Of a stretch of 64,000 nucleotides of DNA, positions 1 to 64,000 are shown piece by piece. The notes under the pieces are model-generated. The model did not search any database and was not told where the DNA came from. It worked only from the letters and a program-made list of their open reading frames with translations. Source of the DNA: Anthoceros angustus (Eukaryota; Plantae; Anthocerotophyta); the NCBI GenBank assembly GCA_010909165.1, contig MU008183.1, positions 620,001 through 684,000 of the forward strand. Reading direction: 5' to 3'. The position numbers and the translations under genes were made by a program. Numbering within the stretch: the first letter of the stretch is position 1; each line of letters begins with the position of its first letter.

Positions 1-35
1 GAGGTTGTCTTGACATCCTCATGCGCTCATGTGGA

Positions 36-338
36 CTACTCTCCCCCCCAGCCGGTTGCTCGCCATTTTCTTCTTGCCTTACTGAGCCTGTGCCTCCTGC
101 GGAACACTTGTTCATCCTTGATTAGTTCTATGTGGAACTTCCCTTTGGTGTACTTCCCCATCTCCATAGCGTGAAAGCAAACACATGTCGCGATGCCTCC
201 AACAACTCCTTTAGCCGCCGTTGGATTGCTCTTCAACTCGATGCCTATTAACCACTCATGTAGTCGGATCGGATGGCTTGCACGCTTCCTCTGCTTACTC
301 TCCTTGCCCTCAAACTCGCCTTCTCTTGTTGAGATCAC
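36..338 (-). pseudogene. Gypsy pol segment immediately preceding reverse transcriptase
   Basis: ORF reads CFHAMEMGKYTKGKFHIELIKDEQVFRRRHRLSKA, matching the gypsy 'FA..LG....H.I.L...P....Y/HRLS..E' linker before RT; the RT core lies outside the window. Confidence 0.6.
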
Positions 339-414
339 AGTCTTTGGAATCCTTGCCCACCGAACCCGCCCGCTTCAACCCCGCCTTCTTGGTTTGAAGT
401 TGGTAAGCGACTCA

Positions 415-955
415 GTCAACGGTCATCATGTTCATGTCAAATGCTTGCCCAAGCAATCGACACCGTTCCTTCTCGGTCACTCCTCGGATCATGCCAAAAT
501 CCTCCTGGACTTGCTTCTTCACGCTCATGCATGCTGGCACATTCTCCAACATGTATCCGCAAGGCCTTTCTTGCCCTTTCTGGATCAAGCGCAAGATCCT
601 CATCAGGTCATAGAACAATGGTGTTCGTGGATCCTTGAGACCTTGACCCTTGCACAGAGGATAGTCCTTGACACTCCCAACTGCGATGACAAGGTCCACC
701 GGTTGCCCAAGACAACTCAAATGGGACAACCCTATCATGCGAACATCCATCGGCGCCTCGGTAACCCTTCACGGCTCCCGTCGGAGGTTGGGTACTCCCC
801 ATCAAGTCTCTTCGCGCCACGGACACAATCCTTGCTTTTGGATCCGGGTCACAATGCACGTATCTTCGTCTTTGATGCCACACTTTATGCCTTCCAAGCG
901 TGCGATGCCTCCAAAGAGTTCCACGAGCACTATGCCGTCTTCCGAGGTCGCCATG
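415..955 (-). pseudogene. Retrotransposon-encoded C5-cytosine DNA methyltransferase domain (DNMT3/DRM-like motif order), frameshifted and internally deleted
   Basis: Motif I IVLVELFGGIA (933-901); RRYVHCDPDPKAR; VDLVIA then motif IV WECQGLS (Cys codon 673-671); GQGLKDPRTPLFYDLMRIL; motif VI YMLENVP (ENV 546-538); motif X RLLGQAFDMN (~456-430). Motifs VIII/IX and the target-recognition region are missing at the 481/480 junction. Confidence 0.8.
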
Positions 956-1103
956 TGATGACACAGGTGTTTAGGTCACAAGCAGGCTCAACCCTAGGCA
1001 AGAACTTTGGTTCTCGGCTCATAGGACAGTCCTCTTGCACCATCCTCCACAGCTTTTGCACGGCTCATTGTTGGTCACCAGCTCCGTCCGGTGACTTGAA
1101 GAA

Positions 1104-3351
1104 CCTCCTCCGAGGGTGGTTGCAACCTAGCTTGTCTTCCTCCTCCTCGCCGAAATCCTCCATCGTCACATGTTGTTAGACACACGCCAAGAGGTTCAAG
1201 CACGTATGGCGTGTCCTTCACCACGCGCCAAACACCGGGTAGACGTTGGCAATGAGGTTCTCATGATCCTTGCCATGCACGCAGAGGGATGCGGGCAATC
1301 CGCTCACTGCTTTTGCTCAGCTTCCAGGTCGATAGTAGACTGCCTGCCCACAAATCCACCATGACCTGTGTTTGTATAAAGCGTCTCTCAAAGAAGACAT
1401 CAAATGTGTCTCGTGACTGATCAAAGGGTACCTCGACAAAGGTGAAGTCTCATTTGGTTTGAATGAAACTTCATTTGTACCTTGTCACCCCAACACATGC
1501 TCCGTGGTCCCAAACGGTCCGGATCTTCCACTTGGTTTCCTTCAACCTTTCTTGGTGGAGACCCAACGCCTTCACTCTTCTTCCAACGATCACCTACCGT
1601 GCTCTGTCAATCAACACCTCCTTGGTGCGAATCCATTGATTTCAATGTGCCTCTCCCGATTGTTGACCAAAGCCACTCCCACTGCAAAGATTCCGCTTTT
1701 CCACAGATGCTTGGTTCGGAGGTCAAGAATGACATCATTGCTACCGTGGCAAATCTTGACACTTGCTTCGCCTTCAAGGGTTGTCATCCGCCGAGTCAAA
1801 CCCCGACTTCCTTCACGCCAACCCCATGTCTTGTAGGGCACCGCTGCATGGGTTTCTCCACATCGCCCACTGACTTTGATGTTGCTCCCACGGTTGCTCA
1901 CAATGGCTCAAGCGACTTTGGCATCTTGGCATAGGTTCGGAAGAGGATCCCAAGCTTCCTTCCGTGTCTTCCGTGACCGCAGTGTCAAGACGCCCTTCTT
2001 CCTTTGAGCTATATTCTCTCGAGCTGTGAGGTTTCTTCCCTTGCCCTTGGATGCGGTCATCGCCATGTATCCAAGCTTGTGCTCATCTTCTTCGTCCTCG
2101 ATGATGAACCGCCGCTTCCTTGATCTTCGCCCGCACCAACTTCTCCAGCTTTTGCAGGCGTGCCACGAGCCGCCCATCGCCTTCTTTGATGCTTCCGTTT
2201 CTTTTGTCCACGGACTTCACGCGCCTCCTCAGGGTGGTTGCAACCTAGCTTGTCTTCCTCCTCCTCGTCGAAATCCTCCATCGGTCGATTGCGGTTGTTA
2301 GACACACGCCAAGAGGTTCAAGCACGTATGGCGTGTCCTTCCTCTGCGCCAAACCTTTGGGTAGCGTTGGCAATGAGGTTCTCATGATCCTTGCCATGCG
2401 GTGCAGAGGGATGCGGGCAATCCGTTCATCGGTTTTGCTCCGGCTTCTCCTGGTCGATAGTAGGTCTCCGTCCACAAATCCACCATGACTCGAGGTTTGT
2501 ACAAAGCGTCCGCTCGACAAGACATCAAATGTGTCGCATCGGTGACCAAGCGGTGTACCTCGACAAAGGTGAAGTCTGCTTGTTCTTGGTTTGAATGAAA
2601 CCTTGACATGTCAACACATGCTCCGTGGTCCCAGTGATGCGGATCTTCCACTTGGTTTCCTTCAACCTTTCTTGGTGGAGACCCAACGCTTCCTTCACTC
2701 TTCTTCCAACGATCACCGGGTGCTCGGTGTCAATCAACACCTCCTTGAGTGCGAATCCATTGATTTCAATGTGCCTCTCGATTGTTGACCAAAGCCACCC
2801 ACTCGTGCGACATTCGCTTTTCCACAGATGCTTGGTTGAGGTCGGCAATGACATCATTGCTACACTGTGGCAAATCTTGGACACTTGCTTCGTCTTCAAG
2901 GGTTGTCAACATCCGAGTCAAACGACTTCCTTCACTCAACCCCATGTCTTGTAGGGCATCTGCATGGGTTTCTCCACATCGCCCACTCACGGACTTTGAT
3001 GTTGCTCCCACGGTTGCTCCTGGCAATGGCTCAAGCGACTTTGGCATCTTGGCATAGGTTCGGAAGAGGATCCGAAGCTTCCTTCCATGTCTTCGCTTTG
3101 CGGTGTCAAGACATCCTCTTCTTCCTCGAGCTATCTTCTCTCGTGCGAGGTTTCTTCCCTTGCCCTTGGATCAGTCAGTCGCCATGTATCAAGCTTGTGC
3201 TCATCTTCTTAGTCCTCGATGATGAGCTGCTCTCCTTGATCTTCGCCTTCCGCTGCTTCTCCAGCTTTGCGAGGCGTGCCACGTAGCTGCCCATCGTCTT
3301 CTTTGATGCTTCCCGTTTCTTTTGTCCACGGGACTTCGCTGGTGCCTCCTC
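1104..3351. repeat. Direct tandem duplication, ~1120-bp unit (1104-2223, 2224-3351), containing the gypsy protease
   Basis: Copies align end to end and differ mostly by small indels; CCTCCTC occurs at all three boundaries (1104, 2224, 3345). Confidence 0.9.
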
Positions 3352-4717
3352 CACGGCGCCTTTGCTCTTTGTTGATTTTGTGGATGAGGTTGACGCAGAT
3401 GCATTGGCCGGGGTTGTAACAAGGTCTCCTTAGGACTGGTGACGGCTCCTGGTCACTAGTTGGAAGGGTGGACACCGGGTCTAAAGGTTCACAAAAGCCA
3501 CCCAAAACCATGTTTTCCTGATTTCATTAAAAAAATCATTGCCAGCATCTAGGAGCAAATCATAGAGGGATCTGTTTTCCCGTGTTTGTATGTCCGCATC
3601 TCATATTAGTTTGGCTAACCAGCAGGTACATTGCCTATAAATGCGATGATTTGAAAATCGGGGCAATTTTGTATGGACAACCAAAAAGCACACGCAATGG
3701 AAAGTCCACGTGTTGCATCGGTGTCCACCGTCATGGTCGCCGCTCTGCATTAGTGGGAGGGTCGTGGTGGCACGGGCGTTACGTGCATAAACCTTGCATC
3801 TCACCCCAATGTCGGTAGCGGGAGTGGAGGAAGATTCGGACGCCTACCGCTCGTATGCACCACTGCGAGCGACCCCGTCTGCGAATCGTTTGGAAGTGGC
3901 TTGCCACGCCTGCATGCGATGGAGACCCCACCTCTCGGACGGACTAAAACGAGAATTCCACATGGGCGATGGAAATTGGAAGTTGCCCGCACTGGTGGCA
4001 ATCACAACATGGGCAGTTCCTTTCAAGCACGCTGGAGTGATCCGCGCTTCATTGCTTGGTCCTTAAGGAATTTGGTTGAGGCGGGGCTGGCGGTGCAAAC
4101 TCGCGACCTTTGCAGCGTGTTGATCAACACGGATTCCACTCTGGGGTTGGGCGGTGTGAATGGTGTGGAGGGCAAAGCACGACATGTCCAGTGTACTTAC
4201 TTGGTGGTCAAGGATAAAATTGGAGAAAGTCATATTGCTACATGTGTGTGTGCGTGTTAGTGCGGCTATATGTGAAAGCGATTGAACATCGTGTTTGATT
4301 GGATTGTCACATGACATCCATTGTCATCTTCGTACACCGCATTTTATCTCGTGGGTTTACAACATACATAGTCTTCCTAGCGAGGAGATTAGGAAACGAT
4401 TTGGCGATTGTATTGATCGCTTTCATGCATGCGAATGGGCCGACGCTTCTTTGAAATCGGTCCGTTGTTTGAAAATCCATACCTTGCACGATTGTGCGAC
4501 AGACGCCCATGAGCTCGCTCATCAAACACCCGGCGCAATCATCTGAACACATTCTCGAATCGTCACCACTCCCATGCTTCCTAGCTTGCGTGCTCCACCA
4601 GCGTGTTCGTTGTCTAGGTCTCCGGGGACCTTGCCGCCTGATGTGTTTGTTGTGTTCATAGCCTGCTTGCATGCACGTTCTACCACAGTGCCAGATACCA
4701 CCGGCTGTCCGGTGCTT

Positions 4718-6353
4718 AAGACCCACACCGGTTCCTCCTACCAGAATCCTCGAAACAAACACGTAGCCTATCCACTGTCCGCACGACACACCTCGATCTG
4801 TGAAGCAAAGTTTTCCAATCCTACATCCCCCACCATCTGGCTGTCAAGCACACCCGGAGGAGGGTGCTCTTCTGCCTCCTTCACTTGCTGCTCCGCATCC
4901 CCAAGGACCATTGAGTTGTCGCCTGCAGCTGCTTCACCACTTGCCATATGACCCTTGGTCTCAGGCTTCCTCGTTGGTCTCTGCTTCAACGACACATATG
5001 AACCCCGGGCACCAGCCATGTTGTTCACCATGGGCTCCTTATTGAACGCCTTTCCGCCTCCATAGCCTCTCGCCCACCTCCTCCTCTTCCGTCGGCCCGT
5101 CCATGGAATTGATTCAAGGTCCATGAATTGAGCGCACTGGGATCCACATCAATGAAATGACATTACGGCATAAGCGAGCAGTGCTATCATACCCGACCGA
5201 TCCTGCATCCAGACCCAATCTCCTCATGTCTGGTGAATCAACCTCTTCAAGAGTCTTAGGGGCTTCGATAGGGGAAACAACCCGATCATCCGCGGTGTTG
5301 TAACACAATTTTAGTTCCTTTGCCGCAAACAGTTGTCACTCCACCGCCAAGTTGCGTCGGTTCTCTGAGCACAAACGGTTGAGGCACACAATCCTTATCC
5401 AAGCTCCCTGCGGCGCAAGTGAAAAGTCCCATCGTCGGCTCGACAATCTTTGTCACATTGGTTTTATGCCAGTAACATGTCGTCACAGCACCCCTGCACG
5501 CTTCCATCAGGACTTCTCTCACCATAGATGTGTCATCCGGAGAATGGAAGACCACACCGGTTCCTCCTACGAATCCTCGAAACAAACACGTAGCCTATCC
5601 ACCGTCCGCACGACACACCTCGATCTGGAAGCAAAGTTTTCCAATCCTACATCCCCACCATCGGGCATCACACGGAGGGTGCTCTCCTTCACTTGCTGCT
5701 CCGCATCCCCAAGGACCATTGAGTTGTCGCCTGCAGCTGCTTCACCACATGCCATATGACCCTTGGTCTCAGGCTTCCTCGTTGGTCTCTGCTTCAACGA
5801 CACATATGAACCCCGGGCACCAGCCATGTTGTTCACCATGGGCTCCTTATTGAACGTCTTGCCGCCTCCATAGCCAGGCTCCTCGCCCACCTCCTCCTCT
5901 TCCGTCGGCCAGCTGTCCATGGAATTGATTCGAAGATCCATGAATTGAGCGCACCTGGGATCCACATCAACAGAAATGACATTACGGCATAAGCGAGCAG
6001 CTATCATACCCGACCGATCCTGCGCATCCAATCTCCCTCTCATCTGAATCAACCTCTTCAAGAGTCTTAGGGGCTTCGATAGGGGAAACAACCCGATCAT
6101 CCGCGGTGTTGTAACACAATTTTAGTTCCACGTTCGGCAAACAGTTGTCACTCCACCGCCAAGTTGCGTCGGTTCTCGAGCACAAAGCGGTTGAGGCACA
6201 CAATCCTTATCCAAGCTCCTGCGCAAGTGAAAAGTCCCATCGTCTGACTGTCCTCGACAATCTGTCACATTGGTTTTATGCCATGTCGGCACACCTGCGC
6301 TTCCATCGACTTCTCTAACCATAGATGTGTCATCCGGAGAATGGAAGACCACA
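4718..6353. repeat. Direct tandem duplication, ~800-830-bp unit
   Basis: 4718-5547 aligns with 5548-6344; boundary motif AAGACC(C)ACA at 4718, 5548 and 6345. Confidence 0.9.
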
Positions 6354-9300
6354 ATACGAAATACAGGATGTGGTGATGCCTTTGAACGCATGATGACCCC
6401 TTCAAACTCGCCTTGGTAAATCTTGTGTCATACTCTCGTGATTGGGGATCTAGATCCAAGCCTCAGGAGGTCTAACAACAACAAAGCATACGGTCGGGGC
6501 TCTACAAACCGGGCCATGTTCACTATGTTCCCACACGATCCCGACCTTGGGTTTTTCGGCTTGGAGTCGTTCACGATTGTCATCGGCTTATCCTCGGTGT
6601 GGTCGATTTCAAGGCACGCGTTCGACTCCTCCATCGCTTCCAAGCTCGGCCTTGAATATGTGCTCCTTGAAGTTCTCGGTAGGGCACCCCACTCAAGGCA
6701 AGTGTTGGCCGCACACATGAAAGACACATCCCCACCGGTCAAATGCAAGCACGTTCGAATGTATGCGGTGTGAATGCCTCCACTTTCCATGACTTATAAG
6801 GACAAGAAGCGGCAAGAGAGAAACTCGATTTGGGTATAGCTAAGTGTTCATCGAGGACCACGATTTTTGAAGGCGGTGGAAGTTACTAATCGATTCACCA
6901 TGCGATGTCGGGATATCGTTCTGAACCTCTTCAAATGTCTCACTGCAAATGCTTGGCGATGTCACATGGATGAGGTTGAGTTTTTGGCCTTGTCCACCCA
7001 CACGAACATTTGTTTCAATGTCAATTCTCCACCAGGACTTTCATGCATCTTGTCTTCAAGTTGTTGTTCCCAGTGCATTCGATGCCACGAAACACTTCCA
7101 TACCCTCAGTAGGTATACTAAGCTCCTTTGTGTCAATGACCAAGTTTGCTCTAACCCTTGTCTTCCTTGAATTCTGGGCCTTTATTTGTGAGAGCCCGAG
7201 CTGCTTCCACACCTCGAACAGCTGTTGTCTCCCACTTCTCAAAGATTTCATCCACGCATTTCCACACCTCATCATCAACCTTCGCAACACAATAATCCGA
7301 TTGTCCGGTTATCCACGAGGCGGTGATAGTGACCTTAGGTCCATGCTTGGCGCATCCCACTTAGGAACCACCGCCCGGGCATATATCTCCAACTTCCGTC
7401 TAAGTCACACTTGACCCATCATTGGCCTTCATCTCGATTCGATGTACCTCACACGGTCGATGAAAGTAAAAGTCTTCCGGCATCCGCAATGGTGTTGTGA
7501 TCGGTGGCAACTAACCTCATCTCCTCATTTGTGAGGCCAGCAAGAACATATGCATCCATCCACATGCTCTTGAACCAATGGATACAAGTCGGCTAGTCTA
7601 GATCGCTGGAAGGAATGATTCCCTCAATACATAAAATTTGTACACCCCGATCCACCTTATCCATGTCAAAGAAGTTCTTGTTGGGACCGGGCCGGGTCTA
7701 CAATGACAATCATGGGCAGCACACCACCCACGTGGAATGCTTCATCTTTTGCATCAAAGCCTCCACCCAAGCAGTCTAGCTTACGTACCTTGCCAAACCG
7801 ACATAGTTCTTCCGGAGGTCTACAAGCTGATGGACAGCTTTAACGTGGACTCCCATACTCTCTTTCCCAATTGCCTCCTCGCAACATCTCTCGGCCTCGT
7901 CGCTCTGTCGTCATCCGTGGCTCTGACTGCCCTGGCCTTCTCTATGAACTTTGGGAGCTCTTCGCCCCTCGGACATCATGTGCCATTCGTTGCTTGCCGC
8001 TTGTTGACCCCTTCCCACCCGCCGTCCTCCACGCGATTGCCGGCCTCTCAATCCCTTCCTCTTTTTCTCGATTGTCTACCCATACGGTCGGCTTGAACCC
8101 TTCGCGTGCCATGGGCAGACCCAAATCCCGGTCCGTTGCATCCACCTCGCCCCATCGTCATCTTCCACGTCTTCGTCGGGGCGGATATGATCCACCGGCC
8201 TCGGGCCATCGGCGAATGCCATCGCCAAACCCCTCATTGTCCGGTCCCCACCCGCATCCTCATCTTCGTCGTCGCTAGCCGTCATCCGTGGCCTGACGCA
8301 TCCTTGGCCTTCTATGAACTTTGGGAGCTCTTCGCCCCTCGGACATCATGTGCCATTCGTTTGCCGCGCGACCTTCCCACCCCGCCGTCCTCCACGATTG
8401 CGGCCTCTCAATCCCTTCCTCTTTTCCTCGATTGTCTACCCGCAATCGATCGACGGCTTGAACCCTTCGCGTGCCATGGGCGGACCCAAATCCCGGTCCG
8501 TTGCATCCACCTCGCCCCATCGTCATCTTCCACGTCTTCGTCGGGCTGGATATGATCCACCGGCCTCGGGCCATCGGCCAGCCATCGCCAAACCCCTCAT
8601 TGTCCGGTCCCCACCCGCATCCTCATCTTCGTCTTCGTCGGCTAGAGAGGTTAGGGTGACATCATCGCTGACCATGGGCTAGGAAAAACCAGCGGCTCGG
8701 AGTGTGGGCGGACTGTTGCTTGGACTCGAAGCACCGGACGTCCGTGGCCTGCAACCCTCTTACCGTGCTTTCATTTCGCAAACTAGTTCAAACGTGTCCA
8801 TGGAATTATATTTTGTGCCACCACCTTTTGTTGCGTTTCACTTGGCAGATCATGCATATCGGTGGCGGTTGCCAGCGACACTGCAGCATGGATTTACTGA
8901 TCCCATTAGCACTAGGAGTTGCCATTTGATTTCCACTCGCAGATGCCATGCTAGGGGCCTTCTCGCAGATGCCCTTTCGATGTAAGCAATGCATCATCCG
9001 CACACCTTCTAAACATTGCTGGTGCAAAGCCTTGTGGAAGACACGATGTCCATCACCGTGTCGCAATGCCTCCAAAAGTTCTTGCCTTTTCCGCTCTGGT
9101 TGTATACAATGTCAAAGTTCTTCACCGCACTATACTCTAATCCATTGCGGGTCCAGACGAAGAGGCTCCTTGTGCTTGAGCCGGATCGATATATACACCG
9201 CTCATCCTTCGTGATCGCGTGAAAACAATCGCTCCCGCACATTTCTTTTTTTTGGTGTGGTTCGCATCATCCTCCATCGACACATACAAGAAGAGCAAGT

Positions 9301-9606
9301 CTTGATTGGGTCATTGTTATCCAACTTCTCTTTGTAATGTCAAATGGCGAGATCATCTTGTACATCCGTGGATCAAGTCAATATCGGACCGCTTGTAAGG
9401 ACTACGGAAAGATGCCTTGGTCGTGAGGATGCTCTTGTGGAAAGACCCGCATCGGTGGCGCATTTGAGTTGTCCTTGGAGTCGGGTCTGCAGGCTCGTCG
9501 CCTCGTTCAAGGCACGTGAGTGCATCCGTCGCCTTTTTTCTCCACCGGGCGTCCTGCGATTTGTTGGAGTCATTCTTCCGCTCGAGCCCTTGGAGGAGCC
9601 ATTACA
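5990..9606 (-). mobile_element. Second degenerate Ty3/gypsy Gag - Zn knuckle - protease module (element B)
   Basis: Frameshifted minus-strand ORF starting near ATG GCT CCT CCA (~9606); Gag-like segment 7700-6800; degenerate C..CG.QHL..CP knuckle ~6720-6680; protease-like MVREVL(M)DG..G..(6340-6000; duplicated at ~5540-5200). Confidence 0.55.
7910..8645. repeat. Direct tandem duplication, ~367-bp unit
   Basis: 7910-8277 aligns with 8278-8645 (GTCATCCGTGG...ATGAACTTTGGGAGCTCTTCGCCCCTCGGACATCATGTGCC...). Confidence 0.9.
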
Positions 9607-10098
9607 TGCAACTATGAAAGAAGTGAGATCACGAAGTGTTTAGATTGTTAAAAGGCGATACGCATGAGGCAACTTCTCGAAACAGGGGCGGCAAGCGGCG
9701 GAGTTGACAGTTGATGCTCACAGACGACTAGCCCAGCCTGCTGCACCCTCGAGAGCAAACAGATTGCCGCAGCTCGATGAGGAGGTCGACAGTGTCCTGA
9801 TATCTGCAGCTGCCGGCCTGCTCGCCGATGGACAAAGTGCGGGTGAGTGTGAGAACGACCCGTTTTCTCCAGTCCGCGGCAATCTCTTGCTTTTCCCGCC
9901 CACACATAAGCTAGATGGAAATACACATCTTCCCGCCAAAGCGAGAATGAATCTATACCATCCGAGAAAGGGGAAGGTGGGGTGTGCCTTCATGAAGGAA
10001 GACACAGGCAAGGCGAGCTGTAATCAAGCAACTCCTTAAATGCTTTGTCGCGGCCGTGTTTTGCCATTGTCGGCTAATGTGGCAAATGCAAATTTGAG

Positions 10099-13000
10099 CA
10101 TATTCTAAGGTATATGCTAGTTATGCCACGGCTAAAATAGTGTTCGGTGGCATAACGATGGGCACCTAGAGTGATTCAAAGATCCACCGACTAGCAATAC
10201 CGCCGTTTCCTACCCGCAAAGTGGGCACCTCGACTTCATTGCCATTTAGTGCGAAGGCTTATTTCGCACCCGCAATTGTATCGAGTCTTGCGCATCCACT
10301 TCTCATCCACCTTGCGCATCCCTCCTCCTCCTGGACGTCACGCGCCCCTCCGTGTGAGCAATGGCCAACGGCGGCGGCGGCGGGCGTGTTCGATTTGCAA
10401 ATTTCGGCGGCGGGTCGATGCATGTCATTCCGGCGGGTGGCCATGAGTCGGCGACTCAATTGTTGATCTCGGGGCGGATGCACAACCCGCGTCGTAGTTT
10501 TAGAGGATGATTCACGAGCTATGGCGGCGGCGGCATAGCATAGTCCTTGAAGAGACACGGTGGCAGACTTTGCGGTGGAAGCGATGGCGATGTCGTGTTC
10601 CGGATATGGAGGAGCGGAGGATATGGTTGCCGGTGATGGGGACCTTTTCATCGATCCGATGCGATGCAGGCGAGAGGATCGCAAGAGGAGCTCGTGCGGG
10701 CGTTTAACCGGATGTCCGGTGCTCGGCGACGCGCCGCGGCGAGGGGCGTGTGCCGAGGCGACTGCACCATCCATCCGGACTTCTTGGATCACCGATGGCG
10801 GCGCATCGCGAAGATGTACCTGTTGGCGCATTTGGGCGAAACCGGATAACACCGGACGCCTGCGGCGACAAGGTCGGCCCTCCGGCGGATCGTGGGGGTC
10901 CAGAATACTATCGAGAATGTGCTACACCGGGCGGGAACAGGCAAGACTACGATGTGGAGAGTGTTGCGAGTCTCGGACTTTGGTGAGAAGATCCACACAT
11001 TGTTGATTTTGGGCTTGGCTTGGAAACAATATCGCCGGGTGATGGCGGAGTTGCATCGAGTCGTCAAGAGCTAATGTGGTCCGTGGTCCCGGATCTTTGT
11101 TTGGTGATTGTGATGCCATCCGGTTGGAGTTGCTCGAGATGATGCCTCGCACAAAGCCAAAGGTGAGGATCGTGTGAGCTGTGGCGTTAAGCGTAAAGTA
11201 CCTCCGGCCGAGCTAGAATGGATTTGGTCTTAGAGAAGCATTGTTCGGGGCCAAGTTGTGCGCGATTTAAAGCGGCATTGTTGTGACAAAAATGTTTAGA
11301 GCGTGTTGGCCATTCAAATTGAAGGTGATTCGTGTAGCATTCTTCCGCATGACAAAAGGAGGCGGGAACAGCATTTGCAAGACCATCCGGATCGATCGAA
11401 GGCGAAGAGGAGTTGTTGCCCATAGTATGGATAAACCGGATTCCACATGGGAAGAAAGCGGTGTGTGTGAGGGCTTTCATCGGGTTTTGCATTGGGTCAC
11501 TAAGATACAAGAATGCGCAAACCGGGGTAGTGAAAAATGTTAGATGGACCGTAGGCTACGGTCTCGCAGCAGCCAACGCCATATGGATTACACGTCATGT
11601 GGATGGGCGTTTTCTTCAAAGGTGTCGGAAAGAGCGCGAATCGGGAAGTCTTCAACTTGCCGACTCATACGAAGAGGAGATCTTCATTGAGTATGCGGGC
11701 AGCAGATCAGTGTGCTCCACGTTTATTCTGACTACTTTTGCAAGCTTTGGATGAAGTATTTCGTTAAAATACCAGTTACGGTTTTCGATCTGTCGCATGC
11801 GATGACCTAAAGAGGAAAATAAAAGGCAGGGTCGGATCACGTACAAGGTGAGATGGCGGTCCTTATTCCAGCGGTCACCGGATGTCCCGAACTTTGGCGC
11901 AACCCCATGGCCTCATACCCTTTTCTTGCGAATGAAGGCGGGGCTTGAAACAAACCGTGTGCACATTCGACGCCTTATTGTTGCGTGTGCAGACAAGAAT
12001 GTGGAGCCGCTCGAGTCCACAGAGAACAACAACGAAGGAGCGCGAAAATGGCGCGCACCGCACAAGTGCTTGGGCGGCTAAGTTCATTGGTATTGCCATA
12101 GATGGTATGGACCAAAAAAGAGTTGCCCCATTACCGCAGATTGCCAAAGGCGGTTGATTCGGAGCCCTTGTCGGGCTTCACGTTCTAGGTGTCTGGTGTT
12201 CAACTACTTGGTGCGCACAGTGTATTTGAGTTTCCGAATGTGAGAAATGATCCGAATGGAATCAGAGCCGTGATTCAAAGATGTTATCAATACGGAGGCC
12301 GCTCCCCTATTCTATACTTGCGGATGGACAACACACAACAAAACAAGAATCGAGGTATTGGCATATCATCCATGCTTGTGGCGAAGGTATCTTCAAAAAT
12401 CAAGGTGGGGTTTCTTCTTGTTGGCCATACCCACGATCGATTGACCAAATGTTTTCGAGGTTCTCGGTTGTGCTAGGGTTGAAGGATGCTTTCACTTGCG
12501 AAAATGATAGGGTTCTTTGAGCGGGCGTACACCCCATCACCGCATGATTCACATCAAGGAGGTGCGGACTTCAAGACCTATCTATGGCCGAAGGGGATCG
12601 TGCAGCGTATGACTTGCATAATCACATTTTCAACACTTCAAAATAACAAGGAGAAGTCGCTATCGGAGAGGGCGTGTGCTAAGATGCAAGGAGTTTTCAA
12701 GTTCGATCACGTCACCGGAGGGTGGTGTGCGCTATTACGTTCGGTGCCACCACGGGTGATTGTGGCGCTCCATTGTTGCCGTTGGTCCCATCACATGCCC
12801 AAGGTAAAGGAAAGGGACAAGCAAAGCGGAAGGATGCCCGATGCCGATGGCGGTAGTGGTAGTGTAGTGGCGAGTCCATGAAGTAAAAGCGGGCCTAGAA
12901 CGCGCAGCGACATATGAATGTGGAGCAACTAGCATGGTGGGATACGTTGGGATGAGCAGTAGCAATAGCCGAGAGACTAGCATGGCATTCCATTCCGTTG

Positions 13001-13900
13001 GAGACAGAATGGTCTTGGTACACTCGCGATGAAGAAAACGAGGCACCACCAGACCCTCCGGACTCAACTTTGGTTGATCCGCAATGGCAGACGGATTTTT
13101 GGACATGGTCGGAGGTGTACAGGGCACATCGGCGGAGGGAGGGCAAGGCGAGGCTCAGTCGGAGGTTGTGTGAAGGAGATTGAGGAGGGAATGATGGTTG
13201 CTGTCAAGCTGGGGATGATCCAGGAGGCGGACCATTCGGCCAAAAGTGGTGGAGGTGGACCATGATCTTTGGGGTCCCTTTCATGATAGTTCATTGGTGG
13301 CGGACGGAGAACAATGATGCATTCGAGGAAGGTACATGGAGGAGTTTGTGATGAGCGCCCACGGTCGAGGGAAAAAGTGCGGCGATCAAAGAATGGGCGG
13401 GCGTCGGGAGAAGCATTTGCAAAGCCTCAACTTCCCGAGACAAATGTGCTGGCCTATGATTTGTGACAAGGAACAAGGCGTTGCGAGGGCGACAATGAAG
13501 GCGATAAAGACCAAAGTCTTTGAGTTGCGGTCGAGCCGGTGATGAACGGCGAGACTTCCGCCGGTGACACGAATGTCATGCGAAGACATGATTGACTCGG
13601 AAGACCTCGACAATGTGGAATCAACGGATGAGTCCAGACGTGGTGGTGGACCATGGATGGTCTGACTGGGAGGAGCCGGATAGTAGGCAACCTAATATTG
13701 TCAACTTTCGAGTTCCTTGTGCAGACCGTTATGTCCCGGGCTTGAATCACGATGGATTGTTTTCGTCTTTTTCGCGGCAAAGGTTTATGACTTGCACTGG
13801 CGGCGGGACTTTCTTGATGGCGGCCGGTACGCCTGTCGTGTCGTTGTAGGAAGAAGTCCGTTCCCAAAGGGAATGATAGGCGTTTACCGCGTTTGGTGAT
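10099..13900 (+). mobile_element. Degenerate DNA transposon with DUF7869-type (CMC-like) DDE transposase
   Basis: Across frameshifts: HGKK.VC.RAF, FS.C..(C), GIAIDGMDQK (12098-12115), LYLRMDNTQQNKN (12324-12350), VGFLLVGHTH then IDQMFSRFS (12423-12460), AYTPSP. Assignment to the CMC superfamily is inference. Confidence 0.7.
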
Positions 13901-13920
13901 TCTTACCGTCCTTAGCGCTC

Positions 13921-14437
13921 GTTCGGTCTCGGCACACACACACATACTCCTAACTACTCTGGCGTGCTGCCGTCACCGGGCGGTATGGCCAAGCGTTTAG
14001 GGACCCGTTCGGCGTCCGTATCGTTCACATACATCCTCACGCATCGGTCCTTTCCTCTCTCCTCTCACGCTACACTCTTGATCTTAGAAAAGGCCTTATT
14101 CTGTGATCCGGACCTCCTCCGTCGTTCGCGGGCCTCTCGTCCGGGCTCTACACCCTCCGGAGTTCCTCCGGCTCACGTTCAGTCGTTCGGTCTCGGCACA
14201 CACACATACTCCTAACTACTCACCGTTCGTCGGCCGGTATGGCCAAGCGTTTAGGGACCCGTTCGGCGTCCGTATCGTTCACGCCATCCTCACGCATCGG
14301 TCCTTTCCTCTCTCCCTCACGCTACACTCTTGATCTTAGAAAAGGCGCGGTTCTGTGATCCGGACCTCCTCCGTCGTTCGCGGGCCTCTCCGTCCGGGCT
14401 CTACACCCTCCGAGTTCCTCCGGCTCACGCGTTCGGT
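13921..14437. repeat. Direct tandem duplication, ~260-bp unit, in probable LTR or UTR sequence
   Basis: 13921-14184 aligns with 14185-14437 (GTTCGGTCTCGGCACACACAC...GGGACCCGTTCGGCGTCCGTATCG...TTGATCTTAGAAAAGG). Confidence 0.9.
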
Positions 14438-14799
14438 CAGCGGTGTCGGACGCGGCTCGAGCCACGGATCACCGATCACCCTTCCACGCACACACCACAG
14501 CGTTAAGTCGTCACGGGACCTTGATCAATCTCCCGTCGTGCACCTTTCGGTGACTCGGGACTCACGTTAGCAGAAGACTCACAAAGGTGCAGAGCGGCAT
14601 CAACACCAAGAAAGATGCTTTACTAGGCGACCTCGGCCCCTCTTATCTGCGCCCAAGGTGGCGTCTTTATTACCCCTATTACGGTGATAGCATTTCGGTA
14701 TACCTAATCGACGCCTACCGGCCTATCCCCCTATCTCCTTCGCCCGTGTAGGTGGGAAGGTCACAGGCCGCCTCGGAATGGGTGGTCAATCCCCGTCGG

Positions 14800-17700
14800 T
14801 TGTGGTGCACCCAATCGGATGATCCGTGGCGGGCCCCTCCTCTCCCGGAATCATCGGGTTGGGCTCTTGGCGGTCGACAGCCGTTACCACGGCGTCATCC
14901 TCCCTGGCCTCCACAGGTCGCCCGGTGGGGCCACCGCTATCGGCTCCCCTAAGCGTAAGTCGAAGGGGCTCCTCCTTCTTGCCTGGCCGGTCCTCGAGGT
15001 CTGTCTCGACTCACAGACCGGGTCCACGGTCCGTAGGCTAGGTCAGGCCTTGTCTCAGGTCCGGACCTCGGGGTCGGTTATTAGGTCCGGACTTGAGTCC
15101 GGACTTATGTCGGAGGACTTGGTCGGACGGTCGGACTTATTCTGGTCCGGACTTGGTCGGCCTCCTAGGTCGGACAAAGTCAGGACTCCCACCGGGTTTC
15201 CTCCCTCACGGGACTCCTCAGTGGCTCTCCCTCGAAGTCCTCCATGTTCCCGATCGCCCGTGACTCCGTTGGCCCCTCCTTCCATGGTGAGGTGCGGGGT
15301 GCTTACCTCGATCGCATCCGCGCTCCTCGTTACTCCTCCGGTTGCTCCTCTCCCGCTCCGTCATCTCCAAGCAGGGCCACTAGGGTCCCTGTCTTTGTCC
15401 GTGGCCTTCATCTCCCAGGCCTTCCGGTCCGTCGTCTGCGTGACGTCGAGGCTTCTCGCCGGGGCTCGTGGTAATAGGCAAAGTCAGATCGACTTGTTGA
15501 ATTGCCTCTTACGTGTGCGGGCACCGTACTCCCTCCGCCATAAGTGTTAAATTTGGGCGTCTTTGCTCGGCTTGTTGGGCCACCTCTCTGCCCGGTTGTG
15601 GTGGGCGGGCGTATCACGCGAGGCTACAAGGCGGCCTCGGTCACCTCCTGCAGCGCTGTTGCTCACCTCACTCCGTCGTTTCCTTTCCATGACTTACCGC
15701 CAGCGCGGCGTTCCCTTCGCCCTTTGGACCGGTGACTTCTTTTACGCTTCCGGTGCTCGCGCTCCCGTTCATTGGCCTTTAGCTCATGACTCCTCGGTGA
15801 TCGGATACCTCCGTCAGGCTCGGACTTCCTCCGGCTCATACGCCAGCAGCAGCGTCCAACTCCTTGGATAGTCGCGATTTTCCTCCGTCTTGAGGCGAGG
15901 GCTTACTCTGTTTCGTGCTCGGTCGTGGATTCTCTCGTTGAGAATCACTGCTTCTCAAGCATCTTGGGTTGTAGCTCCGTGTCCTTCTGTCCTCCATCTG
16001 CTTGCCTCTCCTCTGCTCCTCCTGTGTACGGAGATCCTCTATCTCCCGTCTTGGCCCACTCCACTCCATGGCCGCCTTTGTCGCGGCCTTGAGTTAACCT
16101 CATGCTGACTCTCTGGTTCGATCACGTCTGGTGATCCGGTCGCTCTTTCTTTGACCCGGCTCCTTCGCCGCCGGGCCTCCTCGCCCATTTGGCTCTGGCC
16201 GGGCCTCCGAGTCGAGCTCTCTCTGTGCCGGGCCTCTTCCGCCTCTGCTGCGCTTCCCTCTTCTGCAAAGGTCCTCCCGCTTGGGCCTCCCTTGCTTGTT
16301 TACGCCTGAAGAACCTTAAGATCTTGAACGCGGGCCTCGCTCCGCCACCGGCGTTTCCCTTCCTCGATCCGGCGAGGACTCCGCCTTTCCTTTGCCTCGG
16401 CGCCTTCACTTGCTCTTGGGTTCCACCATCCTCCTCGGGTGGCCTCCACTTCACAGGTCTTCTCTTGTACCACGAGACCCCAAAGCATTCCGTCCATGAT
16501 GGCAGGACTTCGCCGTGTTTCTTCCACGGCCACGTGATGAGGCCCCACAAAGTCCGTAGTGGGGCGGCATTTCGGTCCGCCAAGGACCTCCATACCCTTG
16601 ATCCGAGTAAGTCGGTGGGTTCTCGGACCTAATCGGGACCCTCGGGTCACAGTGGTGAGTCGAGTCTCACCCTCTTGGCCCTCTTGGCCTCTAACTCCTC
16701 CTTTGCCCTCTTTCTCCACAGGGCTCGGAGGAGGTGAGTCGGGAGCAAGCTCTTTTGCCTTCACTTCAGGGGGCAGGCTCGAGGTGGGGCTGCGCGGTGA
16801 CCTCCTGCTCCTTGGGCGCGTCCCTTTACGCTCCTTACGCCTCTTGACCTCTTGCCACTCAGGTGGGCGGGGGTAAGTCTGCGGCACCTACGAGGTCTTT
16901 GCGTTGGTAAGCGGCACCGTCTTCCGCCTCTTGGCTCCCGGGGTTCGTCGGGGCTCGGCGGTCGTGGTTGTTGGCATTGCGGTGCGGAGCCAGCGCCCTC
17001 GACATCGGCTCCCTCTGTCTTTGCTCGGAGGGCACCAAAAGGAGGAAGGGAATCGCCTCCCAAACTTCCACAGGTGGTGAGGGGTTCGCTCAGGGCGTAT
17101 GGAGTCAGGAATCCTCGATCGTCCTCCTCCAGTCGCTTGGTCTTGAAGGGCGACCCCCACCTCGGCGCCCTTGCGCTCTACTTACGGGGCCTCCGGCCCT
17201 TGGGCGCCGCTCAAGCTCTCCTCCTTGAGGCTCGAAATGTCCCCATACATGAATCGGTATGGGGTCGATCTGATGGCGAGGCTTCTCGCTCCTTAGCTTG
17301 CGTGCCTCAGGCCAGGCGAAGATAATCCTTCCGGTCCTCTCTTCCCATTGGGCGCATGCGAGAATACCAGGTTATCACCAAGGTGATCCACCTTGGTGGC
17401 GAGTTCAATGGACAATGATCGGGCTACCGCCCTTACTCGTATCCGGCGGATCGGATATCAACCATCCGTTGGTTGTCGCTGCGTTCGAGCCTCAGCCCGG
17501 CCTTGGTGGGCGGCCTATCTTCCCCGCCTTAAGGGCTCGGCACCGCCCCTTCTTCCTCCTTGGGCGGTTGTAGGCCATCCTCGGGACCTCAAGGTCCATC
17601 GCCTCGGAGTCCTCCGGAGGTTCTTGGATCGGACCTCCTTGTTGATCGCCCGGCATCTTCGGGCAAACTCCGGACTAGAGTAGCGTTGTCAAAGTCGAGA

Positions 17701-18300
17701 CCATTTGGAACACGTCCGGATGCCACTCTGCACCAATCACTTCCTCCGGCCGGGCCCGAAGTCCGGATAGCGCGGGTCACAATGTTGCGCTCCACGGTCC
17801 ATGGCTCCCAGTCCGTCGGCTTTTGGGTGCCATTGCTTTCTCCTCCTCTTGTTCTTTGTGGCTGGCGGTCGGCGCGATGTTCCTCCTTGCCGCGCGTTCG
17901 TTGCTCCAACCTTAATGATGCGCCGCGCTCTGCGGCGCCCAAAAACGCGAGCGGATTGCGGGCGCAAGGGGCTAGGAGATGCAGGCTGGCGAACCTCCCG
18001 CGCTTGTGGAATGCTTCTGGGCGGGAAGGCGCCTCTTCGTTGTCCGTAGCGCGAGTGCATGGCGTACTCGACCCTCGGCTTCACTGCGGCCTTCGCGCGC
18101 GGCGGGCGTGAATACTGCCTGCGGCCTGCAGCAGGTTACGGTCTGGCCTCGCATGCCCGACCTCCACTCGGGGCCGTCCACGTGGCGCCGCCTCGTCATC
18201 CTCACGCCTCGCTCCCTCACGCCTCCTCCCGGGTTACTTTCCACGGCGTACTTATCCTATTTTGACACAGGTGGGTTCGGACTTATCCGTTACTCGGCGT
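14800..18300 (-). mobile_element. GC-rich, frameshifted TE-derived long ORF remnant (charged/coiled-coil-like), possibly an accessory ORF of a Tat/Athila-type gypsy element
   Basis: Overlapping broken minus-strand ORFs rich in E/R/K/A, with a W-rich block (LRTLWGLITWPWKK..VSWYKRRPVKW); no introns and no recognisable enzyme motif. Confidence 0.3.
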
Positions 18301-21300
18301 GGTCGGAGCTTGCCATAGTAGTGCAGGGTCCGTTGTTCACTCAGTCCGGAGTATACTCCGAGCCTCGTCCGGCGCTACCCCAATTTATTCCTCCTTTTCC
18401 GCCTTATTTATCCTTCAATCCTAAAAGCAAACCCTACTTATTCCCTGCTCACGGTGCCTTGCCATTGCGTACCGTGCATCATCTCTGTTGTAGGGAAGTT
18501 GGCGGTGTGATAATGTCGGAGCATGTAAGCAGCGACTATGTCGAAACCCATCAGCAATGTGGTGCTCTAATTTTCTAACAATGTTACGGTGGCTTTGTCC
18601 AGTTGAGAAGCGGCGGCGCGAGGTTTCAATGGTGATCATGCGTCATCTATGTTACGACCTTGCGGTGTGGCGAAGTGTTCCCGAAGGATGGTCACGCCGC
18701 AGGATGTCGTGGCGGTATGTGTACGCCAAAGCAAGTGCGGCAATGTTTGACTTCGGTTCTGGTTAGGGGACCGCCTAATGACTATGGGGTGGAGCAGGAA
18801 GGTCGATCGAGCGGTGGCGATTCGAGCGACGGGGCCGGGCGTAAAGCGGCGGTACGAAGAGCGGGGCTCAAAAGCAGCGTCCTCCGGCCTGCTTCCTGCC
18901 ACGAGGAGGTTGTCTTCCACCTCCTTTGTGGTTTGTGCCACGCTCATCCCCTCCTCTGGCGGAGAGCCGTCCTCACGCCATGCTCCTCCACCTCCTTCCG
19001 ACCTCATTGGTATGCAGGTTTGCCACATTTTGATGTCACTTCTCCTTCGTCCATCCATCCAACCTTGCCCTTGAACTAACTGCGTTGTTTGCGGCCTTAC
19101 GGATGAGGACTTCGCGGTGGCTCACAGTCACCACCTCGTATCACAAGGGAGGATGTGGAGGCAAAGGCGAAGGCGGAGAAGGATGGAAGTTGCCCATCCG
19201 GGACTTGTGTGGAGGCCATTTGGGTCTCCATGCGGCGTGGGCGGGGAAAGCAGTATGGGCTGTGGCCATCTCCTTCCATCAGAGGGTGGCGGTGGCATCG
19301 TAGATTTTCCGGATCTTTGGGCGGTAGGAAAAAGCCAGGGGAAGAGGACTATAGGATAGCGAAGGAGGGGTTCACAGGAGGCTTGAAAGAAGTGCGGCAA
19401 CTCCAGCCGCACTCGCGGAGGAAGGAGGGTGAAGGAAGAGCACGAGGACTGTCCGGTCCCAGCAATTGTTTAAAGCTTCCGTGACCTTGCATGCCGTGAG
19501 TCCATGCAACAGCTTGCGAATGAAGGTTCTGCCGGAGGCTGTCGCCCAGGCGGGGAGGTGGAAGTGAAGGAGGAGGCGGTGGCACTGTTACCTTTTAAGC
19601 GAGTTGAGCATGGTTGTCATTGCATGCACTAGCAGGCTGTTGTTGTGGCGAGAGCAGTGATGGGGACACCCTTGTGGCAAAACGGAGGACCTGTTGGAGA
19701 TAGGGCGTGAAGTGGGTTACCTAGGTTTTTTGGCGATCATAGACTAGGCGGGGCGGAGGAAGAAAGGGAGGGAGAGGGGTTGGATGCTTCGTAGCTTTCT
19801 CACGGCTAGCTTGGGTCGAGTTGGGGCCAGCAATCACATGATTTTGTGTTTATGAGTTTTAGCGTCGATGTGCAAGCCATACTGCCGCGAAGTGTGAGCG
19901 AGCAGGGGTTTGAGTTTGGGGATGCACGATTGGGAATGTTTTGTAAATCCGGATGAGGGTAACTATGAGCCAACAGTCAATGTCACATGGCATGGACTAG
20001 AGGCGGTTACATGTGAACTACACCATAGCGGTTTTCAATACTTTATTAGCGAGAAATGTATTCATGCCATATACTTTGTACCTTGGGATGTATATTTGAA
20101 TAATATTATTCCATGTATTTTACATGAATAACCCTAAGGCCCTAACAGTGGAGCTAGTGATGCGTTACATCCAATTGTGTAACATGAGTGTACACTTTTC
20201 CATATACCCGGTTGTAAAGGTAGCTTTGGTGTGTGTATCCCAAAAAGTGACCATTGAAATAAAGCCTAAATAAATGTTCTAAAATGCCATAAATTTATAA
20301 GGATCTCTACTTTTCTCCCGAATGCCTCTTTTGTTTAACCATGAGACATCGAGGTGTGGAAATATTGCCAATAAATTTCAAGTTTTGATGAAGTGGAATG
20401 GGTTTGGGTGTACTGTGTTGTATTTTTTAGCGGCCGTTTCCCAAACCCTCAAAATCAACGTTCGAGTTTTCTTGATCAAAATTTTGATGACATATTTGGC
20501 GTCCAGAAGTGGAGTGTGTCACTAGCCTAAGGAGACCTTGTTGAATAACTCGTGAGCGCAATCAAAGGATGCTTCTCCCAACATGCGCTTCATTGTGCGT
20601 ACCTCCTGACTAGGAACCACGATATCTTCGAAGGGGTGAATATTCACGAAGGGGTTTTGAAATATATCTTGAAGGGGTTTGACATGGGTCTTGAGCTGGT
20701 GGTTTTGAGGTATGAATGAATGTAAGGCGAGAAAAGAAGGGTGGAAATTCACATGAACCGGTGATACAAGGTCCATTTCATGCCTGAAGGGTTATGGTGC
20801 AAGGTAACCTATTTGGGGTGCATTTAAGACCCATGACAAGGGCCATTCTTTGGTCCTGCGGGTCTTTCGCAACAACCCTAAAGATTCGTAAAAAGCACGG
20901 TGATCAAAATTGGATGAGAGGCGAACCTGATGGCCGGGAGCAAAGCATGTCGAGGAGTAGGCGCCGGCGGCGGCTTTCCTCGTGCGATGATGCCTTGCGA
21001 GGCGGAGAGCGAGCCCATAGCGGGATGTGTGTACAAAAGACTTTGGGTGTGGGGTGGGTGGGTGGCACACCCTCAATTGTGCCGCAAATATAATCACATG
21101 GTTCGATCCAGTGCAATCGATGAATGAAGAAAAGTGTGGGCAAGCGGTTCCCGCCAACATATCGCAGAAAAACATGCCGCAGCTCATCGTGTGTTACTGT
21201 TAGTATGCCGCAATGCGCAACTACCACCACCTCCCACATGTCCTTCCGCATGTAATGGAAAAAGGCTTGAACATTGGAAGTTATTAAGCATGGGAAGTCT

Positions 21301-21498
21301 ACGGCACAGAGAACGCCACAACCAAATTCCTATCATGGGCCTAGACTCTTTGAAATATGTCTGCGCTTGAAAATGTGCACTCCAAACTACGAGGAATTGA
21401 GCTTCACGCATAACCTCACCTGCGTTGAAGATGACCTAACATTCGGAGGGTTTCCTACTCTTCGCGGACTCCACGCCATCATCTTCGTTGGGCACGAC

Positions 21499-21660
21499 AT
21501 CATGACCATCATCTTCACTATCCTCGGTGGCACTTTGACTGGTTGAATAAAGCCTCGCAATTCAATTAAGTTATTCTTGATTGCCTTCTTATCCACAGTA
21601 CAAATGTTTCCGCCGTCAAGTTGAACTCATAATAGAGGATGACCGTTTGGTGAACAAAAC
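21499..21660 (-). repeat. Dispersed inverted homologue of 26826-26982
   Basis: Its reverse complement (TTTTGTTCACCAAACGGTCATCCTCTATTATG...GGAAACATTTGTACTGTGGATAAGAAGGC...AATTGCGAGGCTTTATTCAACC..AGTCAAAGTGC) aligns with 26826-26982. Confidence 0.8.
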
Positions 21661-21854
21661 CTCTACCACGATAGTCTATTTCTGACAGTCTCAAAGTAAT
21701 GCTATGCTTCACGTTTTGGGTACAACATGCCCATATATTCTTCGAGCAAGCACATAGTACAGTCTGAATGAATGAATGAAAATAGGTCCATAGGTGTTTT
21801 TGAAAATGTGTGCAACCATGGCATGAGAGGAGTTTATATAACAATAAAGAGCTG

Positions 21855-21960
21855 GGCGCGGCCCCCCCAAGCCTTGTACATGGCGCCGGCCGGCGCCTTC
21901 CCCAACAAGCCTTGTACATGGGCGGCCGGCGGCCCGCTAAGCCTTGTACATGGGCTGCCA
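21855..21960. repeat. Three short tandem copies of (C/T)AAGCCTTGTACATGG plus GC-rich spacer
   Basis: AAGCCTTGTACATGG occurs three times at ~38-nt spacing. Confidence 0.85.
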
Positions 21961-22439
21961 TTGATAAAATAAATAATTAGTGCTTCATGTGTTTCAACCT
22001 AGGATAGTTACTCAAGTGGTTTGGAAACAATGTGTGCATGAATAGGTCATGGGTTCGAGTCTGTAGAGGCATGAAAAACTTCTTGTTGATTTTATGGGCG
22101 CATGGGCACGGCCATTTAAGGGCCTAGCATGCCCTCTATTGAGGTGACTTGAGGTGTGCGGATATATTCCACGGATCCATGGGTATGAGGTTTTGCGGAT
22201 CTTGAAGAATTGACATTAGAGGCCCACGAGAGGGCTTGCGCAATGGGCAAAGGAGGTGTGTATCAGAGAAGGACTCTTTGAAAGCGCAGTGGTTTCTTTG
22301 AATGCTCGGGTCAAGACCAAAGCGGGGAGGCGACGAAGACTCAAGGGCTTTGGGCGAAACGATAGCTTTGATGAGCAGGAACGGAGCGGATTCAAATTTG
22401 GTCATCGTGATGGATTCGAGTCCTCTAGCACCCGATGAG

Positions 22440-24420
22440 TCACAAGTTAGTCATAGAGAGTAGGTTTACGGTTTTGTAGGCACCTAGATGTGCTTCTTCT
22501 CGTGTTCGTAATAACTTTTGGACCCGTTGTGTGAGGCAATTGATGATCTCATTTTCCCTCTTCCTCAAAAACAAAGCGGCGGCGCCGCCTTCCTTGATGT
22601 TGTCTTTGTGTGTTGGAAACGGGTTTTCATGATAACTACTCGTTGGAAAAGCAGTCGACCTTTCTTGAAAGCGAGGCAAAGCATATTTCGGAGTGTGGAA
22701 TGTGCTAAGAGGTTTCCATGTCATAGAAGGGGTTCGGATATTCACCTTGAAAGATATAAATGTTTAGGGCATGGCTCTCACCTTGACTCCTCGAATGCAT
22801 GCTCGCACTCATGAGGAATGGTCCGTCCCTCGGCACCTCACGGGCTCGTCACTTGGGGCTGTGGTGGCTTGTCTCGCCGCTCCTCCACTCGACCTCACGT
22901 CGGTCATGTCGTCCACCACTCCTACTTGTCTTTGGGAATCAAGCACAGACCCGAGAGAAAGTGTCGGCCCCTCTTGTCGACCATGTACAAAGGTGCCTTG
23001 GGAGGGTGTAGTGTTGCCCCTGCACGTCTTGTGCGCTTGTTGCACTTGGTAAATGCGCGGCCCAGCGTATGGCGATACAGCAAGGTGCGACCCGATCGGT
23101 CCTTTCGTGATCTTGGTGTCGCGTCCAAGCTGAGATTCTTGATGAAGCCATCTTGGCGGTCTCGCGCGACTTCGTGTGAAATTATTCGACTCGGAGATCT
23201 TAAGTGTGCTGCGAAATTCCGGTAGGAAGATGTCGAAACAAGTCTTGATGGGATCGTGCCGCCAGCGCCCTGCTTAAATGTATTGATTACTCACGAACGA
23301 CTGCTTTACTCGGCTGATTATAGGATATGCGCTCAACAATACTTGCGGTACTCGCGATAAGCCGTGTCTTATTCCCAGTACTTCGTTTGGATGAAGCGTA
23401 TATAAATGTGTATCCGGTCTTCAATTCCATCTCCAGCAGTAGTACCGATGATTATAGGTGTGAGGTGCCACTTCGTCACAAACTGACTCCAAGTTCGATC
23501 ATGTCTCCGATCTTGGCGACTCCTAAAGGAAAAGTCCTCCCTGCGCGGAGGTAATAAGCGGCACCAGCGTCTCTTTGTGTGCTCAGCGGGCTCAAAGATT
23601 GTTGATTGTGTGGGTTGCAGTGTCGCCCGGCGAATCAAAAATCGGTGTATACCTGCGGTCGGGACTTGGTCGCTCTGATGGACTTGCGGTTGGTAGCTCG
23701 TCCGGATCGATGTGTCGAGGCACTGTGCGGTTGAGTGGCTGGAGTCGGCCATAATCGAGGTTAACGCCCCATTAGATCGTGATTAGTGAAACTAGTGTCA
23801 TGCATGTTTAAATTGGATACAAAATGTCGAGGGTATTTACAGCGTATTTGGCGAGGTTGGGTGAGCATGGAATTCAATGCACGAGGTGGATTGATGATGC
23901 ACCTGGATGGGGTGCAACAGGCGGAGACTTTTACTGGATGGGGTGCGCAGCGAGACTTTTAGACAGTGAAATCAAGGAGTGATGACATCTTGGTGATGGC
24001 CCGTGGCATATCATGAGGGATAGAGTAAAATACTCTTGTTTACTGTGGTTGGTTGGTAGCTCCGTCCGGATCAGTGTGTCAGGCATGCACTCGGGCGGTT
24101 GAGTGGCTAGGTCGAGCCACTTAATCGAGGTTAACAGCTAACCTTAGATCGTGATTAGTGAGCAAAGTGTATGCATGTTTAAATTGGATACAAAATGTCA
24201 CGGGTGTTGTCAGCGTGTTGAGGCGAGGTTGGGTGAGACATTTGGCAAGGGTGGATTGATCGATGCACGGATGGGGTGCTGAGGCGAGACTTTTGTACTG
24301 GATGGGGTGCAATAGAGGACTTTTAGACGAAGTGAAATCAAAGGGACGATGGCAGCCATGTGATGATGACATATCATGAGGGATAGAGTAAAATACTCTT
24401 GTTTACCCCTTGGTTGGTTG
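22440..24420 (-). mobile_element. Degenerate gypsy gag(-protease) fragment
   Basis: Retrotrans_gag-like text WSQFVTKWHL...IEDRIHIYIRFIQTKYWE..TAYRE (23750-23330), followed by a knuckle-like segment; heavily broken. Confidence 0.45.
23688..24420. repeat. Direct tandem duplication, ~363-bp unit
   Basis: 23688-24050 aligns with 24051-24420; GGTTGG at the boundaries. Confidence 0.88.
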
Positions 24421-24479
24421 GCCTTAAAAGGCTACCTCCCTTGGGAGACTCATTCCTCTCCTTGGTATGGGCTTCTTAG

Positions 24480-24730
24480 CCTCCCTCTTGGCCTTGGACT
24501 TGGCTCCTTCGCCTCCTCTCCTTGGCCTTGGACTTGGGCTTCTGCCGCCTCCTCTCCTTGGCTTGGACTTGGGCTTCGCCTCCTCTCCAGAGCCTTGGAC
24601 TTGGGCTTCTTGCTTAAAGAGCTAGCGTCGCCTCGCCTAGCCCAGCGGCCTAGCATCGCCTAGCATCCTAGGGTAGCTTAGCATCGTCGCCTAGCGTCGC
24701 TGCGTCACTGGCATTGCTAGCGTCAGCATT
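24480..24730. repeat. Low-complexity short repeats (CCTCTCCTTGG/CTTGGACTTGGG, then CTAGCATC/CCTAGCGTCG)
   Basis: Motifs are directly visible in multiple degenerate copies. Confidence 0.7.
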
Positions 24731-26029
24731 AAGCCTAACGCCTTGATATCTAGTGTACACGAGATCATAACATAACGGAGGAGGGAAGCTTTATGGCGTG
24801 CAAACACACTCTCTACAGGAAGGAGCCACCATTCGCCGGCGTGCTTTGGCCTCCTCACGACACCTTTGCATGTCACAGAGGACAGTATGATCAGGCTGTC
24901 CTCGATGGAGGATGCTATATATACTAGACCTTGGCGTGACATATTCTAAGGTATCCTATTGGCGTCGGTATGCCGGAAATATCCTGGAATCTTGTTGTAT
25001 GTCTGAGGAATATGCAGGCGTATTAGTTGGCCTTATCAGCAAGCTATTGTCACTGGGAATACGCTATAATATGCGGAATATGCCTATCATATTGCGGGCT
25101 TATCAACCCAGCTATTGCTAACCCGTGTTTAATTAACACTAATAAATGGCAATTAACATAGCGCCCCCGATTAGATTAATTAACACTAATTACTACAAGA
25201 TAAGTAATTAGATTAAGTTGGTTGTAATCGAACACTAGATGGACAAGTCTGGGAGATTAGTATCTGCTGACATGATAGTTGGCTTTCATTGTGCGTGGGC
25301 CATAGCTCTAGGGTTTATCCCGTTTTAGCGTGCCTTGCATTATCGTCATGCCGTGCCCTTTGCCCTGCCTTGACCTTTGGGCGTCGGGCCGTAATTATGG
25401 AGGAATACATATGGGACGATTTCATGATGTTCAGCCAGGATGATATGGAGAGTTGGCTCATAATTACATTGGAGAGGTATAAACTGCTAAGGGTAGGGAT
25501 TTCTTTTGCTTTGCTTAGAATCCGAGCCAACCATGAATGCCTAAGCATAAGGGTCCAGGCATTCATCAGGACACTCTGTGGCTACTAAGGGGAAGTGAGG
25601 ACTTTCACAAGATGCGAGGTAGTTAGAATTAATTACACATGTGGAAGGATGCCTTGGCCATCCTATAAAGACAATATTCTATTCTACACTGGGGAGTCGT
25701 ACAGCCACAGGCCAGGAGCTCGTGTTCAAATGACATGTCTTTGTCATTAGGCCATCCTCCAGGCATTAGAGTCAACACTCTCTTTGTGCATTTGTATTGA
25801 AGCATTATTTTCTGTACCAAAACGGAGCTCGTGTTCAAATGACATGTCTTGGTCATCGAGCCGTACATGGTTGGCGAGGGCGAGTTGGATCGAGGCATAA
25901 GAAAACGCATGATATTGTGGAGTAGCGAGGTGTGGCGCGACTTTGCTTGACCAGCGGGCGGGCACAATCCTGTCGTTGTAGGAAGTTTCCCCTTTTTCCC
26001 AAGACCATCCCTACTAGAAAAGGCGACCT

Positions 26030-26270
26030 ATGTTACACTTTATGTTAAGATTTGGACCCCGGATGTAACACTTATGTTGCAATTTTGGGGTCATGTAACA
26101 CTTTTGGGCGCTTGTTACACTTTGGCTTGGAAACCAAAGGAGTGTTTGTTGCAACCATGTTGCAAGTGTGTTGCAATTTTGTTGAGATGAAGTGAGGCGC
26201 TTTTGTCCTCTCTCAAGATTGCAACACAGTTGCAACATATAAAGTGTTACAAGAAAAGTCTTGTAACACT
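26030..26270. repeat. Cluster of TGT(A/T)ACAC / TGTTGCAA motifs in both orientations (subterminal-repeat-like)
   Basis: Roughly ten copies of the related 8-mers within 240 bp. Confidence 0.6.
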
Positions 26271-26506
26271 TTTGGAGGCTTGACCGAACCTCCTCCCCAT
26301 CTACCTTCCTCCTTTACTACATTTACCATATAGAATACTTGGTTTCCTTATTACCTCGTATGAATACATATAAATAAATACATGTATGCATACACCTTCA
26401 TAGAATCTGCTGAAGGCGCCTGTCCGTGAATCGCTGTGGGTCTCGCACCTCGACCCTACGCCCGCTTACTGCCTTACGCTGCAGCTGGGCGTGAATACCG
26501 CTATAA

Positions 26507-26507
26507 N
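26507..26507. other. Single N (ambiguous base or contig join)
   Basis: The only 'n' in the window; sequence character changes across it. Confidence 0.95.
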
Positions 26508-27050
26508 GCCCTAGCGAGATATGTATTTGGGAGCATACCAAAAATGGGAGGCAACAACAAGAATGTCACGGTTGAATGGTGATATCGCATAAATAAAGAG
26601 GAATGTTAGTTGCCTTCCGCACGGACACGCAAAATAGACCCTTTTGGATTGGAAGGTGACTTGTGTTGAACTACATGCACCGAGCCTCACTTCCTTGTTC
26701 ATTGGTACGAACACACGGATGCGTATGAAGGGAGGTACGTGGAAGAATATTTAATCGGAGGGATGGCAAGCACTGGAGCAACTCGGGAGAGGGGCGAAGG
26801 CTATCCATCAAGAATATCCAACAAGTTTTTGTTCACCAAGCAGTCATCCTCTATTATGGGTTCAGCTTTCTCGGAAACATTTGTATGTGGATAAGAAGGC
26901 CATAAAAGATAAGTTAATTGCGAGGCTTTATTCAACCCGGAGTCAAAGTGCAACCGAGGGCGGCAAGAGGATGGTCATGATGCATAAGATGATGCACACT
27001 ACAAGGAGGGGCTACCTTTACAAATGGGTCTAAGTTTAGTTAGAGGAAAC
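26508..27050 (+). mobile_element. Broken C-terminal coding fragment, probably of a DNA-transposon ORF
   Basis: LVAFRTDTQNRPFWIG...VHWYEHTDAYEGRY across frameshifts; the inverted homologue at 21499-21660 indicates a repeat family. Confidence 0.35.
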
Positions 27051-27139
27051 TACAACACTCTTACTGACTCAAAGCCACGTAAGTTTTTGAACATTTACAA
27101 CAAGGGTTCCTAACTAATATGATGTGGCATGGATTTTAC

Positions 27140-27235
27140 AAGGGTTTGTTGACATGGCATGTTGACACAATTTTACAAGATTTGTTGACATGGCATGTTG
27201 ACACACTAGCGGGGTTTGTTGACATGGCTTGCTCG
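27140..27235. repeat. Tandem TTTGTTGACATGGC(ATGTTGACAC) x3
   Basis: Three direct copies are visible. Confidence 0.85.
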
Positions 27236-27879
27236 TTGTACATGACGTTGTTAATTGTGCATAAACTCTTTTGATTTAGAAAACTATGGGGGTTATTTGT
27301 TAATAAAACTACATTTTGTTGAATTTATAATGACGTGGCATAAAGGATGTTGTAAAGCGGTACTTGTAAAAGGCGTTGTAAACCATGTTTGTTGTAGATG
27401 TGGTTGTAAATTGTGCAAGACTTGATGTCGTCCAGCACCTAGCAGAGGCTCGCCCGGCGGTTGCATCGCGGCGCCCGGCTTCTGCGGCTCGCGGCGCCAC
27501 GGCCGGGAATTCGCACCTCGCGGTCTTGGGTCTCCCGGTCTCGTCTGTTCTTGACCCGTGGTGGGCGGCTACCTCCCTTGGCAGCGCGGCGGTGTAGGCA
27601 CCTAACATATATAGACACTTTCTTATTTCTAAAATCACCAAAACCCAAGGACTCTATCTCGACCTACCTATCAAAATTCGAAAAACCTAAGGTTCAAAAA
27701 ACAAATTATTATCCCAAGGGCCAAGGACCATTCTCGTATAAAAGACCTTACCAGGCGATTCTCAAAGCACTCTGCTATACAAACACTCTTAAAACAAAAA
27801 AAATCGTGCATCCCGACACTTCAGAGAGGGGCTAGTGTATATGTGGTCTTCCACATTTACTCAAAGGTGGTCGGGAATG

Positions 27880-30055
27880 GAAGTGGATAGAAGAATGTAC
27901 AAAGGCTTTTGCAATGTTGAAAACAGCTCTTACTATGGCACTCGTGTTAGCCCATCCTGACACTGAAAAAACATTTGTAGTTGCAACAGATGCTAGTGAT
28001 ACGGCTGTTGGAGCAGTGCTGCCGCAGGATTGTGGACAGGGCATGCAGCCAATAGCTTTTTTCAGTAGAAAATTAAAGGATACTAAGTTGAACTATTCGG
28101 TACATGAGAAAGAAGCTCTAGCTCAGGTGTTGGCATTAAACCATTGGAGATGTTATCTTGAAGGACCCCTGTTCACTTTGGAAACAGATCACAGCCCCTC
28201 GAAGTACCTGTAGACTCAACCTCACTTATCTCGTAAGTAGGCCCGATGGTTAGAGTTTTTTCAGCAATTCCATTTTCAGGTGAAGTGTCAAGCTGGAAAG
28301 GATAATCGGGTGGCAGATGCATTGAGTAGGGTGTTGTTAACATTTGTTACTAACTCCGGACTGTCAACAGAATGGTTGAATGAAATTAAGCAAGCATTGC
28401 AGGTCGATCAAGAGGTGTGGCGGCAGAATGGTTCAGCGACTTGGAATCGAGTTGCTCTTTGAATGGGCGAATGTACATTCCTCATCGCCTTCATTTCACG
28501 AGCCATTCATTGGTGGGCACATACTGATGCAGTCTGCTTGGACATCAAGGTCGGGGTAAAGCGTTGGATTTGGCTCGTCGACATTATGGTAGCCAGGTGC
28601 GTTCGGGATGTCTGAGAGTTTGTTCGTCGTGTGATGTTTGCCAGCGTGTGAAAATCTCTGTGAGCATCACACTGGTTGTTACACCCTTGCCATACCAACT
28701 CCTTGGGAATGTATTCATATGGATTTTATGCGGATTGCCTCGAGCATGAGGGGCACAATCACGTTATTGGTATGTGTCGACAGGTTCACTAAGGCAGTTG
28801 TCTTGATACCTAGCGGATACTGCCAATGGCTGCTGAATTATATATAGAATATGTGTACAGCGGTTTGGGTTGCCGCGTGTAATCGTGAGTGATCGAGATC
28901 CTCGGTTTCTATCTCGGTTTTGGACTGAACTTCATCGGGGATTGGGAACTCAGTTGTTGTATTCCACGGCATATCATCCACAAACGGATGGCTTAGCAGA
29001 AAAAATGAATCAAGTTGTGGAGACAACCCTTCGAGCTTATGTCCATACTCGTCAACAGCGGTGGGATCAGCATTTGGCTTTAGTGGAGTTTGCACATAAT
29101 GCTAAGCATGCTTCATCGGGTTTTTCTCCCTTTTATTTGTCAGATGGTCGTCATCCACTTCCATCTTTTGTCAGTCTCGATGCATACACAATTACATGCC
29201 CCTCAGCCATCGATTTTCCGCACAACATGCTTATAGAATTGTCAGCGCCGCTTCATATGGTCAGAGTCTCAAAATCGATGTAAGCAAAGGTTGATCGCCA
29301 TTGATGCCCCGCCCGCCTTCCTCAACAATGGGTTTTATTATCCAATCCGGAATTTACCAATTGCATATGGTGTTCAAGCTTTCTCAAGGGCTGGCCCTTT
29401 TCGTGTTCTTCATTCCGTTGGTCCGTGATCTTATCAACTCCAACTTCGATACTTGTGTATTCATCCTCGTGTTCCATGTCTCTCTTCTTAAGCCCTACTA
29501 TGGCGACTCCCCGTTCAACCCCTATTTTGATTGATGATCATCCTCGAGTATGAGGTTCAAGAGATTTTGGGTCATCGGCCGTGTGTCATCTTCAATTTTG
29601 GTTTGTTGGACCGGGTATCCTTTGTCGGATGCCACTTGGGAACCTCTTGCTCACCTTACCCATTCCTCGCCTTCTCTCGACTTTATATCAATCAATATCC
29701 CTGAACTTCGTCAAGTTTCTCTTTGGGAGCAACAGAATCATGACGAGGACGTGGTTAGGATTAAGAAGGCACGCATGAGTTGTAAACTGGCGACGAGGAC
29801 GCCAGGTTAGATCGTGCACTTAAGAAGGCGCGCATGCCAAGGATCGAACAAGGTGTGAGAAGGCATGCCGTAGGGATGTGGGAGAGGTGGAAGTGAACCG
29901 TGGTTTAGTTCTAGTTATAGTAGTTACTAAACCTACCAAGTGTAAGGGTATAAACGATAAGAAATGAAGGTGGCAAGGCCCTCGTGTTGGACTTGCTGCA
30001 CCATCCTCCAAAGCGCGAACTAACCCCAGCAAATATTGTAAGCATTATTGCATCA
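27880..30055 (+). mobile_element. Chromovirus-type Ty3/gypsy pol remnant (RT thumb/RNase H - integrase - chromodomain) with probable 3' LTR
   Basis: FVVATDASDTAVGAVL..PIAFFSRKL..NYSVHEKE..TDH (RNase H); GKDNRVADALSR; VIVSDRDPRFLSRFW..STAYHPQTDG (integrase core); YEVQEILGHR and WTGYPLSDATWEP (chromodomain, ~29550-29660). The LTR boundary (~29735-30055) is approximate. Confidence 0.88.
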
Positions 30056-30774
30056 AACGCTCCAGTGAAGAATCCATCGACCGCTAAGCTTTCTTTTAGA
30101 AGACCCGTGGAAGCACACTGCTATGAATCGCAGATGTGCACTCAGCTCTGCCTTGCTCACCAAAGGATGCCTCTTTGTAGATAGACATGTGCGCTCTCCT
30201 CGGTTGCGCTACTTACGCATCCGCATGACCATCCCCTGCGGTTTCCACCCTTCACACTCGCCATAGGTATTCTTGCTAGAATCAGGTGATGACTCAGAGG
30301 ACATATTTAAACCAGCAGCCGTGTAGTAACATCGCAAGTTTATGCATGTGTAGATATGCGGAGCATACTTAACAGAAAGTAATTTAGGCGACCGTCAGTA
30401 CCGGGATCGGGTTTCGTTTATTTTAAACATAAACCATTCCAATCGTCGTCCGGTTTGGGAGATTTTGTAGCTCCCAGCTCATCCGCATACATGGCGGGAC
30501 ATGACATAACTGGGTGGCGGGACATGACATAAGCTGTTCACATAGAGCACCGGAGACCGGAGGAAGTCGGTGGCGCGGCTTCTTCGGGGCGCTTGCCGGC
30601 ATAACTCTGTAGAGATATTTGACGTTTGCTCAGCCCAAGTTGGCAATGCAAGTTTTACAACGTATCTAGATGTCCTTCGGCACATCTCACAAATTGGCAC
30701 GATAGGCCCGTGGGCTTTGTTACAATATACACGCACAAATTGAGAAATGGTGCAAAGGTGAAGGGGAGGAGAGC

Positions 30775-31584
30775 TCAATCGTCGCCATCCAAAACATCTA
30801 ACACTTTGGCGACCTCTTCTTGCACATCTAGCGGCGGAGGTTCCGCCTGGAACTGATGGAGGCCGTCCACTCGAACCTCTACGTACGTTTCCCCGACGAC
30901 AAGAAATCCGATGCCTCTGCGCTTGGTGGGGAAAAGCATGAAGATGATCCCGAACAAGAAGCCGCAGATGGTCGGCATCAGGGAACCTAGCACGTCCGGC
31001 ACCACACCGGGGTAGAGGCAGTAGCGCAGGTTTCTGTCGAAGAGAGATAGCGCCAGAAACACAGTCAAGGAGAGGAGAGCGTGGACGACGTCCGCCCAGG
31101 TGAGCATGTACTCCTTCCGCATGAGCAGGCCGTCTTCGAGGTGCGGCGTCCACAGGCCCCAGAGCGTGATGAAGCCGTGGTGAGGCTGGCCGTTGGACGC
31201 CGTGAAGCTGTCTGTGAAGGCGGCGATGACGCACAGGACGGAGCAGATGCAGAGTAAGACGATGGACAGGATTTGCCGCGCTATGGAGTCGGTGCAGTTG
31301 CCGCCGTTGGTGATGATCGGGCTTAGGATTTGGAAGAGGAGGAAGACGGCGGTAGGGAGGAGGTTGGAGAGGTGGGACGCCGTCCTAAGAGCCGCTGTGA
31401 GGAGGAAGAGGAGAGTGGATTGCTTGTGCTGGACTGCCACTGCCGTGACGGAGTCGGCGGATGTGTCGATGGAGGTTCTTGATATTTTGAGAGTGGCGCT
31501 CGGAGTGAGTAACGGCGTGCGCAGACTGGAGGACTTGAGGACTGGTCTGTCTAGGAGCGGCTGTTTCTCGGATGCCTTCGCCAT
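30775..31584 (-). CDS. DMP: DUF679 membrane protein (DMP family), 269 aa, intronless
   Basis: LSNLLPTAVFLLFQILSP..NGGNC..FTDSF..NGQPHHGFIT..GLW..DVVHALLSLTVFLALSLFD..CLYP..FP.KRRGIGF. ATG at 31584; the upstream non-ATG extension in the ORF track is treated as UTR. Confidence 0.93.
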   Translation of the reverse strand: MAKASEKQPLLDRPVLKSSSLRTPLLTPSATLKISRTSIDTSADSVTAVAVQHKQSTLLFLLTAALRTASHLSNLLPTAVFLLFQILSPIITNGGNCTDSIARQILSIVLLCICSVLCVIAAFTDSFTASNGQPHHGFITLWGLWTPHLEDGLLMRKEYMLTWADVVHALLSLTVFLALSLFDRNLRYCLYPGVVPDVLGSLMPTICGFLFGIIFMLFPTKRRGIGFLVVGETYVEVRVDGLHQFQAEPPPLDVQEEVAKVLDVLDGDD

Positions 31585-32314
31585 GGCGTGGAGATGCGTG
31601 ACTGTTCCAGGAGGTGGAAGCGGAGTGAAAGAGATGAAAATGGAGGGAGATAGAACTGGAGATGTGGAGGACAGGGCGAGCGGAGGAAGTGGATTGTGCC
31701 TTGGAGCGGACTTGATGAGGACTGCGCACAAGAGCAGGTGAACTTGACATACCAAAGGTGGCGTACCAATGTGGTAGAGATTGACAATGCGGATTTCCTT
31801 CACCTCGCACAAGGCAAAGATAGAAGAGCTTCCGGCGAGGACTGGAGGACGTAAATCACATGGCAATTGCTGGTTTGCGAGGCTTTCGAACGGGAGATCT
31901 ACAGGACCCGTCTTCCTTTCTTATCCTTTGTTGAATGATGGAAAACGTGTCATCGAGAAAGTTAGTGTCCGATTTGATGCTTTTCCTGCGAAAGCGTCCG
32001 ATATGCCGGAAGGGACGGAACGAGTTCTGAACGTAAACGTGTCTCGACAATGTCGTCCCGGTCGGGGATCGCCGTCTAGGAACCGGTCCGAGTAAAATTT
32101 CGAACTTGTGAAGATGAAATACTCAAAAACTGTTGCGAAGAAACGCAAGGCATAGCCGCTTACATTAGGTACATAAAGGCATAGCGCAACATATCGACAT
32201 TGTTCGCGCTCCTCAAACGGAGCGGGCAAGCCTGCAGCTACAGAGAGCACGACATACGTAACCTAATACACGTAGAACAAGATGCACTAAAAATTGAAGA
32301 CAAGCGCTACATTA

Positions 32315-33110
<796 letters not shown>

Positions 33111-33580
33111 CTAAAAAAGCAGCAGACCCTAGCCCGTTCTACAATACCCTCACCGGAGTCACAACCACATCAAAACGAAGCACGGCTACCATGCCACCTA
33201 GCTAATCAACACAAATCACAAGCACGGCAACATCCCTGCCACGCGGAGGCTGCACCCGCAGCGCCACCGCACAAAACCCCGCCCCCGCCTCACTTCCAAG
33301 AACAAGAAGCACCGAAAAGCAACAACCTCTACCACGCGACCAAGCGACCACGCTACAAGCAGCACAAGGCTATCGGCAACTTGCAAACGAAGCAGGCATG
33401 TCCGCAAATCACCTCGGCTGAGAGCTCGGACGAGAAGAGCAGGTGCTGGGGCGACGCAACGACGGGAGCTCGAGGGTTCGAAGACAGAAAGTGCTCGTAA
33501 CTGGGCGGACGAACTCAAAAAGTGCAAACGCAGAAAAAGAAAAACTGATACCGATGAGTTACAACTGGAAGCTAGTTCTC

Positions 33581-33588
33581 TTTTTATA
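33581..33588 (-). promoter_or_regulatory. TATA-box candidate for H3.3
   Basis: CTATAAAAA on the minus strand, ~170 bp upstream of the putative 5'UTR intron donor. Confidence 0.55.
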
Positions 33589-34089
33589 GCCACGACATAG
33601 CCGCGGTTTGTATCTCGCTATTCGTGGCCCTCGGATGTCTCTGATCAGCCCTTGATCGACGGTGAAAATGTCTCCACCGTAGTTTCAAATCTGCCGTCAC
33701 ATTTTAAGAAGTCTTTGGTGTGCCCAATACGTAACGCCCATTTAAGTAGGTAGCTAAAGGTAGGTAGGTCTACAATTATTTTGTTTATTCGTTTGATAGC
33801 GATGCAGGTACTGGACAAGGAATTCAAATATGTACCTAGTCAGAACACAGCTTCCTTGCCAGATGACCATGTCCCTGGTGAAGAGTCCGAGCTTTGATCT
33901 CTCCATAGTCCGATCAGGTTGTTTGAGTCTCAGGATATTTCTGATTCCCAACCAAAAACTCATACACCCTAAGGTGTCTGACCACGAGCATTGTCCTGGG
34001 AGCATGTTCTTCATCCAGCCCCACTGTTACAATGAAGGCCTGGCGTCCCTTCACCATTTTGCCCCATCTTTTTGAAAAATATCCAGGGG

Positions 34090-35300
34090 ATTGTGGAAAA
34101 CTGGAGCATCAGGCAGTAGAGTCACTGTCACGCTGGTGGGTGTAACGACAAAAGCTTGGAACTCCTGTTGCCCCCTCTAAGCATGTAACTTCCTTCCCAG
34201 ATGCGAAGCAGCCATAATTCAACATGCCTGGAGGAGGCACACAAATATGCGTTTTGCAGGCATGTCTTCACTGGAATATGTGCAAGCCTGCTTTCCTCGT
34301 GCATAGCTCTGCAAAGGTGAATGACTTCCTGCCGTATGCCCTGCTGAGAATACCCTAGTGTAATGGCATTCTACCCCGCTGCATTCTTTTCAGCATGTAC
34401 ATCAAACAGGTCCTGAGCATCCTCTAGGCTGCTACAGTTGGCAGACATGTTTACCAATCAGTTAGCTACAACAAAATCAGCCTGAAGGCCTTCGCTCTCC
34501 AATCTGTGCGCAAAGCTGCTTGCCCTCTGCCCTGGAACGTGCACGTGCCAAGGTGCAGGCATACAAATGTCACATCATGAGTGCAGCAATGCCGTCTTCG
34601 TCTTACATAGAACCGTGAAGACGTAGGATCCCCTACCCCAATCCCTGCTGACACATCGCTACCAGATCAGTCCATGGCACTGAGGAAGCCTGTCCAACAC
34701 ATTTGAGCAGCTTCCAAGCAGCTACACATGGCATACATCGTTACCAAACTGTTGGCTTAAACCACATCAGCGTAGAGTCGTCAGTATCCAAGTCCGTGCA
34801 AGAAGCTGCTTGCCCCTCGCTAAAGCCAATGAATCCACGCCTGCAGATGCATGGAGGAGGCATATGCATCTCACATCATGAGGCTTGCACAGCACCGTGA
34901 AGACGAAGAGCTTCCTCACCGCTGCAACGCTTGGAAAGTCCTACCATCATGGCTCACTCAACACATCTTACTGACAGAGCCTAAACACTTCCTGAGCATC
35001 AACCAAGCCGCCAAACTTTACATCCATTACTATCACTCCAAAGACTTAAGGGCTTCATAAACCAGCAAAGACCGAAACCAGTCCCTTCCTTCAATCTGAA
35101 GATCCAGGATTTCAGCAACCAGGATCTGCGATTGATGTGAATCCCAGAACTCGCAACTCCAGGGATCCCCTTCCGCCAAGGTGGACCAGTGCTGAACTCA
35201 GCTGAGGCAGGGATTCACAACAACACAGGATCCTGATCCCAGAGACCGCAACTCCTGTGACCCTGTTCGCCAAATCTGCCCCTCTCACACACAGCTTGCT
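34090..35300 (-). pseudogene. PLS-class pentatricopeptide repeat pseudogene
   Basis: ADVV*ANSLVTMYAMCSCLEAA (~34770-34710); GLQADFVVAN*LVNMSANCSSLEDAQDLFD...*NAITLGYSQQG (~34490-34335); IFVCLLQAC. Multiple stops and frameshifts; the right boundary is approximate. Confidence 0.78.
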
Positions 35301-36290
35301 CAACGTCACAGCAAGCCACTCGCAAGTACGTTGCCTCTGAGTAGGTTCTCATCACAACGACTCCCCACCTCGTTTCCTTTTGTTCCAAATGTGGTCTATC
35401 GTGAATACGTCATGTGAGCGTTACACTGATCACAAATTCAATCTTTATTATTAGCATCATCTTTCTATCACATCTGGTTGGTGGATATTGCACATCTAGC
35501 ATCATCTCATCGATGGATGGACACACTCTTTGTATGTACATACTCTTTTCAAACCCTAGAGCTTCAACGTCACCTGACGCCTCTCTCATGAGACGTCACG
35601 ATTCCTGGTGTGGATCAAAGCGTGTTGCGTAGTTGCGTAAAACTCTCTCAATCGTTTAAGACTAAAATGGACTGAAAATTATAAGTTCCCTTAATGGCGC
35701 GAGCCGCGCACAAAGCAACGTAGCAGAGCGAGTTTACTGACGCATTAAACGCGAATGACAAAACGCCGTGCACTGAGACTTTGTGCATAAGAAAGACAGC
35801 GGAATGCCGGTCCGTGGAGACGGACTGACGGAGTGGCGAGCAATGGCGGCATCCGAGGACCAGAAGTGCAGAATCGGCTTTTAAAAGACACGACAGGCGG
35901 GCCTGTAACGTGAGCCCAGGTGTTGCAATGCGGGGCCGGCACTTCATGGATGGCGCGAGCCACAGAGCACGGTCCTCTCCACCTCCCGCCACAAGCCTCT
36001 GCTCCGCCTCCTCCCGTGATGAATCCACCTCTGCTTCGCGCCCTTACTGCTCCACGCTAGTGCGCACCAGCTCAGCTCACCAGTCAGCACAGCACCGACA
36101 GAGCGAGGCTGAGAGTCGATGCCGTCTCCAGCCGCGCGCGCAAGAATGCGGTCGCCGGCCACGCCCGCCTCTCCCTTCACCTAAAGAGCACGATGAGGCC
36201 CAGCCGCAGTGCCACATGATCGCAACCTCCCGCGGCCAGCGCCGGCCAAGAAACGAGCTCACCAAGCCGCGCTTAGGTTTCCGGGGGACG

Positions 36291-37165
36291 ATGGCGGAGC
36301 CGTGGGGAGGAGGCGCAGGAGCAGGAGCGGTCTTGGTCGTAACGCTCTTGGCGGGCCACCTTTTCTTCACGGCTCACGGTGAGCGGGATGGAGACGTAAC
36401 GATGGAGTCGTGGTGCTCGTTTCATTTTCGTTTCTTGATTGTTCTGTTCGTTTGCGCCTCGCGTGGGGCGTCCCAGCAGTTTTTGTTGCGTGAGATCATT
36501 TTGTGACGGACGAGGTGAGCGGGAACGTTCTTGGCGCAGGGTGTGGGGTGAACATCCGCAACCACTGCGGCTACCCGGTGACCACATGCGTGCAGAGCAG
36601 CAACAATCCGATCCACCAGTACCAGCTGCGGAGCGGGCGGTCGAAATTTCTGGACTTCAGCGCGGCGGGCTGCGCGTGGGTGGCGGGGGCGATCTGGGCG
36701 TCGGTGGGAGGAAGGTGCGCGGTGGCGGGCACGCCGAGCGCGTCTGTGGACAGGAATCTGGCCAACCTTGCGGAGTTCACGATCGGGGCTGGGAGCGGGC
36801 TGGATTTCTACGACCTCAGCAATGTGAACGCCTACACCATTCCGCTGCTCATCAAGCCAACCTCCATCGCGGGAGGCGGCGTCGCCAGCGGTTACAGGTG
36901 CGGGAGCCCGGTGTGCAGCATCGACAACATCCCGGCCTTCTGCCAGGGCAACAACCAGCTGCGGAGTATCTTCACGGGGGCCTTCGTTTGCATCAACACA
37001 GACGGGACGGCCGGGCAGGGCCCGACCGAGGGCACCCGCCTTTTCAAGGCCGCTTGTGACTCGGCTTACAGTTACAATTTTGATGACAAGACCTCCACCT
37101 TCACCTGCAACACAGGGTCCAACTACGAGGTTGTTTTCTGCCCGCGAAAGAATTTTGATTACTGA
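36291..37165 (+). CDS. TLP: Thaumatin-like protein (PR-5) with signal peptide, 237 aa, 2 exons
   Basis: Exons 36291-36378 and 36540-37165 total 714 nt. Motifs NHCGYPV, NLAEFTI, DFYDLS, AAC..AYSY.FDD.TSTFTC, YEVVFCP. Confidence 0.92.
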
Positions 37166-37388
37166 TAGAATCTGTGTAGGTACAAGCATCGCAAAGTCTT
37201 TTGCCTCATGCTCGCATCAACTGTCCCTGGGAGGGAGCCTGTAAGAAAGACCTAGCAGATGGGTGTACCGTAGATCGGCTAGGGTAGGGTGGTTTGTTCC
37301 TAGTGTTTACAAGGAGCTGTACTCACATGAAAACCCACACATAGAGAGGCGCTCCTACAAGCACCAATGATGCGAGCATTGCCCATAA

Positions 37389-38978
37389 TCACAAAACGGT
37401 GTACGCAGAGCCCTTTTTCTCGTCCTTGGGTTCCTCGGCTGGGAGAATGATGAAGCTGTTGTTCCGACCGCCGAAGACCTTTTCTAGCAGCGCATCCTCC
37501 ACATCCAGTGCTGCCTCCAGAATTTCCTTGGGGATTCCGTTGTACTGAGACCATTTTCCAGCTAGGAAAGCTGTGGTTGGGCTGGAGAGGGGCACCAGAT
37601 TGTTGTGGTGGTTAGATGCAGGTTTGTAGAGCAACAAACCTGGCATTTAGCACTGGGGCGGAGGTGAGAAGGCTTACATGGACGTGTCCGCCACCGAGAA
37701 CCAGTCCAGTCCGTCATGGCCAGCAACAAAGGCGAACCCGAACTGCCTTGGGATGACGACGATTTGGCCTTCTGTAATTTCCAAATCCACGATCAGGTTG
37801 CTGGTGGTGGGACTTGACAGCTGGTACCTTGCGCTTCCTCTGATGACATAGAACACTGTGTTGGCAGTCGGTGCCCATCCAGGACCGTAAATGGAGCCCT
37901 GAACCATAGCAGGAAGAAGCCTGAGAGAGTGATATGCAGTAGGAGAAACGATGAAAAAAAATGACCTTTGGTACCTTTTCCTGGTGGCCAAGCACCCCGC
38001 TGAGACTGATGGTCTGTAGGATAGGGTAGCGATCCAGAGAAGCGGCCAGATTCCAGAGTCTTCCTCCTTCAGGGACATCCACATCAGGGTCGCTGCTTGC
38101 CAGGGGAACCTGGAAGTCTGCATCGTAACGGATGCTCGAGCGTGGTGAACTGATGGAGGCCAAGGGCTTATGGAGCTTGACCAAGGAGCGCTCATGCTGC
38201 GAGTAGATGAGCTTGGCTGCGTCCGACTGGTCCACGTACAATGCAGCTGCCAGAACATCAAGACTGAAGGAATACAGGACTCCACTTTCTCCAAGTATGT
38301 CCAGTCTCTGCAACGTAAATGAATTTCCACAACATTGGGCTTTAGTCATCCATCCATCCTTCGTCCAAACATGCATGACATTTTCCAACCTGAATGCTGC
38401 CGGGGCGGAGACTGGCACTGGTGTCCCCAAATGCCACAACTGTGAAAGGCTCAGAGCCATCATTGTAGAACCAGTAGACAGCTTCTTTGGGGATAAAGAA
38501 GGCATCACCAGCCTGCAGAGTCCTGGTCTCAACGCTTCTCCCATTTGTCAGCACAATGCCCCACTTTGCCGACCCTGCCACAAACTCAGAATCAAGCTTT
38601 CTAAGGTTAGCCCCATGCCAGGACAAGGAAAAGAGATTCAAAAGGATGAGGAATTTCCAGCAAGTCATAAAAAATCCGATACAAACCTGCAGTCACCAAA
38701 CCGAGAACATCTGTGTCCAGGTGGCCTGGAAACTGGAGGCCATTCTCCTTCAACTCCAAGGAAAAGACAGCCAGAGTGCCATTCACGTCTCCTCGATACA
38801 GGTCCCACACGCTGATACTTCCACCGTCAGCGTTCACAACAACCCGAGGGGATGCTGGCACGTAGTCATCGAGGTTGAAGATGCCCTCAGCCTTGCAAGA
38901 AAGGATGCTACAGGCAAGGACCGAGACAAGAAGAGTGAGCAATTGTGCAACCAAGGCACTCTCCCTCAACTGAGCCAT
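37389..38978 (-). CDS. Secreted bicupin, 11S globulin/legumin-like, 407 aa, 5 exons
   Basis: Exons 38978-38687, 38574-38390, 38307-37975, 37898-37678, 37581-37389 total 1224 nt with consistent phases. Hydrophobic signal peptide; cupin motifs LQAGDAFFIP..AVYWFYNDG and P.W...ANTVFYVIRGSARYQ..GQIVVIPRQF; AFLAGK.S. Confidence 0.88.
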
Positions 38979-40534
38979 TTCAAGACCCAAAAAAAAAAAC
39001 TCTCTTCTGCTGCTATGCTTCCAGTGAGGCTCTCTGGGTTGGATGAGCACCTGAGTGGCAGATGAGATGAAGCAGCCTTATATCACACCCCGCTCTCCAA
39101 CAGACAATTATTGCAACAGCAGCAGAGTGCCAGAGACATACGAGGAAGCTTGATGTACCGGCTGCATCAAGCTTGCCAACCGAGTGCGTGCTCACATCGT
39201 GGCTCGGAAATATCATATGAAACTCCACCCGCCAGGGTGCTGTGTAACCGATCCCGCCGCACAGTGCTTCAAATGGAGTTAAAGCCGTACACGCCTCCGC
39301 AGATTCCACAATGGGCGCCGGCCACACCTACCAACCACAAACTACCGAGCATCAGGCAACAAGCAACGATGAACGATGAGAAGAACTCAGAACTGCTTCC
39401 CCAAAGGCCAGGCAACAACACCGCAAAATTTCTGCACCACCTCAAAGAAGAGAGGAGCCAAGAGAGGAAGCAAGAGATGATTCATTGAGTGGAAGCGTTC
39501 GTGATGACGACTCCTGTTGTGGCAGAAAGTCCTGAGGCGAGCGGATTTTCTGTCACAAGGGGGATCGTCATCGCGAGCCATTCCGCTTCGCACGCGACTC
39601 CACCAGAATATTGCGTACTAGTTCAACAACAAGAATGAAGAAGGACGCTTCGGAGTGGCCATTTTCTGGTGTATCCGGAATGAATGCCTGCAAGATTCAC
39701 GCTCTGGCGCTGTCCTCGTGGTTGAGACTGGACACCGGATTTCCGTGGCTGTCTGCAGCTGCATACAAGCAGGTCTATCGCTTGCTGGCACGTGGACTTG
39801 ACTTTCCTAGTCCGATTGCTGCCTTTAGGCAAGTCAAGCAACATTTACGAGATGGGCCAGAATTCTTAAACCCACCAGCCAGGTTTGTTCCGGTCTGCTT
39901 GCATGAGCTTGCGTTTGGACTGGGACTTGCAGGAGTCTAGGAAGTCTCGAGTCCGTCCCCCAGAGACCCGAGAGGAGCCCGGACCCGGAAGCAAGATAGC
40001 AGCACACTCTGCTTGCCATGGCCAGGAAGCGTCGGTGCTGCATGCGGTGCATCGCAATCGGTCGTGGCCACCCACTAGATTCCTCACTCTCATTCAATTT
40101 GGGCCTGTCTCTGATGTCCTGGACTCAGATAGTAGGTTGGGCAGAGAGTGGACTTGGAAGCCACACCCTTGATGTGGAAAGTTGGACCATTCACAGGGTG
40201 ACTGACGCAAGGCACCAGGCCTGCCTCCCTCTCTGGTCTGCCCTACCCTGCCATGCCATGCACTTGTACGTGAACGTCCTTTTGGCATGAGCGTGATAAA
40301 CAAATACGTGCATCAACCTCAGGTCACGCTTGCGATATGACTGCCTGATACCCTTCCTGCGAGCTCGCAATGTCCTACCCGGTCCTGTGAAGAATCACCA
40401 TACATGAGATGAAGAGGCCATTACAGTGCAGTGTTCCTCCCTAGAAGTAGTTGCAAGACCCGGCTGAAAACATCAGTGATGTTCCCAGGTCGGTCTCCCT
40501 CAGTGTTTAGAGAGGGTGGCCAACGTCATCTTCA

Positions 40535-41109
40535 GTGATCCTCTTCCTGGCTGGAGTGTCCATGACAGGAGACGTCATCCTACACTTGGGCTTCCTGGAC
40601 CGGATCATGAATTATGAGATCAAGAGAATGCGCCGAGTTCACCAGAGATTTGGCTCCTTCCTGTCAGGTGTGCTGGAGGAACATATCCTGCGAAATCCCG
40701 CGGCTCTGCGAAGGGTGTACCACGAGCTGGACGCGGTGGTAGGGAAAGAGAGGTTGATCACGGAATCCGATCTCCCAAACCTTCCCTACTCCCAGGCTGC
40801 GGTAAAGGAAACCTTCCGCCTTCATCCCGCCGGGCCGTTACTGGTTCCTCACGCAAGCAGCGAGGCTTGCGAGGTGGCAGGCTGCCACATCCCTGCCGAG
40901 ACCACCACCTTCGTGAATGCGTGGAGCATCGTCCCCCGCTGGAGTTTCAGCCCGACAGGATCGACGTGCGAGGCCAGCACTTCCAGCTGCTCCCTTTTGG
41001 CTCCGGCAGACGAGCTTGCCCTGGTATCCACCTGGGGATTGCCATGCTGCAGTACTCGCTGGCGAGGCGGGTGCATAGCTGCGATTGGGCCTGGCCACAG
41101 GGTCGGTGA
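40535..41109 (+). pseudogene. Cytochrome P450 (CYP71-clan-like) pseudogene fragment
   Basis: [30 protein letters not shown] (ExxR) and, after a frameshift, [13 protein letters not shown] (heme motif). The I-helix and part of the PERF region are deleted. Confidence 0.85.
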
Positions 41110-43152
41110 GGTCAGATGTTCTGCAAGCCTCAACCTCCCCGTTCTCAAAGCCATGGATCACAGAAGCCGCGTAACGTCGGGGAATCAGAATGCTTGCTGT
41201 CTACGCCGGGTTTGTTTTTTGATTTATTTTCAAAATACTAAATAATAATGAAAAAAACAAATCACAGAAGCCGCGTAGCGTAACACACACACAGTGCCTC
41301 CACTCTCCACTCGACGTCACGCTCTTTTTCTTTTCCAGTGTCTCATACTCTGATTGCCCACCGTATTACAATATCCTACTTGAATCCTGCTGGCTCAAAA
41401 ATACCTCTCTTCCAAGATGTCCCCCGCCTTTGCCCTTCGCTACTTGTCCTGCAGACACATTCTTTACTCATTTCAATCGGTAAATGACGACGGAGACTTC
41501 AGTCAAGCGAAATCCAGCCCGGTTAACAGCTGTCCGTCGTTTCTGGAGGCAGTTAGCTTAAGCAGCAAGATACCTTGCAATTCATCATTCCTCCCACCGC
41601 AAAGAGAAAACCCATATAAACTGATAACAAAATTGTCTAGGACCCACATACAGACAAGGACATCGGAGACCTGGGGCCATGCCTAGACTGTTGCATTCTT
41701 TGTGCATTAGGTACAATTCCCAAGACTTTCTCTCCAATGCAGCCCGGCTTGTGGTAAAATCTATCCTCGTCATAACTCCAGAGACTACCCAAAAACGAAG
41801 TTGTTGATTGGTCTCCCCAGATGTAATTGCGTGGACGGTCTTCAGAAGTCCCTTTGGGGACTTCTGCAAAGGGACTTCTGACTTCCCTTGGGGTCATGAC
41901 TTCAAGAGTCTTGCGCAGAAAAGCAGTTCTTTCCCGTTGACGTTACATGAGGGCAAACTTGGGTGATATTCAAGCCATGCAATTCCAGCTTGTTTTCATT
42001 CAACCCAGATTCCTAGATGAGGGGCAGAGGTGATCCATCCCAGCCAAGTTTTGTGACTTGCTGACACATTTGTGTGTGGGGAAGCGTGGGAATGGCAGCG
42101 TAGGATGGAGATTGCGAGCTCACAAACCAGGTACATATGTCGATATGTGAAGGGCGTTCAGGCTGTTGCAGCTTGGTGCAGCCCACCGTGCAGCAGCTGG
42201 GAACCAGTCCAGTGGTTTGAGTCAACTTTTGTTCTGTGGCCTTGTCCAACGTCGGGTACACTGGCAGCATATACGTGGGGTAGCAAGGTCAAGCCGCAGC
42301 GATGCATGAACAGTTCAACAAGAAGACAAGAAGAGACATGTAACTTCCCAATTCTGACCTCGACGACGCTGGCTGCCAGCAACACAGCGGGAGCATCAGA
42401 GCAGATTCAACACCAAGGCAAGTAAAAATGAAGCCTCGCCAGCATCCTGACTCGCTGCCGGGCAGCCCATGAGAACGGAAGGGAAGTGAGACAGTCGTCG
42501 AAATACCCGACATCCATGCCCGGCTTTCGAGTGGTGGGAGTTTCCTCACTTGGCTGGGTAAGGCTGGCGGCATGGGATGGTGGCGGCTCCAATTAACGGG
42601 AGGCTTGCCGCGTCCAAAGTATGATTTGTGTAGTGAGTGGTGGTAGCGGCTCTCCCTCTCCGCGGGGCGGGGTTTTGTTACGCGCTTGGACTGACGTCCC
42701 CATTCGCAAGCCGCCCTATCCTGCGCTCCTGCGCTCCTGCGCTCCAGCGCTCCAACGCTCCTGCGCCTGGCGATCTAAATCGGTGCCGTTTTCTGGCGCA
42801 GCACGCCATGGCGAGCCGGTGAACGCGCCTCATCCGCCTCTTCATACAGCAGACCGAGCGGACAACGCCAGAGGAAGCCAGAACAGCAACTCCTGCAGCG
42901 GCATCTCAGCTCGTCCGCCCAGGGCATTGCACCAACCGTCTCCGAGGACACAGCCGAGGAGCGGTACACGAGGGGGAGGAATTGGAAGAAGAGAATTGCG
43001 AAGCTCAACTCCGCAAACCGGAGTATGCTATCCGTGTGCCGCACTGCAGGAAGCACGCTGTTACCACACGATTGCAGCTGCTTCGGGAATTGCACGCTTC
43101 TGCGATATACCGTAGTGTGGAAGAACTTGAATTGTGCTGTCCAACCCGAGGC

Positions 43153-44058
43153 ATGGCTCGCCAGGAGCTGAGCCACCGCATGGTGAGAACCAACGGGATC
43201 GACATGCACATCGCGGAGCAAGGGAGCGGGCCGACGGTGCTTCTTTTGCACGGCTTTCCGGAGATCTGGTATTCCTGGAGGCACCAGCTCCCGGCGCTGG
43301 CGGCGGCTGGATTCCACGCTGTGGCTCCCGACATCCGGGGCTACGGGCTCACCAAGGGCCCGGACGATCCCCGCCAATACGACGCGCTCAGCATGGTGGC
43401 GGATCTGGCGGGCCTGATCGAGGCTTTGGGAGAGAAGCAGGTGTTTGTGGTAGGGCACGACTGGGGCGCTCACCACGCGTGGGATCTGTGCCTGCTGCGC
43501 CCCGATCTTGTTAGGGCCGTCGTCTGTCTCAGCGTCCCGTTCCAGCCGAGGTTGGCGTCCGGGAGCTGGCTCTCGCGTTACCGCAGGGAGCTGGGGGACA
43601 ATTTCTACATGGTGAGATTCCAGAAGCCCGGGCTGGCGGAAGAGGATTACAACATCTGCGGGACGGCAAATGCGCTGCGGAGAATGTTTGCGTACGGGCA
43701 GGAGGTTCCCGCCAATCCTATCAGCGAAAAGGAGTTGGCTGTCTACGCCAAGAGCTTCGCAAGCACCGGATGGACTGGCGCGCTGAACGCGTACCGGAAC
43801 ATAGAGAGGTCGTGGGAGCTCAAGGCTCCTTGGACGGATTGTGGTGTCGAAATGCCTGCGCTCTTCATGGTGGGGGAACACGATGCTGTGTATGCATTCC
43901 CCGGGATGCGGGAGTATGTGCATGGAGAAGGATTTCGGAAGTATGTTCCCAATTTGGAGCAGATCGTGGTGCTTGAGGACAGTCACCATTTCATCCAGCA
44001 GGAGAGACATGAGACTGTCTCGGCTCACATGATCGAGTTCTTCCAAAACCACTTGTGA
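43153..44058 (+). CDS. Soluble epoxide hydrolase-like alpha/beta hydrolase, 301 aa, intronless
   Basis: NGIDMHIAEQG, LLHGFPEIWYSWRHQL, APDIRGYG, VGHDWGA (nucleophile Asp), GEHD, HHFIQQE (catalytic His). Confidence 0.93.
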   Translation: MARQELSHRMVRTNGIDMHIAEQGSGPTVLLLHGFPEIWYSWRHQLPALAAAGFHAVAPDIRGYGLTKGPDDPRQYDALSMVADLAGLIEALGEKQVFVVGHDWGAHHAWDLCLLRPDLVRAVVCLSVPFQPRLASGSWLSRYRRELGDNFYMVRFQKPGLAEEDYNICGTANALRRMFAYGQEVPANPISEKELAVYAKSFASTGWTGALNAYRNIERSWELKAPWTDCGVEMPALFMVGEHDAVYAFPGMREYVHGEGFRKYVPNLEQIVVLEDSHHFIQQERHETVSAHMIEFFQNHL

Positions 44059-44916
44059 ATTTTGTGCATCACCGTTAGCCAGGAAGGGAGAGCCTAGAAG
44101 TAGCGAGCTCCCACCCACTGCGCTTATTCTTTCCTCCTTGCATCGTGCGCAAGCCAATTGCAAGTCGAGTTGAGGCAAATTTGTGGAAAATAACCAAGGA
44201 CGATCGTCAATTTTTTTGTTCTCTCCCATACGTGCAGACGCGTTTGTCACTGCTCAAGTGCTTCCTGCAGACATGTCGGTCTGAGCGCCTCCTTGACATT
44301 AGTATCTACTCGGGGGCACGCCATGGCTGAGGTCGGTGTTGCAGATCCAGGCCTGAGAGTTCCATATCGTCGTTCTTGTCTGTATCCAGTCGCAGTCTGG
44401 CTCAGATTTGTCGCCTTTCTGCCCGGTCTGGTCTGGGGGAAGAATGATCTGGAATGTCAAACACGGCTCTCACAAAAACGAGTCGTAATGCAAGAAGCAA
44501 GATTTTGCAGATTGATGTGGACAAAAGAATGACAGTTTATTGCAACCTCAACGAGGTTATGATTGCTGATTCCGGGGATTAAGAAACCGGAAGAACATGG
44601 AATCCGCTTCAGGACGGAGATGAGGAACGTGTGGAGGTTGAAGTACCTCCCACTACAAGCAGGCACGGACTGGCCGCTGAGTGCTCACCTCTATACCCTG
44701 GGTGATGGTATGACAAGAATCCTGCATCTGAAGGCCCATGGATTTAGGACAAGGCAGATCCTGGCAAGACTGTCACAAGATGCCGCAAGAATGGAGTCCC
44801 CTGGGGTTAAGATCGAACAAAATTGCTCCTGGAACAACAAGATGCAGGGAGGAGTGATGAGGAATCAAGAGAGGCTCACAGACCTCCATGATTCCCCGGA
44901 ACCTTCAAGAGAGTGC

Positions 44917-45616
44917 CTAAAACGCATCCACAAGCTTCCGAATGCGCGCCATGTTGAGCAGGCGGATGCGGGAGCGCACAGAGATGTCGAACTCCAGCCC
45001 GAGGCACGGCCAATTGAAGCGGATGTCCAGCGACGGGTCCACGCACAGCAGGTAGTCTTCCACATCCAATTCCGCAGTCCTCCATTCCAAATCGTCTTCT
45101 TCTTCCTCCTCCCATTCCCCAGCCTCCGCCTCCCAGATGAACATGGAGGAGGAAGCCAGCCAGTGTGATCTCACCAGCCAATCCATGAAACTCACAGTCT
45201 TCCCTCCAGCAAGCTGCACCGCGAGACTGAATTCAGATCCCTGGCCAGCCTGTTCGGATAGCTTCTTCGGAGCCTCTCCTTCTTGCTTCTTCTACCAGAT
45301 CCCGCAAGTCTCAGACGTGGTTCAGAAAAACCCGCTTATTATGTCCAGTTCTGCACTGCCGCTGCCGCATACCTGTGACGTGCCTCGGACTCCCTGCCTG
45401 TCCCTGGCTCACGTTGTACGATATACCGCCAATGGCAGCTTTATTGAGCACGCAACAATTGCCAAATAAAATGGCTTGCAGTCGCAGGAATAGGAACCCC
45501 GGTGCCCATGGCGTGGGGTCACCACATTCCACCGCCCCATGTCCAGTTCCGAAGAAGTAGGCCCGAGCCTCCAGGAGATGGTGGAGTCGTGAGCGAGGGA
45601 AGTGGAATCCGCACAA
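44917..45616 (-). CDS. Possible unrecognised spliced gene or pseudogene
   Basis: Coding-like terminal segment (..MDWLVRSHWL..EEEEEDDLEWRTAELDVEDYLLCVDPSLDIRFNWP..KLVDAF*) and a protein-like upstream ORF (45616-45311) with a GTATGC donor; no start codon or family identified. Confidence 0.3.
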
Positions 45617-47194
45617 TCTTTAACCGGGAGTCCTGGTGAGATCCTCTCACAATCCTTTAGGGGCTGTTGGAAAGAAGCGGAGTGACTCTGCAACGGGGTC
45701 CAACGTGCACGACCCACATTCACCAGCCTGGTTGTGAGGTTGTGAGATTGTGAGGTTCTGAGGGAGCAGGCTGCGAATTTCCAGAACCGAAAATCAGAAG
45801 GGCTTTGAAATCCGGTCGTGTAGGAGGGGAGCAGCCTATGCATGCAGAGATGCTAAAACTGGCAACAGACTGTTCCTTTGACCAGCACGTATGTGTGTAT
45901 GTACTACACGAGACCTGAGGAATTACAGTACCAGGGAGTACGAACGTTGGATTGGAGACTGCAAGATGATGGGCAGTGGGGAAGAAGTCAAAGCAAGTAA
46001 GGTGGTGGTTTCACCTGCAACTTGCCTTGTCAAGGTTGTTGGTTGTTCCGGGTTCACCTGCTTCCTTCCAGGATGTGAGGATGTATCAACTTGTCGGACC
46101 ACCCACATGTAAATCGTAATCCTCGGAGTGGAGGAGGATGCAAGTTGCCTGCTTGCTGCAAAGCTTCACGACATAAAAATCTGCAGAAGGAGCTTCACCA
46201 AAAGGCAGGAAGATGTACTAGAAACACATGTGCAGATGGAGGGAAGTTTGAGAACGACGATGAACCACAAGTGGAGTAGATGTATTCACAACCTACGGGT
46301 AGAGTGATGAGGAATCTGAAACAAAACGATCCCTCGTGAAGCGGAATTAGAACACCTCACCCAACAGGAATGCGCGTTGGTATGGACGCAGGGGAACATA
46401 ACCAACGCGAAGCCCAACCAACAAGGTTATGAGAGTCAGGACGTAGCAACGATGTGACAAGTCACGGGGAGAACGAAAACTAGGTGCAGACAGGAACAAT
46501 GGCGATAGGTGGCACAGTCTCCCTGTTTCCTCCCCGCAAATGCCCACCTAACGCAGGCCAGGATGTGCGGACAGGCATCTCAGAACCCTAAAAGCCACCA
46601 CTGCATCACCGCCACATGACAGAAATATCTGTTTAGCAATCTACAAACTCGGCACAAAGCTAGCAGAACTGCAAGAGACTGATCGGTGGTGAGCACATGG
46701 TCTGTAGTGTCTGTATATTTCCAGCCCACCGACTATTCTCATTAGCAAAGAGTGCGGAAAGATTGGAAGAAGCAAGCAACGGCCATGTCTTTCCCAAAGC
46801 CTGCGCATTACCCTGCGTGGTGATGCGTGTCATCAATGCCAGTCTTTGCGCATTCTATATCCGGCACTTCAAGGACACCAACGCAGTGAGGAAAAAAAAG
46901 AAGGAACCTTATGCCTGCCCCAACGTCTGCTTTTGACCAGGCTCCTTTAATCCAGCTGCTTCGGGAGAAGTGTAAATAATGAGGGATTAGCAGGTCTCGG
47001 GACTGGCGGTGGCTCGTTTATGGTAACGTACATGCATCGAGAACCGGAGACAAGGCCAGGCCATGAACATTCTGAGAGAGACATACTTTATTACTCATGG
47101 TGTTGGTACAAAGATCGAAGGGAGTGATTGGTCACTGAGACCAGGGGGGTGGGTGGGGCGGAGCTTCGGAAGGAAGAGGGTGTGGAAATGTACA

Positions 47195-47350
47195 GCCAAG
47201 GACGAACAAACAAGGAAAATGACGGGAAGCAAGAAAGGAAATGGAAGAGAAGCAAGAAAGGAAAGGGAAGAGAAGCAAGGAAAGGGAAGGGAAGGGGAGA
47301 AAAGGGAAGGGACGTAAACGAAACTAGGAAACAAGGGAGCAAGGAAGAAA
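47195..47350. repeat. GA-rich low-complexity tract downstream of the bHLH gene
   Basis: Runs of GGAAG/AAGAAAGG/GGGAAG. Confidence 0.8.
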
Positions 47351-47371
47351 CCCCAGAAAGCAAGAAGAATA

Positions 47372-48961
47372 CTAGGAATCCTGAACCTTGGCTTCCAGCT
47401 CCTCTACCCTGCGCTTCAGCTCTTTGATGTACTCCACAGCCTCGTCCAACATGTCCGCCGTGTTGCTCTGCTTGTCCAGATTGGGCAGCAGCTCCTGCAG
47501 CCTCTTCATCCTCTCCCCGATCCGAGTCCGCCTATTCCTCTCAGCAATGCTGCGGGGGTGAGTGGCACAGCCGCGCTTGGCCCTGGTGCGGCAGGGGATG
47601 GAGCTCTCCCCGTACTGCTGCGGGCTGCGGGGCTTGAGGGGGCTGGGCAGGCTGGCGAACCGGGTGAGCGGCTGCGGGTTGCCGGCCTGGGGATCCAGCC
47701 CCTGCCCCCGCAGCCTGGAGGGATCCGACAACCAGCTCTTCTCCAAATCCGCAGCGCTCCAAGGCGCCTTGGCGGAGTCAGTAGGGGAGAGCACGTCCCG
47801 CATCACCTCGTCCCTCCCGAACATGGACATGGAATCCCTGGCCCCCGTCACATCCAGCGGCAGCACATTCTTCATGGGAGACCTGGCCATGGCGTCCATC
47901 ATCAGGGGACGCTGGATCCCGTCCATCTGGTCCTGCTCCTCGATGGCCAGCTTGTCCAGAAAATCTGCCGGGCAGCTCCCATGCCGCAGCAGGCTCCCGC
48001 GTTTCATCGGCACCTCGGAGGCCTCCGCCATGGGGCTGTTCCCAGACTTCCCTGCCTCCAGCATGAAGTCATCCCTCACCTGCTGGTTGCTTCCAGCCGA
48101 GCCGGGAGACCCCTGCCCTGACGACGGCGGCCACATCCCCTGCACAGGCAACGGAATCCCGTATCTCTGCGCCATGCTAATGTCGTACTTCAAATCCCCG
48201 TTGAACGCCTTCATCCCTGCTGCCGCCGCTGCAGCCTCATCTATCCTAAGGCCTCCCTTCCCCGCCTTGTCCAAGTCCCCGTCATCTCCCGACTCCGACA
48301 CCGTCCCGAGCGTGCTGCCATCGCACCGCTTCCCTTGCGCCATCAATTCGCTCAGGCTGTCCAAATCCTGCTCCCGGATATCATCAATCATCTCCGCCAG
48401 CAGCGCACTGGGAGCCGAACTGTAGCGGCTCAGATTAGCCCTGTGCGGCGAGCCGGAGCCCGGAGCAAGCGAATGCGGACTCTCCCCCGACTGCATCACC
48501 ACTCCCGGGATGCACTGGCTCATCCGATTCACATCCACCACCTCGCTCACGTTGCCGGCATCCGGCAACCACTTCTTGTTACTGAAACCTTCCCACCTGT
48601 GCTGCATCGGCCCCGCCCCGGAATGCCCCGAGCTCATCTCCAGCGGCCTGGCGCTGGCGACGCTGCTGAGCCCCGTGGCCAGCCCCGACGAAAACCCTTG
48701 CTGCAGAGGCACCACCGTGTAGGGAGCCGACGTCATGAACAAGCTCTGCTGCTGCTGCTGCTGCTGGTGTTGTTGCTGCTGCTGCTGCTGCTGCTGCTGT
48801 TGCTGCTGGAGTTGCTGCTGATGCTGCTGGTGCAGCTGCACAATCTTGTCGGTGCCGCTCAATCCCGCCGCCGGCACCACTCCCGCCATCGCCCCGCTCA
48901 CATGACTGTGCAGCATCGCGCTCAGCTCCTCCTCAATTCCTCCCATCCTCAGCGGACACAT
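47372..48961 (-). CDS. bHLH transcription factor, FBH/AKS (bHLH130-like) subfamily, ~529 aa, intronless CDS
   Basis: PCRTRAKRGCATHPRSIAERNRRTRIGERMKRLQELLPNLDKQSNTADMLDEAVEYIK; RxxS-P motifs LSRYSSAP, LRHGSCPADF, LTRFASLP; polyQ. The start ATG (48961) is inferred. Confidence 0.93.
   Translation of the reverse strand: MCPLRMGGIEEELSAMLHSHVSGAMAGVVPAAGLSGTDKIVQLHQQHQQQLQQQQQQQQQQQQQHQQQQQQQSLFMTSAPYTVVPLQQGFSSGLATGLSSVASARPLEMSSGHSGAGPMQHRWEGFSNKKWLPDAGNVSEVVDVNRMSQCIPGVVMQSGESPHSLAPGSGSPHRANLSRYSSAPSALLAEMIDDIREQDLDSLSELMAQGKRCDGSTLGTVSESGDDGDLDKAGKGGLRIDEAAAAAAGMKAFNGDLKYDISMAQRYGIPLPVQGMWPPSSGQGSPGSAGSNQQVRDDFMLEAGKSGNSPMAEASEVPMKRGSLLRHGSCPADFLDKLAIEEQDQMDGIQRPLMMDAMARSPMKNVLPLDVTGARDSMSMFGRDEVMRDVLSPTDSAKAPWSAADLEKSWLSDPSRLRGQGLDPQAGNPQPLTRFASLPSPLKPRSPQQYGESSIPCRTRAKRGCATHPRSIAERNRRTRIGERMKRLQELLPNLDKQSNTADMLDEAVEYIKELKRRVEELEAKVQDS
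48745..48835 (-). repeat. CAG/CAA polyglutamine tract in the bHLH gene
   Basis: (CTG/TTG)n on the plus strand encoding QQQHQQQLQQQQ... on the minus strand. Confidence 0.95.
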
Positions 48962-51900
48962 TTTGATTCCTCCTCCCTCCTCCCTCCTCCCTCCCCCTGC
49001 CAAGCCACAAGCTTCGCAAATCCAAATCACACGAATCCGCTCCCTCCACCACCTCCCTCTCTACTTCCCAGGCCTCTCCGCCACAAGCCTCCGCCCTCGG
49101 GCACACGGAGTCCCTCCTTCCCCCATCTCCAGCTCCGCAATCACAAATCCGGTCCGCAAGCACGCAGGTTCACCGCCACGGCACTCCTCCCCCGGATTCA
49201 CCGACAATGCGGCCCGCCCCGCTCCCGGGCCTTCCCTGCAGCTCCCGGAAGGCCCTAGCAGCAGCCACAGCCAATGGTGAAACCTGAATCCGCCGCCACA
49301 GACAGAGCGAGACACACCCACCGCCAGGCGCTGCCGCGAGACGAGCCAACAAACAGAGACGTGGGAGGCTCAGGCGCAGCGGGTGGAGGGGTACAAGGCA
49401 GTTAACAAGGCAAGTGGGAAGGCGCCTGGCTCTGCTGCCGGTATATCGGCTATGGCGGCAGTGGACTGAAGCCGGGGCTCGGGGTTGAAGATGAGGAAGG
49501 GCGACGCACTGTAGATGCCAGCCAGAGAGATTCGAAGGCGCAGGGAAGGAGGAGTCGGAGTCGCATTATAAAATCTTACCTTTTGCAGTAGCCCCGGGGG
49601 AACTCTGAAAAGGGACGATACAATACATACAAGATCAAATCCGAGCCTGCGCCTCCGCCTGCGCCAGGCAATACAATCCAACCGTGAACTTCCGTCCTTT
49701 TCCGCCCCTTTTGCCTCCTTTAACATTGTAGGAAGCGTAAGCCCCCATTTCAGCCTTTTAGCCTTTACTTCGCATCCCGGCATTTATCGTCCTTTTCCTG
49801 GCCACCACTTTTGCAGCCGCTTTTCCAGCCACCGACTCGCCTCCCCATAAACCATCCTTCATGGTACATACGTAAACCCAAAGGCATTCCATCATTTCCC
49901 GGTTTCGGGTGCATCATGTTTCACCTGGGACTCCAAGCCCTTTGTCTCGGTCTCCTCTACCCAGGAATTAGGCGTATACCTGCCCAGCACTTTTAATCTC
50001 GAATTCACAACTCAATATCAAAACCGTGAGTGAACGGCAGTAGCATGGCTATTGAACCTGCTACCCTAACTCCTTACATCAAGTATTTTGATCACTATAA
50101 ACAGTTTAAAATTTTAATCTGGCATTTATACTCAATATCAAAACCGTAAGTGAACTGCAGCAACACATGGCTGCTAGCTTGGCTCCTTATATCAAGTATT
50201 TGGCATTCGCACTTGTGGATGAGAAAGGCGAGGCAGTTAAAGTTTCTAACAATATCAAACACCAATGGGTGAGAAAGGCGAGGCATCTGTTCAGAAGCAA
50301 GCAAAGAAGGTGATTTGGAGTGATATGGCAGAAGAAGAGAATGCTAACGGTGTTAGTGGTGGAGGAGGTGGTGCTACGTTTGATGGTGACAAGGATGGCA
50401 TTCATGGTAGCGATGGTGCACACTTGGGCGAAAAGCTACCCATTCTTGCTGATGATGCCCTCCAGTTGTTTGGAAGTGGGATGGAGACTTTATTGTAAAA
50501 GAAAGATGGGGAAAATCCATATACCCCCTGACAAGGAGGAACAACCGTTTGAGAGGGCATCAAACCATGGGGACTAACCCCCCTTGTCGCCAATCTTGTA
50601 ACTACCTATCGCACCAAGAATGTCATAGTCGGGGATAGAAAAGGGCCTACCTACCACCAGTGTCGAAGATGTCGTCTCGTCTGCGCTTGTGGTCGTCCTA
50701 TATACCGCGTTGGCTAATGCCCTCTGCAGGGCGATAGACACTCGTTGCCTGAAGAAAGCCACAATACAGGAAAGAAGAAGGCCAACCCCATTCCTGCAAG
50801 TGAAACGTGATCCCTCGGGACCACGTTGTTGAGTTCCCAATATGTGCACCACAACATCAACTCGCAATTGCTGAATGCATATGTTTGCGGCAGTTTGCAT
50901 GCATACTTATAATCTTGGGGCTTGCAAAGCACCTAGACTTATAATCTTGGGGCTTGCAAAGCACCTCCTCTGCCACATAAGCTGCCCATCATTCAACAAT
51001 CCCTACAATGATCCTCTTGATGGCGGAGTTATCAACTGGTCCTCCTCAATTGAAATGTGTTTGATAAGCTGCTACTCAGATTACTAAAAAAACCTTCCAT
51101 AAATTAAAAAAAATTGAAGTACTAAGTAAAAAAATTAAATCAAACAGTATCTTGTTATGAGATAACAAAATTCTCTCATGGGATAGACAGAGGGATACAC
51201 AGAATTCCCTAACCGCATAAAAACAAAATGTATTGTTATTACACTGTGCAGTACACAAAAGGAACCAAGCAGAAAAGAAGGCGTCGTTTCTGGAGGTGCA
51301 TCTACATAGACTCGCCATAACGTACTTGGAGGCAAACGGATATGACGTCCACACATCTTGCCATAGATCGGCATCAGAATATAAGCAGGTTACTTTATGG
51401 AAGGGCAAGCGCAGCGTGGCAGGGGCAGCACTTGCATGATTGCCCGTACGCGGAGTTGTGACAAACGGCGCATGTGAGTAGATTATGGGCAACAAAGATT
51501 TGAAGCAGACTATGAACCCGATTTGCGAAGCGGAGTTAACCGGACAAGGACGACATGTGTGTATGCGAGCATATAGCTATCCGGTGACGTGAGGAATGAC
51601 GTGTGTGTGCAGAGTCCGCGGACTTTACCGAGCTGATTCGATGCAGTGGCGGCTCATTTTGGGGCGCCTCGACCTACGTGCACCGCGCTGCACATGCCTG
51701 CCTCGCTGGGTGGGGCACACCCACACGCGGAACGGTCTGAGTACATGTGTTGTACATCCACATGTACAGTACATACATGACGGAATCTTGCTCTAATATA
51801 GACCCAGGATGAGCTCACTGTAATCACCAACGGCACCCCGTGCACGTCCAGGTGCAAATGCGAGTCACTGGATGGCGTGATTTGACCAGGTGAGGGAGGG

Positions 51901-52059
51901 CAGGATAGGCCTGGTTTTGTGCGAGGTGAAAGAGATTTTCAGGGGAGTCGTTGGACCTGGGTGGGTTTGCACTTTGCTGGTCGGGAGCACGAGCTGCGCA
52001 AGTGGCAACAGAAGCGGACAGGAGAGATCAGGAGAGGTGATGAGGGTGCCAGGAAGACA

Positions 52060-52233
52060 TCAGCAGAGGCGAGGAGGATGCCAGGAAGAGAGCAGGAGAG
52101 GTGATGATGGGGCCAGGGCAATATCAGGTCCTGAGAGGTGAGGAGGGAACGGGGTAACGACAAGGTGGGGTGGCTGGGGTGGTGAGATGGGGAAGATGGG
52201 TGGTGGGTAGGCGAGGAGGGAGGAGTTATGTGA

Positions 52234-52266
<33 letters not shown>

Positions 52267-54719
52267 ATGGGTGATGGTGTCATGGGGTAGCAGGGGAAGG
52301 GCCGGGGCTGGGGCAGGGAGGGAGGACAGAGTGGTGGTGTCCAGGTGGTGGGCTTGGAACCGGAATTTACCGCCGCGATCGTCCTCGGCGCTGGCCCAGC
52401 TGCCCTCCATCACTGTGGTGGCAGCCGGGCAAGAGTGCAGGTCGATCTGGCCGGTGTAGTGCACAGGACAGGGCTTGCCAGGAGCGTACAGCTTCGTCAT
52501 GCGGAGTCTCAAGATGTGGGACTGTCGGGACACTGTGCCTGTGCAGAAGCCACGTGCAAGGGATGTGAGATGGAGGATACGTGGCATGGAAGCATGGGAA
52601 GGATGGGGTGGAAGGCAGGAAGGAAAGGAAGGACGGAATGAAATGGAGGAGTGGAACACTGTGGTGATGGGTAGGAGGACTGACCCAGGAATGTGAACGT
52701 TCCTGCCACGTCGCTGCCGAAACCGAAGATGCGGTTGCTGCTGGTGATGACCAGGGCACCTCCGTCCACCAGCTGAGTGCCTGCTGCGCTTTCGGGGTTG
52801 CACACCTCTCGGTAGCCGGTCCAGTGGACTCCATAGCCGGCTGCTGCTGCTGCCCCTGTTTCAAGCTTCTGCAGGGAGAATGTGTGGGTGTCGGAGGGCT
52901 CGAATATGGCCACCATGTCGTGGAAGGTCCAGTGGCCTCGGATCTGCTCCTGGCCGTCTGCGGAGCTCCTGATGCCGTCGTACTGGAGGCGGTAGCTGGG
53001 GTTGTTGAGGTACTGCTTGCGGAGCACCATCCGATCTTCCTCCACGAAGTCACCTGTGGGCGGGATGGATGTTGGCTAATACAAAGTTCCTGGTGATGTA
53101 TATGAGCAGTAGGACTGCAGCGAGGAGTTTTGGAGGTGGGGTCCCAGGGTGTCTCACCTTCCCATGTCCACTCTCCCAGGTAGTCCATGCCGAAGCCGCA
53201 GGGCCTGGTGTCGTCCATGAGGAATGCCTTTGCGCTCATTTGCTTCTGGCTCCTGCGTTGCATATACCATCCTTCCCATGCCTCCAGCTCTCCAGCAACA
53301 TTGAGTGTTTTCTGAAATCAACACACTTAGGGCATGCATGGCTGAGCCTGTGCGACACTCAGGCTCATGGGTGAGACTTGCGTACCGAGGTGATTGCTTG
53401 GGCTTCGGAGATGGTGGTGATGCCAGTGGACGGAAGTGGAGAGTGAAGATGGAAAGTGCCGTACTTCTGTTGCTTCACATCAGACCATTTGCCCTCCATG
53501 GTGATGGAGTTGGTGGGAGTCAGAGACAACTGTCCCCAGAAGTGCAGGCAATGAGGGCGTATGTCCGGCTGGTACATCTTCACAGAGGTAATCCTCAGCG
53601 CATGATCTTTTTGACAGTATGTTCCTGTTCAAAGATACCAACATGGGTTGTCATACCTGGAGGCAGAAGTTTCACGTTGTCGCTCTTTCATGCAGCAGCA
53701 GAAATGGATCCTACCTGTGTGTGTGAAGGTCCCTTTTGTGTCTGTACCAAAGCCAAACACCACGTTCTGGCTGGTAAACACGAACATTGTGTCGTCGGTG
53801 CGCCGTTTATCGCTGCCAGACTCCCAGTAACCAGTCCAGTTGTGTCCAATTGCTGAGACCACAGATGAGGCATCTCTTTGAAGGGAGAAAGCTCCAGATT
53901 GGTTTGGACCCACTGACCAGGATCCTTCCAGCACCTCCTGCCCTTTCCTGAACAATCTTCTTCCACTGTACTGAATGGTGTAACCAGGGCTCGTCACATA
54001 TTGCTTCCGAAGCAGCACTTGGTGCGTGCCAATGGTCTCACCTGCACCCTTCCAGACCGTCAGCACATCACATCAGCACACCTCCAGGGGCTTGACGACT
54101 GCCAGAGCATACCTTCCCACGTCCACTGCCCGATCGCGTCATGTCCATAGCCACATAGCCTGTTGCTGCCGGTCTGGAACAACGCAGCTCTCATGCTGTA
54201 TGTCAACCCCTCACACACATACGAGCCCTTCCAACAATCCAGAACGTTCTGGGAACGAGGCTCCTGCTGCGGGTCAAACTTCGCAGCCTCAAGAAGCCTG
54301 CTCAGTTCCCTTGCTGTCTCCTCCTCCCTTGCAGCATCAGCAACTGGGCTGTGGAGCTCATGTTTGATATCACCTGCCAACCTAGCCTCCTTCTGCACAT
54401 CCTTGATCCGCCCCGTCAGTCTCCCAATCAGCTGAGACCATCTCTGCCTCGTCAGAAACGCGAGATGCCGAGGCAGGGAACCGGACTGCTCCTCCCAGGC
54501 CAGAGCTTGCGTGAGCAAGCCATCAGCCTCCTTCAGCAGAGGCTCCACTGCCTGCACCCAACTGTCCCCACCCGCGCCCTGAGGCTCCACAAGCACCTGC
54601 CGGAGCTCCTCCCACGTCCCCAACGACTTGGTGGCCTCAGCAGCCGATTTGCTCACATGCTCCAGCAATGCCATGACTCCCGTCCCTGTAGCCGCTGCTG
54701 GGTCCGCCATGGCAGCCAT
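52060..54719 (-). CDS. Unrecognised 724-aa protein: N-terminal helical domain, four tandem W.G..G.G.D..G.F..G..K.Y..Y.G..EG.W..G.F.L repeats, Pro-rich tail; 6 exons
   Basis: Exons 54719-54113, 54041-53715, 53624-53386, 53311-53158, 53053-52685, 52538-52060 total 2175 nt, are stop-free, and are separated by GT-AG introns with consistent phases. Confidence 0.85.
52237..52264. repeat. (GGCT)7 microsatellite inside the predicted last exon
   Basis: Seven perfect tetramers encoding PASQPASQPAS on the minus strand. Confidence 0.95.
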
Positions 54720-54899
54720 TCGAGCCTTTGCTCCAAGCGCAAGTCTGGCTGTTAGTGTCACAATGATGCTCCGAGCTAAGCTTCAGAGACTTGTGCTCTC
54801 TGCCTCCTTGGTGGTGATGAATCTCGTACATCCTGTGTGGGCCTGCACAGACAAGTGAGTGCTTGCTGACAGTGATTCGAAAGTCTGGAGAATCCTGTG

Positions 54900-57230
54900 A
54901 CCTGATTCCAAGCCAGTACAACATGACCGCAGCTGGCTATGACCGGGAACGTCCTGGTGAAAGCATTTCTTTCATCTGGTTTGTTCAGCCATTTTGCCCT
55001 GAGGAGTTGGCTCGATCAGTGATGCACGGCTGGTCAAGATCCTCAGAGCGAGGCTGTTCTTTGTTGCCAGGTATACCGCCAAAACGTGAGTGGGGGTCGA
55101 TTCAGCCCGAAACCAGTTTTATCTGACCACTTCTGACGGCAGCATGTGACTTGTACATGTGCACGACAATCTTAAGCCGGATGTCGCAATGATACGAAAA
55201 TCGCATGCCTGTCTGTTATAGCGGTGTCTGGCTTAAGGTTGTCGGCGGCTACTGAGCATGGCATTGAGATACAAATTCAATTTGCTGGAGACTGGGCCAG
55301 GGCTTCTCTGCTAGAAAGAACATGGTATAACGCACAAGCATGGCAGGGTGCAGCAGAAGGCTCACCTGGAAGGACGAGAACTTCATGGAGACAAGCTCCT
55401 AACCATGAGCAATTACAAAGCGTGGGAAACCTCAAATTGCATTCGCATTGCGAAGAAGTTGCGTGCTCCTCATCAAACCTGAGCTGGCTGCAAGGCCACG
55501 TCCGGTTCGTGGCAAAACGACTTTGGCTACTGTCTGGGCTGGTCTTCTTCTTACCAACCAAACTGGTGGAGACCAAGAACGTAGACTGGCTGAGAGATGC
55601 AACTCTTAGCGGGTGACAACCGCAATCATCCAGGCATGCAGGCTGAGAATTTGCAGGACACAGCTAAAGGCCGATATGGGACAAGCATGTTGGCAAGTTT
55701 CCAGTACAATCTCCTGTCAAAGGATAACGTGCAGAAGGAGAGTGGTCGGCCAAGGAGGGGAGCGGTTCTGGCGAGGTACACCGGGTGACACCACCAGCCT
55801 GTCTCTTTGCTCCTCTACCACTGCCACATGCAGAACCCTTAACCCTAACCCGGGCAACTGCATAGCCCGCCTAAGGCCGGCCATCCCGCAGAAACCCTGG
55901 CCGCTGTTTTGTGCTGTGTTGCACAGGTCGTCCTTTTAGGTTTTGCTGTCTGAGGGTTTGATCAAGTCCTGGGCTGTGCGAGTGAGGGAGCTGTTGGTGA
56001 GCCGGAGAGATGCCAAGGATGACGAGAAGGCGGATTTCTGTGAAGCCTTTCAGGCTCGGGAGCCTTCATGTTGCACACGCTGACGAGGCTTCCATTTGAC
56101 GCCATTCTAGTTGTTGTCCGGGCAGTTTGCGGCGTCCTAGGTTTTTAGGGTTTGAGCCTTGAGTTCTGTCGCCTCCAGGTTTTCGGTTGACGACTTCACG
56201 TCTGAATCGCATGATGTTGGATCGTAACACTCTGTTGATGCACTTGCAGAAGTTGTGGAACTTGCAGAACTTAGAGTGTTCGGAATTGGACGACTTCTCA
56301 GTAAGCCGCTTTCCCACTTCTGTGGAACCCGCTTGAAGATAGACATTTCGTCCATCTGTGGAGCTTCTTATAGGTTTGACAAGCTTGCCAAGTAGCTTTG
56401 GCTCCTCTACTTCACGAATTGTAGAAGACCTTTGCTTTGTGAGCTGCTTGTGCATCGCCTGCTGTAGGACCAGCACATGTCTTCTCCCTTTTTAACACAG
56501 CAGTTGATACAGCCATTCCCGTTGCACCTACACGCGAGCAAGCTTGCCAGCAGCTGGCAACTGACTGAACAAGGTCCTGACGCTTGCCTTTGGAATCAAT
56601 ATTGCATCCAGAAAAACTATGGTGTACAGGACTACTGATGTGATACGTGAAATGAGATCCTGAGGGGCTGGACGTATAGTGTGGAGGCTCTGTAGAACAT
56701 CGCACTGCTGACTGCTGTTTCAAGACCATGGCCAGGTCAAGACCTACCAAGATGTGAACTTGAGTACATGACATGATTTGCTTGCCGGGCAGCATTTGCA
56801 AGAAGGGAAACGACCCTACACATGCTACTAGATGGCGGAAGCTGCTGGAGAGCACGCACCTGAAACTGCGCGCATACATTTCAACACGCTTAAGACCTGG
56901 AGAAAGTAAAACGCTTCATAACCTAGGCTTCTTGATGTCGTGACACAAACGCAAAGCAACATTCAGATCTTCACAGGCTGGCTTTAGACAAGAACGAGGA
57001 ACCACCTACAAGGTAAGAGCCTGAGCTTGCAAGAGCTCACCTCACCGGCACCCTCCATCTTGGAAGGTGAGCTTCCGAGCTTGCAAGAGCTCACCTCACC
57101 GGCACTCTCCATCTTGGAAGGTGAGCTTGCAAGCTCAGGCTGTGTAGGTGTAATGACCGCAGCATCGATCACTTCGACCTCGATGCCGGCATGCATCACG
57201 CATACAGAATGTAAGCTAATTTAAATTTCT
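54900..57230 (+). pseudogene. Probable decayed NB-ARC-LRR (NLR) gene
   Basis: GKTTLATVW at 55511-55537 (GTSGSGKTTLA if two 1-nt insertions are removed); LLSKDNV 55711-55731; CTGRP 55920-55934; SHDV ~56207-56218; then LQKLWNLQNL, LTSLPSSFGS (56376-56405) and LPSLQEL..LEGELP. Order matches P-loop, kinase-2, GLPL, MHD, LRR. Confidence 0.5.
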
Positions 57231-58168
57231 TTCATGGAACTAGCGAGCTGAATCGACCGTGAGGCAGGGAGTAGCTTGCTCCTCTACTTCACGAATTGTA
57301 GAAGACCTTTGCTTTGTGAGCTGCTTGTGCATCGCCTGCTGTAGGACCAGCACATGTCTTCTCCCTTTTAACACAGCAGTTGATACAGCCATTCCCGTTG
57401 CACCTACACGCGAGCAAGCTTGCCAGCAGCTGGCAACTGACTGAACAAGGTCCTGACGCTTGCCTTTGGAATCAATATTGCATCCAGAAAAACTATGGTG
57501 TACAGGACTACTGATGTGATACGTGAAATGAGATCCTGAGGGGCTGGACGTATAGTGTGGAGGCTCTGTAGAACATCGCACTGCTGACTGCTGTTTCAAG
57601 ACCATGGCCAGGTCAAGACCTACCAAGATGTGAACTTGAGTACATGACATGATTTGCTTGCCGGGCAGCATTTGCAAGAAGGGAAACGACCCTACACATG
57701 CTACTAGATGGCGGAAGCTGCTGGAGAGCACGCACCTGAAACTGCGCGCATACATTTCAACACGCTTAAGACCTGGAGAAAGTAAAACGCTTCATAACCT
57801 AGGCTTCTTGATGTCGTGACACAAACGCAAAGCAACATTCAGATCTTCACAGGCTGGCTTTAGACAAGAACGAGGAACCACCTACAAGGTAAGAGCTTCC
57901 GAGCTTGCAAGAGCTCACCTCACCGGCACCCTCCATCTTGGAAAGGTGAGCTTCCGAGCTTGCAAGAGCTCACCTCACCGGCACTCTCCATCTTGGAAAG
58001 GTGAGCTTCCGAGCTTGCAAGCTCGGAAGCTGTGTAGGTGTAATGACCGCAGCATCGATCACTTCGACCTCGATGCCGGCATGCATCACGCATACAGAAT
58101 GTAAGCTAATTTAAATTTCTTTCATGGAACTAGCGAGCTGAATCGACCGTGAGGCAGGGAGTAGCTTG
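56402..58168. repeat. Near-identical tandem duplication, ~880-bp unit, each with internal 51-52-bp repeats
   Basis: 56402-57277 aligns with 57278-58168. Differences are mainly homopolymer length (CTTTTT vs CTTTT; GGAAGG vs GGAAAGG) and extra GAGCTTCC units. Confidence 0.95.
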
Positions 58169-58364
58169 AAGCTTCCGGCATGTAGTACTGCCTTTCTGGA
58201 ATACTCGTCACGGATTCAATTTGGTGGACATTAGGGCAGGGCTTCTCTGCTAGCCTAGAAAATGAAATGGTTCTTAGGCCAACGGTCGCAAGAGAGGACA
58301 CGAGATCGCATACATATTCAGCGTCTCTTCCCTACAGATAAACTGCGAAGCATACTATTCAGGG

Positions 58365-59384
58365 ATGGAGGGAAACAATTCAGGGATGGCGGCAGAGAAT
58401 TCAGGGAGCTCGAGCGAGGAAAAGGATGTCATGGAGGAAAGAAACCCTCCGAGGTTCTCGCATATGACCGTGCCGTTCAATCCTTGCCCGATTGATTCAC
58501 GGCCTGCCCGAAATGTGGCTGGTGCTCTTACGCATGGTCGCAACTCTGCGACAAAGCTAGTGTGGCGCTCCGTCAGGGACGCGACGAAGAACGAGTTCAT
58601 GGTGAACTTACTGGCCATACAGGAACGAGAGTTACAGGGAAGACGCAAGCTCTATCTGCTGGTGCATTACCATTGGGCCATGAGCGCATCGAGCTTCTTC
58701 CCCTCACACTGGGAAAAGGAGGCGGTGAAACTGTACGGGGACTCCAGCGTAGTTAGGCTAACAGATGTCCTACATAGCCTGAAGAGGGAGGCACCGACGT
58801 TGAGGCCCTATCACATTTGGCCACCCATTCGCCACTTCGGAGAGTACAAAACGAGTCCCTGTTTGGTGCAGATGGGTATCCCTGAGCACAAAACTGTGCT
58901 GCTCTACTTTGAGCTGCCTGAGCAGAGTGATCAGCCTGAGCAGCCTGAGCAGAGTGATCTGCCTGAGCAAAGTGATCTGCCTGAGCAGCCTAAGCAAAGT
59001 GATCTGCCTGAGCAGCCTGAGCAAAGTGATCTGCCTGAGCAGCCTGAGCAAAGTGATCTGCCTGAGCAGAGTGATCTGCCTGATCTGCCCGAGCAGCCTG
59101 TGCAGAGTGATGTGCCTGAGCAGCGTGAGCAGAGTGATCTGCCTGAGCAGCCTGAGCAGAGTGATCTGCCTCAGCAGCCTGGACAGCCTAGGTCTCCCCT
59201 GACTGATCCAAAACACCTCGGTTGGAGATGGATCCCTCTGGAAAGCTGTTTGCTACTGCTTGGAGGGATGATTAAGCGGGTGCCAGCGTTGGCGCCACCC
59301 CTTTTCCAGTTGTGTCTGAACGGCGGTTTGAACTTGGAGACGTTAGTAGTGTCGACCCAATCCCAGTTTTTTTCCAGTGGTTAA
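58365..59384 (+). CDS. Orphan protein, 339 aa, intronless, with internal EQPEQSDLP repeats; paralogue of 62358-63437
   Basis: Clean ATG-to-stop ORF with long conserved blocks shared with the second copy (KLYLLV..YWAM, AVKLYGDSSVVRL, HIWPPI.HFGEY.TSP, RW.PLESC). Confidence 0.72.
   Translation: MEGNNSGMAAENSGSSSEEKDVMEERNPPRFSHMTVPFNPCPIDSRPARNVAGALTHGRNSATKLVWRSVRDATKNEFMVNLLAIQERELQGRRKLYLLVHYHWAMSASSFFPSHWEKEAVKLYGDSSVVRLTDVLHSLKREAPTLRPYHIWPPIRHFGEYKTSPCLVQMGIPEHKTVLLYFELPEQSDQPEQPEQSDLPEQSDLPEQPKQSDLPEQPEQSDLPEQPEQSDLPEQSDLPDLPEQPVQSDVPEQREQSDLPEQPEQSDLPQQPGQPRSPLTDPKHLGWRWIPLESCLLLLGGMIKRVPALAPPLFQLCLNGGLNLETLVVSTQSQFFSSG
58915..59185 (+). repeat. In-frame 9/18/27-bp coding minisatellite (GAGCAG CCT / AGTGATCTGCCT)
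   Basis: Encodes ~90 aa of PEQ/SDL repeats without breaking frame. Confidence 0.95.
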
Positions 59385-59639
59385 ACGAGAACGGGAACTT
59401 TGCTGGCGACCGAATCCCAGTCGCACTCGGGAAATGTATGTACTTAGTAGGTGAAAGCTCCACCTAATACGGATGACTTGTGAACTTGTGAGCAGCAATG
59501 ACAAGTTGGTGTATACGGAATAATAATTTAGTGAAAATAGAGTGAGATATATTGTGAATTAAGAAATAGGAGTGTTGTTATAGATTTTGGTGCGCGGATA
59601 ACTTGTTCCACAATGTGTCTATACTACTTGGAGCTAGGG

Positions 59640-59880
59640 ATATTTCCTCGAGTGCCATCTAGGTGATGGCACACCAGATTTGGCTTCATTCAGTGTTGCT
59701 TTCCTCGTCAATGCCAACCCGCCCGACCTCTTGCGAGCAGGCAAGGAGTTGAACCAGGCAGGATGGAGTGCCATCTAGGTGATAGCACACCAGATCTGGC
59801 TTCATTCGGTGTTGCCTTCCTTGCCAATGCCAACCCGCCCGACCTCTTGCGAGCAGGCAAGGAGTTGAACCTGGGAGGAT
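59640..59880. repeat. Tandem duplication, ~118-bp unit
   Basis: GAGTGCCATCTAGGTGAT.GCACACCAGAT...GCAGGCAAGGAGTTGAACC occurs twice. Confidence 0.9.
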
Positions 59881-60539
59881 GGACCACCTCTGCTCTGACG
59901 GAAGAACCCGAGCGATGTCCACGGTTACAGGCGGCCTCGGTGGAAGTCGTAGGCATCAAATATGCCGTCGACAGTGTGGGGACTGTCATCGAGGAAGGTT
60001 TGAAGAAAGTAGGCTTCGACAAAGCAGAGTAGATAGCTGGGGTCATGTACATCACACACAGAACTCTCGCATATTATTTATCAGGTGACGATGGTATAGC
60101 CAGCCATGCTCGAACAACCCTAATCAATTGGTACGCATGAGTCAGCCACCTTCCTTCTGAAATATTCCCACAGATGCTTGTTCCGCTCCTGTGGACAGTG
60201 AGGTAGGCCCTGATACTGCCAATTGCTCATGTGCGATTGGCTTAGAAGAATTTGGGCTTAGCACCATTTACGCTTGCTGCAGGGCAGCATCCGCTTTCCG
60301 CAGCCAGGCAAAGATCCATTCAGATGCGATGGCCCACGGGACGGCAAAAACAATGCTCAGCCCCTAATTGACAAGTGTTTTAGTTTCCACCAACGCCGCT
60401 ATTGCAAGCACTTTGCATGGAACATGGGTGAGATCACATCCATATACGAGGTGGGATTCAAGCCGAATTTGACAAGTCACCAAAACAAGGTATCTTAGCT
60501 TTTGCTACAATTTAAGCTCGCACAGCCACAAAAGTCAAC

Positions 60540-61450
60540 TTGTGGTCTTCCAGTCTTCTCGGCCCTACAGGAAATGATATTTGGAGCAAGGTGGCTGCAG
60601 CAATAATTGCAACTTGCCATGATTTCGACAAGAATTCACAGGCATGTAGGCAAAAGTGGAAATTGATTTATAAGGACTACAAGGCGGACAAGGCTCACAA
60701 TGCCATATCAGGCAACAACAGGTCTCAAAAATGTGCATGGTTTGGCATTGTTGACCTCTACATGCATAATCGTCCTCACGTTGTGTGTGAGGTTCATGCC
60801 TCTTCACACAAGGGGTCGAGTGTGGATAGTTCTTCGATGAGCAGAGTCAGCAATGAAGAGATGGCCAAAAAGAGGAGGATTGGTCAAGATAATGCATCTG
60901 ATGCTATCAGTCTCTTGAGTTCCATGTCCTAGAAACTTGAAGGAAAAGAACGTAGCATTTTTAGAGAGTTTAGTGGCCACTCTGTCCATAGGATTGAAAA
61001 ATCAGCCTTAGTTTTACTTCTGCCTTACAGGATTGAAAAATCAGCCTTATATAGAACAGGCTCTCTTGAGGTACACAAGCGGACTGAATGATGATCACAG
61101 TTCTTCATCACAAGACTCTAAATCTGTGTCTTCCAAAAAAACTAGCCTAATATTCTTTTGGGTTCTGGTTTCATATAAAGCTCTAGGTATGTTCCGAATT
61201 CGCTTCACTCCTGCTTCATATCCAAGCATCTCAACTTCGTCTTCCTGTTCTTCTCCGTGTGTAGATTGAACCTTGTGGACATTCCCCCTACCATGACGCA
61301 CCCCATTCAATTCATATAGAGTTTCTCAAGCTGCTCTTGTGGCCTCCTTGTCATCATCCATATCATGAACACATGAATATGCTGCCTCTTCTAGCCACGC
61401 TTGATCAAATGCGTCCATATGAATGATGCACCCGATTGTGCAACTTAAAT
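60540..61450. mobile_element. Myb/SANT (trihelix-type) ORF on plus and a possible transposase C-terminal remnant on minus: PIF/Harbinger-like relic
   Basis: 60540-60932 reads W.KVAAAI..CRQKWKLIYKDYK..HN..SG..CAWF..VD. The minus strand near 61445-61390 gives LHN.CIIHMDAFDQAWLEE with one frameshift. The two-ORF layout fits Harbinger elements (inference). Confidence 0.45.
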
Positions 61451-61502
61451 AGGGTTTTCGAATTACGGCTGTGACAAAGTAATAGTTAAGTGGTCGTTAT
61501 TA

Positions 61503-61636
61503 CATATAAGTACCTCACGTCTCTGAATTGAGGTAGCCTTTTTGTGTATTTTTAATTCATGGTATTAGCATATAAGTACCTCACGTCTCTGAATTAAGGC
61601 AGCCTTTTTGTGTATTTTTAATTTCTGGTATTAGTA
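61503..61636. repeat. Tandem duplication, ~66-bp unit
   Basis: CATATAAGTACCTCACGTCTCTGAATT.AGG.AGCCTTTTTGTGTATTTTTAATT..TGGTATTAG occurs twice. Confidence 0.9.
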
Positions 61637-61689
61637 GACCGTTCTAGTAGGTATATGAAAAAAGATTATTACAATCATACGAAAATAAA

Positions 61690-62397
61690 AGTCAAGTCAT
61701 CCTTATTATACAATCAACTTATCAATGCCACTTTTAAGTCATCCACCAAAGTCATCTTTATAAGACACTCAACTTACCGCTACTACTACTACTACTACTG
61801 ACAAATCATATACCCAAGTCATCCTTATAATATACCCAAGTCATCCTTATAATACGATCAACTTATTAGTGCCAATCAACTCACAATTCATCCAGTCATT
61901 TTTATTATGCAATCAACCTACCACTAATACTCACAAATCATTTATCCGGATCATCCTTATTAAACAATGAACTTATTGTTGCTGTTGACAAAGTCATATG
62001 CCCAGTCATCCTTATCACACATAATCAACTTGTCAATGTTGCCCACTAAGTCATCCATATTAGGTACAATTTCCGGTATGCTAAAAAACGCACTAACAGG
62101 CTTACCGCTACTACTCACAAATCATATACCCAACTCATCCTTATTATACGATCAACTTATCATACCAATCAACTCACAAGTCATCTGCCCAAGTCATTTT
62201 TGTTATACAATCAACTTACCACTACTATTCATAAATCATTTATCCAAATCATCCTTATTAAACAATCAACTTATTATTCTTGCTGACAAAGTCATCCGCC
62301 CGGTCATCCTTATCATACACAATCTACTTGTCAATGCTACCCACTAAGTCATCCATATTAGGTAGAGATTCCCGGTATGTTCAAAAACGCACTAGCA
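61690..62397. repeat. AT-rich degenerate satellite (AAGTCATCCTTATTATACAATCAACTTA core) with a ~300-bp higher-order duplication
   Basis: The core recurs more than ten times; 61790-62097 aligns with 62100-62397. Confidence 0.85.
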
Positions 62398-63437
62398 GGT
62401 GCACCTCCCAGTGTCGGGGTTTGGGTGGCCAGCAACTCCTCCAAGTTCGTACCGCGGTTGAGACACAACTGGAAAATCGGTGGCCCCAACGGTGGCACCA
62501 GGTCAATTATCCCTTGAATCAGTAGCCAACAGCTTTCCAGAGGGACCCATCTAAAATGATCGGGGTGTTCTGGATCCGTGAGGGGAAAGCTAGGCTTCGC
62601 AGGCTGCTCAGGCTGCTTAGATTGCTCAGGCTGCTCAGATTGCTCAGGCTGCTCAGATTGCTCGGGCTGCTCAGATTGCTCGGGCTGCTCAGATTGCTCA
62701 GGCTGCTCAGATTGCTCAGGCTGTTCAGGCTGCTCAAAGTAGAGCAGCACAGCTTTGTGCTCGGCGAGACCTATCTCCACCAAATTGGGACTCGTTCTGT
62801 ACTCTCCGAAGTGGAGAATGGGCGGCCAAATGTGACCGGGTCTCAACGTTCCTGCGTCCTTCAGGCTATGCAGGATATCCCTTAGCCTAACTACGCTGGA
62901 ATCTCCGTACAGTTTCACTGCCCCCTTTAACCAATGTAATAGGCGGCACGAGCCCATGGCCCAATAATCATCCACCAGAAGATAGAGCTTGCGTGTTCCC
63001 TCTATCTCTCGTTCGTGTATGGCCAACAAGCGCACTATGAACTGGTCCTTCATGTCGTCCCTGACGGAACTCCACACCAGTTTTGTGGCAGAGTTGGGAC
63101 CATCCGCCAAATCACCAGCTACATTCCGGGCAGGCCGTGAATCGGCATTAATCGGCCTAGGATTGAACAGCACGGCCATATGCGAGGACCTCGGAAGGCT
63201 CCTTTGCTCCATGACATTCGTTTCCTCCCGAGCACCAGCTACATTCCGGGCAGGCCGTGAATCAACAATGTTAATCGGCCTAGTCGAATTGAACGGCACG
63301 GTCAGATGCGAGGGCCTCGGAAGGCTTCTTTCCTCCATGACATTCCTTTCCTCCCTCCCGCTCCCTGCAGAATCCTCGCCCTCCGTCTGTGTATTCGTGT
63401 TTTCCTCCCTCGAGCTCTCTGAATCCTCTTCCTCCAT
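62358..63437 (-). CDS. Orphan protein, 359 aa, intronless, with EQPEQS repeats; paralogue of 58365-59384
   Basis: Clean ORF with the same conserved blocks as the first copy; it has an N-terminal internal duplication (EERSLPR.SH..V.FN..DSRPARNVAG x2) and 18-bp repeats at ~62600-62735. Confidence 0.72.
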   Translation of the reverse strand: MEEEDSESSREENTNTQTEGEDSAGSGREERNVMEERSLPRPSHLTVPFNSTRPINIVDSRPARNVAGAREETNVMEQRSLPRSSHMAVLFNPRPINADSRPARNVAGDLADGPNSATKLVWSSVRDDMKDQFIVRLLAIHEREIEGTRKLYLLVDDYWAMGSCRLLHWLKGAVKLYGDSSVVRLRDILHSLKDAGTLRPGHIWPPILHFGEYRTSPNLVEIGLAEHKAVLLYFEQPEQPEQSEQPEQSEQPEQSEQPEQSEQPEQSEQPEQSKQPEQPAKPSFPLTDPEHPDHFRWVPLESCWLLIQGIIDLVPPLGPPIFQLCLNRGTNLEELLATQTPTLGGAPASAFLNIPGIST

Positions 63438-64000
63438 CCGTGAATTCAGTTTTCCTCCATCCCTGAAGAATATAATGCTTTAATCGAATCGCACCATTAA
63501 TTTAGGGAAGTTTGCGACGCTGTATGTAGATGTTTGCGGTCTGGTGTCTCTCTGGCGACCGTTGGCCCACGAACCGTGTTTCATCTTCCAGCGGAAAATC
63601 CCTGCCCTAATTCCCACCAAATTGAATCCGAAAGCAGTGTTCCAGAAAGCACCGATAATTGGGCAGCATGCTCATCATCCGATTCAGCTACCTACTTCAT
63701 AGGTTGCTTACATTCTGTTTTCATGACATTCATTCTCGTTTTTCTCTTTTGTCATCCGTAGCACCTCTCGTCTTCCAGGAGTTGGCTGTGACGCTGCTCG
63801 TCTTCAGGCATGACGACCTACGACGACGATGTCAGCTCGGGCTCGCAGCCCTGCGGCTTGTGATACGATCCGCAGCTACATCTGCTTTGAATCCTTCGGA
63901 GCGCTCCAGATCACTTCCCGGAGACCGCGGACGATCTTTTGAAGCCCGATGACACGGACTTGCCCTTCACAGCCACCGACGGGTAATTTGGCTATCACCA

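Follow-up and report, generated by a model that had tools for sequence, protein, structure and literature searches.

The window, by which we mean the whole 64,000-nt stretch of DNA that was analysed, is eukaryotic and contains a minus-strand gene, which opens at the ATG at 54719-54717 and which reading frames and GT..AG borders divide into six exons. The gene is expressed, and the lineage is hornwort-type. A 2618-nt RNA-like contig from the public run X1 is 100% identical to the locus and has joints at exactly the five predicted introns; in plus-strand orientation the joints are CT..AC, i.e. GT..AG on the minus strand. The same introns are seen in RNA-like contigs from three related organisms at 90-95% identity, with joints shifted by at most 3 nt at two of these introns. 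Based on the joints in X1 and in these three organisms, the gene is real, transcribed, spliced and conserved in close relatives. Further, the indels listed for the related species keep to multiples of three within exons (+3 at 54484, -3 at 52844) but not within intron 4 or downstream of 52300. The parts of the gene and its neighbours are as follows, the barrels being those predicted in the next section.

54720..54900, minus strand: 5' leader; the X1 contig continues ~438 nt past 54900 (~620 nt beyond the start codon)
54719-54113, minus strand: exon 1, from splice borders and RNA joints
54240..54719, minus strand: first part of exon 1, residues 1-160, an orphan amphipathic helical region
54113..54239, minus strand: last part of exon 1, first half of barrel 1 (strands 1-4), with a phase-1 donor after W-T-W-E-G
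53715..54041, minus strand: exon 2, from borders, RNA joints and repeat match, with the halves that end barrel 1 and begin barrel 2
53386..53624, minus strand: exon 3, second half of barrel 2 (b' type) and a linker, with phase 0 at its end
53158..53311, minus strand: exon 4, paralogous to the exon 1 tail and coding for the first half of barrel 3
52685..53053, minus strand: exon 5, paralogous to exon 2 and coding for the halves that end barrel 3 and begin barrel 4
52280..52538, minus strand: coding part of exon 6, with the half that ends barrel 4 (b' type), a short tail, and the stop at 52282-52280 in the transcript frame
52060..52279, minus strand: proline-rich extension of the ORF in the genome frame, probably 3' UTR
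47372-49030, minus strand: neighbouring ORF, bHLH by family match
42982-44058, plus strand: neighbouring ORF, alpha/beta-hydrolase by family match
40535-41245, plus strand: neighbouring ORF, cytochrome P450 fragment by family match

The long 5' leader of the X1 contig has a stop in frame upstream of the main ATG. An upstream ORF of 95 codons (54924-54637, minus strand) also lies within the leader and overlaps the main ATG.

The two ends of the gene fared differently with respect to the first-pass annotation, which had given its span as 52060-54719: the start is retained, and the stop probably lies at 52282-52280. Within a run of C at 52299-52301 the RNA has one base more than the genome (the two part at 52298/52299), from which the X1 contig is otherwise indistinguishable. 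With the extra base the frame closes at 52282-52280 and the protein has ~651 aa; without it the ORF runs to 52060 and the protein has ~724 aa, a change of 73 residues. In one related species the proline-rich stretch carries indels of -17, -9, +2 and +1. Because of the RNA frame and these frameshifting indels, the proline-rich tail to 52060 is taken as 3' UTR, and the coding region probably ends near 52280, shortly past the fourth repeat, rather than at 52060. The one-base difference itself may reflect a polymorphism or a mistake in the assembly.

The neighbouring bHLH, alpha/beta-hydrolase and P450 ORFs belong to ordinary plant genes and show no obvious connection with the barrel gene. In the ~2.7 kb upstream (54700-57400), stops occur throughout all three plus-strand frames, the ORFs have no Pfam match, and neither a P-loop nor GLPL was found on either strand. 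There is no NB-ARC or NACHT domain in the gene and no NB-ARC signature in the upstream 2.7 kb. A direct repeat of ~130 nt, at ~56400-56530 and ~57270-57400, has near-identical translations and may mark the ends of a repeat element.

Four repeats and their predicted fold

Comparison of the translated exons with one another brings out three pairs of paralogues. Exon 2 matches exon 5 (E 2e-17, 37% over 114 aa), the exon 1 tail, i.e. its last 43 residues, matches exon 4 (E 5e-6), and exon 3 matches exon 6 (E 8e-11). On this comparison the array is one of four homologous units of ~100 residues each in ABAB order, and the three matches imply that the four units arose from a duplicated two-unit block. 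Each unit is split by a phase-1 intron after a W/F-T-x-x-G motif, and the boundary between the two double units is marked by a single phase-0 intron. The exon phases of this RNA-supported gene model would be a record of the duplication of a two-barrel unit. The motif positions are all kept across barrels and across species, and no further copy of the repeat was found in the window. The first reading of the locus, as ~160 aa of amphipathic helix followed by four repeats of ~100-110 aa, is confirmed, with ~155 aa of predicted helical sequence before the four ~100-residue units.

In the window protein every barrel is encoded across an intron. A natural homologue, P0005 (~30% identical), was modelled in its place, with an alignment of 24 family pieces. 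The model (pLDDT 82.9, pTM 0.81) has two sets of eight strands, and in an exhaustive structural comparison each half matches eight-stranded up-and-down barrels. The streptavidin-like-fold matches include a quinohemoprotein amine dehydrogenase domain, the cathepsin C exclusion domain, YceI and PliC. With the whole model as query, Foldseek returned, at E ~1e-3, proteins with barrels in tandem as well as single-chain dimers of streptavidin. As modelled, the barrels are streptavidin-like, that is eight-stranded, antiparallel and up-and-down with ~100-120 residues, as the avidin fold requires, so that the initial description of them as avidin-like holds for the fold.

Membership of the avidin family by sequence is not supported. 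The window exons do not match Avidin (PF01382) at E<=10, 29 barrel pieces give no match at E<=1, and a PDB search with the barrel profile found no avidin. P0002, a relative from another hornwort, scores 17.8 bits against PF01382, below the cut-off of 24.

Relatives of the barrel array

A profile of exons 5 and 2 was scored against all 1.84 billion representative proteins and gave nine matches, from which four true clusters remain. The other five, the long proteins P0004 and P0006-P0009, were rejected since the match is confined to a 20-28-residue L-R-K-Q-Y...Y-x-G stretch; P0007, the sole one of these to be inspected, is built of repeats. The true relatives differ in the number of units. P0002 (451 aa), from the transcriptome of the hornwort Nothoceros aenigmaticus, has four units and no head, and is labelled a complete ORF in its source. 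P0005 (227 aa) has exactly two units and likewise no head, and is found on transcript-like contigs in three samples; a rotifer spliced leader was looked for on transcripts of this type and none was seen. P0001 and P0003 are exon-sized pieces from two genomic contigs of one sample. One contig, L001, holds the 3' part of a gene resembling the window gene, with its exon 4 at 67% identity. In P0001 (L001 678-1178), the counterpart of exon 5, loops of both barrel 3 and barrel 4 carry Gly/Ala-rich insertions totalling ~45 residues, which suggests that the barrel loops tolerate large insertions.

Other routes to relatives yielded little. A word search with the family alignment among proteins of 231-735 aa returned P0002 and no further member, and a scan of metagenome contigs gave 66 pattern matches with none confirmed. 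Pfam listed no family above its cut-offs for any of the six exons even at E<=10, nor for the 29 barrel pieces. A PDB sequence search with the profile of exons 5 and 2 gave nothing significant. Designed 'Pizza' propellers, picked up in the PDB with a single-barrel profile, were rejected as spurious because the score sums six weak matches to a G-x-G-x-D-x-x-G turn, each insignificant alone. The language-model features of exon 5 (ESM Atlas) led to unnamed and phage clusters only and were uninformative, and a literature search for a head joined to a barrel array found nothing relevant. Collectively, the survey of homologues and of annotated families that had been proposed at the outset returned four true clusters and no named family with this architecture. 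Judged by sequence, the family is very small and unnamed, and seemingly confined to hornwort-type plants and a few further samples.

A further relative lies on the genomic contig L002 (Logan SRR33208241), whose predicted U-box reaches 26.3 bits, the cut-off being 21.4. At 4100-7862 the predicted U-box and a TPR-like helix are joined in frame to six barrels. A predicted intron of consensus form, GTAAGT...TTTTGCAG, links the U-box in frame to the first of the six units, and the units follow the same three-exon plan, repeated three times. Read from a genomic contig with predicted splicing, the U-box and the six-barrel array would form one protein. The contig ends inside or just past the sixth barrel. 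Exons 2-6 of the window gene match barrels 3-6 of L002 with the same exon plan, exon 2 at 56% identity. In the window gene itself there is no U-box by Pfam match in its exons, and tblastn of the L002 U-box against the entire window gave a best E of only 1.8.

A second combination was met by shape. The best match in the ESM Atlas to the P0005 double barrel (TM 0.78 by query, 205 residues, rmsd 2.8) is an unnamed rotifer TIR_2 cluster of 587 aa, in which 96% of members have a TIR domain. This cluster is absent from the profile search matches. The animal TIR proteins are a possible parallel, which would add to the interest of the barrels if these are a recognition module.

The N-terminal helical head

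A single-sequence AF2 model places predicted helices at 13-32, 36-44, 51-79, 84-121 and 127-145, within residues 1 to ~155. The amphipathic character of the region is above that of its own composition, with a mean hydrophobic moment of 0.320 against 0.214 +/- 0.030 in shuffles, a value reached by 2 of the 500 shuffles. The head has no membrane-like hydrophobic segment, the top 19-residue window averaging 1.2 on the Kyte-Doolittle scale; no signal peptide was found at the N-terminus, and the first helix is not conspicuously hydrophobic or glycine-zipper-like. The model is of low confidence (pLDDT 53.1, pTM 0.33) and has no confident packing, with only residues 51-114 reaching 73-79, and Foldseek with it gave no match at E<=0.1.

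The first-pass annotation had seen in the head the spacing of a four-helix bundle of the RPW8/MLKL/HeLo type. Comparison with these families did not support the assignment: Pfam hmmscan at E<=10 gave no RPW8, MLKL_N, HeLo or SesA match (PF05659, PF22215, PF14479, PF17107). The sole listings at that threshold, CM_2 and MM_CoA_mutase, both fall below their own cut-offs and were set aside. A PDB sequence search with exon 1 gave nothing significant, and no head homologue emerged from a word search that covered proteins 111-353 aa long. By language-model features (ESM Atlas), the nearest clusters are unnamed fungal ones at 0.92, and clusters carrying MLKL_N, SesA, HeLo or PigL_N, from fungi and oomycetes, follow at 0.86-0.88, weak scores that lie below the reliability marks. 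As the recognition value is 2094 against a mark of 2300 and four of the ten best family-bearing matches share a family or clan, these are leads only.

Derivation of the head from an ancestral barrel exon or intron read in another frame was considered and rejected, since blastn and tblastx against the paralogous regions were blank. With tblastn, head residues 92-153 can be aligned to L002 only across three stops. The frame of the head is kept in related species, including through a 3-nt in-frame insertion. That the head is long, helical and in frame across related species suggests that it has a function of its own.

Possible function and comparison with known systems

The reading we favour, at about even chances, is that the gene encodes a cytosolic protein of ~650 aa in which a binding array of four barrels, arranged as two compact double units, is combined with an exchangeable N-terminal output or adaptor domain. 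The barrels are read as the binding module and the head as the output because the array is seen headless with two or four units, behind a U-box with six, and in the look-alike with TIR. The barrel array would bind a peptide, a protein or a small ligand, and the N-terminal domain would be the part that can be swapped. Both the U-box fusion and the likeness to Gid4 suggest that the target recognised is a protein or peptide, and from the likeness to avidin it may also be a small ligand. In the window gene the helical head would stand in place of the U-box, so that the protein would bind the kind of target bound by its U-box relative and couple it to something other than ubiquitination. Candidate roles for the head are oligomerisation, scaffolding, competition with the ligase and execution of cell death.

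The last of these roles has been the starting point of a more specific proposal, in which the head is an RPW8/MLKL/HeLo-type four-helix bundle that kills by membrane insertion and is restrained by the barrels until a ligand is bound. Five predicted amphipathic helices in ~150 aa at the very N-terminus are what this proposal would lead one to expect, the nearest clusters by language model are fungal or oomycete and some carry MLKL_N, SesA, HeLo or PigL_N (0.86-0.92), and N-terminal domains are swapped, with a U-box in the family and TIR in the look-alike, as in immune receptors. However, neither Pfam (E<=10) nor the PDB sequence search gave a match, the head model stands at pLDDT 53 and pTM 0.33 with an empty Foldseek search, and the Atlas scores are leads only; nor is there a conspicuous hydrophobic or glycine-zipper-like first helix, a head homologue among proteins of 111-353 aa, or an NB-ARC signature in the upstream neighbouring stretch. 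We regard a membrane-inserting head as unlikely. The initial idea of a non-NLR executioner joined to a sensor therefore survives in part: a binding array with a swappable output is in line with the U-box fusion and the TIR look-alike, and the executioner half is conjectural. The same idea can be carried further: tandem double barrels would do the sensing in a class of eukaryotic immune or stress receptors that has yet to be described, with a death-fold-like head, a U-box or TIR as outputs, and the window gene would be a hornwort non-NLR sensor-executioner. This extension is speculative and improbable to the same degree.

Other explanations place less weight on the head. The gene may be a partial duplicate of a U-box/six-barrel gene that has kept four barrels and no ligase, and that competes with the ligase for its target or modulates it, the head serving stability or dimerisation only. 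The correspondence of exons 2-6 with barrels 3-6 of L002 in the same exon plan, exon 2 at 56%, would fit such a decoy or regulator, but a long, helical head kept in frame in related species argues for a function of its own, and blastn and tblastx left no trace of its derivation from the ligase gene; we think it doubtful that the protein is a decoy of this kind. The four barrels could also mimic an avidin tetramer in a single chain and sequester biotin or a small metabolite, e.g. for antimicrobial or storage purposes. This is very unlikely in view of the sub-threshold Avidin score of P0002, the failure of all 29 barrel pieces to match at E<=1, the lack of any avidin among PDB matches to the barrel profile and the missing signal peptide; further, a U-box fusion suits target recognition better than vitamin capture. 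Finally, a young, fast-drifting and lineage-specific gene with no specific function might be suspected from the tiny size of the family and from the listed differences between orthologues, a partial list in which 10 of the 30 affected codons changed synonymously and 20 non-synonymously, pointing to weak constraint or a fast-evolving gene. Against this, spliced forms of the gene abound in the RNA-like contigs of four organisms, indels in the exons stay in frame, and every motif position is preserved across barrels and species, so that mere drift is hardly to be credited.

Under the favoured reading of a binding array with an exchangeable output, a known fold, the streptavidin-like barrel, would occur in an architecture that has no name in family libraries, with arrays of two to six barrels behind differing N-terminal domains. 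If the barrels are a recognition module, the family would supply plant ubiquitin and stress biology with a novel type of receptor for substrates or ligands.

Several known systems share parts of this architecture. Eight-stranded barrels are widespread and serve many functions, which weighs against the favoured reading, and known avidins are secreted. With avidin and streptavidin (PF01382) the window protein shares the predicted barrel fold, whereas it has no signal peptide, begins with a helical head and carries its barrels in tandem in one chain. BFA1 and DUF3598 proteins (5yvf, 2o62), the top Foldseek rows at E ~1e-3, likewise have two barrels per chain, but their TM to the P0005 model is only 0.22-0.29, the barrels are packed otherwise and there is no sequence relation. 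RPW8, MLKL_N, HeLo and SesA domains are, like the head, amphipathic helical regions of ~150 aa at the N-terminus before a sensor-like part; the head differs in having neither a profile match to them nor a confident four-helix bundle model. The rotifer TIR_2 proteins also join a barrel array to a signalling or effector domain, although the likeness is by shape only and they belong to another kingdom than the hornwort gene. Among ligase components, Gid4 consists of one barrel, docked onto a RING complex. Gid4 and Gid10 (PF09783), the substrate receptors of the GID/CTLH E3 ligase, have no sequence relation to the barrels described here, and the one barrel of Gid4 contrasts with arrays of two to six, as does the window gene in carrying no ligase domain. 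The U-box of the six-barrel relative is the domain of the plant U-box (PUB) E3 ligases, from which the window gene is set apart by having none.
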